Positions 1 through 64,000 of a stretch of 64,000 nucleotides of DNA are shown piece after piece (the stretch's first letter is position 1; the number at the start of each line of letters is the position of its first letter). The notes under the pieces are model-generated. The model made no database searches. It saw only the letters and a program-made list of their open reading frames with translations, and was not told where the DNA came from. This stretch comes from Vermamoeba vermiformis (lineage: Eukaryota). Position numbers and translations under genes: made by a program. The stretch is from positions 1-64,000 of the forward strand of contig JBEWZL010000233.1 in assembly GCA_045837725.1 (NCBI GenBank), given 5' to 3'.

Positions 1-1171
1 TAGCTCGTGTATTAATTTAACGTACAATTGCAGGATTATCGAACACTCGGAATAGGAACCAAGCACTCGTGGCGAATGTATTCAAAACAGCGGCAAATAA
101 AACGAAGATAACACGAGAAGTCAACATTTCATAATCGATCTCGCCTAATGATAACAAAACTGGTAAGATCGTAGCATCATAATAACCCTATATTCTGACC
201 TGAATCAGCAGTCGTTTCCTTGGCCAAGTAATCGAAGAATTCAACATCGCTTGTGGGACTTTGATGCTGTTTGCGGTACTCGACGAGATACTTGACCAGA
301 TTAACTGATTTTTGCCAATGATGCTCGAGTTCTTTGCGACCACTTGGAGTCCAGTTGTGCAATATACTAGGAATATTCTTGATTCGCTCTTCCAAATCAA
401 GAGTTTTAATTGACTCGATGAAACTGGCAACTTTTTCGTCTTCGAAATCGCCCATAAATGCTCTAAATATAGCATCAGTGCCGAAATATTAGAGAAGAAC
501 CTTGATATAAGAAAAACCCCAATTACCTGATGATCAAACGAATGTTTAGGGAGTACATCTCGACAAACAGATCGACTTTTTGAACATCGTTATTCCAAAA
601 ACGTCTCATATAGTCAATATGGCCTGCACGAGTAACTGCAGCGAAATGGTTGTATCGTTCTTTGTTGAAAGCTTTCTCCAGCAATGGAACAAGTTGATTT
701 TCACGAAGAAGTGCTTTGTGGTGGCTTGGTCCACATCCTAATTGATTGAACAACTAGAACTATTAGATTATTGATTATTGTATGCTATTGAATTGCTGTT
801 AAAGCAGTTCAACACAATTTCAAATTCGGATCCAAAAAGAGAAATTCTTCTTGAAGGGTAAACCTTACCCTATAGCCATACATGATGTTTGCCTCCTCGT
901 TTTTCATCATATGATACGTTTTGGATGCTGCGGGTCCGATGCCGACCACGAAGTGAGCAAAGAACGGAATTCGGAATCGTACGATCTGGCCGTGCTTAGC
1001 TTTCAATCGCTGGAAAACGGTGTCCAAATTCTCGCCAGCTTTAGGGGACAATTCTAATAAGCCAATAGCTGGCGGGAGTGGAATGTCAGACTTGATGCTG
1101 CGTTGTTTCCATTCCCACGCGATTGCCAAAGCAAAAGCAAGGCAAAATAGCAATAGAATTGAAAGAAGCAT
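1..1171 (-). CDS. Cytochrome P450 (CYP51/CYP7-clan-like), multi-exon, 3' end runs off the window
   Basis: N-terminal TM anchor, Pro-rich hinge (IPLPP), KHGQIVRFRIP..VVGIGP segment. Exons at ~870-1171, 527-755, 200-490 and 26-145; the last gives an I-helix IFVLFAAVLNTFATSAWFL. Confidence 0.8.
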
Positions 1172-1294
1172 CTGTGTTGCAAAGGTCGATGATGGTAAAT
1201 CAATTCAAAAAAGTCTGACGAGTTCGTAAATTTGAATTTGATCCTAAAATTAGTCTTGCCAAATAGAACATACAACGGATCTTCAACTCAGTTC

Positions 1295-2143
1295 ATGGAC
1301 TTTAATATCGACTTGGGGGATGGAATAACGATTTCGCTACTTGATATGTCGCACGCAGAGCAGCTTTGTAAGGCTATCAATGAGAATCTTGCTTACTTGT
1401 CCAAAGTACGCGCAATGAACCAAATGATATTCCATAATTTGATCAATTACATATATTATCGGTAATATACGTTTATGATTGAAATTAACGGCTGCAGAAA
1501 TTTTAAATATTTTTTTACTAATTTTCTGCAGTGGATTCCGTTGCCCAATCCTTACACTGTCTCGGACGCCGCTGCTTTTATTAAGAATTCCCTTGGTCTT
1601 CTCTATAATACAAACGGATTTCATGTTGCGATTTGGCAAAGTGGCGAGTTGATCGGTAGTGCTGGGTATGCGTTGTTATTTGCTGTTGAATATAACGCTA
1701 ATTAATTTAAATTTTCAAGATTCCATTCTTTTGATAGACACAATTTTAAAACGGATATGGGCTATTGGATCAGTGAAAAGCATCAAGGTACGAAAGAAGC
1801 ATTCCTAAAGTTAGTTCAATAATCCTAAAAAACATTAATAGGCAAAGGAATAATTACAAAGGTCGTAAAGAAGTTACTTGAGATCGCTTTTGTCAAGTAT
1901 AGAATGAACAGAGTTGAGATCCAAGCTGCTACCCAGAATTTCAAGGTTCGTTTATTACTTCATTGTCCAGCGTTAATATTTAATTGTATTATTTTGTAGA
2001 GCCAGGCTATACCTAAAAGATTAGGCTTCAAGCAAGACGGAGTTTTGAGAAGTTACTCGGTGATCCAAGGAAACTTTCTCGACATGGTAGTATTCAGCTT
2101 ACTTCGGGCAGAATGGGAAGAAGAAAATTTAAAGAAGGTGTAA
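1295..2143 (+). CDS. GNAT N-acetyltransferase, RimJ/RimL (YdaF-like) family, 5 exons
   Basis: Spliced product MDFNIDLG..ENLAYLSK|WIPLP..ELIGSAG|..DMGYWISEKHQG|KGIITK..MNRVEIQAATQNFK|SQAIPKRLGFKQDGVLR..DMVVFSLLRAEW. Shows the GYW..QGKG and N..S..IPKRLGF motifs. Confidence 0.85.
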
Positions 2144-2226
2144 TAGTAATTTTGTAAAGATAGAATTGAAAGAGAATCGTGATCTGGTCATTTTTCTATC
2201 ATTTTACATAAGCGAACACTGTTGCA

Positions 2227-4324
2227 ATGAGTGCCCAAGAACAAAATGATAAATCGCAGATTTATAAGGAAATACGATGCATGCCCGAGTTTTCGGTTAT
2301 AATCAGCTTTTTGGAGGCATTTGGAGAACGCATCGGGATTCGAAATGTTACGGCCGAGGTATGATTTGCAAATTTTGGCCCTAAATCTATTTTAAAAAAT
2401 ATTAAGTAATATGGAAGTGACAATACTAGAATAATAGCTTTAAGATATAACGAGACACAAAATTAAAAATATTTTTTATTTTGCAGGATCTAGAAAATGC
2501 CCTCATCAACTCTGAAAACAGTACTTTGGTATACACTGTGCACAAAAGTCTTCTTAAAGAGCTAGGCAAAAAGATTGGGTACGTAAATTCTCTTTCTGGC
2601 AGGGGATCTGACTTTATTGTAGACCGGATAACTGGCAACGCTACGTACGACGAGAATTTATTCGAAGAAAAGAACTAAACGATGTCCTTGGCGAGTATCC
2701 ATTCACCGATGACGAACAAGTGATTGCGGAAGATCTTGCGAATCAGCCGCTATTCAAGAAACGAAAGCTGGATCACATCCCGTCTGAAGACACAGAAAAT
2801 CCAGCCAGCACGAAGAACAATAATAATGATGTCAAAAAAGAGAAGAAAGAGAAAAAACGGGGGTCGGATGTTAAAGAAGAAGCGAAAGATGAGAAAGCGG
2901 ATCTTGTCGAAACAACAAACAACGAGCGAAAATCAGACAATAACACTGAACTTAACAAAGAAGCTGAAAACAGTGACAGTGATAAAAAGGAAGAAAAAGT
3001 AAACACAGAAAAGAAAGAATCAACGAGCAAAAACGGATCTGGAAGTGAAGTAAAGAACGAGGATCAGATGGAAGATAACGACGACAGTGAAGACCAAGAA
3101 TTCAACGCAGATGTATCTCCCGAGGAGATGCAAAAATTGCAAAATGAAGATGATGAAGAAATGGACGCTGAAGATAAATACGTTGATGACGAAGAAGAAC
3201 TGAACGCACGCAGATCTTCGCGCTTGAGCAAGAAGTTTTTGCCTGCAGAAGAAGAGGACTTTGACCTCGTTAGAAGATCTAGTCGATTGAGCAAACGTAA
3301 ACGAGAAGACGATGAAGAGAAAGAGAACGGCAATAACGAGGACGGATCCGATGACAACTCCGGTGACGAAGGCAGCGAACAAGAGCCAACTGCAGCAAAG
3401 AAAATGATCAATACATACTATCACCCGCTGCCTCCAAAATCAAAGGTACGTCCACACATTGTTCTCTCGTGTCACGTTGAACTCAAACTGTGTTCTAGGT
3501 CATCATACTGCGTAATTTGTGCGAGTGGATATTAGACAGACCTACAGATAGAGTGCAAAAAGAAGCAAAAACTCTCCAAGATACGGACATGCAGCGATTG
3601 GTACGATCTTTATATAGATATATTTAAACTTGCCGCAGAAACTTTCGTCTGACCCCTTTTCAGCGACCAGATCCGATTTACATTGACCACAAGAAGGGTG
3701 ACAATTATTGGTTCTTCGGTAAGGCGTAGGTTTCATATACGAGTGGCACTTAATATTTGTTATAAGGCAAAGTAAGCGAGGAAAGGATATTCAAAGAGCA
3801 CGTGGAAGAACACGAATACAAGTTCAAAAACTCGGCTGAGCTGTTAAAGAAAGACGGTGAATCAGCCACTATAGAATGGAATACTGTAAGTTCGTTAATT
3901 ATGTCTTGCAAGATCAGGATCTGATTAATCGCCCATAGTTAACGACGTCGCTAAGCGAGGTTCAAGAATTTTTCAAGTCATTAGAGAACGATAGTAAAAC
4001 GAAAGAATTGCGAGAGTTCATTAACGAAGAAATTCTCCCGCCATTAATTACGAAACAACGCGTAAGAGCTGATCTGCAGTACAAAATCGCATCTAATGCT
4101 TTGTTATACAGAAAAAAGATCAAGCAGCTCGTCGTGCGGCATCAATGGATACGCTAGGTCTCAATAGAGGCAATATTTTACGAGAGACTCGTACGCGAAG
4201 GCGAGCAGCGATGGATTCGAAATGTATATACGACATTGACACTGTTCTGGACGTAAGTAGTAGTACCAATCTATTTAAACACCAATGCTTATGATCCTAT
4301 TAATAGTGGGACAATTTGAAGTAA
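2227..4324 (+). CDS. DDT/WHIM-domain chromatin-remodelling accessory protein (RSF1/CECR2-like) with long acidic/basic insert
   Basis: N-terminal IRCMPEFSVIISFLEAFG..DLENAL..VHKSLLK (DDT-like). YHPLPPKSK|VIILRNLCEWIL is WHIM1-like; a later YWFF and WNT..SLSEVQEFF are WSD-like. The 3' end is approximate. Confidence 0.65.
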
Positions 4325-4620
4325 AGCCTGTTGGATCAATAAAGATCAGATTTAAAACCGATCAAGGTAAATTGGTCCTCGCTTTTGCTTTAGCTCGTAC
4401 TTTTCATTGTTACGATACTGTTGCAATGCCTTAAAAAGAGACGAAGAATCGACCCACGTGGATCGATATCGTAAAATCCATTTTACGGGGTACGAGGTCG
4501 CGCGAGGACATTTGCCGTAACGAGTCTAACTCACCCTGATTTGGTAGCACAGCCAGTTCTTAACTTACAATTTGTGAGCTTGCGATTTTTTCAAATTGAA
4601 AGAACAAGGACACAATAACG

Positions 4621-7600
4621 ATGAGTTCGACCTCTTCAAGTTCCTCATCTGTTTCCAGATCGAGATCTAGCTCGAGTTCGAGCAGTTCAAGCAGTACTAC
4701 TAGCAGCAGTAGCAATAATAGACGTGGCAGCTTTTCGGAAAGCCCCTCATCTTCTGTTCCAAAGGTCGAAACACCAGAACAGTCGAGTGAGCCCCTTGAA
4801 GCTGAGAATGGAGGTAAAAATTGATTGAAATAATATTCTTATAATTATTGCAAGCTTTAGCAATCAAAATTAAGAGCGCTGTAATTTTCTATTTATGATC
4901 CTTTATAAATTGCAAAACGCAGCTTGGTTTGCATTGTCACCCGAGTTTGAGCGAGTATTAATATTCTTATTTTAAATAGTTGAAATGGTGGTGAAGGAGC
5001 ACATAAACAGCAACGGAACAAGCTCAAACAGTCGATCCAGATCTTCCTCCTCGTCGTCTCCAACCTCTTCCTCGTCCTCCACTTCACCCAGAAGCAATAG
5101 CAATTCAAATGAAAATAATGACGAGACAGCAACGAGCACCGATGAAGATCCGGAAGAGTTCCATCGAGCTTACATTGAAAAACTCCGATCCGATTTTTTG
5201 GCCAATAATTCAGAAAACAAAGCATTATTTGTTCCTCGTAAGTTTAATTGCCATTTTATGCACAAGACCAGTTTTTAATCCCTTTCGTGTAGCCGAGGAG
5301 CAAGTCGAATTAAGGTGGGAAAACATAAATCAATCCGTGAATATCAAAGAAAAAGTCAAAGGCAAGAAGTGTGCTCGCAAGAAGACTATCAAGAAGACGA
5401 TTCTCAACAACGTATCCGGCGTCGCTGAGCCAGGCAAACTGATCTGCATCATCGGTCCTTCTGGTGCCGGTAAGACCTCCTTATTGAACGTATTGGCGGG
5501 AAGAATCAAGAAGAAAGTTGACGGCAACATCCTCGTTAATGACAAGAAGATGCATTCGAGGTGAGTTTCCAAAGCCACGTGACTTAACCACGATATTTCT
5601 AACCGTGGCGTCTTGCAGAGAATTCAACCGCATGACTGGCTTCGTGTCACAAGAAGACGTGTTGATGGGCTCCATGACCACGTACGAAGCATTGAAGTTC
5701 ACTGCCGCTATGAAATTGCCTTCAAGCATGACAAGTGCGGAGAAAGAAGAGCGCGTCATGCAGTTGTTGGACAGCATGGGCTTGACTCGTGTAAAAGACA
5801 ACTTTATGGGATTTACCGGTGCTGCCGCTCGTAACTCTGGCATCAAGCGAGGCTTGAGCGGTGGAGAACGTAAACGTGCTTCTATTGCCATTGAATTGAT
5901 CACTTATCCAAGTGCGTACCACATCCACTAAGATCCGGATCAGATCTAACTTTCATTTAGAACTTTTGTTCTTGGATGAACCTACTTCTGGTTTGGATTC
6001 ATACGCTGCTAAAGCAGTTATGAGAAGTTTAAGAAATTTGGCATTTATGGGCCACACTGTCGTAGCGACAGTACATCAACCGAGCGCGGACATTTTCAAG
6101 ATGTTTGACACCCTCAGTAAGTTACCTCGGCTTGACTGGTAATATGAACGTTCTAACACCGCCTTTGTAGTTGTAATGGCTGAAGGAGCAGTCGTGTATA
6201 ACGGTCCTGCTTGGAAGGCCACGTCGTACTTTACCACACTAGGCTATCCTTGCCCACGCTTCAAAAACCCTGCCGATCACTTCAGTACGTAGCTATACCG
6301 CATATAATATCATAGGTGACTAGCTAATACTATTGCGTTCGTTCAGTGAAAGTTTTGTTCGTTCCTGAAAAGACAGACAACACTGAAAAGGGTGACGAAG
6401 AAAATTTGAAGCAAGCGACTTTGAAGACTGCTACACCCGAGCAAGTGAAGACTTTAATCACTTCTTGGCAACAAAATCAATCGAAATACGTGCCACTCGA
6501 ACGCGAGTCACCACGAACTGACACATCCGAAGAAGCAAAGAAAAAGGTACGAAAAATATTATTTCCTTTTTAGGCAAGTTCACGTACTGACTTTTATTTT
6601 CAATAATTAGCCGGCTAAATACAACGTCAATATATTTAAACAATTTGGACTGCTATTCCAACGGTCTTGGAACAACGCAGTACGCGAGCCTGCTTTGACG
6701 AGAGCACGTGCAGCTCAAAGTATAGGCATTGGTCTAATAGTAAGTAGATACCGAGTGCCATCAAACTTATATTAACATTCTCTTATTTAGGCCGGTCTAT
6801 TATGGCTGCAATTGCCGTACAATCAGCTCTCGATCCGCAACAGAGTCGCAGCGCTGTTCTTTATAGTCATTACCGGTGCTTTTGGAGGCATCAACGGTCC
6901 TACTTATTTATTCCCTAATGAACGAGGTGTCTTCGTGCGCGAAAAGAAAACTAAGACGTACTCTACTGGTGCTTACTTCCTCGGCAAAGTGTTTGCAGAT
7001 CTGCCGCTGAACATCATTTTACCTTTTGTCTCTGTGACGATATGCTACGTAAGTGACTCATTCCTTTAATATGACATTATTCCTATATAACCATTCGTTT
7101 ACTAATTGGGGTTTATAGTGGCTAGTAGGGTTGAATCCGGATCCAGTGCCGTGGATTATTGTTTGCTGCGTATTAATATTGATGACGAATGTGGCGTATT
7201 CATTAGCATTATTATTGTCCTGCGCAATCCCAGACCCTTCATTGGTAGTCAAGATCCAGCCGTTGATTTTGGTGCGTACCATTCACTTGGCCAATATATT
7301 TCCGCCTATCACGTGCTAACCCATATTTGTACATAGTTGCCTTTTATGATCTTCTCCGGCTTCTTCGTGAATAAGGACAGTATTCCAGTGTACTTCATTT
7401 GGTTCGAGTACATTTCATTCGTCAAGTACGCCTTCCGCGCAGCATTTGTCGCGGTGTTCCAAGATTTGACATTCACGTGCGACAATGACGAATATGTCTA
7501 CTTGCCTGATGGTACGCAAGTGTGCCCGACTACGACTGGTCAACAAGTGATCGATCAGTTCGCTTTGGGTGACAGTCAGATCTGGATCGATTGTGTCATT

Positions 7601-7666
7601 TTGATTGGCATGATTATTGTATATCAATTCGCTGCTTATATTGCGCTTAAATTTACTAAGCGTTAA
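4621..7666 (+). CDS. ABCG (white-family) half-size ABC transporter with Ser-rich N-terminus
   Basis: Walker A GPSGAGKT, signature [24 protein letters not shown], then a C-terminal TMD ([27 protein letters not shown]). Confidence 0.95.
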
Positions 7667-7716
7667 GCACATTTTGTAGAATAAAGCTTCACCTTAAATA
7701 TGAATTGTGGAAATGC

Positions 7717-8606
7717 TCAAACTTTATTGAATTGTACAGGGGTGCAACATAATATGATGTCATAGAAGCCGATTCTTTGTTGTGGTGCGAGGTAGTTCCC
7801 ACCATCAAATAGTTTGACAAAAAGCTGGTCTTTTCCGTTGGAGAGGACAACAACGAAGTCATTTTTGATACCCTGTCCGTAGGAACTTTCGCCTAAAACA
7901 TGCCTGAAACCATTTTTAATCAGCATTTTGTCACCATAACATATGGTGAATGGAATCCAAGCTGAAGAAGCGCCGGAAGCACTGAATTCGTAGCGATACT
8001 GCACAAGCCATTCCCCCTCTGGTAGAACAACGTGGCACACATCAACTCGCTTCGGTGGTTCCTTCCCACCTTGCCATTCACGCCCTGCTCTTCGGACTTC
8101 TCGTGGCGAACAATTATTGGTGTTCGCGAAGAAGGGACCTGAGGCGCCTTCTCTAACGCCATAGACGCAATGTTGCTAGTTTCCTCTAATCTCTTGTTCA
8201 ATGATTCGATTTGCTTATCTTTCTCTTCCAACAGTTTGCGGAGCACCCAAATGTCATCAACATCTTGCAAGTCGAAAGGGATAGATATTTCTCTGCTTCC
8301 AAATTTTTCCTGTATCTTGATGGTAATGAGAATATCTTGCTTGACTGGCGTTAGGTGAGCTGACAGATCGGGTTCGTTTTTGAATTGCGAATTAATTAAA
8401 ATTATTTCTACAATTTGTTTTAATTGAGCAAATGAATATACTCCGCTTGTTAATTCTTTTGCCGTCTCTTGATTAATTTTCAACTACTTCCACTTCTTTT
8501 TGTCTTTGGATACGGCTTCGAGTTCAAAACAGGGAGCATCTTTGGCGTTGTTGTTATCTACAAGAATAAATTCGATGTCATTAATATCAATACTTGGTTG
8601 TGCCAT
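7717..8606 (-). pseudogene. Disrupted coiled-coil hypothetical protein gene
   Basis: ATG at 8606 reads MAQPSIDIND..KKKWK, then an in-frame TAG (8486-8484), and continues as ORF 7920-8483. A frame change near 8050-8100 is needed to reach the C-terminal ORF 7717-8040. Confidence 0.5.
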
Positions 8607-8876
8607 TGTGGGTTTATTTGAATGGAACGTATTTGAATGGCGCTAATGGCATAAATTCTCTTTTGTGATCTGACACTCGAGAATTCATCCGACGGTCAGC
8701 TCGCAACTTTAATGCCTTAAAAATTTTATCACTACGTGCTTTATGGTTCGTTACGCTACGTCCCCGCGGACAGAATTTAAATTTCTCGGGTAAAAAGCGC
8801 CCTCCAAAAAGAGAAAACGTAAAGTCGTTTTTAAGCATCATTTTACTACATCAATTTACGAAGCAACCACATTAAA

Positions 8877-10625
8877 ATGTTAGATAGGTTGCGTGACTTA
8901 CATAAACATGCCCAGGTTAGTCAATTAACTAAAATTTTCGTTTGGCGCGTGGCGGATGGAGCGCTAAGTAATTTCCGTTTATTAGGGCAACCCTGACTTT
9001 GAAGAGCGAGATGATAGCGATAAGGACGAAGAGATGGGCATCGCGGATAATAACGAATTTATGGCCGAGTTCTTTCAAGAGGTCGCTAACGTCCGCATCT
9101 CGCTCAGAAAAATTGAAAATAACAACGATGTATTAAGAGAAAAATATACAGAACAATTACAGAAAATTAATCCAGCCGATAAAAAGAGTAAGTTGTGGAT
9201 AATTTAATTTCAAATAATTTTTGTACCGATCCGGAAATTAATTCGCTAACCATTGACGACGCCTTTATAAGCTTCATAGGATACAATTCAGTATACTAAT
9301 ATGCATTACAGAGCTTAGCGCGGAAGCGGATAAAATTGTAATGGAAATTAATCAGATCGGCAAGGAGATTAAAGACAAACTAGAATTAATGCTTAAAGTC
9401 GATACTACAGGTATTTAACACCCATATATTATTATTTTCGTAGTTAACACTCGAAATTAGCCTCGGTCAAGAAGTTGCAGGAGCAATCCGCAGAAGAAAG
9501 AATAAAAAAGAACACGCACGCTAGTCTCGTGCAGAAATTCGTCGAATTGATGGAAGATTATCAAGGCATTCAAGCGAGGTTTAAAGCGCAGCATCAAGAG
9601 AACGTAAAAAGACAAGTTTTAGTCGGTACGTACTGGATTCGAATATCGAGAAACTAGATCAGCTTTACAATCAATAATAACACTTCCAATATATTAGCAC
9701 GACCCGATGCTACGTTAGAAGAAATCGCTGAGGTTATCGAAAGCGGCGAAGCCGAGAGAATTTTCGCGGATTCCTCAGTAAAACGAGAACAGGCCGCTAA
9801 ACAGGCTTTAAGCTACATTAGGGTACTTACAAATATATATATGTATCATATTTAAGTCTATGTACTCATAGAACCCCTTTTTAGGACCGTCACCAAGAGA
9901 TCGTGAAGATCGAGCGCAGTTTGAATGAACTTCAACAGCTGTTCATTGACATGGCCGTGCTCGTGGCCGAACAGAGCGAAATGATCTTGTCGATTGAGAC
10001 CAATATCGACAACGCGACTGATTACATCAGAGAGGCAACGGGGCAGTTGAAAAAGGCGAACAAATTGCAGAAGAGGAGCAGAAAGGTAAATATTACATAT
10101 AACACTATGTATATATATACATATATAAGTTATTTCGATGAACATAATAGAATATAATAACGCTGTAAGCGTTGTAAGGAAAAGGGAACGAGATCGGATC
10201 CCGCTCAAAAAATCTCTGTTGCGAGACCAATATTTACAATAATATAATTTCATATGTGTCATATATATCTCATCTTAACTGTTAATAATTTCAACATGTT
10301 TTGCTGTCGGATCTGACCTTCGATTTCAATAATTTGCGTAACGAACCTTGAATACCGATTGAATTTCTATATAAAATAATACTAGCGATGACTTACGCAA
10401 AATCGGCTAATCACTTCATTCGTACTATAGTGCATGATTGTTATTGTCGTGCTCGGCTTTGTACTGCTGGGCATTGCTCTCGGCGTGGGTCTCGGCTTGG
10501 GCTTGAGGTCAGGCAGCAACAACTCGACGACGCCTGCTGGTGCTCCTGCTGGCTCGGCAGCGGTCATATTTGGCGACTTCTCTATTCTCAATAACGCGAT
10601 TGAGTGGTCTTCGTATAAGAAATAA
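8877..10625 (+). CDS. Plasma-membrane-type syntaxin (Qa-SNARE, syntaxin-1/SYP1-like), ~7 exons
   Basis: MLDRLRDL N-peptide, FMAEFFQEV Habc start, SNARE motif RHQEIVKIERSLNELQQLFIDMAVLVAEQSEMILSIETNI, and a C-terminal TM helix. Confidence 0.92.
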
Positions 10626-10826
10626 ATTATCTATATTTGTACTTACCTGATAAATTATTGATATTGAGGCTCATTTCTCCATCATATGACCTTTATACTA
10701 TACAGTAATATTTTCTATTATTATTATTAATATAGGCATGGAATTGCACGGGTAATATGAAAAATTAGTGGATTTTATAGTACAGCCATAAATTAGTTAT
10801 TGGTTAATATTTTCAAGTTATTATTA

Positions 10827-13800
10827 TTAAAACGCCGTGTAATCGAACAACGCAAACGTGCCATTCCTGAAACAATAGTTAGTTATGTAGTACACGTTGG
10901 ATCCGCCATTGAATACTTACGAATCAGTAACGCCCATCAAACTGAGTTCACGAATCAATTCTCCGCTCGTCTTGTAAAATCCAGGTTGTTTCTGTTTGTA
11001 CTGGCCTAAGTTGAAATTTCCTGCTAAATGGAACGAATTGCCTTCGTAGGTCCACATCGTCAGTCTGTGATTAAATGCCATTAGTATAACACGATAACAA
11101 AATAGCATTATATGACTTACTCTGGAATGCCAAAATTGAAGAATGTCTTTGTTTTGTAATCGAATTTAATTTCGCCAATGGCTTTCTGGATCGGATCTTG
11201 GAACATTGAGGCTCTGTTAAACCAAAAATTAGCAATCAGTAGCATACCTTGTGCTATATTCTTACGTTCGCAAGTATCTCAAGTCCAACACTAGTGTCTT
11301 GCCATCACCGAACCCCAACAAGACATTTTTGTCGTTGAGGTATGCGTGACTGTATAATTCCTTCACAATATGACATTAATATCGAACTAAATATGGCCCA
11401 TGATACCAGACTCACCTTCTTTTGCACGTCCGATACAATAGCTGCGCGTCGTTTATCGGTTCGAATGTCAAACACGTGGAAAGTACCGCCGTCAGTGGTG
11501 CAGTTAGCCAAATATTGATCTAAATACGATATTAATGCCTCATTATAGTCATTTGGCCCATTACTGCAACGTACCGTTAGGGTGCCACGAGACAGATCCA
11601 ACGACATCGGTGCATTGATAAAGACTGTTCTCACTACGTCGTTCATTCTTTTGAATGTCCTCTGCAAGACGAATAATGTCCGTCACGAACACCTTGCCGT
11701 CGAAACCTGAGTGAGAACAGTGAGCATGTGACGCGACAAAAATAGCGCAAAGTGACACGTGTCAACGAGTGCACGACAAAATGTTCACTAAAATCCAAAA
11801 ATAGTTCAAGTCACAATTAAATAGGACACGATTATGCTAATAGGGGACAATATGTCCTAAAGATGCCAGCGATAATGATATTCATTTCTAAATATGACGA
11901 TTTTTTTTTGGTATTTTAGACTTACCGCCCGAAACGACCAATCTGTTTTCTTTGCTGCTAATTGCAATTTCTCGAATAATATCGGTATGAAATTCGGGGA
12001 AATTAACTGTAATATAATCGTATAAGATTAATATGATCACGAGATTATTGAAATTTTTCAAAAAGATAAAACGTACTAAAATCTTCGACGAAATCTCCGC
12101 CGGGACTCAATCGAATGAGGCCCATTTTAGCACCAGCGGCATATAATGCGTGTTGTTGATCGAACCACTGAATGTCGCGCACGTGCTGAGAAATTATTGC
12201 AATCATTAGAACAAGAGAAAAAAGAATTAAACAAATCGTGGCAAAGGCGAGGAACAATTCTAACAGACTAATTACGCTTAAAATTATGCCTTTCCAGATT
12301 AGGAAATATGAATGAATTAATTTCTTACCTGATCTAAAGCATAACTGAACATTGTATCGATTTTCTTGCGCGGTTCTTGTTGATCGATCTATTTTGTTTA
12401 AATTAATATGATGCTAATAATGAACTAAATTCATAATTATTTTGTAGTTAAATAAGGCTTACTTGGAAGAAAATAAGACGATTCTCATTTCTTTTGAACG
12501 GATCTTGTTCTTCGGTACCAACAGCACAACGCACTTTCTTATTATCAATCACTGGTGCAAATGATGGTTTTGATAAAGCAGGAACAATGTCTATATTTAA
12601 AATTAACGTTAATGATAAAGATATGCATCGTGTGATTCAGAAAGTGTACATCTGGAAGTGCCGCATTCCGAATAAATCGGATCAATGTAATATGATATAA
12701 TATGCGTATATGTCACTAAGCAAGATTTAAATTAATTTTTGCGATGAGTCTTACTTGTATTGTTTCCTAAGGCCATTTTGAACAGATCTTCGACCTAAAT
12801 AAATCAAAAATAAGTCCTTTATTTAAATTAACACGTAAATATATTATTTAATATTACGAATTTAAAAGTGCGCCATTGCTACACTTATATAATTAAAATA
12901 CGTCAAAAAGTGTCACGTCGATCCGTGTCCACTTATCCGATCTACTTACCAATAAAGGCTTTAAGGGTGAAAAATGAGTCATATCATATTCAAAGGGTCC
13001 TTCAGGCACAGATCCGCCCGCACCTATTGAAACGATCTCTTAGTTACAGTTTTTCCGGCAGAATATCTTCGGTTAAAGTTATTGTTACAATAATCTAAGT
13101 ATTATTATTTGCAGGCTATATTAATGCTAGTGTTATTGTCCATTTTGCAAATTAATTTGCTAAAATAATTGATTTTATGGGACAGAACGATTTTATTATT
13201 TTTCAAGCGGATGTAGCTTTATAATTATCAGTAACTTCGCTGTATTTATCATTAATTTATTACCTGTACCCTCGTGAAAATCGTGATTATTATGGTGCTC
13301 ATTATGATAGTAATTCATTCCGTGTTCTGGATGTTCCATCTCTTTCAGAATAATCAATCAGCGAAAATGAATCAAATCGTCTGCAAAAATATTTCTCTAT
13401 TTGCTTGAATAGACCTCGTGTACTAGGGTCTATTGCGAAAGAGATATTGTTGCAACGTGTCAATCAATAAAGTTGACTGACAGCAGGTAAAACTCACGCA
13501 ATTTTTTTTGTTGCCAACGAATTAACAAATCTATTATTTGCAACAGCAGCATAGAATAGATATAATATACATATTATTGATTTAAGAGTATCTATTGTTA
13601 AGGTAAGAAGATTTTGTTTTTAACGATCGAATTTGTCTAAATTTTGGGTTAGATCTGGCAACAAGGCATTAATTAAATGTAATTTGGATAGAAATTATTA
13701 TATACTTACGTTCTCTCGATAATGCAATTGATGATTTTTGATTTGGTGGTCTAATTTTATCCGGATGCGCTACCGGCGGTAATATTGTTCCTTCATCATT

Positions 13801-14632
13801 TTTTTGATTATTATTCGTTGAAATTAGCTCCAAATTATTTTGTATTATTATTGGCGACTCAGGTTGACCACTATAAGACGCCAGCGGTGAATTAATGTTG
13901 AATTTCGGATGTGCCTTTTCTTGTGTTCTATTCTTCTCGCCTGAGCCATCAGATAGTTCACTACTAATATACGATCCGTGGCTAATATCGCTCTCTTCGA
14001 AATTAAGCGATGAACTCCAAGTAGGTACATCTGGAAAATTAAAGCCAGTAAACGCTCCTAATTCTTCCAAATTTGTTAATGTTATTTCATCAAACGTTCC
14101 TTCATCATAGTTATTCGCTTTAGAGTCATTTTTGTGCTCTTCTCCGTCGTTGATCTTCAAAGATCCAGTCTCGTTTGCTGTTTTGTCCATTAAAAAACTC
14201 CACAGGGCGGAATTTTTGTAGTTATCGCTTAGCTTTGCTTCAGTATGAATATTGTAGTAATCAGATGCCACGCCTGAATACGACTCTCCTTCTTCAAGCT
14301 CCTCTTTAATTTTCAGATTCAAATCTGTTGTACCAAGCTGAGCTACTTCCAAATGACTTGTATCTTTAAAATGAATTACTTAAAATTTAATTTCTGTGTC
14401 GGTTTATTGTCACCTAATTACCGTAATTGATTTGACTGAAAAGCTCTGAGCTTTTTTCGGAAGTCTCATCCGACGAGCCTTCAATACCGCAAGTTTCGAC
14501 GGAAGAATCAATGCTATGCACCCCCTGCGTTAACATGCTACTGATGGACTTGAATTCGTCCGAATTGAACGGCCGATTCAGATCTACGAGCTCGTCAAAA
14601 TCAAATGATAATTTTGTAGGACTTCGTTCCAT
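10827..14632 (-). CDS. WD40-repeat protein with long Ser/Asn/acidic N-terminal region, many exons
   Basis: GT-AG exons give HVRDIQWFD, FHTDIIREIA..LVVSGG|FDGKVFVTDI, VVGSVSWHP, CTTDGGTFHVFDIR, LLGFGDGKTLVLDLR, DS|NGTFALFD. Joining to ORFs 13669-14632 is inferred from the intervening small exons. Confidence 0.6.
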
Positions 14633-15239
14633 GTTCTAATTTCCACGTTATATTAGCTTAGATAGTCTTTGGGCAAGATCCAACCAGTTTGATGATTTGT
14701 ACCAGACCCGATCACGTGCGGTGGAATAGAGCGAAATTTACGAATCGACTAAAAAGGAAGAAAAGATCCGCAGTCGAACAATGGAAATGCGACCATAGTC
14801 CTCAATTCTCATGTGTACGAATATTTTTTCTATCACGTAGCGTGCATGCATTCGTATTAATTAATTCAATGGTCCGAGTTTAGGGAAGATCTCCATTGTA
14901 CTTGTTTGTGCTCAGGATCTAGCAACCTTCATAGTCGCACGCTTATTTGTATATGATCGTGCGAATATTGCTTCTAATTTTGTCCCATAATGCGGGCCTA
15001 CAGGTTGCTAGTCCGGATTTGGACCGAACTGTTTCAATTTAGTAATGATTCGGAGTTTAATAAATCTATTATTCCGTTAATATTTGCTTGACCGATAATC
15101 AAATAATGAATTATGACCGCGGAGTTGATTTTCTTCTTGTTTTATCGCTTGACGTTTTTGACACTTTGAATGGTTTCGGCGTTGGAATCTTTTGCCCATT
15201 AAATTAACCATTACAAACAATACAATACAACGAGATATA

Positions 15240-16468
15240 ATGAAGTTACATATTGCTATTGTTTTCGCCGTGGTTGTCGCTGCCGCTTTTGTTGATGCCC
15301 AACCGAACCTTGTTGGAACCTGGTCAAGCGAGGTTTGCGAAAGTTTCCCAGGTAATAATATGAATTAATTAATTAAATGTTTATTGAATTATTACCCGAG
15401 TAATCGCCCTAAATAAAACTCGACCGGTCGATCAGATTGCTAATAATTATTTGTTTGCAGTCAATAATCTCCCTCTCAATGCCCGTCGTGTCTTCACAGC
15501 CACCGCTGATCACTACAACCTCACGTTATCTTTTTACTTTGGAGCCTCGTGCACTGGTGATCCACTTGCGTTCATTATGGCATCTGGTCCTTGTAAGTCA
15601 CCGTCAAAGCTTCCAAAATATTATAATTATTAACCGAATAAATTTTAGATGTACTTGGTGGTGTTAGCGGCACCGCTGAAGGTTGCACCGTCGGAGATGT
15701 CGGTCAAGTTTACAACCTCGATCTCTACACCAACGAAACTAAGGAATTTTGGTTCACCAATGTAAGGAAAAAATAGGCCTGCTTAAGTGAATCGATTTTG
15801 TTAATATTATCTTACAGAAACAACCTTATGCGTCTCTTATCAACAGTACTATTGCAACTACCTGCAATTGGACCGATAGCGGACCACAACCTGGCGTAGC
15901 TTATGACATTAGAGGTCTTGTAAGTATAGGCACTTTCAGTCTTTGTCTTACTAATCCACTAACCAGAACTGCGCTGCTTTGAGCGTTGCTGCCTGCGACA
16001 CTCAGTACCAAATTGTTCAGCTCGTCAACAATCCTGAACGGTAAGTCTGAAAGTGTGACACGTGTCACATCACGACACGCCACTTGACAAAATACTAATT
16101 GCCTCGTAGTTTGTACTTCGGACCTGCATCCGCCGACGTGACTGTTGCGGATCCCTGCGCTGAGTCTGCTAGACCTACTGCTGTCATCGTACGTCGATTA
16201 GTTAATACGAACATGTTAGCATTTACTTACGCACCTCGGCACTTAGGCTCTTGGTTTCATCAAGGATTTGGCTGCTCCCAATAAGAACAGCACTGCATGC
16301 TTCGCAACTCCTTCCGCTCCAGCCTCTCAACCTTTTGCTCCTGTTGTTAACGCCCCCGTTACCGTTCCCGAGAACAAGAACGTCAACACCGTCAGCGCTG
16401 CCAACGGCCAAACAAGATTCATTGCTATCCTTGGCTTGTTCGCTGCTTTGGTTCTTGCCATGTTGTAG
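15240..16468 (+). CDS. Secreted, probably GPI-anchored protein with a single APCDD1-like domain, 7 exons
   Basis: Signal peptide; LVGTWSSEVCESFP..RRVF..FYFGASCTGDPLAFIMASGPY..G..C.W..GVAYDI..CAALSV..QYQIVQL..LYFGP..RPTA follows the APCDD1 repeat pattern. Ends in a P/A-rich stalk and hydrophobic tail. Confidence 0.7.
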
Positions 16469-16751
16469 ACGTTGCAACGAGATTAACTTTATTTGTATTC
16501 TTAATGAACCGCTTTAATATTAGCTTAAACGTCCATTACTAAGAACACCCACTCATAGAGCTGACCGAACGAAAGCATGCTTTTCGTAAGTCCGTTTGAT
16601 CTCGAACGAAGACTTACGCGAAGTTTCTTCCACAGTACAAGACGTGAGCGAATGACAGAACCAAGTAACAACTCACAGCAGCGCTGTTCAAGCGATCCTC
16701 TGATCGCATTCTGGCGACCTCACGGGCCAGCTTCGGAAAATTTTCAAGCAA

Positions 16752-16823
16752 GGTTCCGTAGCTCAGCGGCAGAGCGGATGACTGCAGATCATCAGGTCAC
16801 CGGTTCAAATCCGGTCGGAACCT
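16752..16823 (+). tRNA. tRNA-Cys (GCA)
   Basis: Acceptor stem GGTTCCG/CGGAACC with U discriminator, D-arm GCTC..GAGC, anticodon arm GATGA-CTGCAGA-TCATC, T-loop TTCAAAT, and a downstream T-run Pol III terminator. Confidence 0.97.
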
Positions 16824-17022
16824 CTTCTTTTTACTTTTGCCGCTGGCACTTACTGCCGGTGGAACAGCGAGCAAGGTTCTTTTTTTGGTTAAGACCGCTG
16901 ATCTGGATGTGGTTGCTGACTCGCGACCAAGAGCTCGAAAACTCGGTCTTCTGCCTTTTGCGACGCAAAACTAGGAAACCAAAGCCATTTGAGTGTTCGT
17001 CAGTATTTCACGCGCAGTAACA

Positions 17023-17973
17023 ATGTTACCACGAACGAGAATATTCCTTGTTTCGCTTTTGATCAGCTGTTGCGTGCTCGATCTCATTTCAGCTCAATAT
17101 ACGTGCACAGTAACATGCGGCACTGGCCTGCAGTGTTGCCATAACTTACAAAACGACGCCTGCTATAATCCAGACGAGCAACAATGCATAGATAATCGCA
17201 TCCTCTGTGCCAAGGTCGAGCAGGCTTGTGGAGACGTCTGTTACGATCCTACAACCCACATCTGCTTTCAAAACGAAGACGCGAGCAAGAATACATTATG
17301 TGGTCGAGGAGAGGCACTATGCAACAGCCAATGCTACGATCCCCTTCAGTTTGAGTAAGTCAATTGAAATATTCAATAATTATTTCCTATTCGAATATTT
17401 GTGTGATTTATAATATTGATAATTATCCACGTAATATGCATATTTCGTATGTATAACGCGAGTCATTCAATATCATAATTGATTGATTAAAATATTATTT
17501 GTAACGGTAACTAACCAGACTTCTGCAGCTGTACCAACCAACAGATAATTGCACGAGGCAATGACACGTGCAGCACTTCACCAGAAAATACCTTAGTTCA
17601 ATGCGGCGCTAATTGCTTCCCTCCACAAAACCAATCTTGTGTTGCATGCACATCCTCTGGCGACTCCTCGCCCTCGCTTGTTTGTCCTATCGGTGACAGT
17701 GGCGTCATTCAACTCTGCTGCTCAGTTGGATCTACGAGTGGCTGTTACGACCCTACAGAATCGTTCTGTTGTGCTAATCCCGCGCGGATTTGTTCGAATG
17801 ATAACCAGTGCTCGAGCGGCGAATGTTTCAGCAGCAGCCAATGTTGTTCTACTAGCAGTCCTCGTGCTACTCTCAAAATACCTTCACGGCTACATACATC
17901 GAGCACTAGTTCTCTCTCCCCTACACTCAGCATCTTGTTTCTGGTTGTGATCGGATCGGGTCTCATTCACTAA
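17023..17973 (+). CDS. Cys-rich secreted/GPI-anchored protein with CBM52-like C-G-x-x-CYxP-x-x-x-x-C repeats, 2 exons
   Basis: Signal peptide; repeats ACYNPDEQQC, CGDVCYDPTTHIC, CNSQCYDPLQF.C, CGANCFPP, GCYDPTESFC; S/T stalk and hydrophobic C-terminus. Confidence 0.7.
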
Positions 17974-18338
17974 TCAAGATCGAGTAATTAATACTCAAAC
18001 GACACACTGTACAGTTTACCCTTAGTTGGTAATAGAATGTTACTGGAGTAACTACTGTTGTTAAAATGAATTTTAATCAATTCACCAGAGCGCTTTTTCT
18101 CCGACTAAAGCTGTTATACTCGCGGCGTAAAGGATCGAATGACACTGTTATCTGCTTGGTACTGCCGAGCAGTGTCGTTGATATACTAGCGCTCGTATAA
18201 TCGGGGCTGTGGAATGTATCCCTAGCTGTTTGATTGGTTGGCAACACGTGCACGAACAACTGACAACTTGACACCAATGCAACGCACAAAAACATTGCAA
18301 TTATTTACTGGAAGTAATTTCTTTACTCTACTTTAATC

Positions 18339-20544
18339 ATGGCAACACAAGCGGTACTCACGATCGCCATTGTCTGTGCATTGTGCTACGGAGCTCTTTC
18401 CGATGATGTCCTGGTCAACACATCCAGTTTCTTGGGCACAGTCAGTTGGCCGAGCAGTCAGGGGCTCACTGGTAATTTTCGTAGCTCATACATAATCAAT
18501 GACACCCTTGTCTTCACTACTGCGAGTGGATTGGCTGTGCTTGATCTCGATCACAATTGGACTAATGGCCTGGTTGCTGGTGCTTCCAAAACCAAGTCAT
18601 TGGAACCCATCAGTGGTATTTTCAGTCCTACTGCCCCCTTCGTGGATGAACAACGAAGGGAAATTATTGTCGCATCCGGTGCTGTTCTTCCCAGGCTGGC
18701 TGTGCTGTCGTTGGATACCTTAGAGTTGGTCGAATATAATTACACCAATCCTGTTCCTGCGCCCTCCCTTAGCGAAGTTTATGCAGCGGTTTCAGATGGC
18801 ACCTATTTGTATTACGCTTCAAGGTATTAATTCTCATCTAATTTATCTATTTATGTGATGGATAATGTTATTTTAATACGTAATATCATAATAATATCAC
18901 CATTAAATATTTCTAATTGTGCTGGACAACCATGATTCACTCCGAGTTATTCCGTCTAGTTTTAATTTTTCTGCGAATGCATAACGATGAGCTAACAGAC
19001 TAATTATAGTGGGGTGCCTAACATCGCTCGTTACGAGATTGGCAAGTGGAATCAAGAGCCGCAAGTGCTCACCTTGAATCGAGCGCCGATTGTAACGCTC
19101 GCGCACGACAAATCGACAAAGTAAGATATCCAGTGCTATTGATGTATAATACTGATACTAATAATATGGTTATTAGTTATCTTTACTTGGGCACTGCTCG
19201 AGGAAATGTTCTTCGCGTGCAACCTGCTGCCAACTTTGCGAGTTCGCCAGTGGATATTCTCGGCGTATCAAACGACACTATTAGCGCGCTTCAAGTTGAT
19301 TATAGAAGAGGCTATTTATACGCAGCCACTGATAACTCAAAGGTCAACGTCACCAGCATGTTGTTTAAGATCTCACTGAGCAACTTTGAAATTGTTTCTT
19401 CTCTTCCTTTGGGGCCACTCAACTATGATATTAGAGGTAGCGCTATTGTAGATACCGAAGCAGGTAAGCTAATAGGAACCTCTGAACTTTGTGACCTGAA
19501 GAATTTACTAGAATTTGTAATTAGGAGGACTGCTTTATTTGGGTACCAGACAGTCGCCAGGCCGAGTTATTCAAGTAGATTTGTCGCGTTTTGTCATCGA
19601 GACATCTTATTCCGTTCCAAGCGGAACTTTTCGTTTGGATGCCGGAGCGTTTGATCCGAAGCGAAACATTGTTTGGTTCGGCTCTTACACTCCTGCTACT
19701 AGTTCTCCTACATTGGTGCTTTTGGGCGGCGCAGGTTTGTAATGGAAGGCGTAAATGATTACTGTTGAACTAAATTCATTTACTCTCGCTAGAATCATGC
19801 GACGGTGATTGTTATGGCCACGGTACTTGTTCGTTCAGAAAATGCTTGTGTGGCACCGTGCAGGTCAAAGGCGAAAATCTTAAGTGGTTGCAGCCTTGGT
19901 GCTTGTATTGTAAGAATCTCTCGAACAATTTCCATATTTATCGAAAGTCGTCCCACCGCAGATTGAATTAAACTGATAGGATCATCGTGTTCTTACTCAC
20001 TTAACACTAATATGTGCCTTTACTAGCCGAGTGCCCGACTACTCTCAACTGCAATGGTCACGGTCAATGTCAAGCAGACACGTGCTCGTGTGACGCGGGC
20101 TGGACAGGCAACGACTGTTCAACATCACTCTGCAAAGATCCCACGTGCAACAATCACGGGCAGTGCACGCCATTGGGCAGATGCGAGTGCGAGTTTGGTT
20201 GGACTGGTGACTCGTGCTTGCTCAATCCGTGTCCTGGCAATTGTACTGCCGCTGCATCGCACGGCGAGTGCACGTATTCTGACGGCGAACCAACTGGCTG
20301 CAAATGTGCTGCGGGCTGGACTGGCAATGACTGCAACACTGGTTAGTAATAACAAAAGTAGTTGCCCGATTTGTTATTGTAGTTATATCCGTTGTCTGTT
20401 CAAATGAGTCGTAACGATTGCTAATGAGTGTCATTTTTAGCTGCTACTGATAACAACGTGTCAAGCGCCGTCAAACAATACGCAAGCACTGGTTGGTCCT
20501 TGGTGGGCACATTTGTATTGACTTCACTACCAATGATGTTTTAG
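18339..20544 (+). CDS. Surface protein with a beta-rich (propeller-like) N-terminal region and tenascin-type EGF repeats, probably GPI-anchored
   Basis: Signal peptide; repeats [55 protein letters not shown]; hydrophobic C-terminal tail. Confidence 0.8.
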
Positions 20545-20927
20545 GTGAACAATAAATCAATACGCAATACAAGTTTTCGACTGGAACCGGTTCCAAACGG
20601 AAGTCTGAAGACGGCCAGGCAGCGATTGGTGGAATTTTGGATAGGATAAATCTAACGATAACAGTGGCTGCACTCGATTGAGGCGGAGTTGGCGTGACTC
20701 GCACAATGTTTGAAATTACTGCGCAGAGCAGGCAGAGCAACAATAGGGGTCCGTTGACCACGAACGCATCTGTGTTTTTGTTTGAGCGAGAGAAATAGAT
20801 AACGCCAGAATCAACAAAATTTGGCGTTAGAGAGCCACATGTGGGACAGGACTTGCAAGTCCAGTGGCTGTCAAACTCGTCATAATTTTGGAAGATCGAG
20901 ATACTCCTTTAAACTTCGCCTACAATC

Positions 20928-22687
20928 ATGGAGACAATACCAAATGAAATCATCGGGCTTATTTTCTCATATTTACAACCAAGAACGCTTGGTCTATTGA
21001 CGAGTTGCAGCAAACAGTTCGACAAATTAGTCAAATCCGACACTGTTTTGCAATACCACAAACGTGCACTTTACAAAAGATGGCATTTCCTCCACAATAT
21101 TGAAAGCTATCGAAACGTGTCGTCAATTTACGAGAGGATCCAGCTACGTATCAAAAATCAAAATCGCTGGAAATCGCAGTCACAGCCATTTGGCTACGTA
21201 TTACCAGTAGGAGAAGATAGAATAAGCAAAATTAAATGCAGGAAAAATCGGTAGGAATTTTTGTTCATTTTAAATTTAATTTTCGGACGTCCCGATCTCA
21301 AATTTTTTCCTGGTCAACGTGTTGATCAAATAATCAATCGTAATTACCAAAATAATTAAATAGTGATTTAATACTACGATTCTTAGTCTGCTCGTATTGT
21401 CAGTGTCTGCAAGCAAGGCCACAACAATCTCGGTGTACGATCTCGAAACGTTAAGACTGCTTGGTACAACAGAGACTAATTTGTTTCGCGGAAATACAGC
21501 GAAAATACTCTGGAAGGTGCGGCCATATATTATATTAATTAGAGCTTTCATTAATTAATTTCGTTCCATGTTTAGGGCAATGACTGGATCTTATTTTCGC
21601 ACCAGCAACAGTTTTATTCTTGGAATATCCATCAACCAGCAGTCGAACAAGTTGAGTTACCGACAGAAGGGCCTTTAATGGTGAAATTTTCCAACTTTGT
21701 GTTCTATGATGGCAACGAAACATTATTTTACATCAAAACGCAAGTTGGGAACTTTGACAGATACGTAAGTTTAATTAATGGTGATCATTATGTTAATATT
21801 ATTATTTAGATCTATAATGTTCGAACAAAAAAAGAGCAACGTATCAACTGGATCCAATGCAAAGACGTTTATCTTTGGATTAATTTTAACATAAGAACGG
21901 TTATTTATCAAAAAAACGATGGAAAGTATTATATGGAAAAATTTACGGCTGATTGGAAACGATCCGTAAGTGCCTTAATTTGACACTTCAACGACTTTTT
22001 TGATATTTCCGTTTATAGAGCTCGATAGCGTTAGAAGTTTCGGATTGTTACGGCACTGTGGACTTTAAAATTACTGAAGATTATATTTTCCTTTTTTATT
22101 CTGATTCGTTTGCACTGGCAAGGGTAAAGAATCTTTACGGATCCGTTTGGACTCGGATTAATCTTTAACCTGCAGGTATTTTCACTTAACGGAGCAATCA
22201 TATTGCGAGTACCACTCAATGTCCAGTCAGACCTATCAAGGTTAAGATATTCTAAGGACGGCATTTTGATCCATGAACTCAAACGCATCTCCTCAGTAGT
22301 CGGAGTTTATTCGTTGAAAAATAATAGATTCGAACAAATTAAATGGGTAGCACTGCCTTATTGTGGAACAACGGTTTATAAAATGATCACAACTGACCTG
22401 GTAAGAAGTCGAGCCTCGGATCTTGTCATCGTTGCTAATAAATAAAATAGGCGTTGATTAGATGTCACAAATCCATCGCATTCAAAACGTCCACTACAAA
22501 GAACGAAATTGTCAGTGGAGCTAAATTAACACCTCAGATCAGCAAGCTGGTGCCCAAGGAATACACTACGTGGCGAGTGATGGACAGTGTGGTCTCTGAA
22601 ACACAAATTATTTTGCACATGCAATCGGAGAACAAGCAAAACACGGTTGTCGTGTTAGATTATTGTAATTCTGTAGTTCAGAACTAA
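20928..22687 (+). CDS. F-box protein with beta-rich C-terminus, multi-exon
   Basis: N-terminal METIPNEIIGLIFSYLQPRTLGLLTSCSKQFDKLV is an F-box. Several GT-AG exons follow to the ORF ending at 22687. Confidence 0.75.
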
Positions 22688-23040
22688 GAAAAAAAGCTTT
22701 GGTGATAAGCTGAAGCTCGCAAAATATTACAAATGAACAGGTTGTTATTTTCAATAGCTTGCGTGGTCGTCTTGTGAGTGCCACGTATACCTGTTGGTAC
22801 GGTACTGATGATATTTCCATTGACATGGATTTTCTTTTTATACCGTTGTGCGATTACACTTGGTCGAGTGTCACGTGTGTATTCTTGATGGTTATTAATA
22901 CGCTATAAGCAATGACGTTTCAAGTTTTTCAATCATTTGCTTTGCGTTGTTGTGACGAAAACTGCTAGAATCACAAAGCTCGAAAATTCAGGAGCGTCAG
23001 TCCCGAAAGATCATATCTCGATAATGTTTACAAGATTAAC

Positions 23041-25461
23041 ATGCAATATATACATGTCCGAAATGTATTTCAATTATTTATTCCATTAAGCCCAGCCGGG
23101 AACGAGAACAAATTTTCGGTCACTCACTTGCCCGGCAGTAATATTGGCTTGACTTTGCACAACAGCGAAACCAACGAATATTTGCAATATTATTTACGGC
23201 TATATTCAACCTTCCCTGCTACTGAAAAAACAGAACAAGATCAATCGATCGCGTTAGTTTGGGCGAAAAGAAATTCGTATCAGCTTCATAGCGATGGCAA
23301 TATTTTAGGAATAATATTAAAGCTTAAACTACAGCATCATGTTTTTGATTTTAGAAGAGTGAAGAAAACAACAATCAGATTCCACATTAATTGCTTCAGC
23401 TCGGGTGTATTGATTGGCCAAGCAACCTCATCATCGGTTGTTTTGTTGCCTAAAAAGCGCCAAGCTACTGCAATAGATTTTTCTGACGAAGGTAAGCCTA
23501 ATTAAAGCCAAAAGTTATTATTATCTTTCATATTTTTAAATATCAATAATCATGGCGTTATTTTCCAAATAATAGCATTAATTAGTGTATTTTAGAACTG
23601 ATGTTAATTTTGGACAGTTACAATACCAATGGTTTGGATGCAGGAGCTACAACCAACCACGGAAGATGCTCAGAATAGCGCTATTGGCGATAATAAGTTA
23701 TTAAGCGAAGCACTGTCGTTAGAGGATGGTTCTATTCAATATATTATGCCTTGGAATTCAGATCTAGAAGCGCAGTCAATCCAACATATTGGCGAGTACC
23801 CAACGGACGATTACGCAATCGATAATTATGATCATACCAGCAATGACAACGAGCAATATATGGTGCTGTATAGCGGCAATGCAGAAGTAATAGGAAATTT
23901 TCGCGCGTTGAATTTCTACAAAGCGTCCGACGTGCGGATCAAAGAAGACATCAGATTATTAAGCGAAGGTACGACATTATTATTAATGGAACTGGTAGCT
24001 AATGAGTTTATAGATCGAGATAGTAGGAGTGTGCTATTGAAGATCGACGGCGTTGAATACAAATTTAAACCCGGAGTCACATCCGCAACGCAGCGGAAAT
24101 TTGTTGGCTTTATTGCTCAACAGATCGAAGCTGTGGTGCCAGAGGCAGTGCAATTGATAGATGGGGTGCTGCACGTAGATTATCAATCAATTATTCCGTA
24201 CTTGAGCGAGTCTATTAAACAGAATTTTAACGACATTAAAAGCGGCACATCTGAGCGAGAGCAAATTAAGTTAACGGTCGATTTGTTATATGACGAGTAT
24301 TTATTAAGAGAAAAGAAGAGAGATGATATCCAGCAAACGCCTAAGCCTTCAACATTAGAGTCACAAAGGCCGCAGATCAGATCTCGATCCCTTGCACGAA
24401 TTCTACTCTACGTTATTATAAGTGCTGCAGTCATATCAAGCTTGGCCATTGGAGCTTATTTTGTATATACGAAGATTTACCCCGGCAACAAGCCACCAAG
24501 CACGGACCCAGAACCTCTCGCGCCGTCGTTCAATACCGAAACAGATCGAAAAGCGCTCATCGAATTCTACATTGCAACGAATGGCGGCAGTTGGAATTTA
24601 TCAACGAATTGGGTCACTGAAGCGGCGACGTGTCAGTGGTACGGAATAACGTGTTCAAATGACAGCAGAGTTGTTGGAATTGCATTGGAGAATAATTGTG
24701 TCAGCGGCACGTTGCCAGAATCGATTGGAAAACTCGATCAATTGAAGAATTTACAGCTCAAATACAATTATCTTTCGGGGACCATTCCGAATTCATTAGG
24801 AAGATTGCCTAATTTGGAAACATTGACATTGGACCAAGCAGCACCGAGATTGAACGGGACAATCCCCGAATTCACGTCGAAATATTTGCAAAGTGTTTCA
24901 ATAAGCAATGCGCAGTTCAGCGAACAGAAATTTCCCGATTGGCTGCAAGACAAATACGCCTTGATATTTTTGAAGTTGAACAGCGTTAATTTGACAGGCA
25001 CAATTCCAGCTTGGATTTCAAACTTGAAGAGCTTGCAAAAATTATATTTGGAGAGCAATTTATTGACTGGAGTAATTCCGTCGTTGCCTGCATCGCTCGA
25101 CACGGTAGTTTTAGCGAGGAATCAATTCACGGGCGACGTTCCCGAGTTTACGAACCCGAAGTTTTCGCAGCTCGATATGTCGAACAATGCGTTGAACGGC
25201 AATATGGACAAATTGATAACATTGCCTGCGATACTCGAGCTTTATTTGCAAAACAATTCATTGCAAGGCAGTGTTGCGCTCTCCGCTAGTGCATTGAAAG
25301 GCTTGCAAGTGTTGGACTTGTCGCACAATCGGTTGGAGTTTGCCGCCGCTGATTTATCGCAGCCTGTCAACATACAACAATGCAGCGCTGTAGCAAATAA
25401 TTTCGAGTGTCCCATACCGCAGTGGCTGATCAAATCATGTAACGCATCTTGTACAACATAG
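23041..25461 (+). CDS. MYRF/MrfA-like membrane protein: N-terminal beta-rich domain, peptidase S74 (ICA) domain, TM helix, LRR ectodomain
   Basis: Exon 1 (23041-23491) splices in frame to 23618, with a probable 45-nt intron at 23969-24013. GNFRALNFYKA-SDVRIKEDI..GFIAQQIEAVVPEAV..VDYQSIIPYLSESIKQ is S74. TM ILLYVIISAAVISSLAIGAYFVY; LRRNT DRKAL..NW..CQWYGITC; plant-type LxxNxLxGxIP repeats. Confidence 0.85.
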
Positions 25462-25525
25462 TAAACTGTTTATAGAAAGGCAAAAATGGACAGTGTTTTA
25501 ATCAAACGAACTAGCGCCTTTATTT

Positions 25526-26133
25526 TTAAACAGTAGCACGCTCTTTCTTGGTTTGTAGGGAGAGCATTCGAGACATGTATTCCTCTGATGAATAGAACGT
25601 CAGTTTTAGCAGATGCATCAGCGCGGCAGTATCTGGGCTTACCTTGCTGAATAAATCCAGCAGCAAATAATTCTTTGACTTTATCAAGCTCTGCGTCGAT
25701 CTCTTCGCCTGATTGAGCATTTTGAGATTCAGTTTCTAAGGTGTAAGGACTTTGACCGACTGATAACTTTGCGTGCTTTCTATCTCGTCCATTTCCATAT
25801 ACGTCGTATAAAATATATTGCCTCGTAAGAGAAAACGATAGGAAGTTAGATTCACTATTTTCTTGGCGTGCTGGTTGGAGATTGCGTTGCAGATTCCCTC
25901 GTGGTGCGTTATTTACAAAATTAGCGGACGAAATATTATTAATAATATTATAAGGGGTTGCAATATTATTTGACGGAATTGTATTGCTAATATTTGTGTC
26001 TAAATCATTTTGCTCGTCGTCCAACGTTTTCAGTAGCCTTTTCAATCCACGGCCTCCAACCTCTTCATCTTTAATGTTAGAATATTGGTTATATTATTGC
26101 AGTAATAATCATTATTGTATCCAGCATACCCAT
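25526..26133 (-). CDS. Small Asn-rich protein with C-terminal SHOCT-like domain, 3 exons
   Basis: ATG-G micro-exon at 26133, then DEEVGGRGLKRLL.. ending ELDKVKELFAAGFIQQ|EEYMSRMLSL, which fits the SHOCT pattern L.KL.EL...G.I..EEY. Confidence 0.6.
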
Positions 26134-26209
26134 GTTGTGATGCTCAGTTAGAAAATCGGAATTTTACTTTTCCCTGCGTTTGTTGAAACAAAATCTTCTG
26201 TAATACCAA

Positions 26210-27166
26210 ATGAGCCGATTCAGCGATGAATATCCAACTCTTGTTATTGACCGCCTATACTTAGGCAACGCCATTCACGGATACAACCTAAAAATATTGA
26301 AGCAATTTAATATTCGAAAAATTGTCAATATTACAGTGAATCATTCCGGCGTGGCTCAAATGAGAGCGTACACTGAGGATGGAAAGCCAAAATTCGACAT
26401 TTTATTTTGCCCTATTGAGGATCACCCAAGCAAAAATGTTGCGCAGTTCTTCGCAGAGTCAAACGAATTTATAGGTAAGAAATTTGATAAATATTCATCC
26501 TGCCGAATATATAATATTAAAATCAGAACATGCTGATAACAGAAAAAGTGCGGAACGTCAGATCGTAACTAACTTTTTGACAGAGAAACACTTGAATGCC
26601 GGAGAATCTGTCCTTGTACACTGCGAGCAAGGTTGTGTCCGCAGTCCAACGCTTGTGCTTGCATTTTTGATGTATTACAAGAATTGGACTTTACGTCAGT
26701 CGATCGTGCACTTGCGCAACGTGTAAGTGCCTTCTATTATTCAGTAGTACAATAGTATCGCTGTACATTAATGTAGATGTCGGCTACAATGTACTCGATA
26801 TTAAGTTACACAAATTATAAGCTACCGTTTAGAGATATATCCTAGCAAAGAGCGCGGTTCTAACTGACTTTTATCTACAGGCGGCCAATCATATTGCCGC
26901 ACAATTCCTTCATTCGACAAGCATTAGGTCTAGAACAACAGCTATTTGGCAAGATGAGCTTAAATATTGAGAACTTCGCTGATGATTGGGGGTAAGTTTG
27001 TGCTACTTTGCCTCGGTGAGTCGTCAAGTGCTGACCTTCTCTTGTTAGATGTGACGTGGCATTGGTTCAAAATGAGGACAGGGAAAAGGAGGATTGATTA
27101 AAACACGAAATTAGTCGTTTCCAGAAGCTTCCAGCTCGTGTGGATCCAATCTGTTGTGATCTCTAA
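26210..27166 (+). CDS. Dual-specificity protein phosphatase, 4 exons
   Basis: RLYLGN, IED general-acid loop, VLVHCEQGCVRSPTLVLAFLM (HCx5R) and RPIILPHNSF. Confidence 0.92.
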
Positions 27167-27390
27167 TGACTAACTTTCGTACGGACTTGAAAATTAATCA
27201 TCGGATCCTATTGTTGTAAGTAATGTCCGAATAAACGCTAAGCTATTTCCCGAAGAATCCTTCGCGTATTATTAGATTGCGTAAATTTGGTTTCTCTGAA
27301 GCGAAACATTTTTTTATCAGATCGCAAAACAGTACCACAAGTCTCGTTAGCAGTATATTGTATATTTAGTGTATTATAGAATACTGTAAT

Positions 27391-30300
27391 ATGAGTTCTG
27401 CTGTTAAGCCAACCCAGTGTGACTGTGAGAATTGTCCGTGTAAAGATCGCGAAAGCAACATTTTAGATGGCGACTCGACCGGCAAAAGTACGTTATTAAT
27501 ATTTTAATATTATTGACACTCTATGTAAATGAGTAATGGACCTTTAGCGGCGCTGGATCCTCCGCGTTAAATTTTTCAATATTCTGAAAAATGCTTTTTA
27601 TTTTCCAAACATATTTTATCGTTCTTAATACTGATTATATTATTATAAAATAATAGAGCCATTGTTGGCCGATGAGTCTGGAAAATGCGAGTGCGGATGT
27701 GCAGCTCTTCAAGACGCGGGCAAAGATACGTCAACAGTGTGGCTTAATGTGGATGGCATGACTTGCGGGTAAGACGTTATTCGTTTGGAAATAGCTAGCT
27801 AGTTATTTAGATCGAAATTTGATAAAGATTCTCCACGCGATCCGCAGTAATTTCTTATTATACTGCAGTATATTATCTGATATTACATAATCGTATTGTT
27901 TATAACAAATAACAGCGGAGATACTTGTAATTTCGAAATTACGTTGAAATTATTTTAAAAATTCACTCGAGCGGCGCTTGGAGAAAACTCATATTCAGCA
28001 ACAGCCACAGTAATACTAACCTATTATTATGCATATAGAAGCTGTACTGCGAGTGTCACGAATATATTGAAAGAGTTTCCAGGCGTTATTTCAGCGCATG
28101 TGGATCTAGCCACAAAAACAGCTCAAGTCGAGATCAAGAATGGCGCAGTAGAGCCTGATAGCGTCGCTAAAGAAGTGACTGATATGGGCTTCGATTCAAA
28201 CGTCATAACAAGTGCTGAAGCGAAAAAGAGGTTCGACGAGGCCGCATCCAAACCAAAAACGGATGCCAAGAAACAAAACGCGAAAAAGAAAAACGAAAAG
28301 AAGAATGAGCCCGAAGAAAAACAAAAATTAATTATTACGGCGCCTTCCAACAACAAAGCACCTGCAAAAAAGAAGGAAGCCAATCAAGTTCCTTCCGATC
28401 ACCGGCTTGCGATCCATTACACAAATTTGCCACGTCTCGATAATGATTCGAATTCGATTCAATTGGACGAGGTGATCATACAAAACAATGGTGACAAGGA
28501 TGATGCAGATAATGGTGGAACAAAACGAGTGGATCTGCGAGTTGAAGGCATGACCTGCGGATCTTGTGTCGCATCCATTGAAAGCTACATGAAAACAGTT
28601 GACGGTGTTAAAAGGTACTTAAATAGCATATTTATTGCCTATTATGTCGGCCCTAATTACTCTTTTATTAGCATTAACGTCAACTTGCTCGCGAAAAAAG
28701 CGGTAGTGATGTACGACGACAAAATGTTGACTAAGGATCAAATCGCAAAGGAAATTTCCGACTTGGAGTTCCCATCCAAGATCATCGAGCACGCAGCGCC
28801 AGGAACAGTTACACTTGCCATATTAGGCATGACCAATGAAGACGATGCAGAGGCCGTGCGTGACATTTTGGACGATGTTGAAGGCATTACACGCTTTGAC
28901 TGTGACTTGAAACAAGGCACGATCACGCTGACCTATCACAGCGAAGAGATCAAAGTCCGACAAATTATTGCAAAGATTATTGGTGAATCAAATAGACGCT
29001 ACAGCGCGTCACTGTACAAATCTGACGCGATGATGGACCCTTACGGTAAGTTTCCTTTTATGGTAACAGCGAAATATCGGTTTACATGATGAGAACTATT
29101 TCATCAGAGCGTAACTTTGAGATATAATTGCAGTTCTGAGCAAACCAAACGATTTCCAAATCCGATTTTTATCATCTACTTGCCACTCTAACACCATTAT
29201 TCGTACTAGGTCGCGCACAAGAAGTTGAAAAGTACCGCAAGCTGTTCATTGGCACGTTAGTGTTCGCGATTCCAGCGTTCCTCGTGTCGATGGTCCTCAT
29301 GTACTTGCCTTACATTGGTGACCTCATCGAGAGCCAGATATGTAAGACTTCTTAGCAATACTACGACTGCTCTTGACACTAATGTTATATTATGGTTTAG
29401 TCCAAGGACTCTCCATCAAGACATTTTGGATGTTTTGTCTCGCTACGCCAGTGCAGTTCTGGCTCGGCCGTGGATTTTTCGTGGCAAGTTACAAGGCACT
29501 CAAACACAAGAGCTTTACAATGGACGTGTTGGTCGTGTTGGGCACAATGGCCGCGTACATCTACTCAGTGGTACGTACCATCTATACACTCGAAGCTTCT
29601 TGCAATTAATTAATCAACTTGTTAATTTAGTTGAGTGTGGTGTATGGAATGTTTGTCGAAGATTTTATGGTGGAAGATTTCTTCGAGACCTCAGTGCTGT
29701 TGATTTGCTTCGTGATGCTCGGTCGTTACTTGGAGAACTCCGCCAAGGGCCGCACATCAGCTGCAATCACAAAACTGTTGTCACTGCAAAGCAAGACTGC
29801 CGTTGTCTTGACACCCGTTGAAGGATCTGAGAATGAATTTGCCGAGGAAGAGATTGACGTTGACCTCGTTGAGCGAGGTGACTTGCTCAAAGTTGTGCCC
29901 GGTGCTGTGATCCCAACCGACGGTGAAGTCGTGCGCGGCTCTAGTTCAGTGAACGAATCAATGATCACTGGTGAGAGCATGCCCGTCACAAAGCGTGTTG
30001 GCAGCAAAGTGATTGGCGGCACAATCAACGAGCGCGGCTCAATTCACATCAAAGCGACGAAGGTTGGCAACGACACTACATTGAATCAAATCGTGAAGCT
30101 CGTTGAAGAAGCACAATCCTCCAAAGCACCTATTCAAGCACTCGCTGACAAGATCTCTGGCGTCTTTGTACCCACTGTCATTGCCCTGTCATTGTTGACA
30201 TTTGTCGTGTGGATGATTGTCGTCAACACGGGCCTCATGTCACCACAGTACATGCCCTCCAACTCTCGCTTCGTGTTCTCACTGCTCTTCGCCATTGCCG

Positions 30301-31653
30301 TGCTCGTAATTGCATGCCCTTGCGCCCTAGGCTTGGCCACTCCAACTGCTGTGATGGTTGGCACTGGTCTTGCAGCACAACACGCCATCTTGATCAAGAC
30401 AGCTGATGTGCTAGAACGTGCTCCGAAGATCAATGCGATAATCTTTGATAAGACTGGCACGCTGACTCACGGCAAGCCTGTTTTGACCGATCATTTTGTT
30501 GTCGATGGTAAGTGGTTTTTCTTCTATTGTCTTGGTTCTAATGTGCCATAGAATCAATTGTTCCTGAGCTCTTCTTTGAGCTATTGGGAAGTGCAGAATC
30601 AGCAAGTGAGCACCCCTTGGCACGTGCTGTCGTCGACTACTGCAAGCAGAACAACATTAAAGTCACGCAGCCAGAGCACTTCCAAGCATTGTCTGGTCTC
30701 GGCATCGTATGTACTGTTAAGGCTAGCGACGGCACAACGTACGAGATGGCTGTTGGAAATCGTAACTTGATGACTCAGCACGGTGTCCAAACTACTGAGT
30801 TAGTCGAAGAGAAACTCTCTGGCCTCGAGCAACAAGGCAAAACGTAAGTGCTGTGTTAAAATAATTTGTTGGAACTACTGACTGACGTGCGTTTTCAGTG
30901 CCATGATGGTTTGTGCCAACAAGCAAATTATTGGTTTGATTGCTGTTGCCGACACTCCCCGTGACGAGGTACGTAACTCTTTCTATCGTTACTATCAACA
31001 ACCTTCTCACGCTTCCTGTAGGCTCGCGAAGTTGTCTCTGCCCTGAAAGAGATCGGCATTCAAGTGTGGATGGTGTCAGGTGACAACAAAAAGACTGCCG
31101 TAGCCATCGCCAAACAAATTGGCATTCGCAAAGTCTTCGCTGAAGTGTTGCCAGAGCACAAGAAAGACAAAGTCAGCGAGCTTCAAATGCGCGGCAAAGT
31201 CGTGGCGATGGTCGGTGACGGTATCAATGACAGTCCTGCCTTGGCTCAAGCTGATGTCGGCATTGCTATTGGTGCTGGCACTGATGTGGCTATTGAAGCT
31301 GCGCACATGGTCCTCATGCGCTCCAACTTGACGTAAGTATCAAAGCGGGCCTTCAAGACATGCAATATCTAATGTTCTCCGACAGCGACGTTATTATCGG
31401 CATTGACATTGCACGAAGAACGTACAAGAGAATTCGTTGGAACTTCTTGTGGGCATTCGGCTACAACGTGCTCATGATTCCCATTGCTGCGGGAGTGTTG
31501 TACCCCTTCACGGGCATTATGTTGCCGCCGTGGGTTGCAGGCTTAGCCATGGCACTCAGCTCCGTGTCTGTTGTCATGTCGAGCTTGTTGTTGCGTGTCT
31601 ACGAACCGCCTAAGATCGAAGAGGCTAGTACCCAGTTGGTTATCGAAGAGTAG
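27391..31653 (+). CDS. Copper-transporting P1B-type ATPase (ATP7/CopA/RAN1 family)
   Basis: HMA motifs GMTCG|SC and [42 protein letters not shown], and the YN and MALSS Cu(I)-site motifs. Confidence 0.97.
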
Positions 31654-31847
31654 ATTAGAAACATTTGTACATAGTAAAATCAAATATTGATCAATAACTG
31701 CCTCTCGGCTCAATACTGGTGACCATTACATCTTCTATAAAATACGGTAATGTTTGTTGTCTTGTCAGAATTTCCCGTCGTTCAGCGGAAAAAGCTGGTT
31801 CGGTCAAACCGGGTCTTTCGTTGACAATTTTATAATATACTACAACA

Positions 31848-34111
<2,264 letters not shown>

Positions 34112-34494
34112 GTGTCTGCAAGACTCATCGCGCGTATGTAATTAATTAATTTGGTATTTATAAACTTGAAATACCTCGAGCTGTATTCAAAATTTGAACG
34201 AATTTTAGTCTGTTATTACGCGGTTTCGATCTTTAACATTTGATGGAATCGTGACTAAGATAATAATAGATAATATAATTTATAGTTTTGGTTTATACCT
34301 GCGAATCCAAAGGCTCAAATCAAATTTACCATCATTTTTTTAAGTCGATTGTTTATTTTGAGCTAAACAATTTCTATATACATCACTTCGCTTCGGAGAG
34401 CAAAGTTTGATATTAATGATATTTAAAAAAGAGTTAAATAAGTTGAGAGTATTAAAAAGGTTCGATCTCGGTTTTGGGATCCAGACCTAATTGT

Positions 34495-35290
34495 TTAGTG
34501 GTGAGCTCGGTTCTCTCTGTCTCGTCGAGTTTTGCGGCCAGCCAAGAAAGAAACGATGGTGGAGAAGATGAGCAAGAATGAGGCGACGAGGGGCAAGACA
34601 AAGCTGTAGCCAGCAGAGTCGATACCGCTAGCAGGGTAGGGGAAGATAGCGACCCACCAGAGCCAGCCCAACAGAATGAAGATGAGAGCGAGGAGGTTCA
34701 TGCCAGCACCCAACAAACGGCGCACCAAAGGAGGACCGCTGCGGTAAGTGGACTTGGAGGCAGCACCGACGATGTGGGAGATAACACTGCAGAGAATAGG
34801 AACGTAAGTACATATTATTCGGTGCAACGAAATTCGACCGAAATATTAATGAATTGATTTTGTAAGGAATTTGTTGTGCTTGGGTCGTAGATGTGGCAAA
34901 AACGATTACTTACGCCCAAGTCAAGAAGAACTCTCCGATAGTCAAGAAGACGAAGGCCATGACACCAGCTGAGTGGAGACGACGGAATATGCCGTAGTCG
35001 TTGCTCCAGAAGAGCAAGTTGGTCTGAGTACGAGATGCACGACCGTAGTCGGCGCAGGTGAGGAAAGGAGTGTTATTGACCCCGGAACATCTGCTTAGTA
35101 AGCCATACCAGCTATAAGAATAATGTTTAAGTTAGAAATCGAGTCATTGCAAGTTATGAATTGATTTTATGTTTAATACTTACTGATCGCCGACTCTGTA
35201 CCAGCTGAAGCTAGCGAGACCGACCAAGACGAAGGCCCAGGCAATAAGACTGATGATTAAGGCAATGACGTTGTTCTTTGCGAAACCCAT
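34495..35290 (-). CDS. Claudin/PMP22-superfamily-like four-TM protein, paralog A (3 exons)
   Basis: TM1, then W..WYGLLSRC..C loop motif, three more TM helices and WVAIFPYP..GYSFVLPLVA. Confidence 0.65.
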
Positions 35291-36094
35291 CGTGAAGTTG
35301 TTGTTATTGATGTTGATCCAGGTACGTGATCTTTTTTTTTGTTTTTTAAAGTTTTAAAGTAAGAGTTGTATTTGTTTCTTGCTTTTGTTTTGAATTGAAA
35401 GATAACTCGTTCCAAAACATGTTTTATAGATTTTCGTGCCAAAACAAACGCGCGAGCTGATCCGCGTGTTCGATGAAAATTCGCTAGTAATTTAGAGAAA
35501 TGTTACTATTTACGCGCTTCGATCACATTTGCTGTTTGAAATTTCTGGTATTTGTCTTAAGGGTCGTATCTATTGCCGATTCAAAGCGCACAACGCTCGG
35601 TCTTTTGCCTCTTGCTCGAACTTGATAATATACGACAACGTACACCATGGACAAGTATGAATTGCTTCAAATAGCGAAGCGACGGATACTACTTTGCTCC
35701 ATAAATCATATTAATCCCATGGGGATGGATTGACGTGGTCAGAATGGCCGGATTCGAAGATCTTTTTCAGTGTACTGTCAAGGGTCACATCTGAAAACTT
35801 TGATAAATTCGGAGGATATTTGAGGAGCACCAAAAATTGCATTGCAACGATGGGTTGCCGCGAGGGAAATCACGTGCCACGAGGACAAATATTCCCTAAA
35901 TCTTAAACGAGTTTTCATCGAATTGTGATTTCATATCGCGCGTTGCCTTGGTGATAAATAAAGCTTGTTCGTACGATTTTATTCAATTCAAATTAAAAAC
36001 AAAGCTCGTAACAACATCTAAGGCAATAATTTCCCTCATTGCTTGATATAAAACAAAAACCAACAAAAAACGAACCCGATCTACATCCAACACA

Positions 36095-36943
36095 ATGGCT
36101 AATCACAAAGGCTTGCACATTGCCGCCGCATTCTTTGACTTCGTGTCGCTCTTCTTCGTCCTCATGGGCCTCATCGCCTTCCAATGGTTCGGTGTCGGCA
36201 ATAGGTAAGAACTTAAAAGTACTCGAGCCAAATCCGAATTTGAAACTAATACATACTTTACTTACAGCTGGTACGGCTTGATCAAGAACTGCTCTGCAAG
36301 AAATCTCGCCGAGTCCGCTTACTCTCTTTGTTACAATTACCAAGACGTCGATAAAAACAACTTCCCCTTCGAAGGCGAAACCCTTTACCGAAGCGGTGCC
36401 TTCCAACACTTGTACGCTGCTGGTATCCTCGCATTCATTTTCTTGAGTTTGGCTGGTCTGTTCTTGTTGTTGGCGTAAGTATTTGGCAAACTCGACTCGA
36501 GATGCAGATTCGCTTTTATGGAAATTAGTCGAAATTTACCTTGTACTAATTACTTTGCTAAATATAGTCTTGCCTTCCACATGCTTTCCCTTGTCGCTCC
36601 TACTTATGTTGACAACCGCAATGCTCCCGCTGACGTTCGCGCTGATGGCCGACGCAGATCTAGCTACGGTCGCCGCTCTATGTTGTCCACTGTTTGGGAC
36701 ACCTTGGCCCTCGTCTGCCTCTTCCTTGCCATCCTCTTCTGGGTCGCTATCTTCCCCTACCCTAATGGTGGTGTCGACACCGTTGGCTTTGGCTTCATCT
36801 TGCCCTTGGTTGCCATCGTTTTGACTTTGATTGCCTTGATCTTGTCTCGACGTGCTCAATCCATCACTAAGGCCAAGCACCGCAAGGCCCGTGACGCCCA
36901 CGCTGCCCCCGCTGGCGCCACCGTCGTTGTTGACGCCGCTTAA
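36095..36943 (+). CDS. Claudin/PMP22-superfamily-like four-TM protein, paralog B (3 exons)
   Basis: TM1, then W..WYGLIKNC..C, and WVAIFPYP..GFGFILPLVA. Intron positions match paralog A. Confidence 0.65.
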
Positions 36944-37127
36944 ACAATGAGCACATTCATTATTTATTAATCAATCTTTAATAGCAATCTTTTAAATAAT
37001 TCGCTTTGACGATAAATCCACCGAGACTTATTGTCAATATCAACACGAATGTTCTCTTGTAAATAAAGTGAATTCTTTCTTAAAAACTACTAATTGCTTT
37101 ATACGTCGAAACGTTTGATTTTTACAA

Positions 37128-39444
37128 CTACATCGTGACGAACTTGAACGTGAACAAGATGATTGCCATAGCGGTACCTGCACCCATCAACGCATCACCG
37201 AGGGCAATGTAAGTAAATGCGTCACTAGAATATAAGCTAATTAGTACTAGGTACAGCAACTGATAGGACTAAGTACGTACACGAACGTCGTGCAAATAGT
37301 AGTCTTGCCGCTCTGGAAGGCATCGAAGACGAATCTGCAGTTCAAAGCTGCTTCGATCTCGTCTAAGAGGTCAAAGTACTCTTGAATGGTGCTCAAGGTC
37401 GACACGGCAAGGTTAGTTTGATTGCGCAAGTAACCGTTCTGACAACTCGCAGCGCACTCGGCAATGGTCACGTTGTTGCTCGCGTTAGGAACTGCAGTAG
37501 CAGGAGTGTCACATTCCGAGGGAAGATCGACAGTTTTAGGCACACCGCCAACAGTGCACGTGAATGTGCGGTCAGTGATGTAAGTCTGCAAACTCGTGTA
37601 AGAGACATGAATCAAAGAATAGATTGACACTTACATTGTTCGGGAGGGTGAAGATCGTCGTGGCATTGCAGCTAGCGTAGTCACCGGAGCACTGAATCTG
37701 TTGCTGACTGCAACTGTCCGTGATGGCGCTGCACGTCTGATTCACGACGTATTGTTTGCCTTGCTCGACCTGAAAGGTATAATTAGTCTCTCGAACAATT
37801 TGTAGATCCGATTGTAAGACTTACGTAAGCGAACAATTCGTTAGTGCTCGTGTCATTGTCGCGGCACTTGATCAAATAGCCGAGAGGACTGTTGCCCAAC
37901 GAAGTGGCAGTACCATTAGCATCATTAGCTTCCCATCGATCAATTTCATCGCACATGTCGTGCATGATTTCGACGACAACCAAGTGCACGGCCAAACTGA
38001 CCCAGATGACGAATAAGGACAAGAACGCGAGGACAGACATGCTAGAGGCACGTTAGAGACGTGACAACATAAAAGGTAAACGTACGTCATCAAGAACTTG
38101 CGACCCTTTCTGCAGAAGCAGGCAATGAAGCCCAGGCCAACAATGACCACAGCAACAATGCTGGCGACGAGAATGACCGCGAGACGAGCTTGATCGATCT
38201 TTTCAATGAATGCAATCGTGTCGGAACTGTCGCTCTTGTAGCGGTTGGCGGTGTCTTGAACAGCCTGAATGATTTGGCTGACCTCCTAAATGAAATGAAT
38301 AAGCATGTCTGTATAATATTGGCCGCGATAAAACTTACCGAGGGAATGCCAGTCAAGTTTTGAACTCGCTCAGCAATGAGGTCGACGCGTTCAATGAAAG
38401 TCTAAATTTAGTGGATTCAGTATTTGAACAATAAATTAGAGGACAACATTGTCGTACATCAAGGGCAGTAACCACGATGTTGGTTAATTCGGTAACACCG
38501 ACGCTGGTTTCTTGGTTACCGGTGATGGTAATGGCAAATCCAACACTGAAAGTTGAAAAAGAAATTATTAATTTAGCATAATTCTATAATATTGCGCAAA
38601 ATTATCATGGTAATATGGGTTGATTTTAAAACTTACGCGACGATAGCAACGGCGAGGGCCGTGAAAAGAATGATAATAAGGTTCTTGCACTTATTGATGG
38701 GCCTAACAATTAATATTATTAGTATTAATTCCATAAAGTGATTTGTGCGTATTTACTTGGCTTCTTTTCGAGCACATCCGCAGCAACAGCACTTGCAGCA
38801 CGAGCAACACAAACAAAAAGTGTACAAAACGCAACCGACCAAAGAAAGACCCGCAAGAACGATGCCAGGCAAAGCAATCTTAGCTAGGGCCTATTATAAG
38901 AATTAGATTTTTAAGCGTCCGTATGAAAATTAAATCAATTTGACACTTTGTTAACCGTTAAAGATTAGAAATTCCAATATAATCTAATAGAGTTATTATT
39001 GAAGCGCATGTAAAGTCATGATTATCGTCTTACCGTGCCGTACTCTTGCGCATTGCAGCTAGGATAGCCGGTATTAGGGTCTGGATCGGATGTGACACGT
39101 TAATCGAAAATCGTTTTGGTAAAAGAGTTTAGCATTATTTAATATCCACAAATATTTTTAGTAAATAGGATTGGTGCATTACGTGATTACATACCGATTT
39201 GAACTTCTTGATCGGCAGGAATGGCGCAGAATCTAACGTTGTCAATGTAGAGCAAGTCTCTGCTATGCTCGCCATCTTCAACGCCAGAAATAAGAGCTCT
39301 ATTCTCTGTAACTACGATTTGGCCGATCTTCTTGTATTTGGCGGCCCAACTCTCCGCTTGGTCAGCAGTAGCTAAGCAGAACGGTAAGAGACATGCGAGC
39401 ACGATTACTGCCGCGTAAATCACGTTAGATGCAACACGAGCCAT
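37128..39444 (-). CDS. Tweety/prominin-like multi-pass membrane protein, many exons
   Basis: Signal peptide; TM followed by Cys cluster CLCCSCCKCCCGC; ITGNQETSVGV; a later TM pair, HDMCDEI..YLIKC and ALNCRFV..ICT before a final TM. Confidence 0.6.
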
Positions 39445-39984
39445 CTGTGTGTGATCAGTTGAATTAATTGAATGAATTACGAGGTTACACCAAGAACCAG
39501 ACCCGAACGTTTTGATGTTTTTGACGTGCGTAATCTTCAATTGTTAGGCGCTGAGGAACATAACACGCTAGCTATGCACATGCGTAGATAGTTCAAAACA
39601 TACATTAATCAATGACCGACTTGGATTCACCTGGATTGAAACTTATTCGTACCTAACCAATCCTTCCATTTGTGCTCAAAGTTCCTACTTTAAGTTCCTA
39701 AACGGCGCGAAGCTATTAATCGGAGTTTGCTTAAAAACATCAACGAAGAAAGCTGATCTTGTTTTAAAACTGCATCAGGATCTCTCTTTCGAAATTTCTC
39801 GTAATGAAATTAAGAAACAACATTTTTATAAGCGAACATTTAAAACATTTATTGAGCACCACAAATCTAATCAATTTACTACGACTATGTAAGTTTGAAA
39901 TGCGCACTTTGCCGATCGATATCTTTGTCTTTACTAATTAACACGAATACGGTTGTTTGGGCAACGCTAATATTTAATACTAGT

Positions 39985-40599
39985 ATGGCTCTGCAAGAAG
40001 GTATCAATTTGCTCAACAAAGCAAAAAATCTTTCGGGTCAATCCGCTTTGGCTGTCCTAGAACAGGTAAATAAATTCCAAAAATGCGTAAATATTCGGTA
40101 ATTTTATACAGTCGAATAATTTCACAAACTAGGCCGATGATAAATTCACTGACGCAATTTCGATGGATCCCGCTGAAGCGAGGATCTTTTTGAACTGGGG
40201 CCACGTGCATCGTCAACGAGCAATTGTTTATAACTCGATGGGAAACTCGTCAGATGCGGAGGAACAATTACGTCTCGCCAAAGATATGTATGACCCAGTT
40301 CAAAATTTCGTTCGTGCTCTAATTTTAACGAACCAGGTACGAGACTGCATTAAAAGCCAACAGCATGATTACAGAGGCCAAGACGTCGCTTGCTGAACTT
40401 GACACACTGCTTGCTCAGTCTCACACACCTGTTGCTTCGGGTGGTGCCACGACCTTGTCTCAAGGCGGTACGCGCAACACGGCTGGACCAAGCAACGCTT
40501 CGTACAAACCCGTGCAGGTGATTAACAACATGAAAGTTATTAGTTCGTAGCTAATGTCCGTATTAGATGCACTTCAATCAACCCACTGGAAAGAAATAA
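39985..40599 (+). CDS. Small TPR-like protein, 4 exons
   Basis: ADDKFTDAISMDPAEARIFLNWGHV and YETALKANSMITEAKTSL are TPR-like helices. GT-AG introns. Confidence 0.65.
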
Positions 40600-40621
40600 A
40601 TCGAGAAAGCTAGCGCTGGAT

Positions 40622-41929
40622 CTATTTATTCAACTTGGTCGGCAATGTTAGCAATGTATTCGGTAGTGCAGCGATAAGTTGCTTCGCGCTTTCCGCGTCA
40701 AACTTTGACCCTCCGATGTGCAGGCGCTTCAACCACGTCATTGTTGTTAGCCACGTTAAGTCTTCGTTATTGGTGTCAAAAATCGACAACTGCACGAGGT
40801 TCGTAAGTGTGGCTATGAGGGGCCTACAACTTGATACTCCTGTTGCGAGTACGCGAAGGTTTGTCAGCCCCCCGAGTAGTGATAATGAGCGAGTTCGGCC
40901 TTCCAAGTGCAGCTCCCGGAGCTTGGTCATTCGTGCAATGTCTTCGTCTGCTTCGGGTTCCAATCCGTTGTTCGATACTAAATACAAACAAGTCAGGTGC
41001 GGCAGCTCGCTGATGACTTTGGCTTCTTTGCTGCTCAATGTGTGGTGATAACTCAGGTCAAGACACCACAATCGCGGTAATTCTTTCAGCGACTCTAAAC
41101 TTCGTGCACGAATCTCCAAGCAGCGCGAAATATCGAGTTTGGTCAAGTTTGTCATATTCACGATCTTTGAGAACGAATTGTGCGTTATTTTTTGACACCA
41201 AGTAAGATCCAAAAACTCTAATTTTGTCAGCGTTAGAACTCCCTCGAGCAAATCGTCGTCGACACTATCGCTGAATGGAAACTTGAGGATCTTCAAGTGT
41301 GTTAGCTCTTGGATCGGCAATTCTGAAAAGGAAAGTTCTATTAATGACCTATCTTTCATTTCAAATTTCATCTTACCGATAGGCATTTCCACGGTTATTC
41401 CCAGCTCCGTCAAGTTTTTGAGACGGGTCAATCGTTGGAATATGTCGAATGGAACGCGTTCTCTGCAATTGTCGATGAGGTCCAATCGCTTTAGTTGCGT
41501 TAATTGATAGATGGCGTCGTATAATTCTCCATTTTCAGTCGCGGATGCTGAGGTTTGTAGTCCTGTCAATTTCGTAAAGTCACTCAGACAAGCTATGTAG
41601 TCCTCTTTTTTTTCTATTTTGTCATCCACTAAATCCAGCCCCAAACTGCTGATTGATTTCGGGTTGCATTTTTTGATAACCGACAAAGGCTGCTTAAGCA
41701 TATCTGGAATATCAATGTGCGTAATCTTGGACCACGCTAGCGTATTCCACTGCGCAGATGTGCTTGCGAGACTTAAGGAAAATTTAGCGTCTTTCGCGCG
41801 AAAAAATGCAAGGAAATTGCACAAAATTACTAGAAAATAAATGGCTTACTTGCATACGTCTTTGGATTGAAGAAACGAAATTATCTCGCCCAATAATTCT
41901 TGAGGTAAGGTAAGCAATAGCTCCTCCAT
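40622..41929 (-). CDS. F-box/LRR protein
   Basis: First exon MEELLLTLPQELLGEIISFL is an F-box. The large exon has AMN1-type LRRs (LTKLEFLDLTWCQKIT, LTKLDISRCLEI). Confidence 0.85.
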
Positions 41930-42061
41930 TACAAGCTGCGTCTAGACGTGTAATTAAGAATTATAGGGCTTAATATAGCCGTGTTGTCACGATGTTGCAA
42001 CAACGCGTTAATTGAAAGAAAATTTTTATTGTATTTTTTTGTTTGAACCACACCCAATCAA

Positions 42062-43225
42062 ATGAAATTGCGGACAGTAAGACAACTTTGGGGTGTAGAA
42101 GATCCACGTGCTATCAGTGTGCCGAAAATCAAATCGCTTGGTACGTTTACGAGGCTGCATCTGAAAATTAGGTTTTCGAAACTCAAAAATAGTAAAATAA
42201 ATATTTTGATCGTATTTTTGACCTCAAACTGGTTATTAAATTAATTTTTTTATTTTCTAGGTTATTATGCCATTGAAACGCCAATTTATTTTTTGAACCA
42301 CGAAGAGCAATCCGAATTTAAGGAGTTATTGCGTAAAAGCGAACTACAATTTATATGCCAAATTCATACGGATTATTACGACAAGCCTCGCGATAAAACT
42401 GTTGCTGTATGATCACGTGCTACGGTTAGATCTCTTGCTCATATTCTACAGGGCCACATTGCGCAATTCAAACAACAGCTCGCAGCCGCAAAAGAGTTCG
42501 GCTGCTTGTTTGTAAATAGTCACTCGGGGTATGATGGCTGGGACGAGAAAGAGAGGTAACCATTTCGACTTTTGTTGCAATGCGGATCGCTCACTTCCGA
42601 TCATTATTGTCAGGAACGAGTTCTTTGAAGCAGCACTTCGTATTGAACAAGAAATGGGCGTCATGGTCGTGCACGAAACACATCGTCGTCGAGTGTTGTA
42701 CAATCCATTCGTCGCGCGTGACCTCTGCAGAAAGGTGCGTGTTACCCTCATTTCGCACTCGTTGTAACGAACGTACTTAGTTCCCTGCGTTGAAACTCAC
42801 CGCCGATTTCTCACACTGGTTCTGCGTGCTGTCAAATATGCTCGACGATCACATGGACATCGTGCAGGAAATAGCTCCGCACGTGCGTCACATTCACGGC
42901 CGTGTTGGCTACGATAACGGTCCTCAAGTGCCCGATCCACGAGTAAGCTCAATTAAGGACTGCCATTAGGTGCGCAAACTAACCGTTGTTCTAGGCCCCG
43001 GAATGGCTGCCGTGGGTTGAAGCGCACGAGCGATGTTGGGACGTTGTGTGGCAGCAACAAGCGAAGTTGGGGCTGGAAGCGACGTACTTTGAGCCCGAGT
43101 ACGGCCCTCCTACTTACTGTCAGACCATTCCTTACACGAACAAGCCCGTGGCGAATATTTGGGACGTGTCTGAATGGCAGACTCAACGCGCCGTGCAACG
43201 ATTCAACGAGAAATTCTCCAAGTAA
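42062..43225 (+). CDS. Xylose-isomerase-like TIM-barrel (sugar-phosphate isomerase/epimerase family) protein, 6 exons
   Basis: VNSHSG, VHETHR.R.LY, LKLTADFSHW, HIHGRVG...GPQVPDPR|APEW and PEYGP motifs. Confidence 0.85.
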
Positions 43226-43435
43226 CTAAAATGTCTATTTATATTTTAAAGTAGCGTCAAATTATTTATTGGTGCTGCCTTAGTAAATTATTGCCGTTCA
43301 TTGATAAAATCTTCGCCTGTTTGTCAAACAAAGGCCGTAAAAACATTTGTCTCAAATTTCGTTGCTAGCAAACGCAACAGCAATAATATATATCGTATTT
43401 ATCAATGGTCTTCGATTAATTAACAAACTCCGAAG

Positions 43436-44735
43436 ATGCCCGAAGAAATCCCTGGATTGACACACGCGGAGTTGAAATCCATCCAATTAGTGACGAAAGT
43501 ATCCTCGTCTTTCTCATTTCTTGGCTCCTTATTTATTTTTGTCACATTTTTGCGCTTCCCTGTGCTGCGGAATATCAACAGCAGGCTGATTTTTTTCATG
43601 AGCATAGCAGATCTGTTCGCTGCTTCGAGCCAATTTATTGGACGATGGGTAAGTTTACAAATTATTCAATATAAACAAATCATCGAGCTAGCATTGATAA
43701 TTAAACTGGTCGTTCACGAAAATTGGTCGATCTGATTTTTGAAATGTCATTTTTAAATTTAAATACGAACGCTCGATAAAACGTATGCATGATATAATAG
43801 TAAATGCATCGTATTTTTGCCTCACTTTAAAATTGCCTTTGATTCTTTGATCTGGAAATTGACAGCTAACGCAATTACGTACAGGCTATCGAAAGCGGAA
43901 ACGAAGGATTTTGCGTGCTGCAAGCAGTGCTGCAACAACAGTTCATTTTATCGTCGGATTTGTGGGCCTTATTCGTCGCGACGAATTTACTTTGTCTTAT
44001 CGTGCTCGGTCGAAGCGAAGAACGAATCCGAAGTTACGAACGCTTCTATCACCCTATTGCGTGGGGCTTGCCATTGTTGACGTGGATTTTATTGCTAATA
44101 GGTACGCAGTAGTAGTCAGCTCAGAAAATTTTTAATCGCGTGTACGGTAGCGTTCCCTGGTGGCCATCGCTTTGGTGACGCGACGTTGTGGTGTTGGATT
44201 GCGAGCGAGTATCCAGGACTGCAGCTGCTATTCTATTACTTGTTCAACACGTTGATTTTCTTGTACAATCTCTCCGTGTACATCACTGTCGGTGTCAAAA
44301 TTATCACAGTAAGTTCGCTTGACACTTTCGACGTTTACATTGATTAACCCGCACAGGTAATGCGTCAAACGCGTTCAGTGAAGAGCGACGAGTTGATACG
44401 ACAACAAGACAAGCGCAAGCTCAAGTACATGCGACAGGTTGGCTTCTACGTCATCATGTTTATTCTCACCGACATTCCTGGCAGTGTCAACAGGTAATTC
44501 AATCTAACCTTTTGTAATTGTGCTTACACTTGTGTTTATCAGACTGCAAAACAATTTTGAACGCAACAATCCAATATTTGCCTTGTTTATTCTCCATGCT
44601 CTCTTTGGCCCACTCCAAGGGTTCTTCAATGCCATTATCTATTCCTTCACCAACATGTGGAACAAATTCAAAATAATGAAACAGCAGTCTTCAAAGAGCA
44701 AGAGTGGCAATGAGTATCACTTGCTTGAAAAGTAG
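43436..44735 (+). CDS. cAMP-receptor-like (Dictyostelium CAR/GCR1 family) 7TM GPCR
   Basis: SFLGSLFI, RLIFFMSIAD, CVLQA, YERFYHPIAWGLP, WCWI, PLQGFFNAIIY. Confidence 0.9.
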
Positions 44736-44929
44736 TGTGCTTGTGTTGTATTTTAGTAAATTCTCCTTTTGCATTATTGTTGCCTTTTCATAGAGGTGTA
44801 TAATCACACCTCTTTCAGAACAACCCAAACTAATTTCAGAACAGAGGGTGATATTTAATTTAAGCCATTCATTGTTAGAATTTTGGTTGATTGTATCTTC
44901 ATTCATTAATCTTATTATTTTTCAATATA

Positions 44930-46760
44930 CTTACCAGATCTTTTTTATAGTGCAATACTGTCTAAAGAGTGTCTTATTTTTTGCATTTTTTAAATCGAGT
45001 GAATTGCTTTGGTTAGTGGTCTGTAACAATGCTCTGGCACTGATAGTGACTGTTGCTTCATCTCTTTTTGGGTTAAAGTTAACTCTTGTGCTGGTCCAGG
45101 TACTTGAATTGTCTTTGACTCCTTGATTTTTTCTGTAAATTTTTTTTATGGAGCTTTGATTTTACTTTCAATTTCATTTATATCTTGTTAAAATTAGCCT
45201 ATTAAGAGAACAGCTTACAGTGGCTTAGTTAAAAGACATGGGATTATCAAGCATTCACTGTTACCAGTTTGGAGGTACGTCTTGCTATTTTAACAGAATA
45301 TAATTTATACTGCGCTAATTTGGAGTGTAGGCTGAATGTTGAGCAAATGCTTGCATTAAACAACAACAGCAAAGGAGATAGTGTATTCTTTATTGTAGAT
45401 GGATTCAAAAGATATCAAGCAGGTAAGTCAATTATAAAGCACTAATAAATTAGCAGCTAACATTTAAGGCTGCAACTTGTGCTGTGGTAGATAAGCTGGT
45501 GGACTCTTTCTCATTTGTGCAGCTTGTGGAATTTACCACTTGTATAACCATTGAGTAAATTAATCAATTTATTTTTTAAGTGAAATTGAAGTTATGTGCT
45601 TAGTACTTACAGAGTGTGTTACTTCCAGTAGACTCTAGCTGTTGGACTGCCAAAACAAGTTGTGTGATAGTAATTGTATGGGAAAAAATTTGGCTGGGGC
45701 TTGACATTAAGTGCACCACCACTGGTACCAAAGCACAAAACAAGTCTGGCATCTATTTAATTTTGGTTACTTGGAATATCTTGTATCCAAGTACTTGAAA
45801 AATTATAAATAAAATTATAAATCACTTATCATCGGAGAAGGAACAAACCTACAGCTGCTTTCAGTTTCTGTTAAGCCAATACCTTTGCAGCATGGAAAAG
45901 TCGCTGGGCCCACTTTTATTACTACCTTAAACCCTTCTGTGACTTTCTGGAGTTGATGAATGAGCCTGTTACAACTCTCCTGACAGTAAAAAGATTTTAT
46001 TGCTGGATCAGAGCAGCAACATGAAGTACAGCACCAACAACTATGTCTCACACACCATCCTATTGCATCTTTTTCCAAGCTTCTTGATAATGCACCTGAT
46101 TGTAACCTGTCATTACCGAATCCAATTTTGTGAATGATTTGTAGCAAGTTTTATTAGTGCAATTAAACAAAAATTGTTTCCATGAAGCTTTTGTGTTCAT
46201 TAAAATGGCTGAAAATAATACAAATTTAAATACTACTACTGAGGAAGAGGCCCCAAAGGTGGAGAAGTTGCAATGAATCACGGATGCCTACTGGAGCACA
46301 AATATCCTGGTGCATAAATAATTTATTTGCATAGTAAATAATTTTTAAAATAATATTTTTCTATTTATTTTGATAAACACTGGATGGCAAAATCTTGTAC
46401 AACTGTGTAGCCCTGGAAATGGTTCACACACACAGGGGTATCTTCGTTGACGACACTCTTTGGCAGACTGAAATAAAAATGATTAAAAACTGCCACTATT
46501 ACTAACAATACTGCTTTGAGGCCTTAATCTACTTGTTCTCACACAAGATCTGTCCCCAAGTATCAGCTGGTTCTGCATGGCTTCTCCTGGGAAGTGGATC
46601 TGCGAAAAAACAGTTTCAACACGCAGAAAACCGAAGAGATGGTGTGGGAGATGTAGTACATCGAAAAAGTATTGCAAATGCACTATATTGCTACACAGAT
46701 GAAACTCCTGCTTAAAGACTGGTTCAGTGGGGCAAGAATGCAGCCATACTGGGAGAGCCA
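44930..46760 (-). pseudogene. Degenerate multi-exon Cys-rich coding remnant, probably TE-derived
   Basis: Broken ORFs (e.g. CVRHSCWCCTSCCC..FYCQESC, YYHTTCF) with stops, frameshifts and residual GT-AG sites. Region is almost CpG-free; boundaries approximate. Confidence 0.35.
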
Positions 46761-47035
46761 AACTGGCTACAAGTTTAGCTGCAAATACAAAATAAATATA
46801 TATAAAATCCAGATTGTTTATTCGAAATTTTACGGTGCATGCTCAATTGAGAAAATTACTCATCACAGGCCATAGGGTCCAGTGATACAACCATGAACAA
46901 ACCACTGTGGTTAAAAAACAGCCTGTTTTTACGCTGAAAATTCCTGCCAGGTAAACTCTGGCTTTAAAAACAAAGTTTATTTGTAAAATCAACGGGTATA
47001 AAAACAATGTATACATATCGATAGTAGTAGTATAT

Positions 47036-47060
47036 GGCAGATTCCACGAGTCTCAGATCA
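47036..47060 (+). repeat. Left TIR GGCAGATTCCACGAGTCTCAGATCA
   Basis: Reverse complement of 52166-52190 except for one base. Confidence 0.95.
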
Positions 47061-47155
47061 AAACAAAAAGATTTTAAAGAATTTATTTTGTAACAAAAAT
47101 AAAGTTTTTTGGCACAAAAAAAAAGGGAGCATTTGAAGATAAATAGCTAAGAAGT

Positions 47156-49202
47156 TTACAAACACTGCTCTTCAAATTGTTCCACTAACTCAGGGCATTG
47201 CAGTTCAGTCTCCCACTTCCACTCGTTATCACTATCAGGATAACCAAGCCACTTCACCATGTATTGGACTTTTCCTTTAACAGTGCGCTTTCCAACAACA
47301 GCTTCAACTTCATAGTATTCAACATCGTTGGGGATTGGTTCTGGAGCAGGAGGATTCAATCCTTTGGGATGCTTGATGGTTGTTGTTTTAGTTATTCTGT
47401 GTTGCCAGTAACCAACCACAAAGCCACGCTCACAAAGACCAAAATTGAAAGCCATGCAGTGGTCACAAACACAAGGCCATCGTCTCATCCACAAATTGTT
47501 TGAAGTTGACGAAAAGCAAAAATCATAGCAAGACTTTATGCCATTAATCGTCTCAACATCTTGTTCTGTGTCCTCCCAAGTGATGTTCAGCAGAGAAGCA
47601 GATCCCCCTGGCACAGTGTTCCAGTAGTCTGCCAACTGTTCAGGGGTATCTAAATAGCCATCTTCTTTCAGAACATGTATTTTGGCTTTCTTTTTCAGTT
47701 TGGCTCCACGACCATCGCACTCTCCCTTTCCATGGTAAGCAGGGTCAATAATCCAACGAAGACGTAGACCAAAGTTGCTGTGAACAGTAGTTCCCCAGTG
47801 CATCGATATTCTGTTCTTGAAATGCTGCATGCCACCATCAGACAGAATGATACAGTTTTTGACATCATCCCCAAGGTCAAGTTGTGGCAATAATGCAGCA
47901 AAAGCCTTCTGGAAAACCAGTGAAGAATGGGATAAGTAGGGAGTGACAAAGGCATGGTATGTTTTCAAAATGACAGGATGTTCAGCTGTACTATCTACCG
48001 AGTGGTGCCAAACAGTTGCAATTAGGACAGTGGACTGACGTCTTCCATAGAATGCATTTCCAACTTCAATTGAACTGACATGTGAATAGTTCATAAGAAA
48101 GTCCCATCGCATCATGACGGTGTCACTGGGAAGCTGCTTCTTGAGTTTGGCAATGACTTCTTTTTGCCACTGAACATGTTCTTTATGGTCTGAAGCCTTG
48201 TCAACTGCTGAGTGGTACTGTTGCATAAACTGGACTCTGGGGCCTTGATGAGGAATGTGAATCATCTGATTTGGTGCATGCTTGTCTCTGTCATTTCGCA
48301 AAGTGGTGCTTGCAGCGGGGATAGTCCAACGTTCAATTGCATCTGAATGTTCGATAGGACACTCGTCATCCCAACATTCACATTCCTTTGGACAAGTGTT
48401 TGAATGATTACAAACAGCACAGTAGGTGCATTGGCAAGTGCAGTTGGCGTGCCAAAATTTCCGAGATCTGGCAAGTAGCAAAGACCAATGTTTATCCAAG
48501 GCACATGTAGGACAGAGGCCAGAGTAATACGGTTGCAAGTAAACACAATCAGGGACCAAAGAATAGAATGTTGATTTGCCAACTCCTAGGGGAACATCAA
48601 CCTATGCCAGTATTTAGTATGATGTAGAAAAACGCTCAGAGCGTTTTGCTTACCTTGTACTTTAAAAACAGATCAGCAACTGTTTCTGTACAGTAATGCT
48701 TTGCCTCAAAGCTCCATGAGCCATCCAACTGTCTGCATCGCACAACATTTGACGAGTTTGCTGTTGGCCTACAGTGGTCCAGAATCCAATTTGTTACTGT
48801 GTTTTCTTTGACAGGCTTACGGGAGATGCGGTATTTGGTTGGGACAATGAATTTGTTGTGAACGCCAGTAAGTATGCGATCTATTCGGTTTTGTTCTACT
48901 CTCTTAATAGCTCGCTTAATGCTTTGCGGAGACACACCAAGAACATTAGCAGTTTGGATTGCATCCATCTCTGGGGTTAACACAGCAGCCAAAGAGCCTC
49001 TAAAATAACCAGAGGTACGTTCAGTTGACTTTGCAATACGTAAAGATTGACTGTATGTATGTAGTAAGCTGTGTTTAAGGCGCGCATTAGCTAGCACTTG
49101 AAGAGTTGGCTTGATGGCTGGTTGATCCAATACATCGAGAAGCATCGGTTCTACATCAGAATTGGGTAGTTGACGCAAAAGGTTGACTAGTTGTGGTAGC
49201 AT
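47156..49202 (-). CDS. Sola2-like DDD transposase with C-terminal chromodomain (2 exons; intron 48602-48653)
   Basis: VGKSTFYSLVP..LCPTC, WDFLMNY..EV..FY..QSTV, SDGGMQHFKN, HGKGECDG.G..K, CVCDHC. C-terminal YEVEAVVGKRTVKGKVQYMVKWLGYPDSDNEWKWETELQCPELVEQF. Reading frame intact. Confidence 0.85.
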
Positions 49203-51238
49203 TGTTAAAATAGTGTATGTAAAGAAAAACGCTCGGAGCGTTTTGATCAAAGTACTGTGCAGTAAGTTTAGACCAATAGGAAAGCAGAACAGTAAGGAAA
49301 ATAGCGTTCTTCATAGATTAGACCAATCACAAACAAGCACTCGTGAAATCCCAAAATCTCTTTTTTGATAAATTGGACCAATCACGAACAAGCAAAAAAA
49401 AAAAAACATTTTTGTGTGAAACATTTTATTTTACTTTTTTCGCTAACACGATGACCACAAAAGGCAAAAAATCTGTGGTGACCGAGGCTGAAGACCCGCA
49501 GTCGGTTCTGACCAAGTGGTTAAAATCTAACCAACCAATCACCATCAAACTCAGTCAAATGACAAAGCAAGGTAAATAACGAATAATAATTTTATAAAAC
49601 AAATTAAACAGTATTTTTAAAATTGGAAAAGTCGAAAGAACATTCTAACACCAAAACGCTCCGAGCGTTTTGCTACAAGCACAATTCTAATTTATTTTTT
49701 GTAGGTGATTATCGTCCTGTTACAGAAGAAGGCAAACGAACAATCGAAGAAAGAATTCTGCGAAATGGCAACGGCGACTTCAAAAAAGGTTTGGATCGCA
49801 CTGAGGCCTTCTTGGTGCAAGAAATTGAAAGCAAATCAAAAGTACAAGAGTACATGATTATTGGTGGCAACCACCGCTATCAAGTTTTCACAAAGTAGTA
49901 AGTACTAGCAAAACGCTCAGAGTGTTTTGTTTTACCATTGCTAAATCTTGCTTTTCCAGTAATGTCCCTGATTGGCCCTGCTTTGTTTTGCTTGCTGAAA
50001 AGGATGGCCGCAAAATGTCTGACGAGGAACGTGAGATAATTGCCGGTATGAACAATGCAAAAACTCAAGAAGGAACTGCCAAGGCAAGCTGGTTTGAGTT
50101 CTTCATGAAGCTAGCACGATATATTTCTATGCCTGGAGTCGTCGGAAAAGCTACTAATGGCAAAAAGTCGGTGAATTGGGAGAAAGTTCATCACTTATCG
50201 GTAAGTTCAGTACCCCAAACAAAACGCTCAGAGCGTTTTGCTTTCTTCATTTCATATTTTACAGCAGACATCAAAGCAAAACGCTCAGAGCGTTTTGTTT
50301 TACAATTGGTACATCAAGTTAGACGAAACAAAACGCTCAGAGCGTTTTGATTGTTAAGCAGTTTCTAACATTATGTTGTGTAGGGCAACCGAGATGGTCT
50401 ATCAATGGACTCTGCAAAAAAGCTGCACACTGTCTGGAACAAGCTCACTGATGGCGGCAAGATAAAGCTTGAAGAAACTGCAGTCTTCAAAAAACTTTAC
50501 GACATTCATTTGGAGCATGGCTTCGCAAATCCAATCAAACTGAAGAGCATGACAGATTGCAAGGAATTTTGGGCCCTTGATTCTTTCGATCAATTGGCTA
50601 TTTTTGAGGGGTACCTTGATTTTGCCAAGCGCATGAAAGGCAAGGTTACCCACGCCGAGTTCACTGGCATTGTTGCTAATCGCATCCATTGTATGGCCAT
50701 GGCTGATTACGTGAAAGAACAATGTCCTGAGGCAGATCTGTTGGAGGAATACATAGAAGCAATCTATGCACAAGTGGCAGAAGTTGGAGAACGCAACCGC
50801 TGAAGAAATGGATGTTCCGCTAATGCAACACCTGATCAAATCATTGGAGGCTGGCAAGCCAGTAAACTCTGTTAAGTTCCCTCATCGACCTAAGCCTGCT
50901 TTGGATGATGCAGAGGAACACAAAAGGAAGAAAAGAAAGTTGAGCCATTGGTAAGTTTAATTACAAAACGCTCTGAGAGTTTTGTTTATTTACCTGTTGC
51001 TAATTTGTTTACTTTATAAAGAAATCACCTTTGGCATCAAAAGCATCAAAATCGTCAAAACCTGCGTCTACTGCAGTTAATGTTACAGACACATCAAATG
51101 CAACAGCTGACAAGTCTGCCAAACAGGCGTCAAAAAAACGTAAGGCGGAGGAACCGGCAGCAGACAAAACAAACAAAAAACGCAAAGTTGATGAAAAGGA
51201 TTCGGAGAAGGTAGATAACAAAACGCTCTGAGCGTTTT
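48629..51238. repeat. Nine dispersed copies of the 19-bp palindrome AAAACGCTC-N-GAGCGTTTT
   Basis: Copies start at 48629, 49226, 49653, 49910 (1 mismatch), 50221, 50278, 50330, 50965 (1 mismatch) and 51220. All are non-coding. Confidence 0.95.
49271..49394. promoter_or_regulatory. Bidirectional promoter of the transposon with three CCAAT boxes
   Basis: GACCAAT at 49271, 49321 and 49376. A 27-bp direct repeat ATARATTRGACCAATCACRAACAAGCA at 49313-49339 and 49368-49394 lies between divergent ATGs 49202 and 49451. Confidence 0.6.
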
Positions 51239-51943
51239 ACTCTTTGCTTACTTTTTTGTGCTTAGCACACAGCCTGTCGTGCTGCACCGCCACAGAAGAG
51301 CTTCTCTGACAAGCTACCTACTGAAACTACATGGGACTTCCACTTCCTTTGCCGTTCTGCCAACGCACTTGGTTTCTTTGATGGGAAAAATGTCACTCCT
51401 GAAGCTTTGAAGCATGGGACTTACAACCCAAACTGGACCCATGGCTTGTTCAAACTCTCACCCAAGGAATTCTTGCGTGAGAAAGTCTCAACCACTGCCG
51501 CTGCATTGTTTCCTCTGCAACCTCCTGTTCAAGCTCTGCGCTACATCTTCACTGTGTTCTGCCCACCTGCTGGAGTCATTCTCGAATTGAACAACCCCTC
51601 TGGCTCTGGCTACATTGCTGCTGTCCTTGCAAGAAGATCATATGTTGGCTTCATTAAGTCCAATGCTTCATTGATGCAGTCAATTGGGGCTCATGTTGCC
51701 CGTTACCTGGCTTATGCTGCAGCTACACCAGAAGAATGCACAGCTCTTTTATCGCAGCTTACTGGTTCCAGTGTTGGTGACAAGATTGGTCCTGTGGAAG
51801 AGCCACTAACTCCTGCCAAAAATCGTTACAAGTTGGATGATACTCCTTTGAGTCCCCACCCTCCTTCTGCTAGCCATCCAGCCCCCTTGACTGCTGCCCC
51901 ACGCAACAATAACAGTCAACCAGTGGATGAAGAGTCCGACTGA
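49451..51943 (+). CDS. Transposon accessory protein: ParB/Sulfiredoxin-like N-terminal domain, helical region, K-rich linker, degenerate N6/N4-methyltransferase-like C-terminus (6 exons; apparent frameshifts in exon 4)
   Basis: YRPVTEEGKRTIEERI..YMIIGGNHRYQV..WPCFVL..EIIAGMNN is ParB-like; FPLQPPVQALRYIFTVFCPPAGVILELNNPSGSGYIAAVLARRSYVGF is MTase-like. Introns 49572-49704, 49898-49959, 50201-50383, 50951-51021 and 51211-~51265. Frame changes are needed near 50760-50800 and ~50920. Confidence 0.7.
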
Positions 51944-52165
51944 CCCTTTAATTTTGTTTGCTTTTTTCCTGTTGTAGGTTTTGCTAACATTCTTTCTAAT
52001 AAATATTCACCTATTTTACTTTAACTTTTTCAGTTTCCTTGCCTTACTTTAAATTCTATCTTTCAGTTTATGCGTTTTTTTATTCGTGTTTTTGTCTCAA
52101 AATAAATTCTACATTTGCATTACTCCTATTTATAATCAAATTTGTATCTGTTTTTCAGTGGTGAC

Positions 52166-52190
52166 TGATCTGAGGCTCGTGGAATCTGCC
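52166..52190 (-). repeat. Right TIR TGATCTGAGGCTCGTGGAATCTGCC
   Basis: Inverted match to 47036-47060. Confidence 0.95.
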
Positions 52191-52201
52191 ATATTGTACA
52201 G

Positions 52202-55200
52202 TTGACCTACTTCAACAGTTCCGATCAACGTGTACATATTCCGAGAGACACACTCCTGGCTCAAGTCCATGTCACTGGGCATGAGTACCCAGATCTCGGG
52301 TCTGATGCAGACGAAGAGATAGCACCAGTAGTCTACGCTACGCTGGTCACACAACAACCTTCTTCATTTGAAATAGGCGACTTGACTCCAGAGCAACGTG
52401 CACAGTTTGACACCTTCATGGCCAAGCACGGCGAGTTGTTTGAGAAGCCTAAACAGTGGGGAGCTTGCGTTGGAGTGCAGCACAAGATCGACTTGAAGCC
52501 TGGCACTAAACCGATCCGCAACTCACCACGACGAGCCCCACCCCAACATCAAAAGATTATTGACGAGAGCATCGAGGACATGCTGGCTAAAGGCATAATT
52601 CGCCCCTCCAAGAGTGCATGGGCAATGCCAGCGGTCCTGGTTCCAAAGAAGGATGGCACATGGCGGTTCTGCATTGATTTCCGTCAGCTCAATCACGACA
52701 CTGAGCTTGATGCATATCCCTTACCACGGTTAGAGGAGGCTCTTGACGCAATGTCTCGAGCGAAGTTCTTGTCAATCTTTGACTTGGCATCTGGCTATTT
52801 CCAAATCCCATTGCGCGAGGAGGATAAGCATAAGACAGCCTTTGTGGTCCGCAATGGACACTACGAGTTCAATGTCATGCCTTTTGGGTTGACCAATGCG
52901 CCGGCCACATTTCAGAACACTATGGATGATCTATTCAAGCCAGAACTTTGGAAATTCATTGTGGTCTACTTGCACGATTTGATTGTTTATTCGACAACGT
53001 TTGAAGAGCATCTTCAACACCTGGAGATTGTCTTCGACAAGCTACGCAAGGCCAACTTGTATCTGAACGCAAAGAAGTGCAAGCTGTTCCAGACGCGCGT
53101 GCCATATTTGGGTCACACCATCAGCATGCAAGGGGTTGAGCCCAATGACAAGAAAGTCGAAGCTATCTTCAAGCTACCGTCACCCACCAATGTAAAGCAA
53201 CTGCACACGTTCCTGGGGATGGCTGGTTACTACAGGCGATTTGTACCAAACTTCGCACAGTTGGTAGACCCATTACACGCGTTGTTGAAGAAAGACGTTA
53301 AGTGGACATGGGGCTCTGCAGAAGAGGCAGCAGTGACCAAGATTAAGAACCTGCTGACGGCGGCTCCAGTGCTGGCGTTTCCGCGATACGAAGACCCCTT
53401 TATATTACACACGGATGCAAGCAATGTGGGCCTCGGCGCAGTCCTGTCGCAAGTGCAAGACGGTCAGGAACGTGCCATCGCTTACTACAGCCGTGCTCTT
53501 CTACCTGCAGAACGTAACTATCACACCACTGATCTTGAATGTCTGGCTGTGGTCTCAGCACTCAAGCATTTCCGCTGCTATCTATTGGGCAGTCAATTTG
53601 AAGTGCAGACTGATCACAGTGCGTTAACCACCCTGTTGACACGCAAGGCTCCTGCTTCAGCTCGGTTGATGCGTTGGGCGTTGGCACTGCAAGAGTTTAG
53701 AGATTTCAAGATTGTACATAGGCCTGGACAAGCCAATGCTAATGCTGATGGTCTCTCACGGTTGGGGCATGAACAGGCTGAGAAGTTAGTCGTCAACGCG
53801 CTATTGCAAGCTCCAGTACAGCAATTTCAACTGTTCTGTGCCCATGGTACTACACAGAAACCTTCGCAGGTGCGCATGGATTACCCTGAGCTAGCGACTG
53901 CGCAGAAAGAGGACCCATTCCTCAGAGATATTCGTGCCACCTTGCTAGACAACAAGCTCCCTGAAGACGAAGTCACGGCAAAGGAAATCGCGCTGCTCAG
54001 AGATCAGTACGTTATTGAGAACGACGTGTTGCATCGCATCTACACGATAGAGTCAAGCCATCGTCGCTATCATACGCGCAAGCTGGTTGCCATTCCACAG
54101 AGCTGTGTACCTACGGTACTAGAGTCGTTGCACTGCAATATTGAAGGTGGACATCTGGGAGTGACTAAAACCTACGAGAAGATTCGCTTGCATTTCCACT
54201 GGCCCAACATGTATCGACAGATCAAGGATTTTGTTACTCGTTGCAGCACATGCGCACAGCGTAAGGCCCCAGCAAGAGCACTGCAAGGACACTTGATGCA
54301 GATTGATGCGACACAACAGTGGGAGACTGTAGGAGTTGACATTATGGGCCCATTGCCAATCACGAATGCGAAGAATCGCTACATTATTGTGTTCACAGAT
54401 TACGTGACAAAGTGGGTTGAAGCTTACCCCATGCGTGATGCAGATGCAACCACAGTGGCTCAGATATTTTGCAAGAAGATTATCACTCGGCACGGTGCAC
54501 CACGCAAGCTTATCTCAGACAGAGGCTCTGTATTCATGTCGGAATTGTGCTCTGCCATCTACGAGTACATGAGCATCGACAAGCTGTTCACAACTCCGTA
54601 TCATCCTCAGACTGACGGGCTGACTGAGCGTTTCAACAAGACGCTGGCTGAGATGTTGACGCCCTACATTGACAACAACCAAGCAAATTGGGACACGCTC
54701 ATCGAGGGAGTGCTTTATGCGTATCGAACATCGGAGCATTCCACGACACGCGAGACACCATTTCGGATGATGTATGGGCGCGATCCTTTCTTTCCGTTGA
54801 ATCGCATTTTCCCTACAAGTCTGGAGGAACCCTATGAGCCTAATGAGTTCACGAAGAGATTACACGAGAATTTCTCGGATGCACTCAAATTGGCGCAAGT
54901 GAATGCGCAGACAGTGCGAGCAGCTCAAGCTCGCAACTACAACATTGGACGCGAACCTGCCCTGTATGAAGTTGGACAGTTGGTCTGGTTCTACAACCCG
55001 AAGCGCATCAAAGGACAAGTTCAGAAGTTAAGTAAACTCTGGACTGGACCGTTTGTAGTGAAGGACAACTTAGCGCGAATGTCTATCAAGTCACAGATCT
55101 ACAAGGCAACAACGAATTTACTGTCAACATTGCGCGCATCAAACCCTGTGAAATATCTCTTGATGAAGCGAAACAAATGAAGTTGAAGGGTGCGCAAACC

Positions 55201-55775
55201 AACCCGATGTCTTCGACCATCAAGAGGGGGAAGAAGCCAGTGGCTGTTGAAAAGACCACTGAAGATTTGTCATTGGAACAACAGTACGTTCTCGAACAAG
55301 CAGAAGAACAGGAGGAAGATTCAATATTCGCACCAACTGCAGAACCTTCAGCGAAGCAAGAATTAATAACGACACCCGTCGAACCAACTGAAGTGGAACA
55401 ACAAGCAGAAGAAGTCATGGTTGCCGAAGATATTCTAGCTTATTATATCATTGTGACGACGCGGACTAGCTACCCGTATCGTTACACAAGATGCTAGTGA
55501 ACAGCAAGCTGAATTGGTGTATCAGGTGGAACATCGTGCCAACGATCGCACCCGAAGAGGAAGTATTCCCAAAAGTACCCGTCAAAGTAGAGCCGTATTT
55601 CCAAGCTTTATTTCGACATTACACTACATTCCGCGACATTGAGACCTACAAGATCAACAAAATGGTGGCTCAATTACAAGTCTTCTTTGACAAGCCGTTT
55701 GTTACGAGTTCAAAGTTGAAAGATCAACTCCTCGCTGAATTGAAGCAAGCCAAGAAGAGTCGCGAAGCCTATTGA
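52202..55775 (+). pseudogene. pol: Gypsy pol (RT, RNase H, integrase, chromo-like tail), inactivated
   Basis: WRFCIDFRQLN, MPFGLTNAPATFQ, YLHD in place of YLDD (52967-52978), TDAS..GAVL, HHCC, DIMGP/ISDRG/TERFN and WTGPF. Frameshift at ~55064 and a 35-bp insertion at 55452-55486. Confidence 0.9.
55452..55486. repeat. 35-bp LTR-related hairpin insertion
   Basis: TGTGACGACGCGG-ACTAGCTAC-CCGTATCGTTACA, a near copy of 55996-56030. Removing it restores the pol reading frame. Confidence 0.8.
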
Positions 55776-55858
55776 GATACTTGTTAGAATGCCTGAAGAA
55801 TTTCAACGAGAAGTTTGCTAAGACAATTGAAAAAATTCCCGACGTACCGTCGATTAAC

Positions 55859-55868
55859 GGAGGGAGAG
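55859..55868 (+). other. Polypurine tract GGAGGGAGAG
   Basis: Purine run immediately before the TG that starts the 3' LTR. Confidence 0.85.
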
Positions 55869-56030
55869 TGTGACGAGATAGAAAATCTCGTCAGCAAGAT
55901 TTTATCGGGAACGAACGTTTTGTTAGTTCGTTAACCCGTACGAACTTGTACGAACACAAATAAAGGCTGATTTTATATTCCTCGGTCTTTATAGTTGTAA
56001 AGATACGGACTAGCTACCCGTATCTTTACA
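55869..56030 (+). repeat. 3' LTR (~162 bp, TGT...ACA)
   Basis: Starts TGTGACGA after the PPT, contains AATAAA, and ends TCTTTACA. Hairpins at both ends. Confidence 0.75.
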
Positions 56031-56204
56031 AAGCTTGAAGACTTAGAAGGAAATCCGATCGAGAAAACGATGAATATAACGCAGTTGAAGAGAATTAATT
56101 TTAACAACGTCAAAGAATGGAAAGAACAATCAGATCAAATCGAAAAATACGAGATCGACGAAGACGAATTCTCTGACCAAGAAAACGAACAAGAAGAGTG
56201 CTAA
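56031..56204 (+). pseudogene. C-terminal remnant of a second retroviral-type integrase (Gypsy/Ginger-like)
   Basis: KLEDLEGNPIEKTMNITQLKR directly after the LTR resembles the post-GPY/F integrase tail; compare YQVTDLQGNNEFTVNIARIKP in the adjacent pol. Confidence 0.55.
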
Positions 56205-57132
56205 TTGATAAGATAGAGAAAATAATAATGATTCAAGCGAGAGTTCCGATAGCGAAAGTGATAGCTCAGATCGAGTGGATCAAAAAAGAAAAACAAAAAA
56301 TAGAAAAAGAAAATGAAAATGAAAATGAAAAAATGAAAAAATTCCACGATGAGATCAAGAGCATTCACGCGATTATCGACGGAAAAGAGATCAAGAAATT
56401 AACGCGATCAAAACTCAATCGCGCGAAATCATTCCGCTGCATATTAAAATAGCAGGAGAAAAGAAGAGTCAGTTTAATTACCTGCGTCAAGAAGTGCGAA
56501 GATTCGAAGCAGTTGACAAAATTAGCCATTTGCCGATTGATAAACGCTTGAGGAAAATCTCGCAGGGTTCTTAAAGATGTTGCAGTGAATGGCGAGTGAT
56601 ACAGTAATGATCGCAATCAATAACGTATGAATTCCAAACAATTTATGCCATTTGCCCAAGCCAAAGGACTTTGCACAACGAGTGGATACTTGCACGCGTA
56701 TTTTCCTCACATTTTTACTTGGGACCTAATTAGGAAATTTAATCTTTTACAACTTAAAACAAAGCCATACAGATATTGCGCAATAAGTTTCCTTCGGAAC
56801 TACACGTGCTGTCAAGCCAACGAATATTATCGTAAACATGCCTTTTAGGTTCTCTTGCCGTGCCAGACAAACAAAAATAAGCCACCTGCATCAATCGCTC
56901 GCGTCAAGGCTGACAGATTGCCTAGCAATGTTGGTACAGGGTAAGGGAAATCCAATTTAGTGGATTAATTTAATAAATTTACCAAGTTAAATTGAATACG
57001 CGTGATGGCAAGAATAGAATATTTTTTTAAATTTCCGGTTGACCGATGACGTCTCGAAGAAAGCTCAATTTATTTCCGCCTAATTTCATAACTCAATTTA
57101 TTGTTTTAGATTAAAGATCGACAAGGCCTCGC

Positions 57133-58701
57133 ATGTCGATCCATTTTACCGCGATCTGCACGTTTAGTGCGTTTATCCTCATTGGTATTCCTTTGGTCCA
57201 AACAGCTTCTTTGTTCGGATGCGTTGGCGATTCAGCTGCCAAATATGAAGGCTACACCTTTCCAGTAGCTGTTTATTTGCAGAGCAACGTCACGTTTGGA
57301 AACTTTTCAGCAACTCTCATTGCACTGGATGACTCAACTAGCTGCGTGGAATCAGCATATGAAGCAATTAGAACGAACCTCGGGCCTAATACCAGCATCG
57401 TTGTGTGGGCCTCTGACAACGGAGGTTGTTCGGACGGATTCAAGCTGGCTTTTGCGACTAAACACGGAATATCCGGAGTTATTATCACGTCGTTTCGAGA
57501 CGGACAAACTTCAGGACCACCGGGACGCGAAGCTAAGCGTCAGTTTGAACGACCCGGCCCTTATTCAATACCTCTATTGCAAGCAACCATCACCGACTTG
57601 CCAACTGCTTACGCTGGAGTGCTCGAGGCTAATTGCACCGTGCAATTCTACGAAGAATACAATCCATGGCTCACAGAATATCAGCTTCCGCGATGGATTG
57701 TGCTGCGAATTATTCTTCTGATCGGTTTCGGTTTTTTGATCGGATCTGGCGTTCTCTTCATCATCATTTTGGCGTTGGAAGGAAAGAAAGCCATTGCTAG
57801 CTCAAACACGATAAACGACTCGAATACGAAAAATCGACGAACAAGTACTATAAATTCAACACAAGATCACACATCCTCAACCAACGACACAAACGAAGAA
57901 GGAGAAGCTAAACCGAAACGATCCAAGCGAAGATTCGTGTTCAACGTATTCTTGACGCTGCTTATTATCGAAACGACTTCAAACGTCTTCAATTTTGTGT
58001 ACGCCTTGGACGTCAATTCGTCAGTTGGTTTGTACACGCGATCTGCTATATTAGCCGTGTACTTTATCTCTTATGGCCTTCCTATTATGAGCACGTTACT
58101 ACTCGCATTCTGGTGGCTCGATATGTCGAGAGAGCGAGCGGTTGTAGGAAGAGGACAACAAGAAGCGAAAATTACTTGGATGGTGGCTTACAAGAAGTAC
58201 TTTTTGATCGTCAGCGGCTGTCTCGTTGCAGTAGGCTTATTTGAATCATTCGTGGTTGGCACATACGCGATTGGCTATTACGACACTGCAGCAAGAGTGA
58301 TCACGGAGCTCACGGCACTAGGCGTGACCATTGTCTTTAACTACTCTATTCAACTCTGCATCGTTGACGCAAAAAAACGAATCAAATCCGAAATCAGCGT
58401 GAAGAGAAATGCTGATATGATTAGACGTATGACAGCCTCGTGCGTATTAATATCAGTCGGAATGTATGGCTCAGTAGCATTGGATCTGGTCGTCTTGGGT
58501 CTGCCGATAAATGGGTATCCCGAAACAGGTGCGATTTACTTTTACGTGCGGTATCTTTGCGTAATCGTGCAGTCATGCGGCAAAATCTACACGTCCAGCA
58601 TCACTAAAAAGTTGCAACACATGTGCGGAAGATCAACATCCTCGACAGAATTGAGCACGATTACTACGACGCCGAATATCGAAACTCAGCAAACGGTTTA
58701 A
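57133..58701 (+). CDS. Intronless membrane protein: signal peptide, PA (protease-associated)-like domain, seven TM helices
   Basis: GGCSDGFKLAFATKHGISGVII..YSIPLLQ fits the PA pattern GxCxFxxKxxxAxxxGAxxVII..IP. Seven hydrophobic segments follow, including STLLLAFWW. Confidence 0.7.
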   Translation: MSIHFTAICTFSAFILIGIPLVQTASLFGCVGDSAAKYEGYTFPVAVYLQSNVTFGNFSATLIALDDSTSCVESAYEAIRTNLGPNTSIVVWASDNGGCSDGFKLAFATKHGISGVIITSFRDGQTSGPPGREAKRQFERPGPYSIPLLQATITDLPTAYAGVLEANCTVQFYEEYNPWLTEYQLPRWIVLRIILLIGFGFLIGSGVLFIIILALEGKKAIASSNTINDSNTKNRRTSTINSTQDHTSSTNDTNEEGEAKPKRSKRRFVFNVFLTLLIIETTSNVFNFVYALDVNSSVGLYTRSAILAVYFISYGLPIMSTLLLAFWWLDMSRERAVVGRGQQEAKITWMVAYKKYFLIVSGCLVAVGLFESFVVGTYAIGYYDTAARVITELTALGVTIVFNYSIQLCIVDAKKRIKSEISVKRNADMIRRMTASCVLISVGMYGSVALDLVVLGLPINGYPETGAIYFYVRYLCVIVQSCGKIYTSSITKKLQHMCGRSTSSTELSTITTTPNIETQQTV

Positions 58702-58929
58702 TGTTGATCCAAATAAAATTTAGTTTAATTTTTATACAAAAGCCAAAATTAGCATTCGGAAATTTGATATTCAGTGAATCACGGAACGACACGGAGGGAA
58801 TAAATTTTTTTACGTAAACACGGAAAAACTTGAGACATGTCCGAGACGTCAAGGCCAAAAACATAAAAGCGCTTTTCCGTATCAGTCTTTTAAACAAATT
58901 AATCAACACAAACACATTCACACCCGAAC

Positions 58930-60522
58930 ATGCTGCGTAATATTGTCGTGTTCGGCACCCTCCTTCTGGTCCCGTTGGTTTGCGCAACTTGGCCTGATAC
59001 TTGGACTGGATTCGGCAACGGGTTGGAAAATACCCGATATCAACCTTATTCCAATCAGAACTTGAATTTCACCGACCCCAAGAACTTCATCATTAATTGG
59101 TTCTATCCCGCTTCCGTCGGTATCTCTTCAACTCCCACCGTCACGAACAACAGAATCTATTTTGGAGATCTGGGTGGTTATCTGTATGCTCTTCGCTTAG
59201 ATGGAAGTCTCGTTTGGAAGGTTTACTTGAAAGATATTTTGCCAGGAAATTATCAATGGTTGACAAGATCCAGCCCAGTCGTCTACGGAAATTTGCTCAT
59301 CTGTGGCGCTGCTTTCAACCCCGGCAATGGATACCCTACTGTTGGCCCTAGTGTCTTTGCGTTGAACAAGTACACTGGCGCTTTGGTCTACAATACAACA
59401 ATTGAAGACCACTTCGCTGCTACCATCACAACGAGCCCTACTTTGGTCAACAACCTCGCCATCTTCGGCGTCGCCTCGCAAGAAGAATACGCCGCTATTA
59501 GCCCTTTGTACCCTTGCTGCTCTTTCAGAGGCAGTGTCGTTGCTGTAAATGTCGCAACTGGTGCTATTGCCTGGAAGACTTACATGTTGCCCGACAACAA
59601 CGGCCTCCCTGGTGGTTACTCTGGCGCTGCTGTTTGGGGCTCGTCACCTGCCGTGGATCTCGAACGTGGTTTCGTTTACGTCGCTACCGGAAACGACTAC
59701 ACCTTGCCTGCCTATGTTGAGCAATGTCAGAACGAGACTGCGGGTCTCACTGGTCTGTTGACTGACCCTTGCCAAGAAGATTCCAACCACGCGAACTCAG
59801 TCTTGGCTCTCGATCTCTACACTGGCGTCATTCGCTGGGCTGTAGCTTTGGGTCCTCTTGCTGGATGGAATGCCGGCTGTGGTTTGCCTGGCCTTCCTCC
59901 AAACGACAACTGCCCAACTGTACCCGGTCCCGATGCAGACTTTGGCCAAGCTCCTATTTTGGTGCGCAACGTTGATTACAAGTTTGGCGGACAAAGCCGC
60001 GACCAAGTGTTTGCTGCCCAAAAGTCTGGTATGGCTTACGGATTCGACGCTGAGACTGGTCGCCTCACGTGGGCCACGCAAGTAGCTCCTGGCGGCGAAG
60101 GAGGTGGAATGATGTTTGGATCCGCCACAGATGGCTCTCGTCTTTATGTCGGTAATAACAACGCAGCGCACTCGCCTTACTACTTGCCCAATGGCACCGC
60201 GACTACTGCCAACTCGTGGTCCGCGATCGATTTAGTCACTGGTGAAGTGCAATGGACTTTCACCGACCCTGCTGGTGGCTCGTCCTTTGGCCCCGTCACT
60301 GTATGGGACGAACTCGTCTTGTTTGGTTCCAAGAGCGCCTCTGGTGGCTTCTACGGCGTGCGCAATACTGACGGCAAATTGATGTACCAGATCAACTTGA
60401 ACAACGTCATTGGTGGAGGAGCTGCCGTTGCTTCTAACACTATCTACATTGGCTCTGGCTACGCGGGTACGACCATTACTACTCCTGCAGGTCTCTACTC
60501 CCTCCGCTTGCCCACGAACTAA
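58930..60522 (+). CDS. Secreted PQQ-type beta-propeller protein (polyvinyl-alcohol-dehydrogenase-like), intronless
   Basis: YFGDLGGYLYAL..GSLVWK, CCSFRGSVVA, GYSGAAVWGSSPAVD..VYVATGN, NSVLALDL.TG.IRW, GPDADFGQAP, AQKSG. Confidence 0.88.
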   Translation: MLRNIVVFGTLLLVPLVCATWPDTWTGFGNGLENTRYQPYSNQNLNFTDPKNFIINWFYPASVGISSTPTVTNNRIYFGDLGGYLYALRLDGSLVWKVYLKDILPGNYQWLTRSSPVVYGNLLICGAAFNPGNGYPTVGPSVFALNKYTGALVYNTTIEDHFAATITTSPTLVNNLAIFGVASQEEYAAISPLYPCCSFRGSVVAVNVATGAIAWKTYMLPDNNGLPGGYSGAAVWGSSPAVDLERGFVYVATGNDYTLPAYVEQCQNETAGLTGLLTDPCQEDSNHANSVLALDLYTGVIRWAVALGPLAGWNAGCGLPGLPPNDNCPTVPGPDADFGQAPILVRNVDYKFGGQSRDQVFAAQKSGMAYGFDAETGRLTWATQVAPGGEGGGMMFGSATDGSRLYVGNNNAAHSPYYLPNGTATTANSWSAIDLVTGEVQWTFTDPAGGSSFGPVTVWDELVLFGSKSASGGFYGVRNTDGKLMYQINLNNVIGGGAAVASNTIYIGSGYAGTTITTPAGLYSLRLPTN

Positions 60523-60840
60523 GTAGGCACTCTTTTCCTGTACTGTACACAATCAAAAAATAAATGTTTACTTAACCGTATTTTCACATCTTTGAAGTTT
60601 TATACTTGGAATAGAATCCGCAAGTTCGGAACTCGATTCAAAAGTCTGGCAGTGAATGTAAGTCAATTTAACGCACATGTAAGACGCAAATTAGATTATG
60701 TTGTGGGTTTCGAAACGCACAATAGCCATTTTAATTATTAATAATAATCATTATCAACACAGAGCATTGTTTGAACACATATAAGATTTTTTTATTTTGT
60801 TCAGCGATATAGTACAAGTTGTAATTACTCAAGCAAAGTC

Positions 60841-62712
60841 TTAACGACCAGGGTTGGCGAGCTGTTGAGCTTCAGGACCGCATGAAGTAGTGGTGCACGA
60901 AGGGAAGGGCAAAACATCAGGGACGATGTTGACTTCGGTGCTGACCTTGAACTCGTGCTTATCACCGTGACGACCACGCTCTTCAATGTCGTAAGTGAAC
61001 TCGAGGTAGAAGATACCCCAGCCTTGAGCAGGAGCCTTGCGCGAGGCAGTGTAGATAGAACCGTATTGAGGAGTGATGTCGGTGGCAGTCCAGTTCAAGT
61101 TCTGGTGGCAACCAACACCAGTGGCACCGACACAAGCGAAGAGACGGAAGTCACGGCGAGTGGTGCTGATAGTGTTGGCAGACCACATGACGACCTTCTT
61201 GGGACGAGTGCCCGAGACAGCGACAATCGAGGCTTGTTGCGTGCGAGTGGTGGTCTTGTACAAGTTCCAGCTCAGATCACGAGGACCGCGCAAGTTGTCG
61301 CCGACCATGCGAACAAATGAGTTGACAGAGACGAGCACGTCAGTCAAATTGTACGTCAGGTAGAAAGTGTGGCCAGATCCGGGCAAGATGCGCAAGTACT
61401 TCTCTCCGCGGAGTTGTTGGAAGAAGAAGTTGGCAGCATCGGGTTGAAAAAACTCGTCTTGCGATGAAGCAATGACGTAAGTGGGCTTGGGAGTGAATTT
61501 GTCGTTGAAAATGATGGGATCGATCAAAGCAGCCATGGCATCGAATTCGGGAGTACCAAAGTGGCTCATAACACCGGCAGCCCAGTAGTCGAGAAAAGTC
61601 CAAGTCCAACTTTTTGACCATAATTAGTCATATAAGTCAGTTATAGTAGATCTCTGGACTTACCCGCCTAGGGATCTGAAAGCACTGTCGAGATTGGGCT
61701 TGATGTTGAGAATGGGCATCACTACGGGGATGAAGGCCTCGACACGCTTGTCAATGCCAGAAGCCAACCAAGTGGTCCAACCTCGCTTAGAGGCACCACC
61801 CATCACGAAGGACTTGACACGAGGGATATCGAGAGTCTCGGTGAACTCTTGAACGGCATCCATAGCACGAACCGCGGATTTGACTTGAGGGAATTGCAAG
61901 AGCCAGTTAGGATCAGAAGAGGTGTTCGTCAAGAAGTGCTCCCAAGTGTAAGCAATGATACCGTCCTCTTTGCGTTGAGCATGAGTGGCGTCGGAAGGGA
62001 AGCTGATAGGTTGGTTGGGCACTTGAGCAAGATCTGGGCAAAGTTAATATTGCGAATTGAATCAAGTTACGACACACTGAATCAATAATAGAAATATTCG
62101 CGAACACATATTTCGCGGCACTTACAGACTGAAACTGCGGGGCTGTTGCGGCACACGTACTCAACAATGTTGTACACGGTGGTGGGGAGAGGATCCGTGT
62201 TATCGCCACCGTCAACGTAAAGGAAGGCAGTATTGTATTCGACCTATTGAGTATAAAGAGAATGTTAATTAGGACCACGTGCGGAAGTTAATCGCGATTA
62301 TTTACTCACATTGTTAGGAACACAAACTGTCAAGATATGAGACCAAACATGTTGAGATGAGTCGGCAGGAGTCAACCAGTATTGGGAGGTCATGTTCAAC
62401 AACTAAAACAACAGATCGCGTTAGATTGCGGTGACATGACACGTCAAACTTTTCAACTAGAAATTATTTGATACTGCGTAAGAACAGGAGAGGCAACAAT
62501 AATTTGATGCTCGATTGGAGTTAAATATGCGTTGAAGTAGTACTTACAAAGGCGGTGTAAACGTCACCCTGGATGGTGCCAACTTGTTCCCAGTCAAAGG
62601 CGTCGTCGTCGGTGTAGACGTACTTCTCGATGGGAGTCTTTCTGCGACCAGCAAAGCTGCCGAGAACGAGTAAGGCACAGATGGTAAAGACAAAGAGAGT
62701 CTTTGGGGACAT
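60841..62712 (-). CDS. PqaA / autocrine proliferation repressor AprA-like secreted alpha/beta-hydrolase-fold protein
   Basis: Signal peptide, TPIEKYV, NMTSQYW, VPNQP..EDGIIAYTW, GASKRGWTTW, IDP..KP..DEFF.PD, RRDFR. Confidence 0.88.
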
Positions 62713-63277
62713 TGTTTCAATAAGTCAGGTGGTGTGGGTGGAAGGAACTTATTGAAAAATAAGGATCAGTTGTGGTGTTTTAAGGGAATTTTGGGATTGA
62801 GAGTAGAAAAGCGCAGTCATTTCGCTTTTATTTTTTTAGCGGTTCACACAAGATACTGTGACATCTGGCTCACATAATTTCGTCGGCTGAACACTCGACT
62901 GCAAGACTAATCCTCGCGCATGTGTACTATGTATAGTTATATATCGTACTTTATATTTTCGTTTGTTTCCGCTTTCCGCTTCGATTTGGAAGTTAAATTT
63001 TTGCCAACTTCCCGTCGGTACCGAATAAAATTTATTCGCGCGGAAAATCTTTCGGTAATTTCGTAAGATAAAGAGCTTGTGTAATATGCAGTACCCTGTG
63101 CTATTATGACAAATGCAACCAATAGGTCTAACGCTTGCCTTTCACGAAACTGCAGAAACAGAAGTATTAACGATCAAATTGTGTAAAAACGAATTCGCAG
63201 ATCAAAGCCACCACTTGCAGTATGAATATATATAACACGCGAGAAGTGAGTCCCGCTGTCATGTGTCACTGGCTGAT

Positions 63278-64000
63278 TTAACATCTCGAAACAATTTCTT
63301 GCGAATTGCAATCAAATGTGCACCGACCTTCTATATATAGTCCGACACACATTGATGCACGTGTTTTAATGATAATATTAATAAGTTATCTCGCAAAGCG
63401 GAGCACGAGAATTACGCCGCGACGTTAATGATTGAACCATGCTCGCTTACCAAGTTTGCCCCTAATTGGCCAGTATTTTCAATAACATCTGCTCGATAGA
63501 GGTGCTTGATTCGTCTTCGGACAATAACATGAAGGATCCAAGGCAAGTCCTACCGCCATATTAACAATCTTGTTTGCTATTAACTGATTCATACCTATAG
63601 ACGTTGTATTTTAGCACCTTGCTGCCCTTTTCATTTTCTAGATTGCACACGAGCATGTCGTCTTCAGATCGGGTCCAATGTCCTTCGTAATTAGTCGCCT
63701 CGTAGTCCCAATTTTCTGAAATGTATTTGAGTGTAAATGCATGCGTAATGACAACTTACTTCTAAATACCGCCGTGCCATCGAGCTCTAATTCGAGTGTC
63801 AAGTGGTTAAAGCCAGTGTGAGTCGAGTAAAATGTTTTTCCCGCGAGGTCCCTAGCCCAATTAATGCGCGTTAGTCATTGTCTATTTGTGCGTGTAACTA
63901 CTCACCACTCTACGACAGGTGCGCTGAATGGATTGTAATTGCCTTTCGCAACGGCATTGAAAACAGGCTCGATTTGCAGGCACCAAGGCAGCTCTCGCAT
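63278..64000 (-). CDS. 3' part of a multi-exon hypothetical protein gene entering from beyond the window
   Basis: Series of short GT-AG-bounded open segments (..APVVEW|DLAGKTFY..|ENWDYEATNYEGHWTR..). No family recognised. Confidence 0.4.

Follow-up and report, generated by a model that had tools for sequence, protein, structure and literature searches.

The 64,000-base stretch of DNA analysed here, referred to as the window, contains a cut-and-paste DNA transposon bounded by terminal inverted repeats (TIRs). The element spans positions 47036-52190 (5,155 bp) and has 25-bp TIRs, the left copy being GGCAGATTCCACGAGTCTCAGATCA (47036..47060, plus strand) and the right copy lying at 52166..52190 on the minus strand. 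The inverted-repeat pair extends over 34 nt when ATAT and the flank are included and is 91% complementary. ATAT flanks both ends, at 47032..47035 and again after the right TIR at 52191..52194, and is probably a 4-bp target-site duplication, known from one element copy only; because ATAT is itself palindromic, it could instead be TIR sequence. The element encodes two divergently transcribed genes, a transposase on the minus strand and a second gene (gene 2) on the plus strand. They share a promoter/leader (49203..49450) with three AGACCAAT repeats that resemble CCAAT boxes (49273, 49323, and 49378). Non-coding DNA makes up approximately 1,192 of 5,173 bases (23%) of the element. Host genes elsewhere in the window encode LRR proteins and a copper ATPase.

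The transposase of this copy is intact. Its two exons are open frames on the minus strand: exon 1 of 183 codons (48654..49202) and exon 2 of 481 codons (47159..48601), followed by a stop codon at 47156-47158. The sole predicted intron, of 52 nt (48602..48653; GTAAGC...CATAG), has both junctions in phase 0. The protein ends in a chromodomain (47168..47314, minus strand; residues 430-478; Pfam PF00385, E 2.1e-13). Exon 2 has six homologues with 50-70% identity, and the chromodomain is also present in five of the six.

Gene 2 is predicted to have six exons separated by introns with GT-AG ends and to encode a protein of ~660 aa. Exon 1 (49451..49571) is followed by exons 2 (49705..49897) and 3 (49960..50200), which carry the first half, including IIGGNHRY, and the second half of a ParB_N-like domain, respectively. 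Exon 4 (50384..50950) encodes a helical middle region, exon 5 (51022..51210) a Lys/Ser-rich linker with KKRK motifs that may act as a nuclear localization signal, and exon 6 (51266..51943) the C-terminal half of an N4/N6 DNA-methyltransferase-like domain. The joined exons 1-4a yield 324 stop-free codons. The exon 4 frame is broken in this copy, with frame A open to 50800 and frame B from 50757 to 50951, and a return to frame A is needed for exon 4 splicing; no indel at this break is found in the contigs of sequencing run X1. In a relative, only the exons of gene 2 are conserved, and three intron positions and phases are in common. The related metagenomic element L001, of which L003 is a near-identical copy, has a transposase 70% identical to that in the window and gene 2 exons with 48-57% identity.

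The original prediction described a ParB/Srx-like N-terminus in gene 2 and proposed a search for a ParB fold plus a helix-turn-helix (HTH) domain. The N-terminus of the spliced protein resembles ParB_N in register, albeit weakly and at low scores. Two ParB_N HMMs, one from 13 and one from 37 bacterial domains, give it 7.3 bits (E 2.4e-4) and 9.0 bits (E 7e-5; Z=1 for both), values reached by 2 and 3 of 3000 shuffles, respectively (p about 1e-3). For the L001 protein the corresponding scores are 5.1 and 6.3 bits, attained by 1 and 0 of 3000 shuffles. With hhalign, gene 2 aligns to ParB_N over 88 columns, the whole domain in register (P 0.0024; also P 0.00056), and the alignment covers GxxRxxA, the following strand, and the acidic helix. 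The arginine box reads GGNHRY in gene 2 and GGSHQF in L001. In a protein-language-model search, ParB_N is the label of the highest-ranked named Atlas clusters (0.93; 9/30 matches), and exon 3 as a second Atlas query gives no usable match. Single exons, however, contain no ParB_N detectable by Pfam, PHROGs, NCBIfam, PDB phmmer, or tblastn. Downstream of the ParB_N core, no HTH_ParB-like domain that would read DNA is detected.

The last exon of gene 2 shows homology to N4/N6 DNA methyltransferases, namely to their C-terminal half with motif X/motif I. FPLQPP...NNPSGSG in gene 2 corresponds to HPTQKP...DPFSGSG in the methyltransferases, and a BLASTP comparison of the motif X + motif I region with P0011, a PF01555 protein, gives 42% identity over 60 residues. 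Profile matches include a PHROG family annotated 'methyltransferase' (E 1.7e-5) and NCBIfam (E 0.004), and the only two PDB profile matches are both methyltransferases. An exhaustive search of 1.84e9 proteins returns five matches only, one of them a bona fide N6_N4_Mtase (E 9.5e-4), and gene 2 stays below Pfam's own threshold for PF01555. The relatives P0007 and P0008 have a degenerate motif I. Through its motif X + motif I region, gene 2 resembles orphan beta-class N4/N6 methylases (PF01555) and, putatively, phage and plasmid ParB-methyltransferase fusions; none of three phage methylases examined has a ParB domain. Unlike the PF01555 methylases, gene 2 has neither the DPPY-type catalytic motif (motif IV) nor the catalytic N-terminal half of the fold, which is not found in the window. 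Because this half is missing in this lineage, the gene 2 protein is probably a binder or scaffold and not an enzyme. The methyltransferase-like C-terminus places gene 2 with the ParB+methylase accessory genes of Sola1 and other algal transposons.

The 19-base palindrome AAAACGCTC-N-GAGCGTTTT occurs nine times in the window. A search for AAAACGCTCNGAGCGTTTT with up to two mismatches finds these nine matches, compared with 0.00 in 100 dinucleotide-preserving shuffles, and the exact half-site AAAACGCTC is confined to the same nine copies. Seven copies are perfect, and those at 49910 (GAGTG) and 50965 (GAGAG) have one mismatch each. The centre base is A in five copies, T in two, and G and C in one each, flanked by C and G in 9/9 copies, and the symmetry usually extends to 21 nt (C...G, 7/9 copies). 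Among perfect palindromes with 8-base arms and a 0-3-base spacer, this is the only one that recurs in the window (7 copies); the 11 others are each single-copy.

All nine copies lie within 48629-51238, in non-coding DNA of the element. Palindrome 1 (48629..48647, centre A) starts 7 nt past the 5' splice-site GT of the transposase intron, and palindrome 2 (49226..49244, centre G) lies in the promoter/leader, 23 nt upstream of the transposase ATG. The remaining seven are distributed over the five gene 2 introns as 1, 1, 3, 1, and 1. Intron 1 (49572-49704) holds palindrome 3 (49653..49671, centre C) and intron 2 (49898-49959) palindrome 4 (49910..49928, centre A, right arm GAGTG). Intron 3 (50201..50383, plus strand) has three copies, all with centre A, that start at 50221, 50278, and 50330. 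Introns 4 (50951-51021) and 5 (51211-51265) contain palindromes 8 (50965..50983, centre T, right arm GAGAG) and 9 (51220..51238, centre T). The palindrome is absent from the exons of both genes and from 385 nt of subterminal/3' non-coding DNA, and it constitutes ~27% of total intron sequence. By arithmetic on the gene models, the chance that nine of nine fall in non-coding DNA is ~2e-6, or ~3e-5 with the three tandem copies counted as one. The count, the confinement to this element within the window, the near-invariant arms around a variable centre, and the placement are all as originally predicted. The flanks had been called unrelated, which holds for most copies but not for the 3' sides of 49910 and 50278, identical at 20/30 bases. 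The copies had also been said not to be tandem duplications, a description that does not fit intron 3, where they are arrayed in tandem, 57 and 52 nt apart.

The palindromes could be a functionless relic of how the introns arose, either as short paralogous introns or through a tiny palindromic insertion spread by an introner-like or intron-transposition process. Descent from an intron-less prokaryotic-type gene would make all gene 2 introns gains, and four introns follow a common plan of splice site, 0-14 nt, palindrome, 27-38 nt of pyrimidine-rich tail, and AG. The palindrome accounts for ~40% of the length of the 52-55-nt introns, and the flank common to 49910 and 50278 would also be expected from such an origin. 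Yet most flanks are no more alike than background, in contrast to the near-invariant arms, a difference that argues for selection or active homogenisation. Variant copies likewise differ in flanks, not arms: in run X1 the listed changes in intron 1 all flank the palindrome (49646; 49675/77/79), and the two listed changes inside a palindrome are at the free centre (49919) and at 49923, the latter restoring GAGCG. Palindrome 4 accordingly appears in a DNA run as a variant with GAGCG and centre G; one run X1 contig is without one 52-nt unit of intron 3. One palindrome lies in the promoter, outside introns, none has flanking target-site duplications, and a relative retains the motif at like places despite 30-50% coding divergence. 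A relic origin is very improbable.

That relative is L001. A query with the outer arms from the window alone (AAAACGC-N5-GCGTTTT, up to three mismatches) finds five matches in L001, compared with a mean of 0.22 in 1000 shuffles, none of which reaches five. Three are in gene 2 intron 1, one is upstream of the transposase ATG, and one is in the transposase intron, where it starts 7 nt past the GT as in the window. The inner arm bases are CTC/GAG in the window and CAT/ATG in L001, and the bases around the centre are TC-N-GA and AT-N-A(T/C), respectively. Both mirrored pairs thus differ between the elements yet stay complementary, a covariation that rests on two lineages, with the L001 copies decayed. 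L004, a more distant element (47% identity) in which the promoter and transposase intron are present, has no such motif. A related element thus carries related palindromes at equivalent places; these decayed sites, with inner arms that appear symmetrically different, are new.

The palindromes may also act as RNA, forming 9-bp hairpins in the pre-mRNA or leader or, where copies pair, long stems, which would control splicing (through retained introns, looped-out exons, or back-splicing) or feed small-RNA production. The placement fits an RNA role equally well, as all nine copies are in transcribed non-coding DNA and a copy lies 7-21 nt past the 5' splice site in five of six introns. Single palindromes fold at -8.3 to -10.1 kcal/mol (z -2.9 to -4.2), and the fold of intron 3 reaches -54 kcal/mol (z -9.7), its copies 1 and 2 being able to pair with each other as a 27-bp stem. 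Intron 3 also has sub-threshold Rfam matches that resemble miRNA precursors, although these are far below the gathering scores (27 vs 90 bits), and only in intron 3 are the hairpins long enough for Dicer-type processing. In the sense RNA the single change in 49910 results in a G-U pair, whereas the one in 50965 creates a G-A mismatch. In L001, the wobble fits opposite strands, copy 2479 in the gene 2 sense only and copy 2595 in the antisense only, which looks like random CpG-type decay and not selection on a single transcript. Moreover, the C and G beside the centre would fall in a 3-nt hairpin loop, where complementarity is not needed, and are complementary in 9/9 copies. Palindromy up to the centre base points to dyad symmetry as at protein-dimer sites. 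An RNA role is considered unlikely.

Predicted DNA sites could be read by a protein other than that of gene 2, either the N-terminal HTH region of the transposase, for autoregulation or as an accessory site of the transpososome, or a transcription factor of the host that activates the divergent promoter. Weak HTH signals in transposase exon 1 (HTH_29, E 0.004, under the Pfam cut-off) favour such a reader, as do the position of the promoter/leader palindrome next to the three CCAAT-like boxes and the absence of a recognisable DNA-reading domain from gene 2. However, the TIRs and subterminal regions, the usual transposase targets, contain neither motif nor half-site, and a host factor would be expected to have further sites elsewhere in 64 kb with host genes, which the window lacks. 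A reader encoded by the element and evolving together with its site also accounts for the symmetric difference between lineages better than a conserved host factor does. Another reader is accordingly quite unlikely.

The favoured reading, to which we assign a probability of roughly 45%, is that of a compact transposon with a ParB-methylase-derived gene 2, in which the palindromes are predicted double-stranded DNA docking sites for a dimer of the gene 2 protein. The accessory gene would derive from a prokaryotic or phage-type ParB-N4/N6-methyltransferase fusion, and its dimer would recognise the 19-21-bp palindromes. The layout would be parS-like in that many sites cluster near the shared promoter, within the central 2.6 kb of the element. 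Introns would house the sites because so compact an element has hardly any other non-coding DNA to spare, and local tandem duplication may increase their number there.

Bacterial ParB-parS partition and CTP-clamp systems (Pfam PF02195, PF17762) rely on clusters of short palindromes close to the gene. A ParB_N-like core and such clustered palindromes are common to both; here, in contrast, neither a ParA partner nor HTH_ParB is detected, the arginine box is GGNHRY, and the system is nuclear and eukaryotic, with sites inside introns. VANC of Arabidopsis VANDAL21 belongs to a group of anti-silencing proteins whose function is experimentally shown. VANDAL21 motifs are short, not palindromic, located in non-coding/intronic parts, and amplified as tandem repeats, and specificity varies between related elements. 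The present element likewise has an accessory protein of its own, short non-coding/intronic motifs, tandem amplification, and a putative specificity that differs between lineages. Its protein family is unrelated to VANC, its motifs are palindromes, and its function is predicted from sequence.

Closer counterparts are found in other eukaryotic transposons. Sola1-1_Ec32 of Ectocarpus has a ParB-like + N4C/N6A-methylase gene opposite its transposase, whose product 'may ... bind and epigenetically modify their own transposon' (PMC12477816). As judged by described architecture, both are cut-and-paste transposons with an accessory gene on the strand opposite the transposase, whose product combines a ParB-like N-terminus with N4/N6 methyltransferase sequence. 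Sola1-1_Ec32 is 21.5 kb and encodes a protein of 1104 aa (PMC12477816), compared with 5.2 kb and ~660 aa here, where only the C-terminal methyltransferase half is detectable and motif IV is not found. The passages of that paper on the accessory gene describe no cis sites for Sola1-1_Ec32. PAG3 of a Plavaka element in Bostrychia moritziana combines a ParB N-terminal domain with a 2OG-oxygenase beside tandem inverted-repeat arrays, and its authors propose self-binding (bioRxiv 10.1101/2025.02.11.637652). Both that element and this one thus unite a ParB-domain accessory protein and repeated inverted repeats in one eukaryotic DNA transposon. They differ in transposon superfamily and effector domain, and the PAG3 repeats are arrays beside the gene (bioRxiv 10.1101/2025.02.11.637652), whereas here single sites are spread across introns, promoter, and transposase intron. 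Self-recognition by a ParB-domain protein in its own transposon is, from the descriptions in these two sources, already published as a proposal.

The dispersal of the sites into every intron of the element is new. We infer that the gene 2 protein is the binder and that it binds as a dimer, so that the element's own protein would find the element's own DNA. As a consequence, the ParB-like protein may load or spread, and the chromatin of the element would be marked or shielded, or its bidirectional promoter regulated.

The palindrome AAAACGCTC-N-GAGCGTTTT occurs nine times in the 64-kb window and is not found in any of 100 shuffled sequences. The search used the full palindrome, CAAAACGCTCNGAGCGTTTTG, as its pattern and permitted up to two mismatches. 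All nine copies lie between 48629 and 51238, within a 5,155-bp DNA transposon (47036-52190) that encodes a transposase on the minus strand and a second gene, gene 2, on the plus strand. One copy starts 7 nt past the GT of the transposase intron, and another is located 23 nt upstream of the transposase ATG. Introns 1, 2, 4, and 5 of gene 2 carry one copy each, while intron 3 carries three copies with spacings of 57 and 52 nt. The palindromes occupy ~27% of the total intron sequence and are absent from the exons and from the 385 nt of subterminal non-coding DNA. There is no exact half-site in the window outside of the nine copies, and among the perfect palindromes of the window, this is the only one that recurs. 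The original prediction of nine palindromes, with none in the exons or elsewhere in the window, is borne out by the pattern search and the shuffles (9 vs. 0). The array is parS-like in that several short palindromes are clustered close to a parB-like gene, and it is a real, non-trivial feature.

The host genes in the window, which code for LRR proteins, a copper ATPase with several exons, and a PQQ propeller protein, are likewise free of the palindrome. In one ORF of the window (23608-25461, plus strand), Peptidase_S74 (endosialidase chaperone) is joined with plant-type LRRNT_2 and LRR repeats, an unusual pairing. The viral contigs that were searched contain neither the palindrome nor relatives of the element.

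Sola1 transposons have short terminal inverted repeats (TIRs) and a 4-bp target-site duplication. Here, an inverted repeat (47027-47060 and 52166-52199) yields 25-bp TIRs with ATAT on both sides, though these flanks come from a single copy of the element and ATAT is self-complementary. The transposase is composed of exon 1 (48654-49202) and exon 2 (47159-48601), separated by a 52-nt intron (48602-48653), and its reading frame is intact. The only Pfam match is a C-terminal chromodomain (PF00385, E = 2e-13; 47168-47314, minus strand); Pfam has no Sola model, as PMC5751038 also states. Among 5.8e9 proteins, only six homologues of the transposase were found, and five of these have the chromodomain, which might direct the element into heterochromatin. 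Three CCAAT-box-like AGACCAAT repeats, ~50 nt apart, lie between the start codons of the two genes (49273-49382).

The copy of the element in the window sits against a Gypsy retrotransposon. The Gypsy pol ORF (52169-55180, plus strand) has 1003 codons, encodes the reverse transcriptase, RNase H, and integrase, and begins within the right TIR of the DNA transposon. The left flank (46500-47026) has no matching gag or protease frame, so the transposon did not simply insert into an intact Gypsy element.

Gene 2 is predicted to start at 49451, with six exons separated by five introns that have GT-AG ends. These introns are predicted because exons 1 to 4a (4a being the first, open part of exon 4) join into 324 codons without a stop, because a related metagenomic element keeps the exons (48-57% identity) and not the introns, and because three intron positions and phases are common to both elements. 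Three RNA runs with the same species label gave 4, 2, and 0 partial reads, which mapped at A-rich stretches, contained no joints, and were not usable; run X13 does not count as a test. Exon 4 of the window copy is out of frame from ~50757-50803 to ~50909-50950, and two frame changes are needed to keep it open (50757-50950), the second in an A-rich run. The contigs of the DNA run X1 show no indel at this break, so the copy of gene 2 in the window is probably defective. Either this copy is a pseudogene or the break is an assembly error that recurs consistently. An extra intron was rejected upon reading the sequence because a GT in the right phase is lacking, and TGA as a sense codon was rejected because TAA still closes frame A. 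No homologues were found for exon 3 (searched with the 'longer' setting) or exon 4a, and the protein collections searched have no spliced or intron-less homologue of the ParB_N-like region.

Related transposases are encoded at four metagenome loci, and none of these contains the exact palindrome. The transposase at locus L001 has 70% identity to that of the window (L003 is a near-identical twin of L001), and the transposase at L004 has 47%. When L001 was searched with only the outer palindrome arms, which were derived from the window, five degenerate copies were found, compared to 0.22 expected, and at least five copies occurred in 0 of 1000 shuffles. Three are in intron 1 of gene 2, one is upstream of the transposase ATG, and one is 7 nt past the GT of the transposase intron. 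The inner bases are AT-N-A(T/C) in L001 vs. TC-N-GA in the window. Both mirrored base pairs therefore differ between the lineages, with palindromy kept. For the most part, the remaining differences in the L001 palindromes are CpG transitions of the sort that an old, decayed copy would show. L004 is missing the palindrome although its promoter and transposase intron are present, and L002 is without these regions. The decayed L001/L003 element (L001 1-1680) is present in two different metagenome records; its homology to gene 2 extends 75 codons into exon 4, beyond which the sequence is unrelated.

Within the organism, the X1 contigs have changes beside the intron 1 palindrome and none inside it. 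Two changes occur within palindromes, one at the centre base (49919) and one at 49923 that restores GAGCG. One contig is short of one 52-nt unit of intron 3. In the shared promoter (49247-49394), the X1 contig differs from the window by 9 substitutions and by 2 indels within 148 nt, beginning 3 nt past palindrome 2, and this contig has no differences over 2.1 kb of the transposase. Either hypervariability or recombination would account for the differences in the promoter.

In this transposon lineage, the palindromes form a cis feature that is conserved and specific to the element. They fit the sites of a dimeric DNA-binding protein because of their full dyad symmetry to the centre, free centre base, clustering at the promoter, tandem amplification, and symmetric change between lineages. 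Their placement would be explained equally well if they act as RNA: a single palindrome can fold into a hairpin (-8 to -10 kcal/mol), and a 27-bp stem can form in intron 3. Full palindromy is mildly against a role in RNA, as is the decay in L001, which is inconsistent between strands. When the L001 copies were examined for wobble pairs that would point to an RNA hairpin, the result was not consistent from copy to copy. At 50215-50353, pairing of neighbouring intron 3 palindromes results in Rfam matches, all below threshold, to a number of miRNA-precursor families. If the palindromes are protein-binding sites, the obvious candidate for their reader is the element's own ParB-like accessory protein.

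The ParB_N-like domain at the N-terminus of gene 2 is split by intron 2. Home-made ParB_N HMMs were built from 13 and later 37 bacterial domains, seven of which were confirmed by Pfam. These scored the spliced gene 2 at 7.3 bits (13-domain) and 9.0 bits (37-domain), scores that were reached or exceeded in 2 and 3 shuffles out of 3000, respectively. The L001 orthologue scored 5.1 and 6.3 bits, which 1 shuffle and no shuffle out of 3000, respectively, reached. Alignment of gene 2 to ParB_N by hhalign gave P = 0.0024 (88 columns, with the whole domain in register) and P = 0.00056. A protein-language-model (Atlas) search with exon 2 ranked ParB_N clusters first, at 0.93, and the same search with exon 3 had no usable match. 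These three partly independent lines weakly suggest that the N-terminus is ParB_N-like. The original prediction of a ParB/Srx-like N-terminus is thereby retained at low strength, but single exons of gene 2 gave nothing meaningful for ParB in Pfam, PHROGs, NCBIfam, phmmer against the PDB, or tblastn against phages.

ParB clamps bind CTP through a GERRxR arginine box and an ENLQR box. The residues aligned to the arginine box are GGNHRYQ in gene 2 and GGSHQFH in L001, which keep one arginine and none, respectively. GMNNAKTQ is aligned to the third ParB box. The helix-turn-helix (HTH) that was expected beside the ParB domain did not materialize: using a profile of ParB_N plus ~120 following residues from 13 ParB proteins, HTH_ParB was not detected past the ParB_N core by HMM or hhalign, and only the core aligns. 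AlphaFold models exon 4a as entirely helical, but with a pLDDT of 47.1 (3-sequence alignment), too poor for a fold search.

The C-terminus of gene 2 is methyltransferase-like. An exhaustive search of 1.84e9 representative proteins with the last exon, exon 6 (225 aa), found only five relatives. One of these, P0011, is a genuine DNA methyltransferase of the N6_N4 type (PF01555, E = 4e-42), which exon 6 matches at E = 9.5e-4 among the 1.84e9 proteins over motif X and motif I. FPLQPP...NNPSGSG of exon 6 is aligned with HPTQKP...DPFSGSG of P0011, and BLASTP gives 42% identity over 60 residues. Exon 6 is also matched by a PHROG methyltransferase family (E = 1.7e-5) and an NCBIfam DNA methyltransferase model (E = 0.004), and the only two matches in a PDB profile search are both methyltransferases (E = 0.4). 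Exon 6 is below the Pfam gathering score for PF01555, and the SAM-binding region of that family, motif X (HPTQKP) and motif I (FxGxG), is found in it. Its AlphaFold model (5-sequence alignment, pLDDT 36.8) is too poor for a fold search.

The catalytic motif IV, (D/S/N)PP(Y/F/W), was not seen in any exon. NPNW in exon 6 was rejected as motif IV; it aligns with a conserved W upstream of HPTQKP and is too near motif I. No N-terminal half of a methyltransferase was found in the window by tblastn with the N-halves of P0007 and P0010. These two proteins (192-336 aa), to which the C-terminus of gene 2 is most closely related, have an apparently whole methyltransferase-like fold with degenerate motifs IV and I. 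Their N-terminal catalytic half is degenerate: by reading, the place of motif IV is YTCTG in P0007 and YQCMG in P0010, and BLASTP leaves that half unaligned to P0011. P0007 and P0010 may be a family of pseudo-methyltransferases, and the methyltransferase part of gene 2 is probably inactive. Among the matches to P0011, no phage ParB-methylase fusion was found in the three genes examined, which are methylases without ParB, and PF02195 is in the records of 0 of 3 phage loci.

The architecture of an accessory gene with ParB and methyltransferase domains is already in print. According to PMC12477816, Ectocarpus Sola1-1_Ec32 has a gene opposite its transposase whose 1104-aa product combines a ParB-like domain with an N4C/N6A methyltransferase domain, and its authors propose that such a protein may bind its own transposon and modify it epigenetically. 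The gene arrangement of the Vermamoeba element matches the one described there. Bostrychia Plavaka elements encode PAG3, in which a ParB N-terminus is coupled to a 2OG oxygenase, alongside tandem inverted-repeat arrays, and self-binding is suggested in the Bostrychia genome preprint (10.1101/2025.02.11.637652). Our search of the literature, which covered article text, found no further account of the topic and no description of sites inside introns.

The original prediction of a self-recognition system agrees with the symmetry, clustering, and lineage change of the palindromes, all of which fit dimer sites. It is held back by the undetected HTH_ParB, the weak ParB signal, the broken copy, and the probably inactive methyltransferase, and the idea has also been published for other transposons. 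We give roughly one chance in four to a working eukaryotic analogue of ParB-parS. In such a system, dimers of the ParB-like protein, which might act as nucleotide-gated clamps, would load at the roughly nine palindromes carried in introns and would spread over the element's chromatin. The private address of the element would co-evolve with its reader (CTC/GAG here and CAT/ATG in the sister lineage), and the methyltransferase remnant would remain as a non-catalytic DNA- or partner-binding module.

ParB-domain accessory genes of eukaryotic transposons have been recognised only recently, and their function is conjectural. The published examples come from giant elements of algae in which the repeats form tandem arrays, whereas the Vermamoeba element is small. 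Its sharply defined 19-21-bp candidate site and the symmetrically altered site of the sister lineage make self-recognition directly testable, and introns can store cis sites in a compact element. If the binding is true, this would be the second independent sequence-specific self-recognition system of transposons after VANC, and one made of bacterial chromosome-partition parts.
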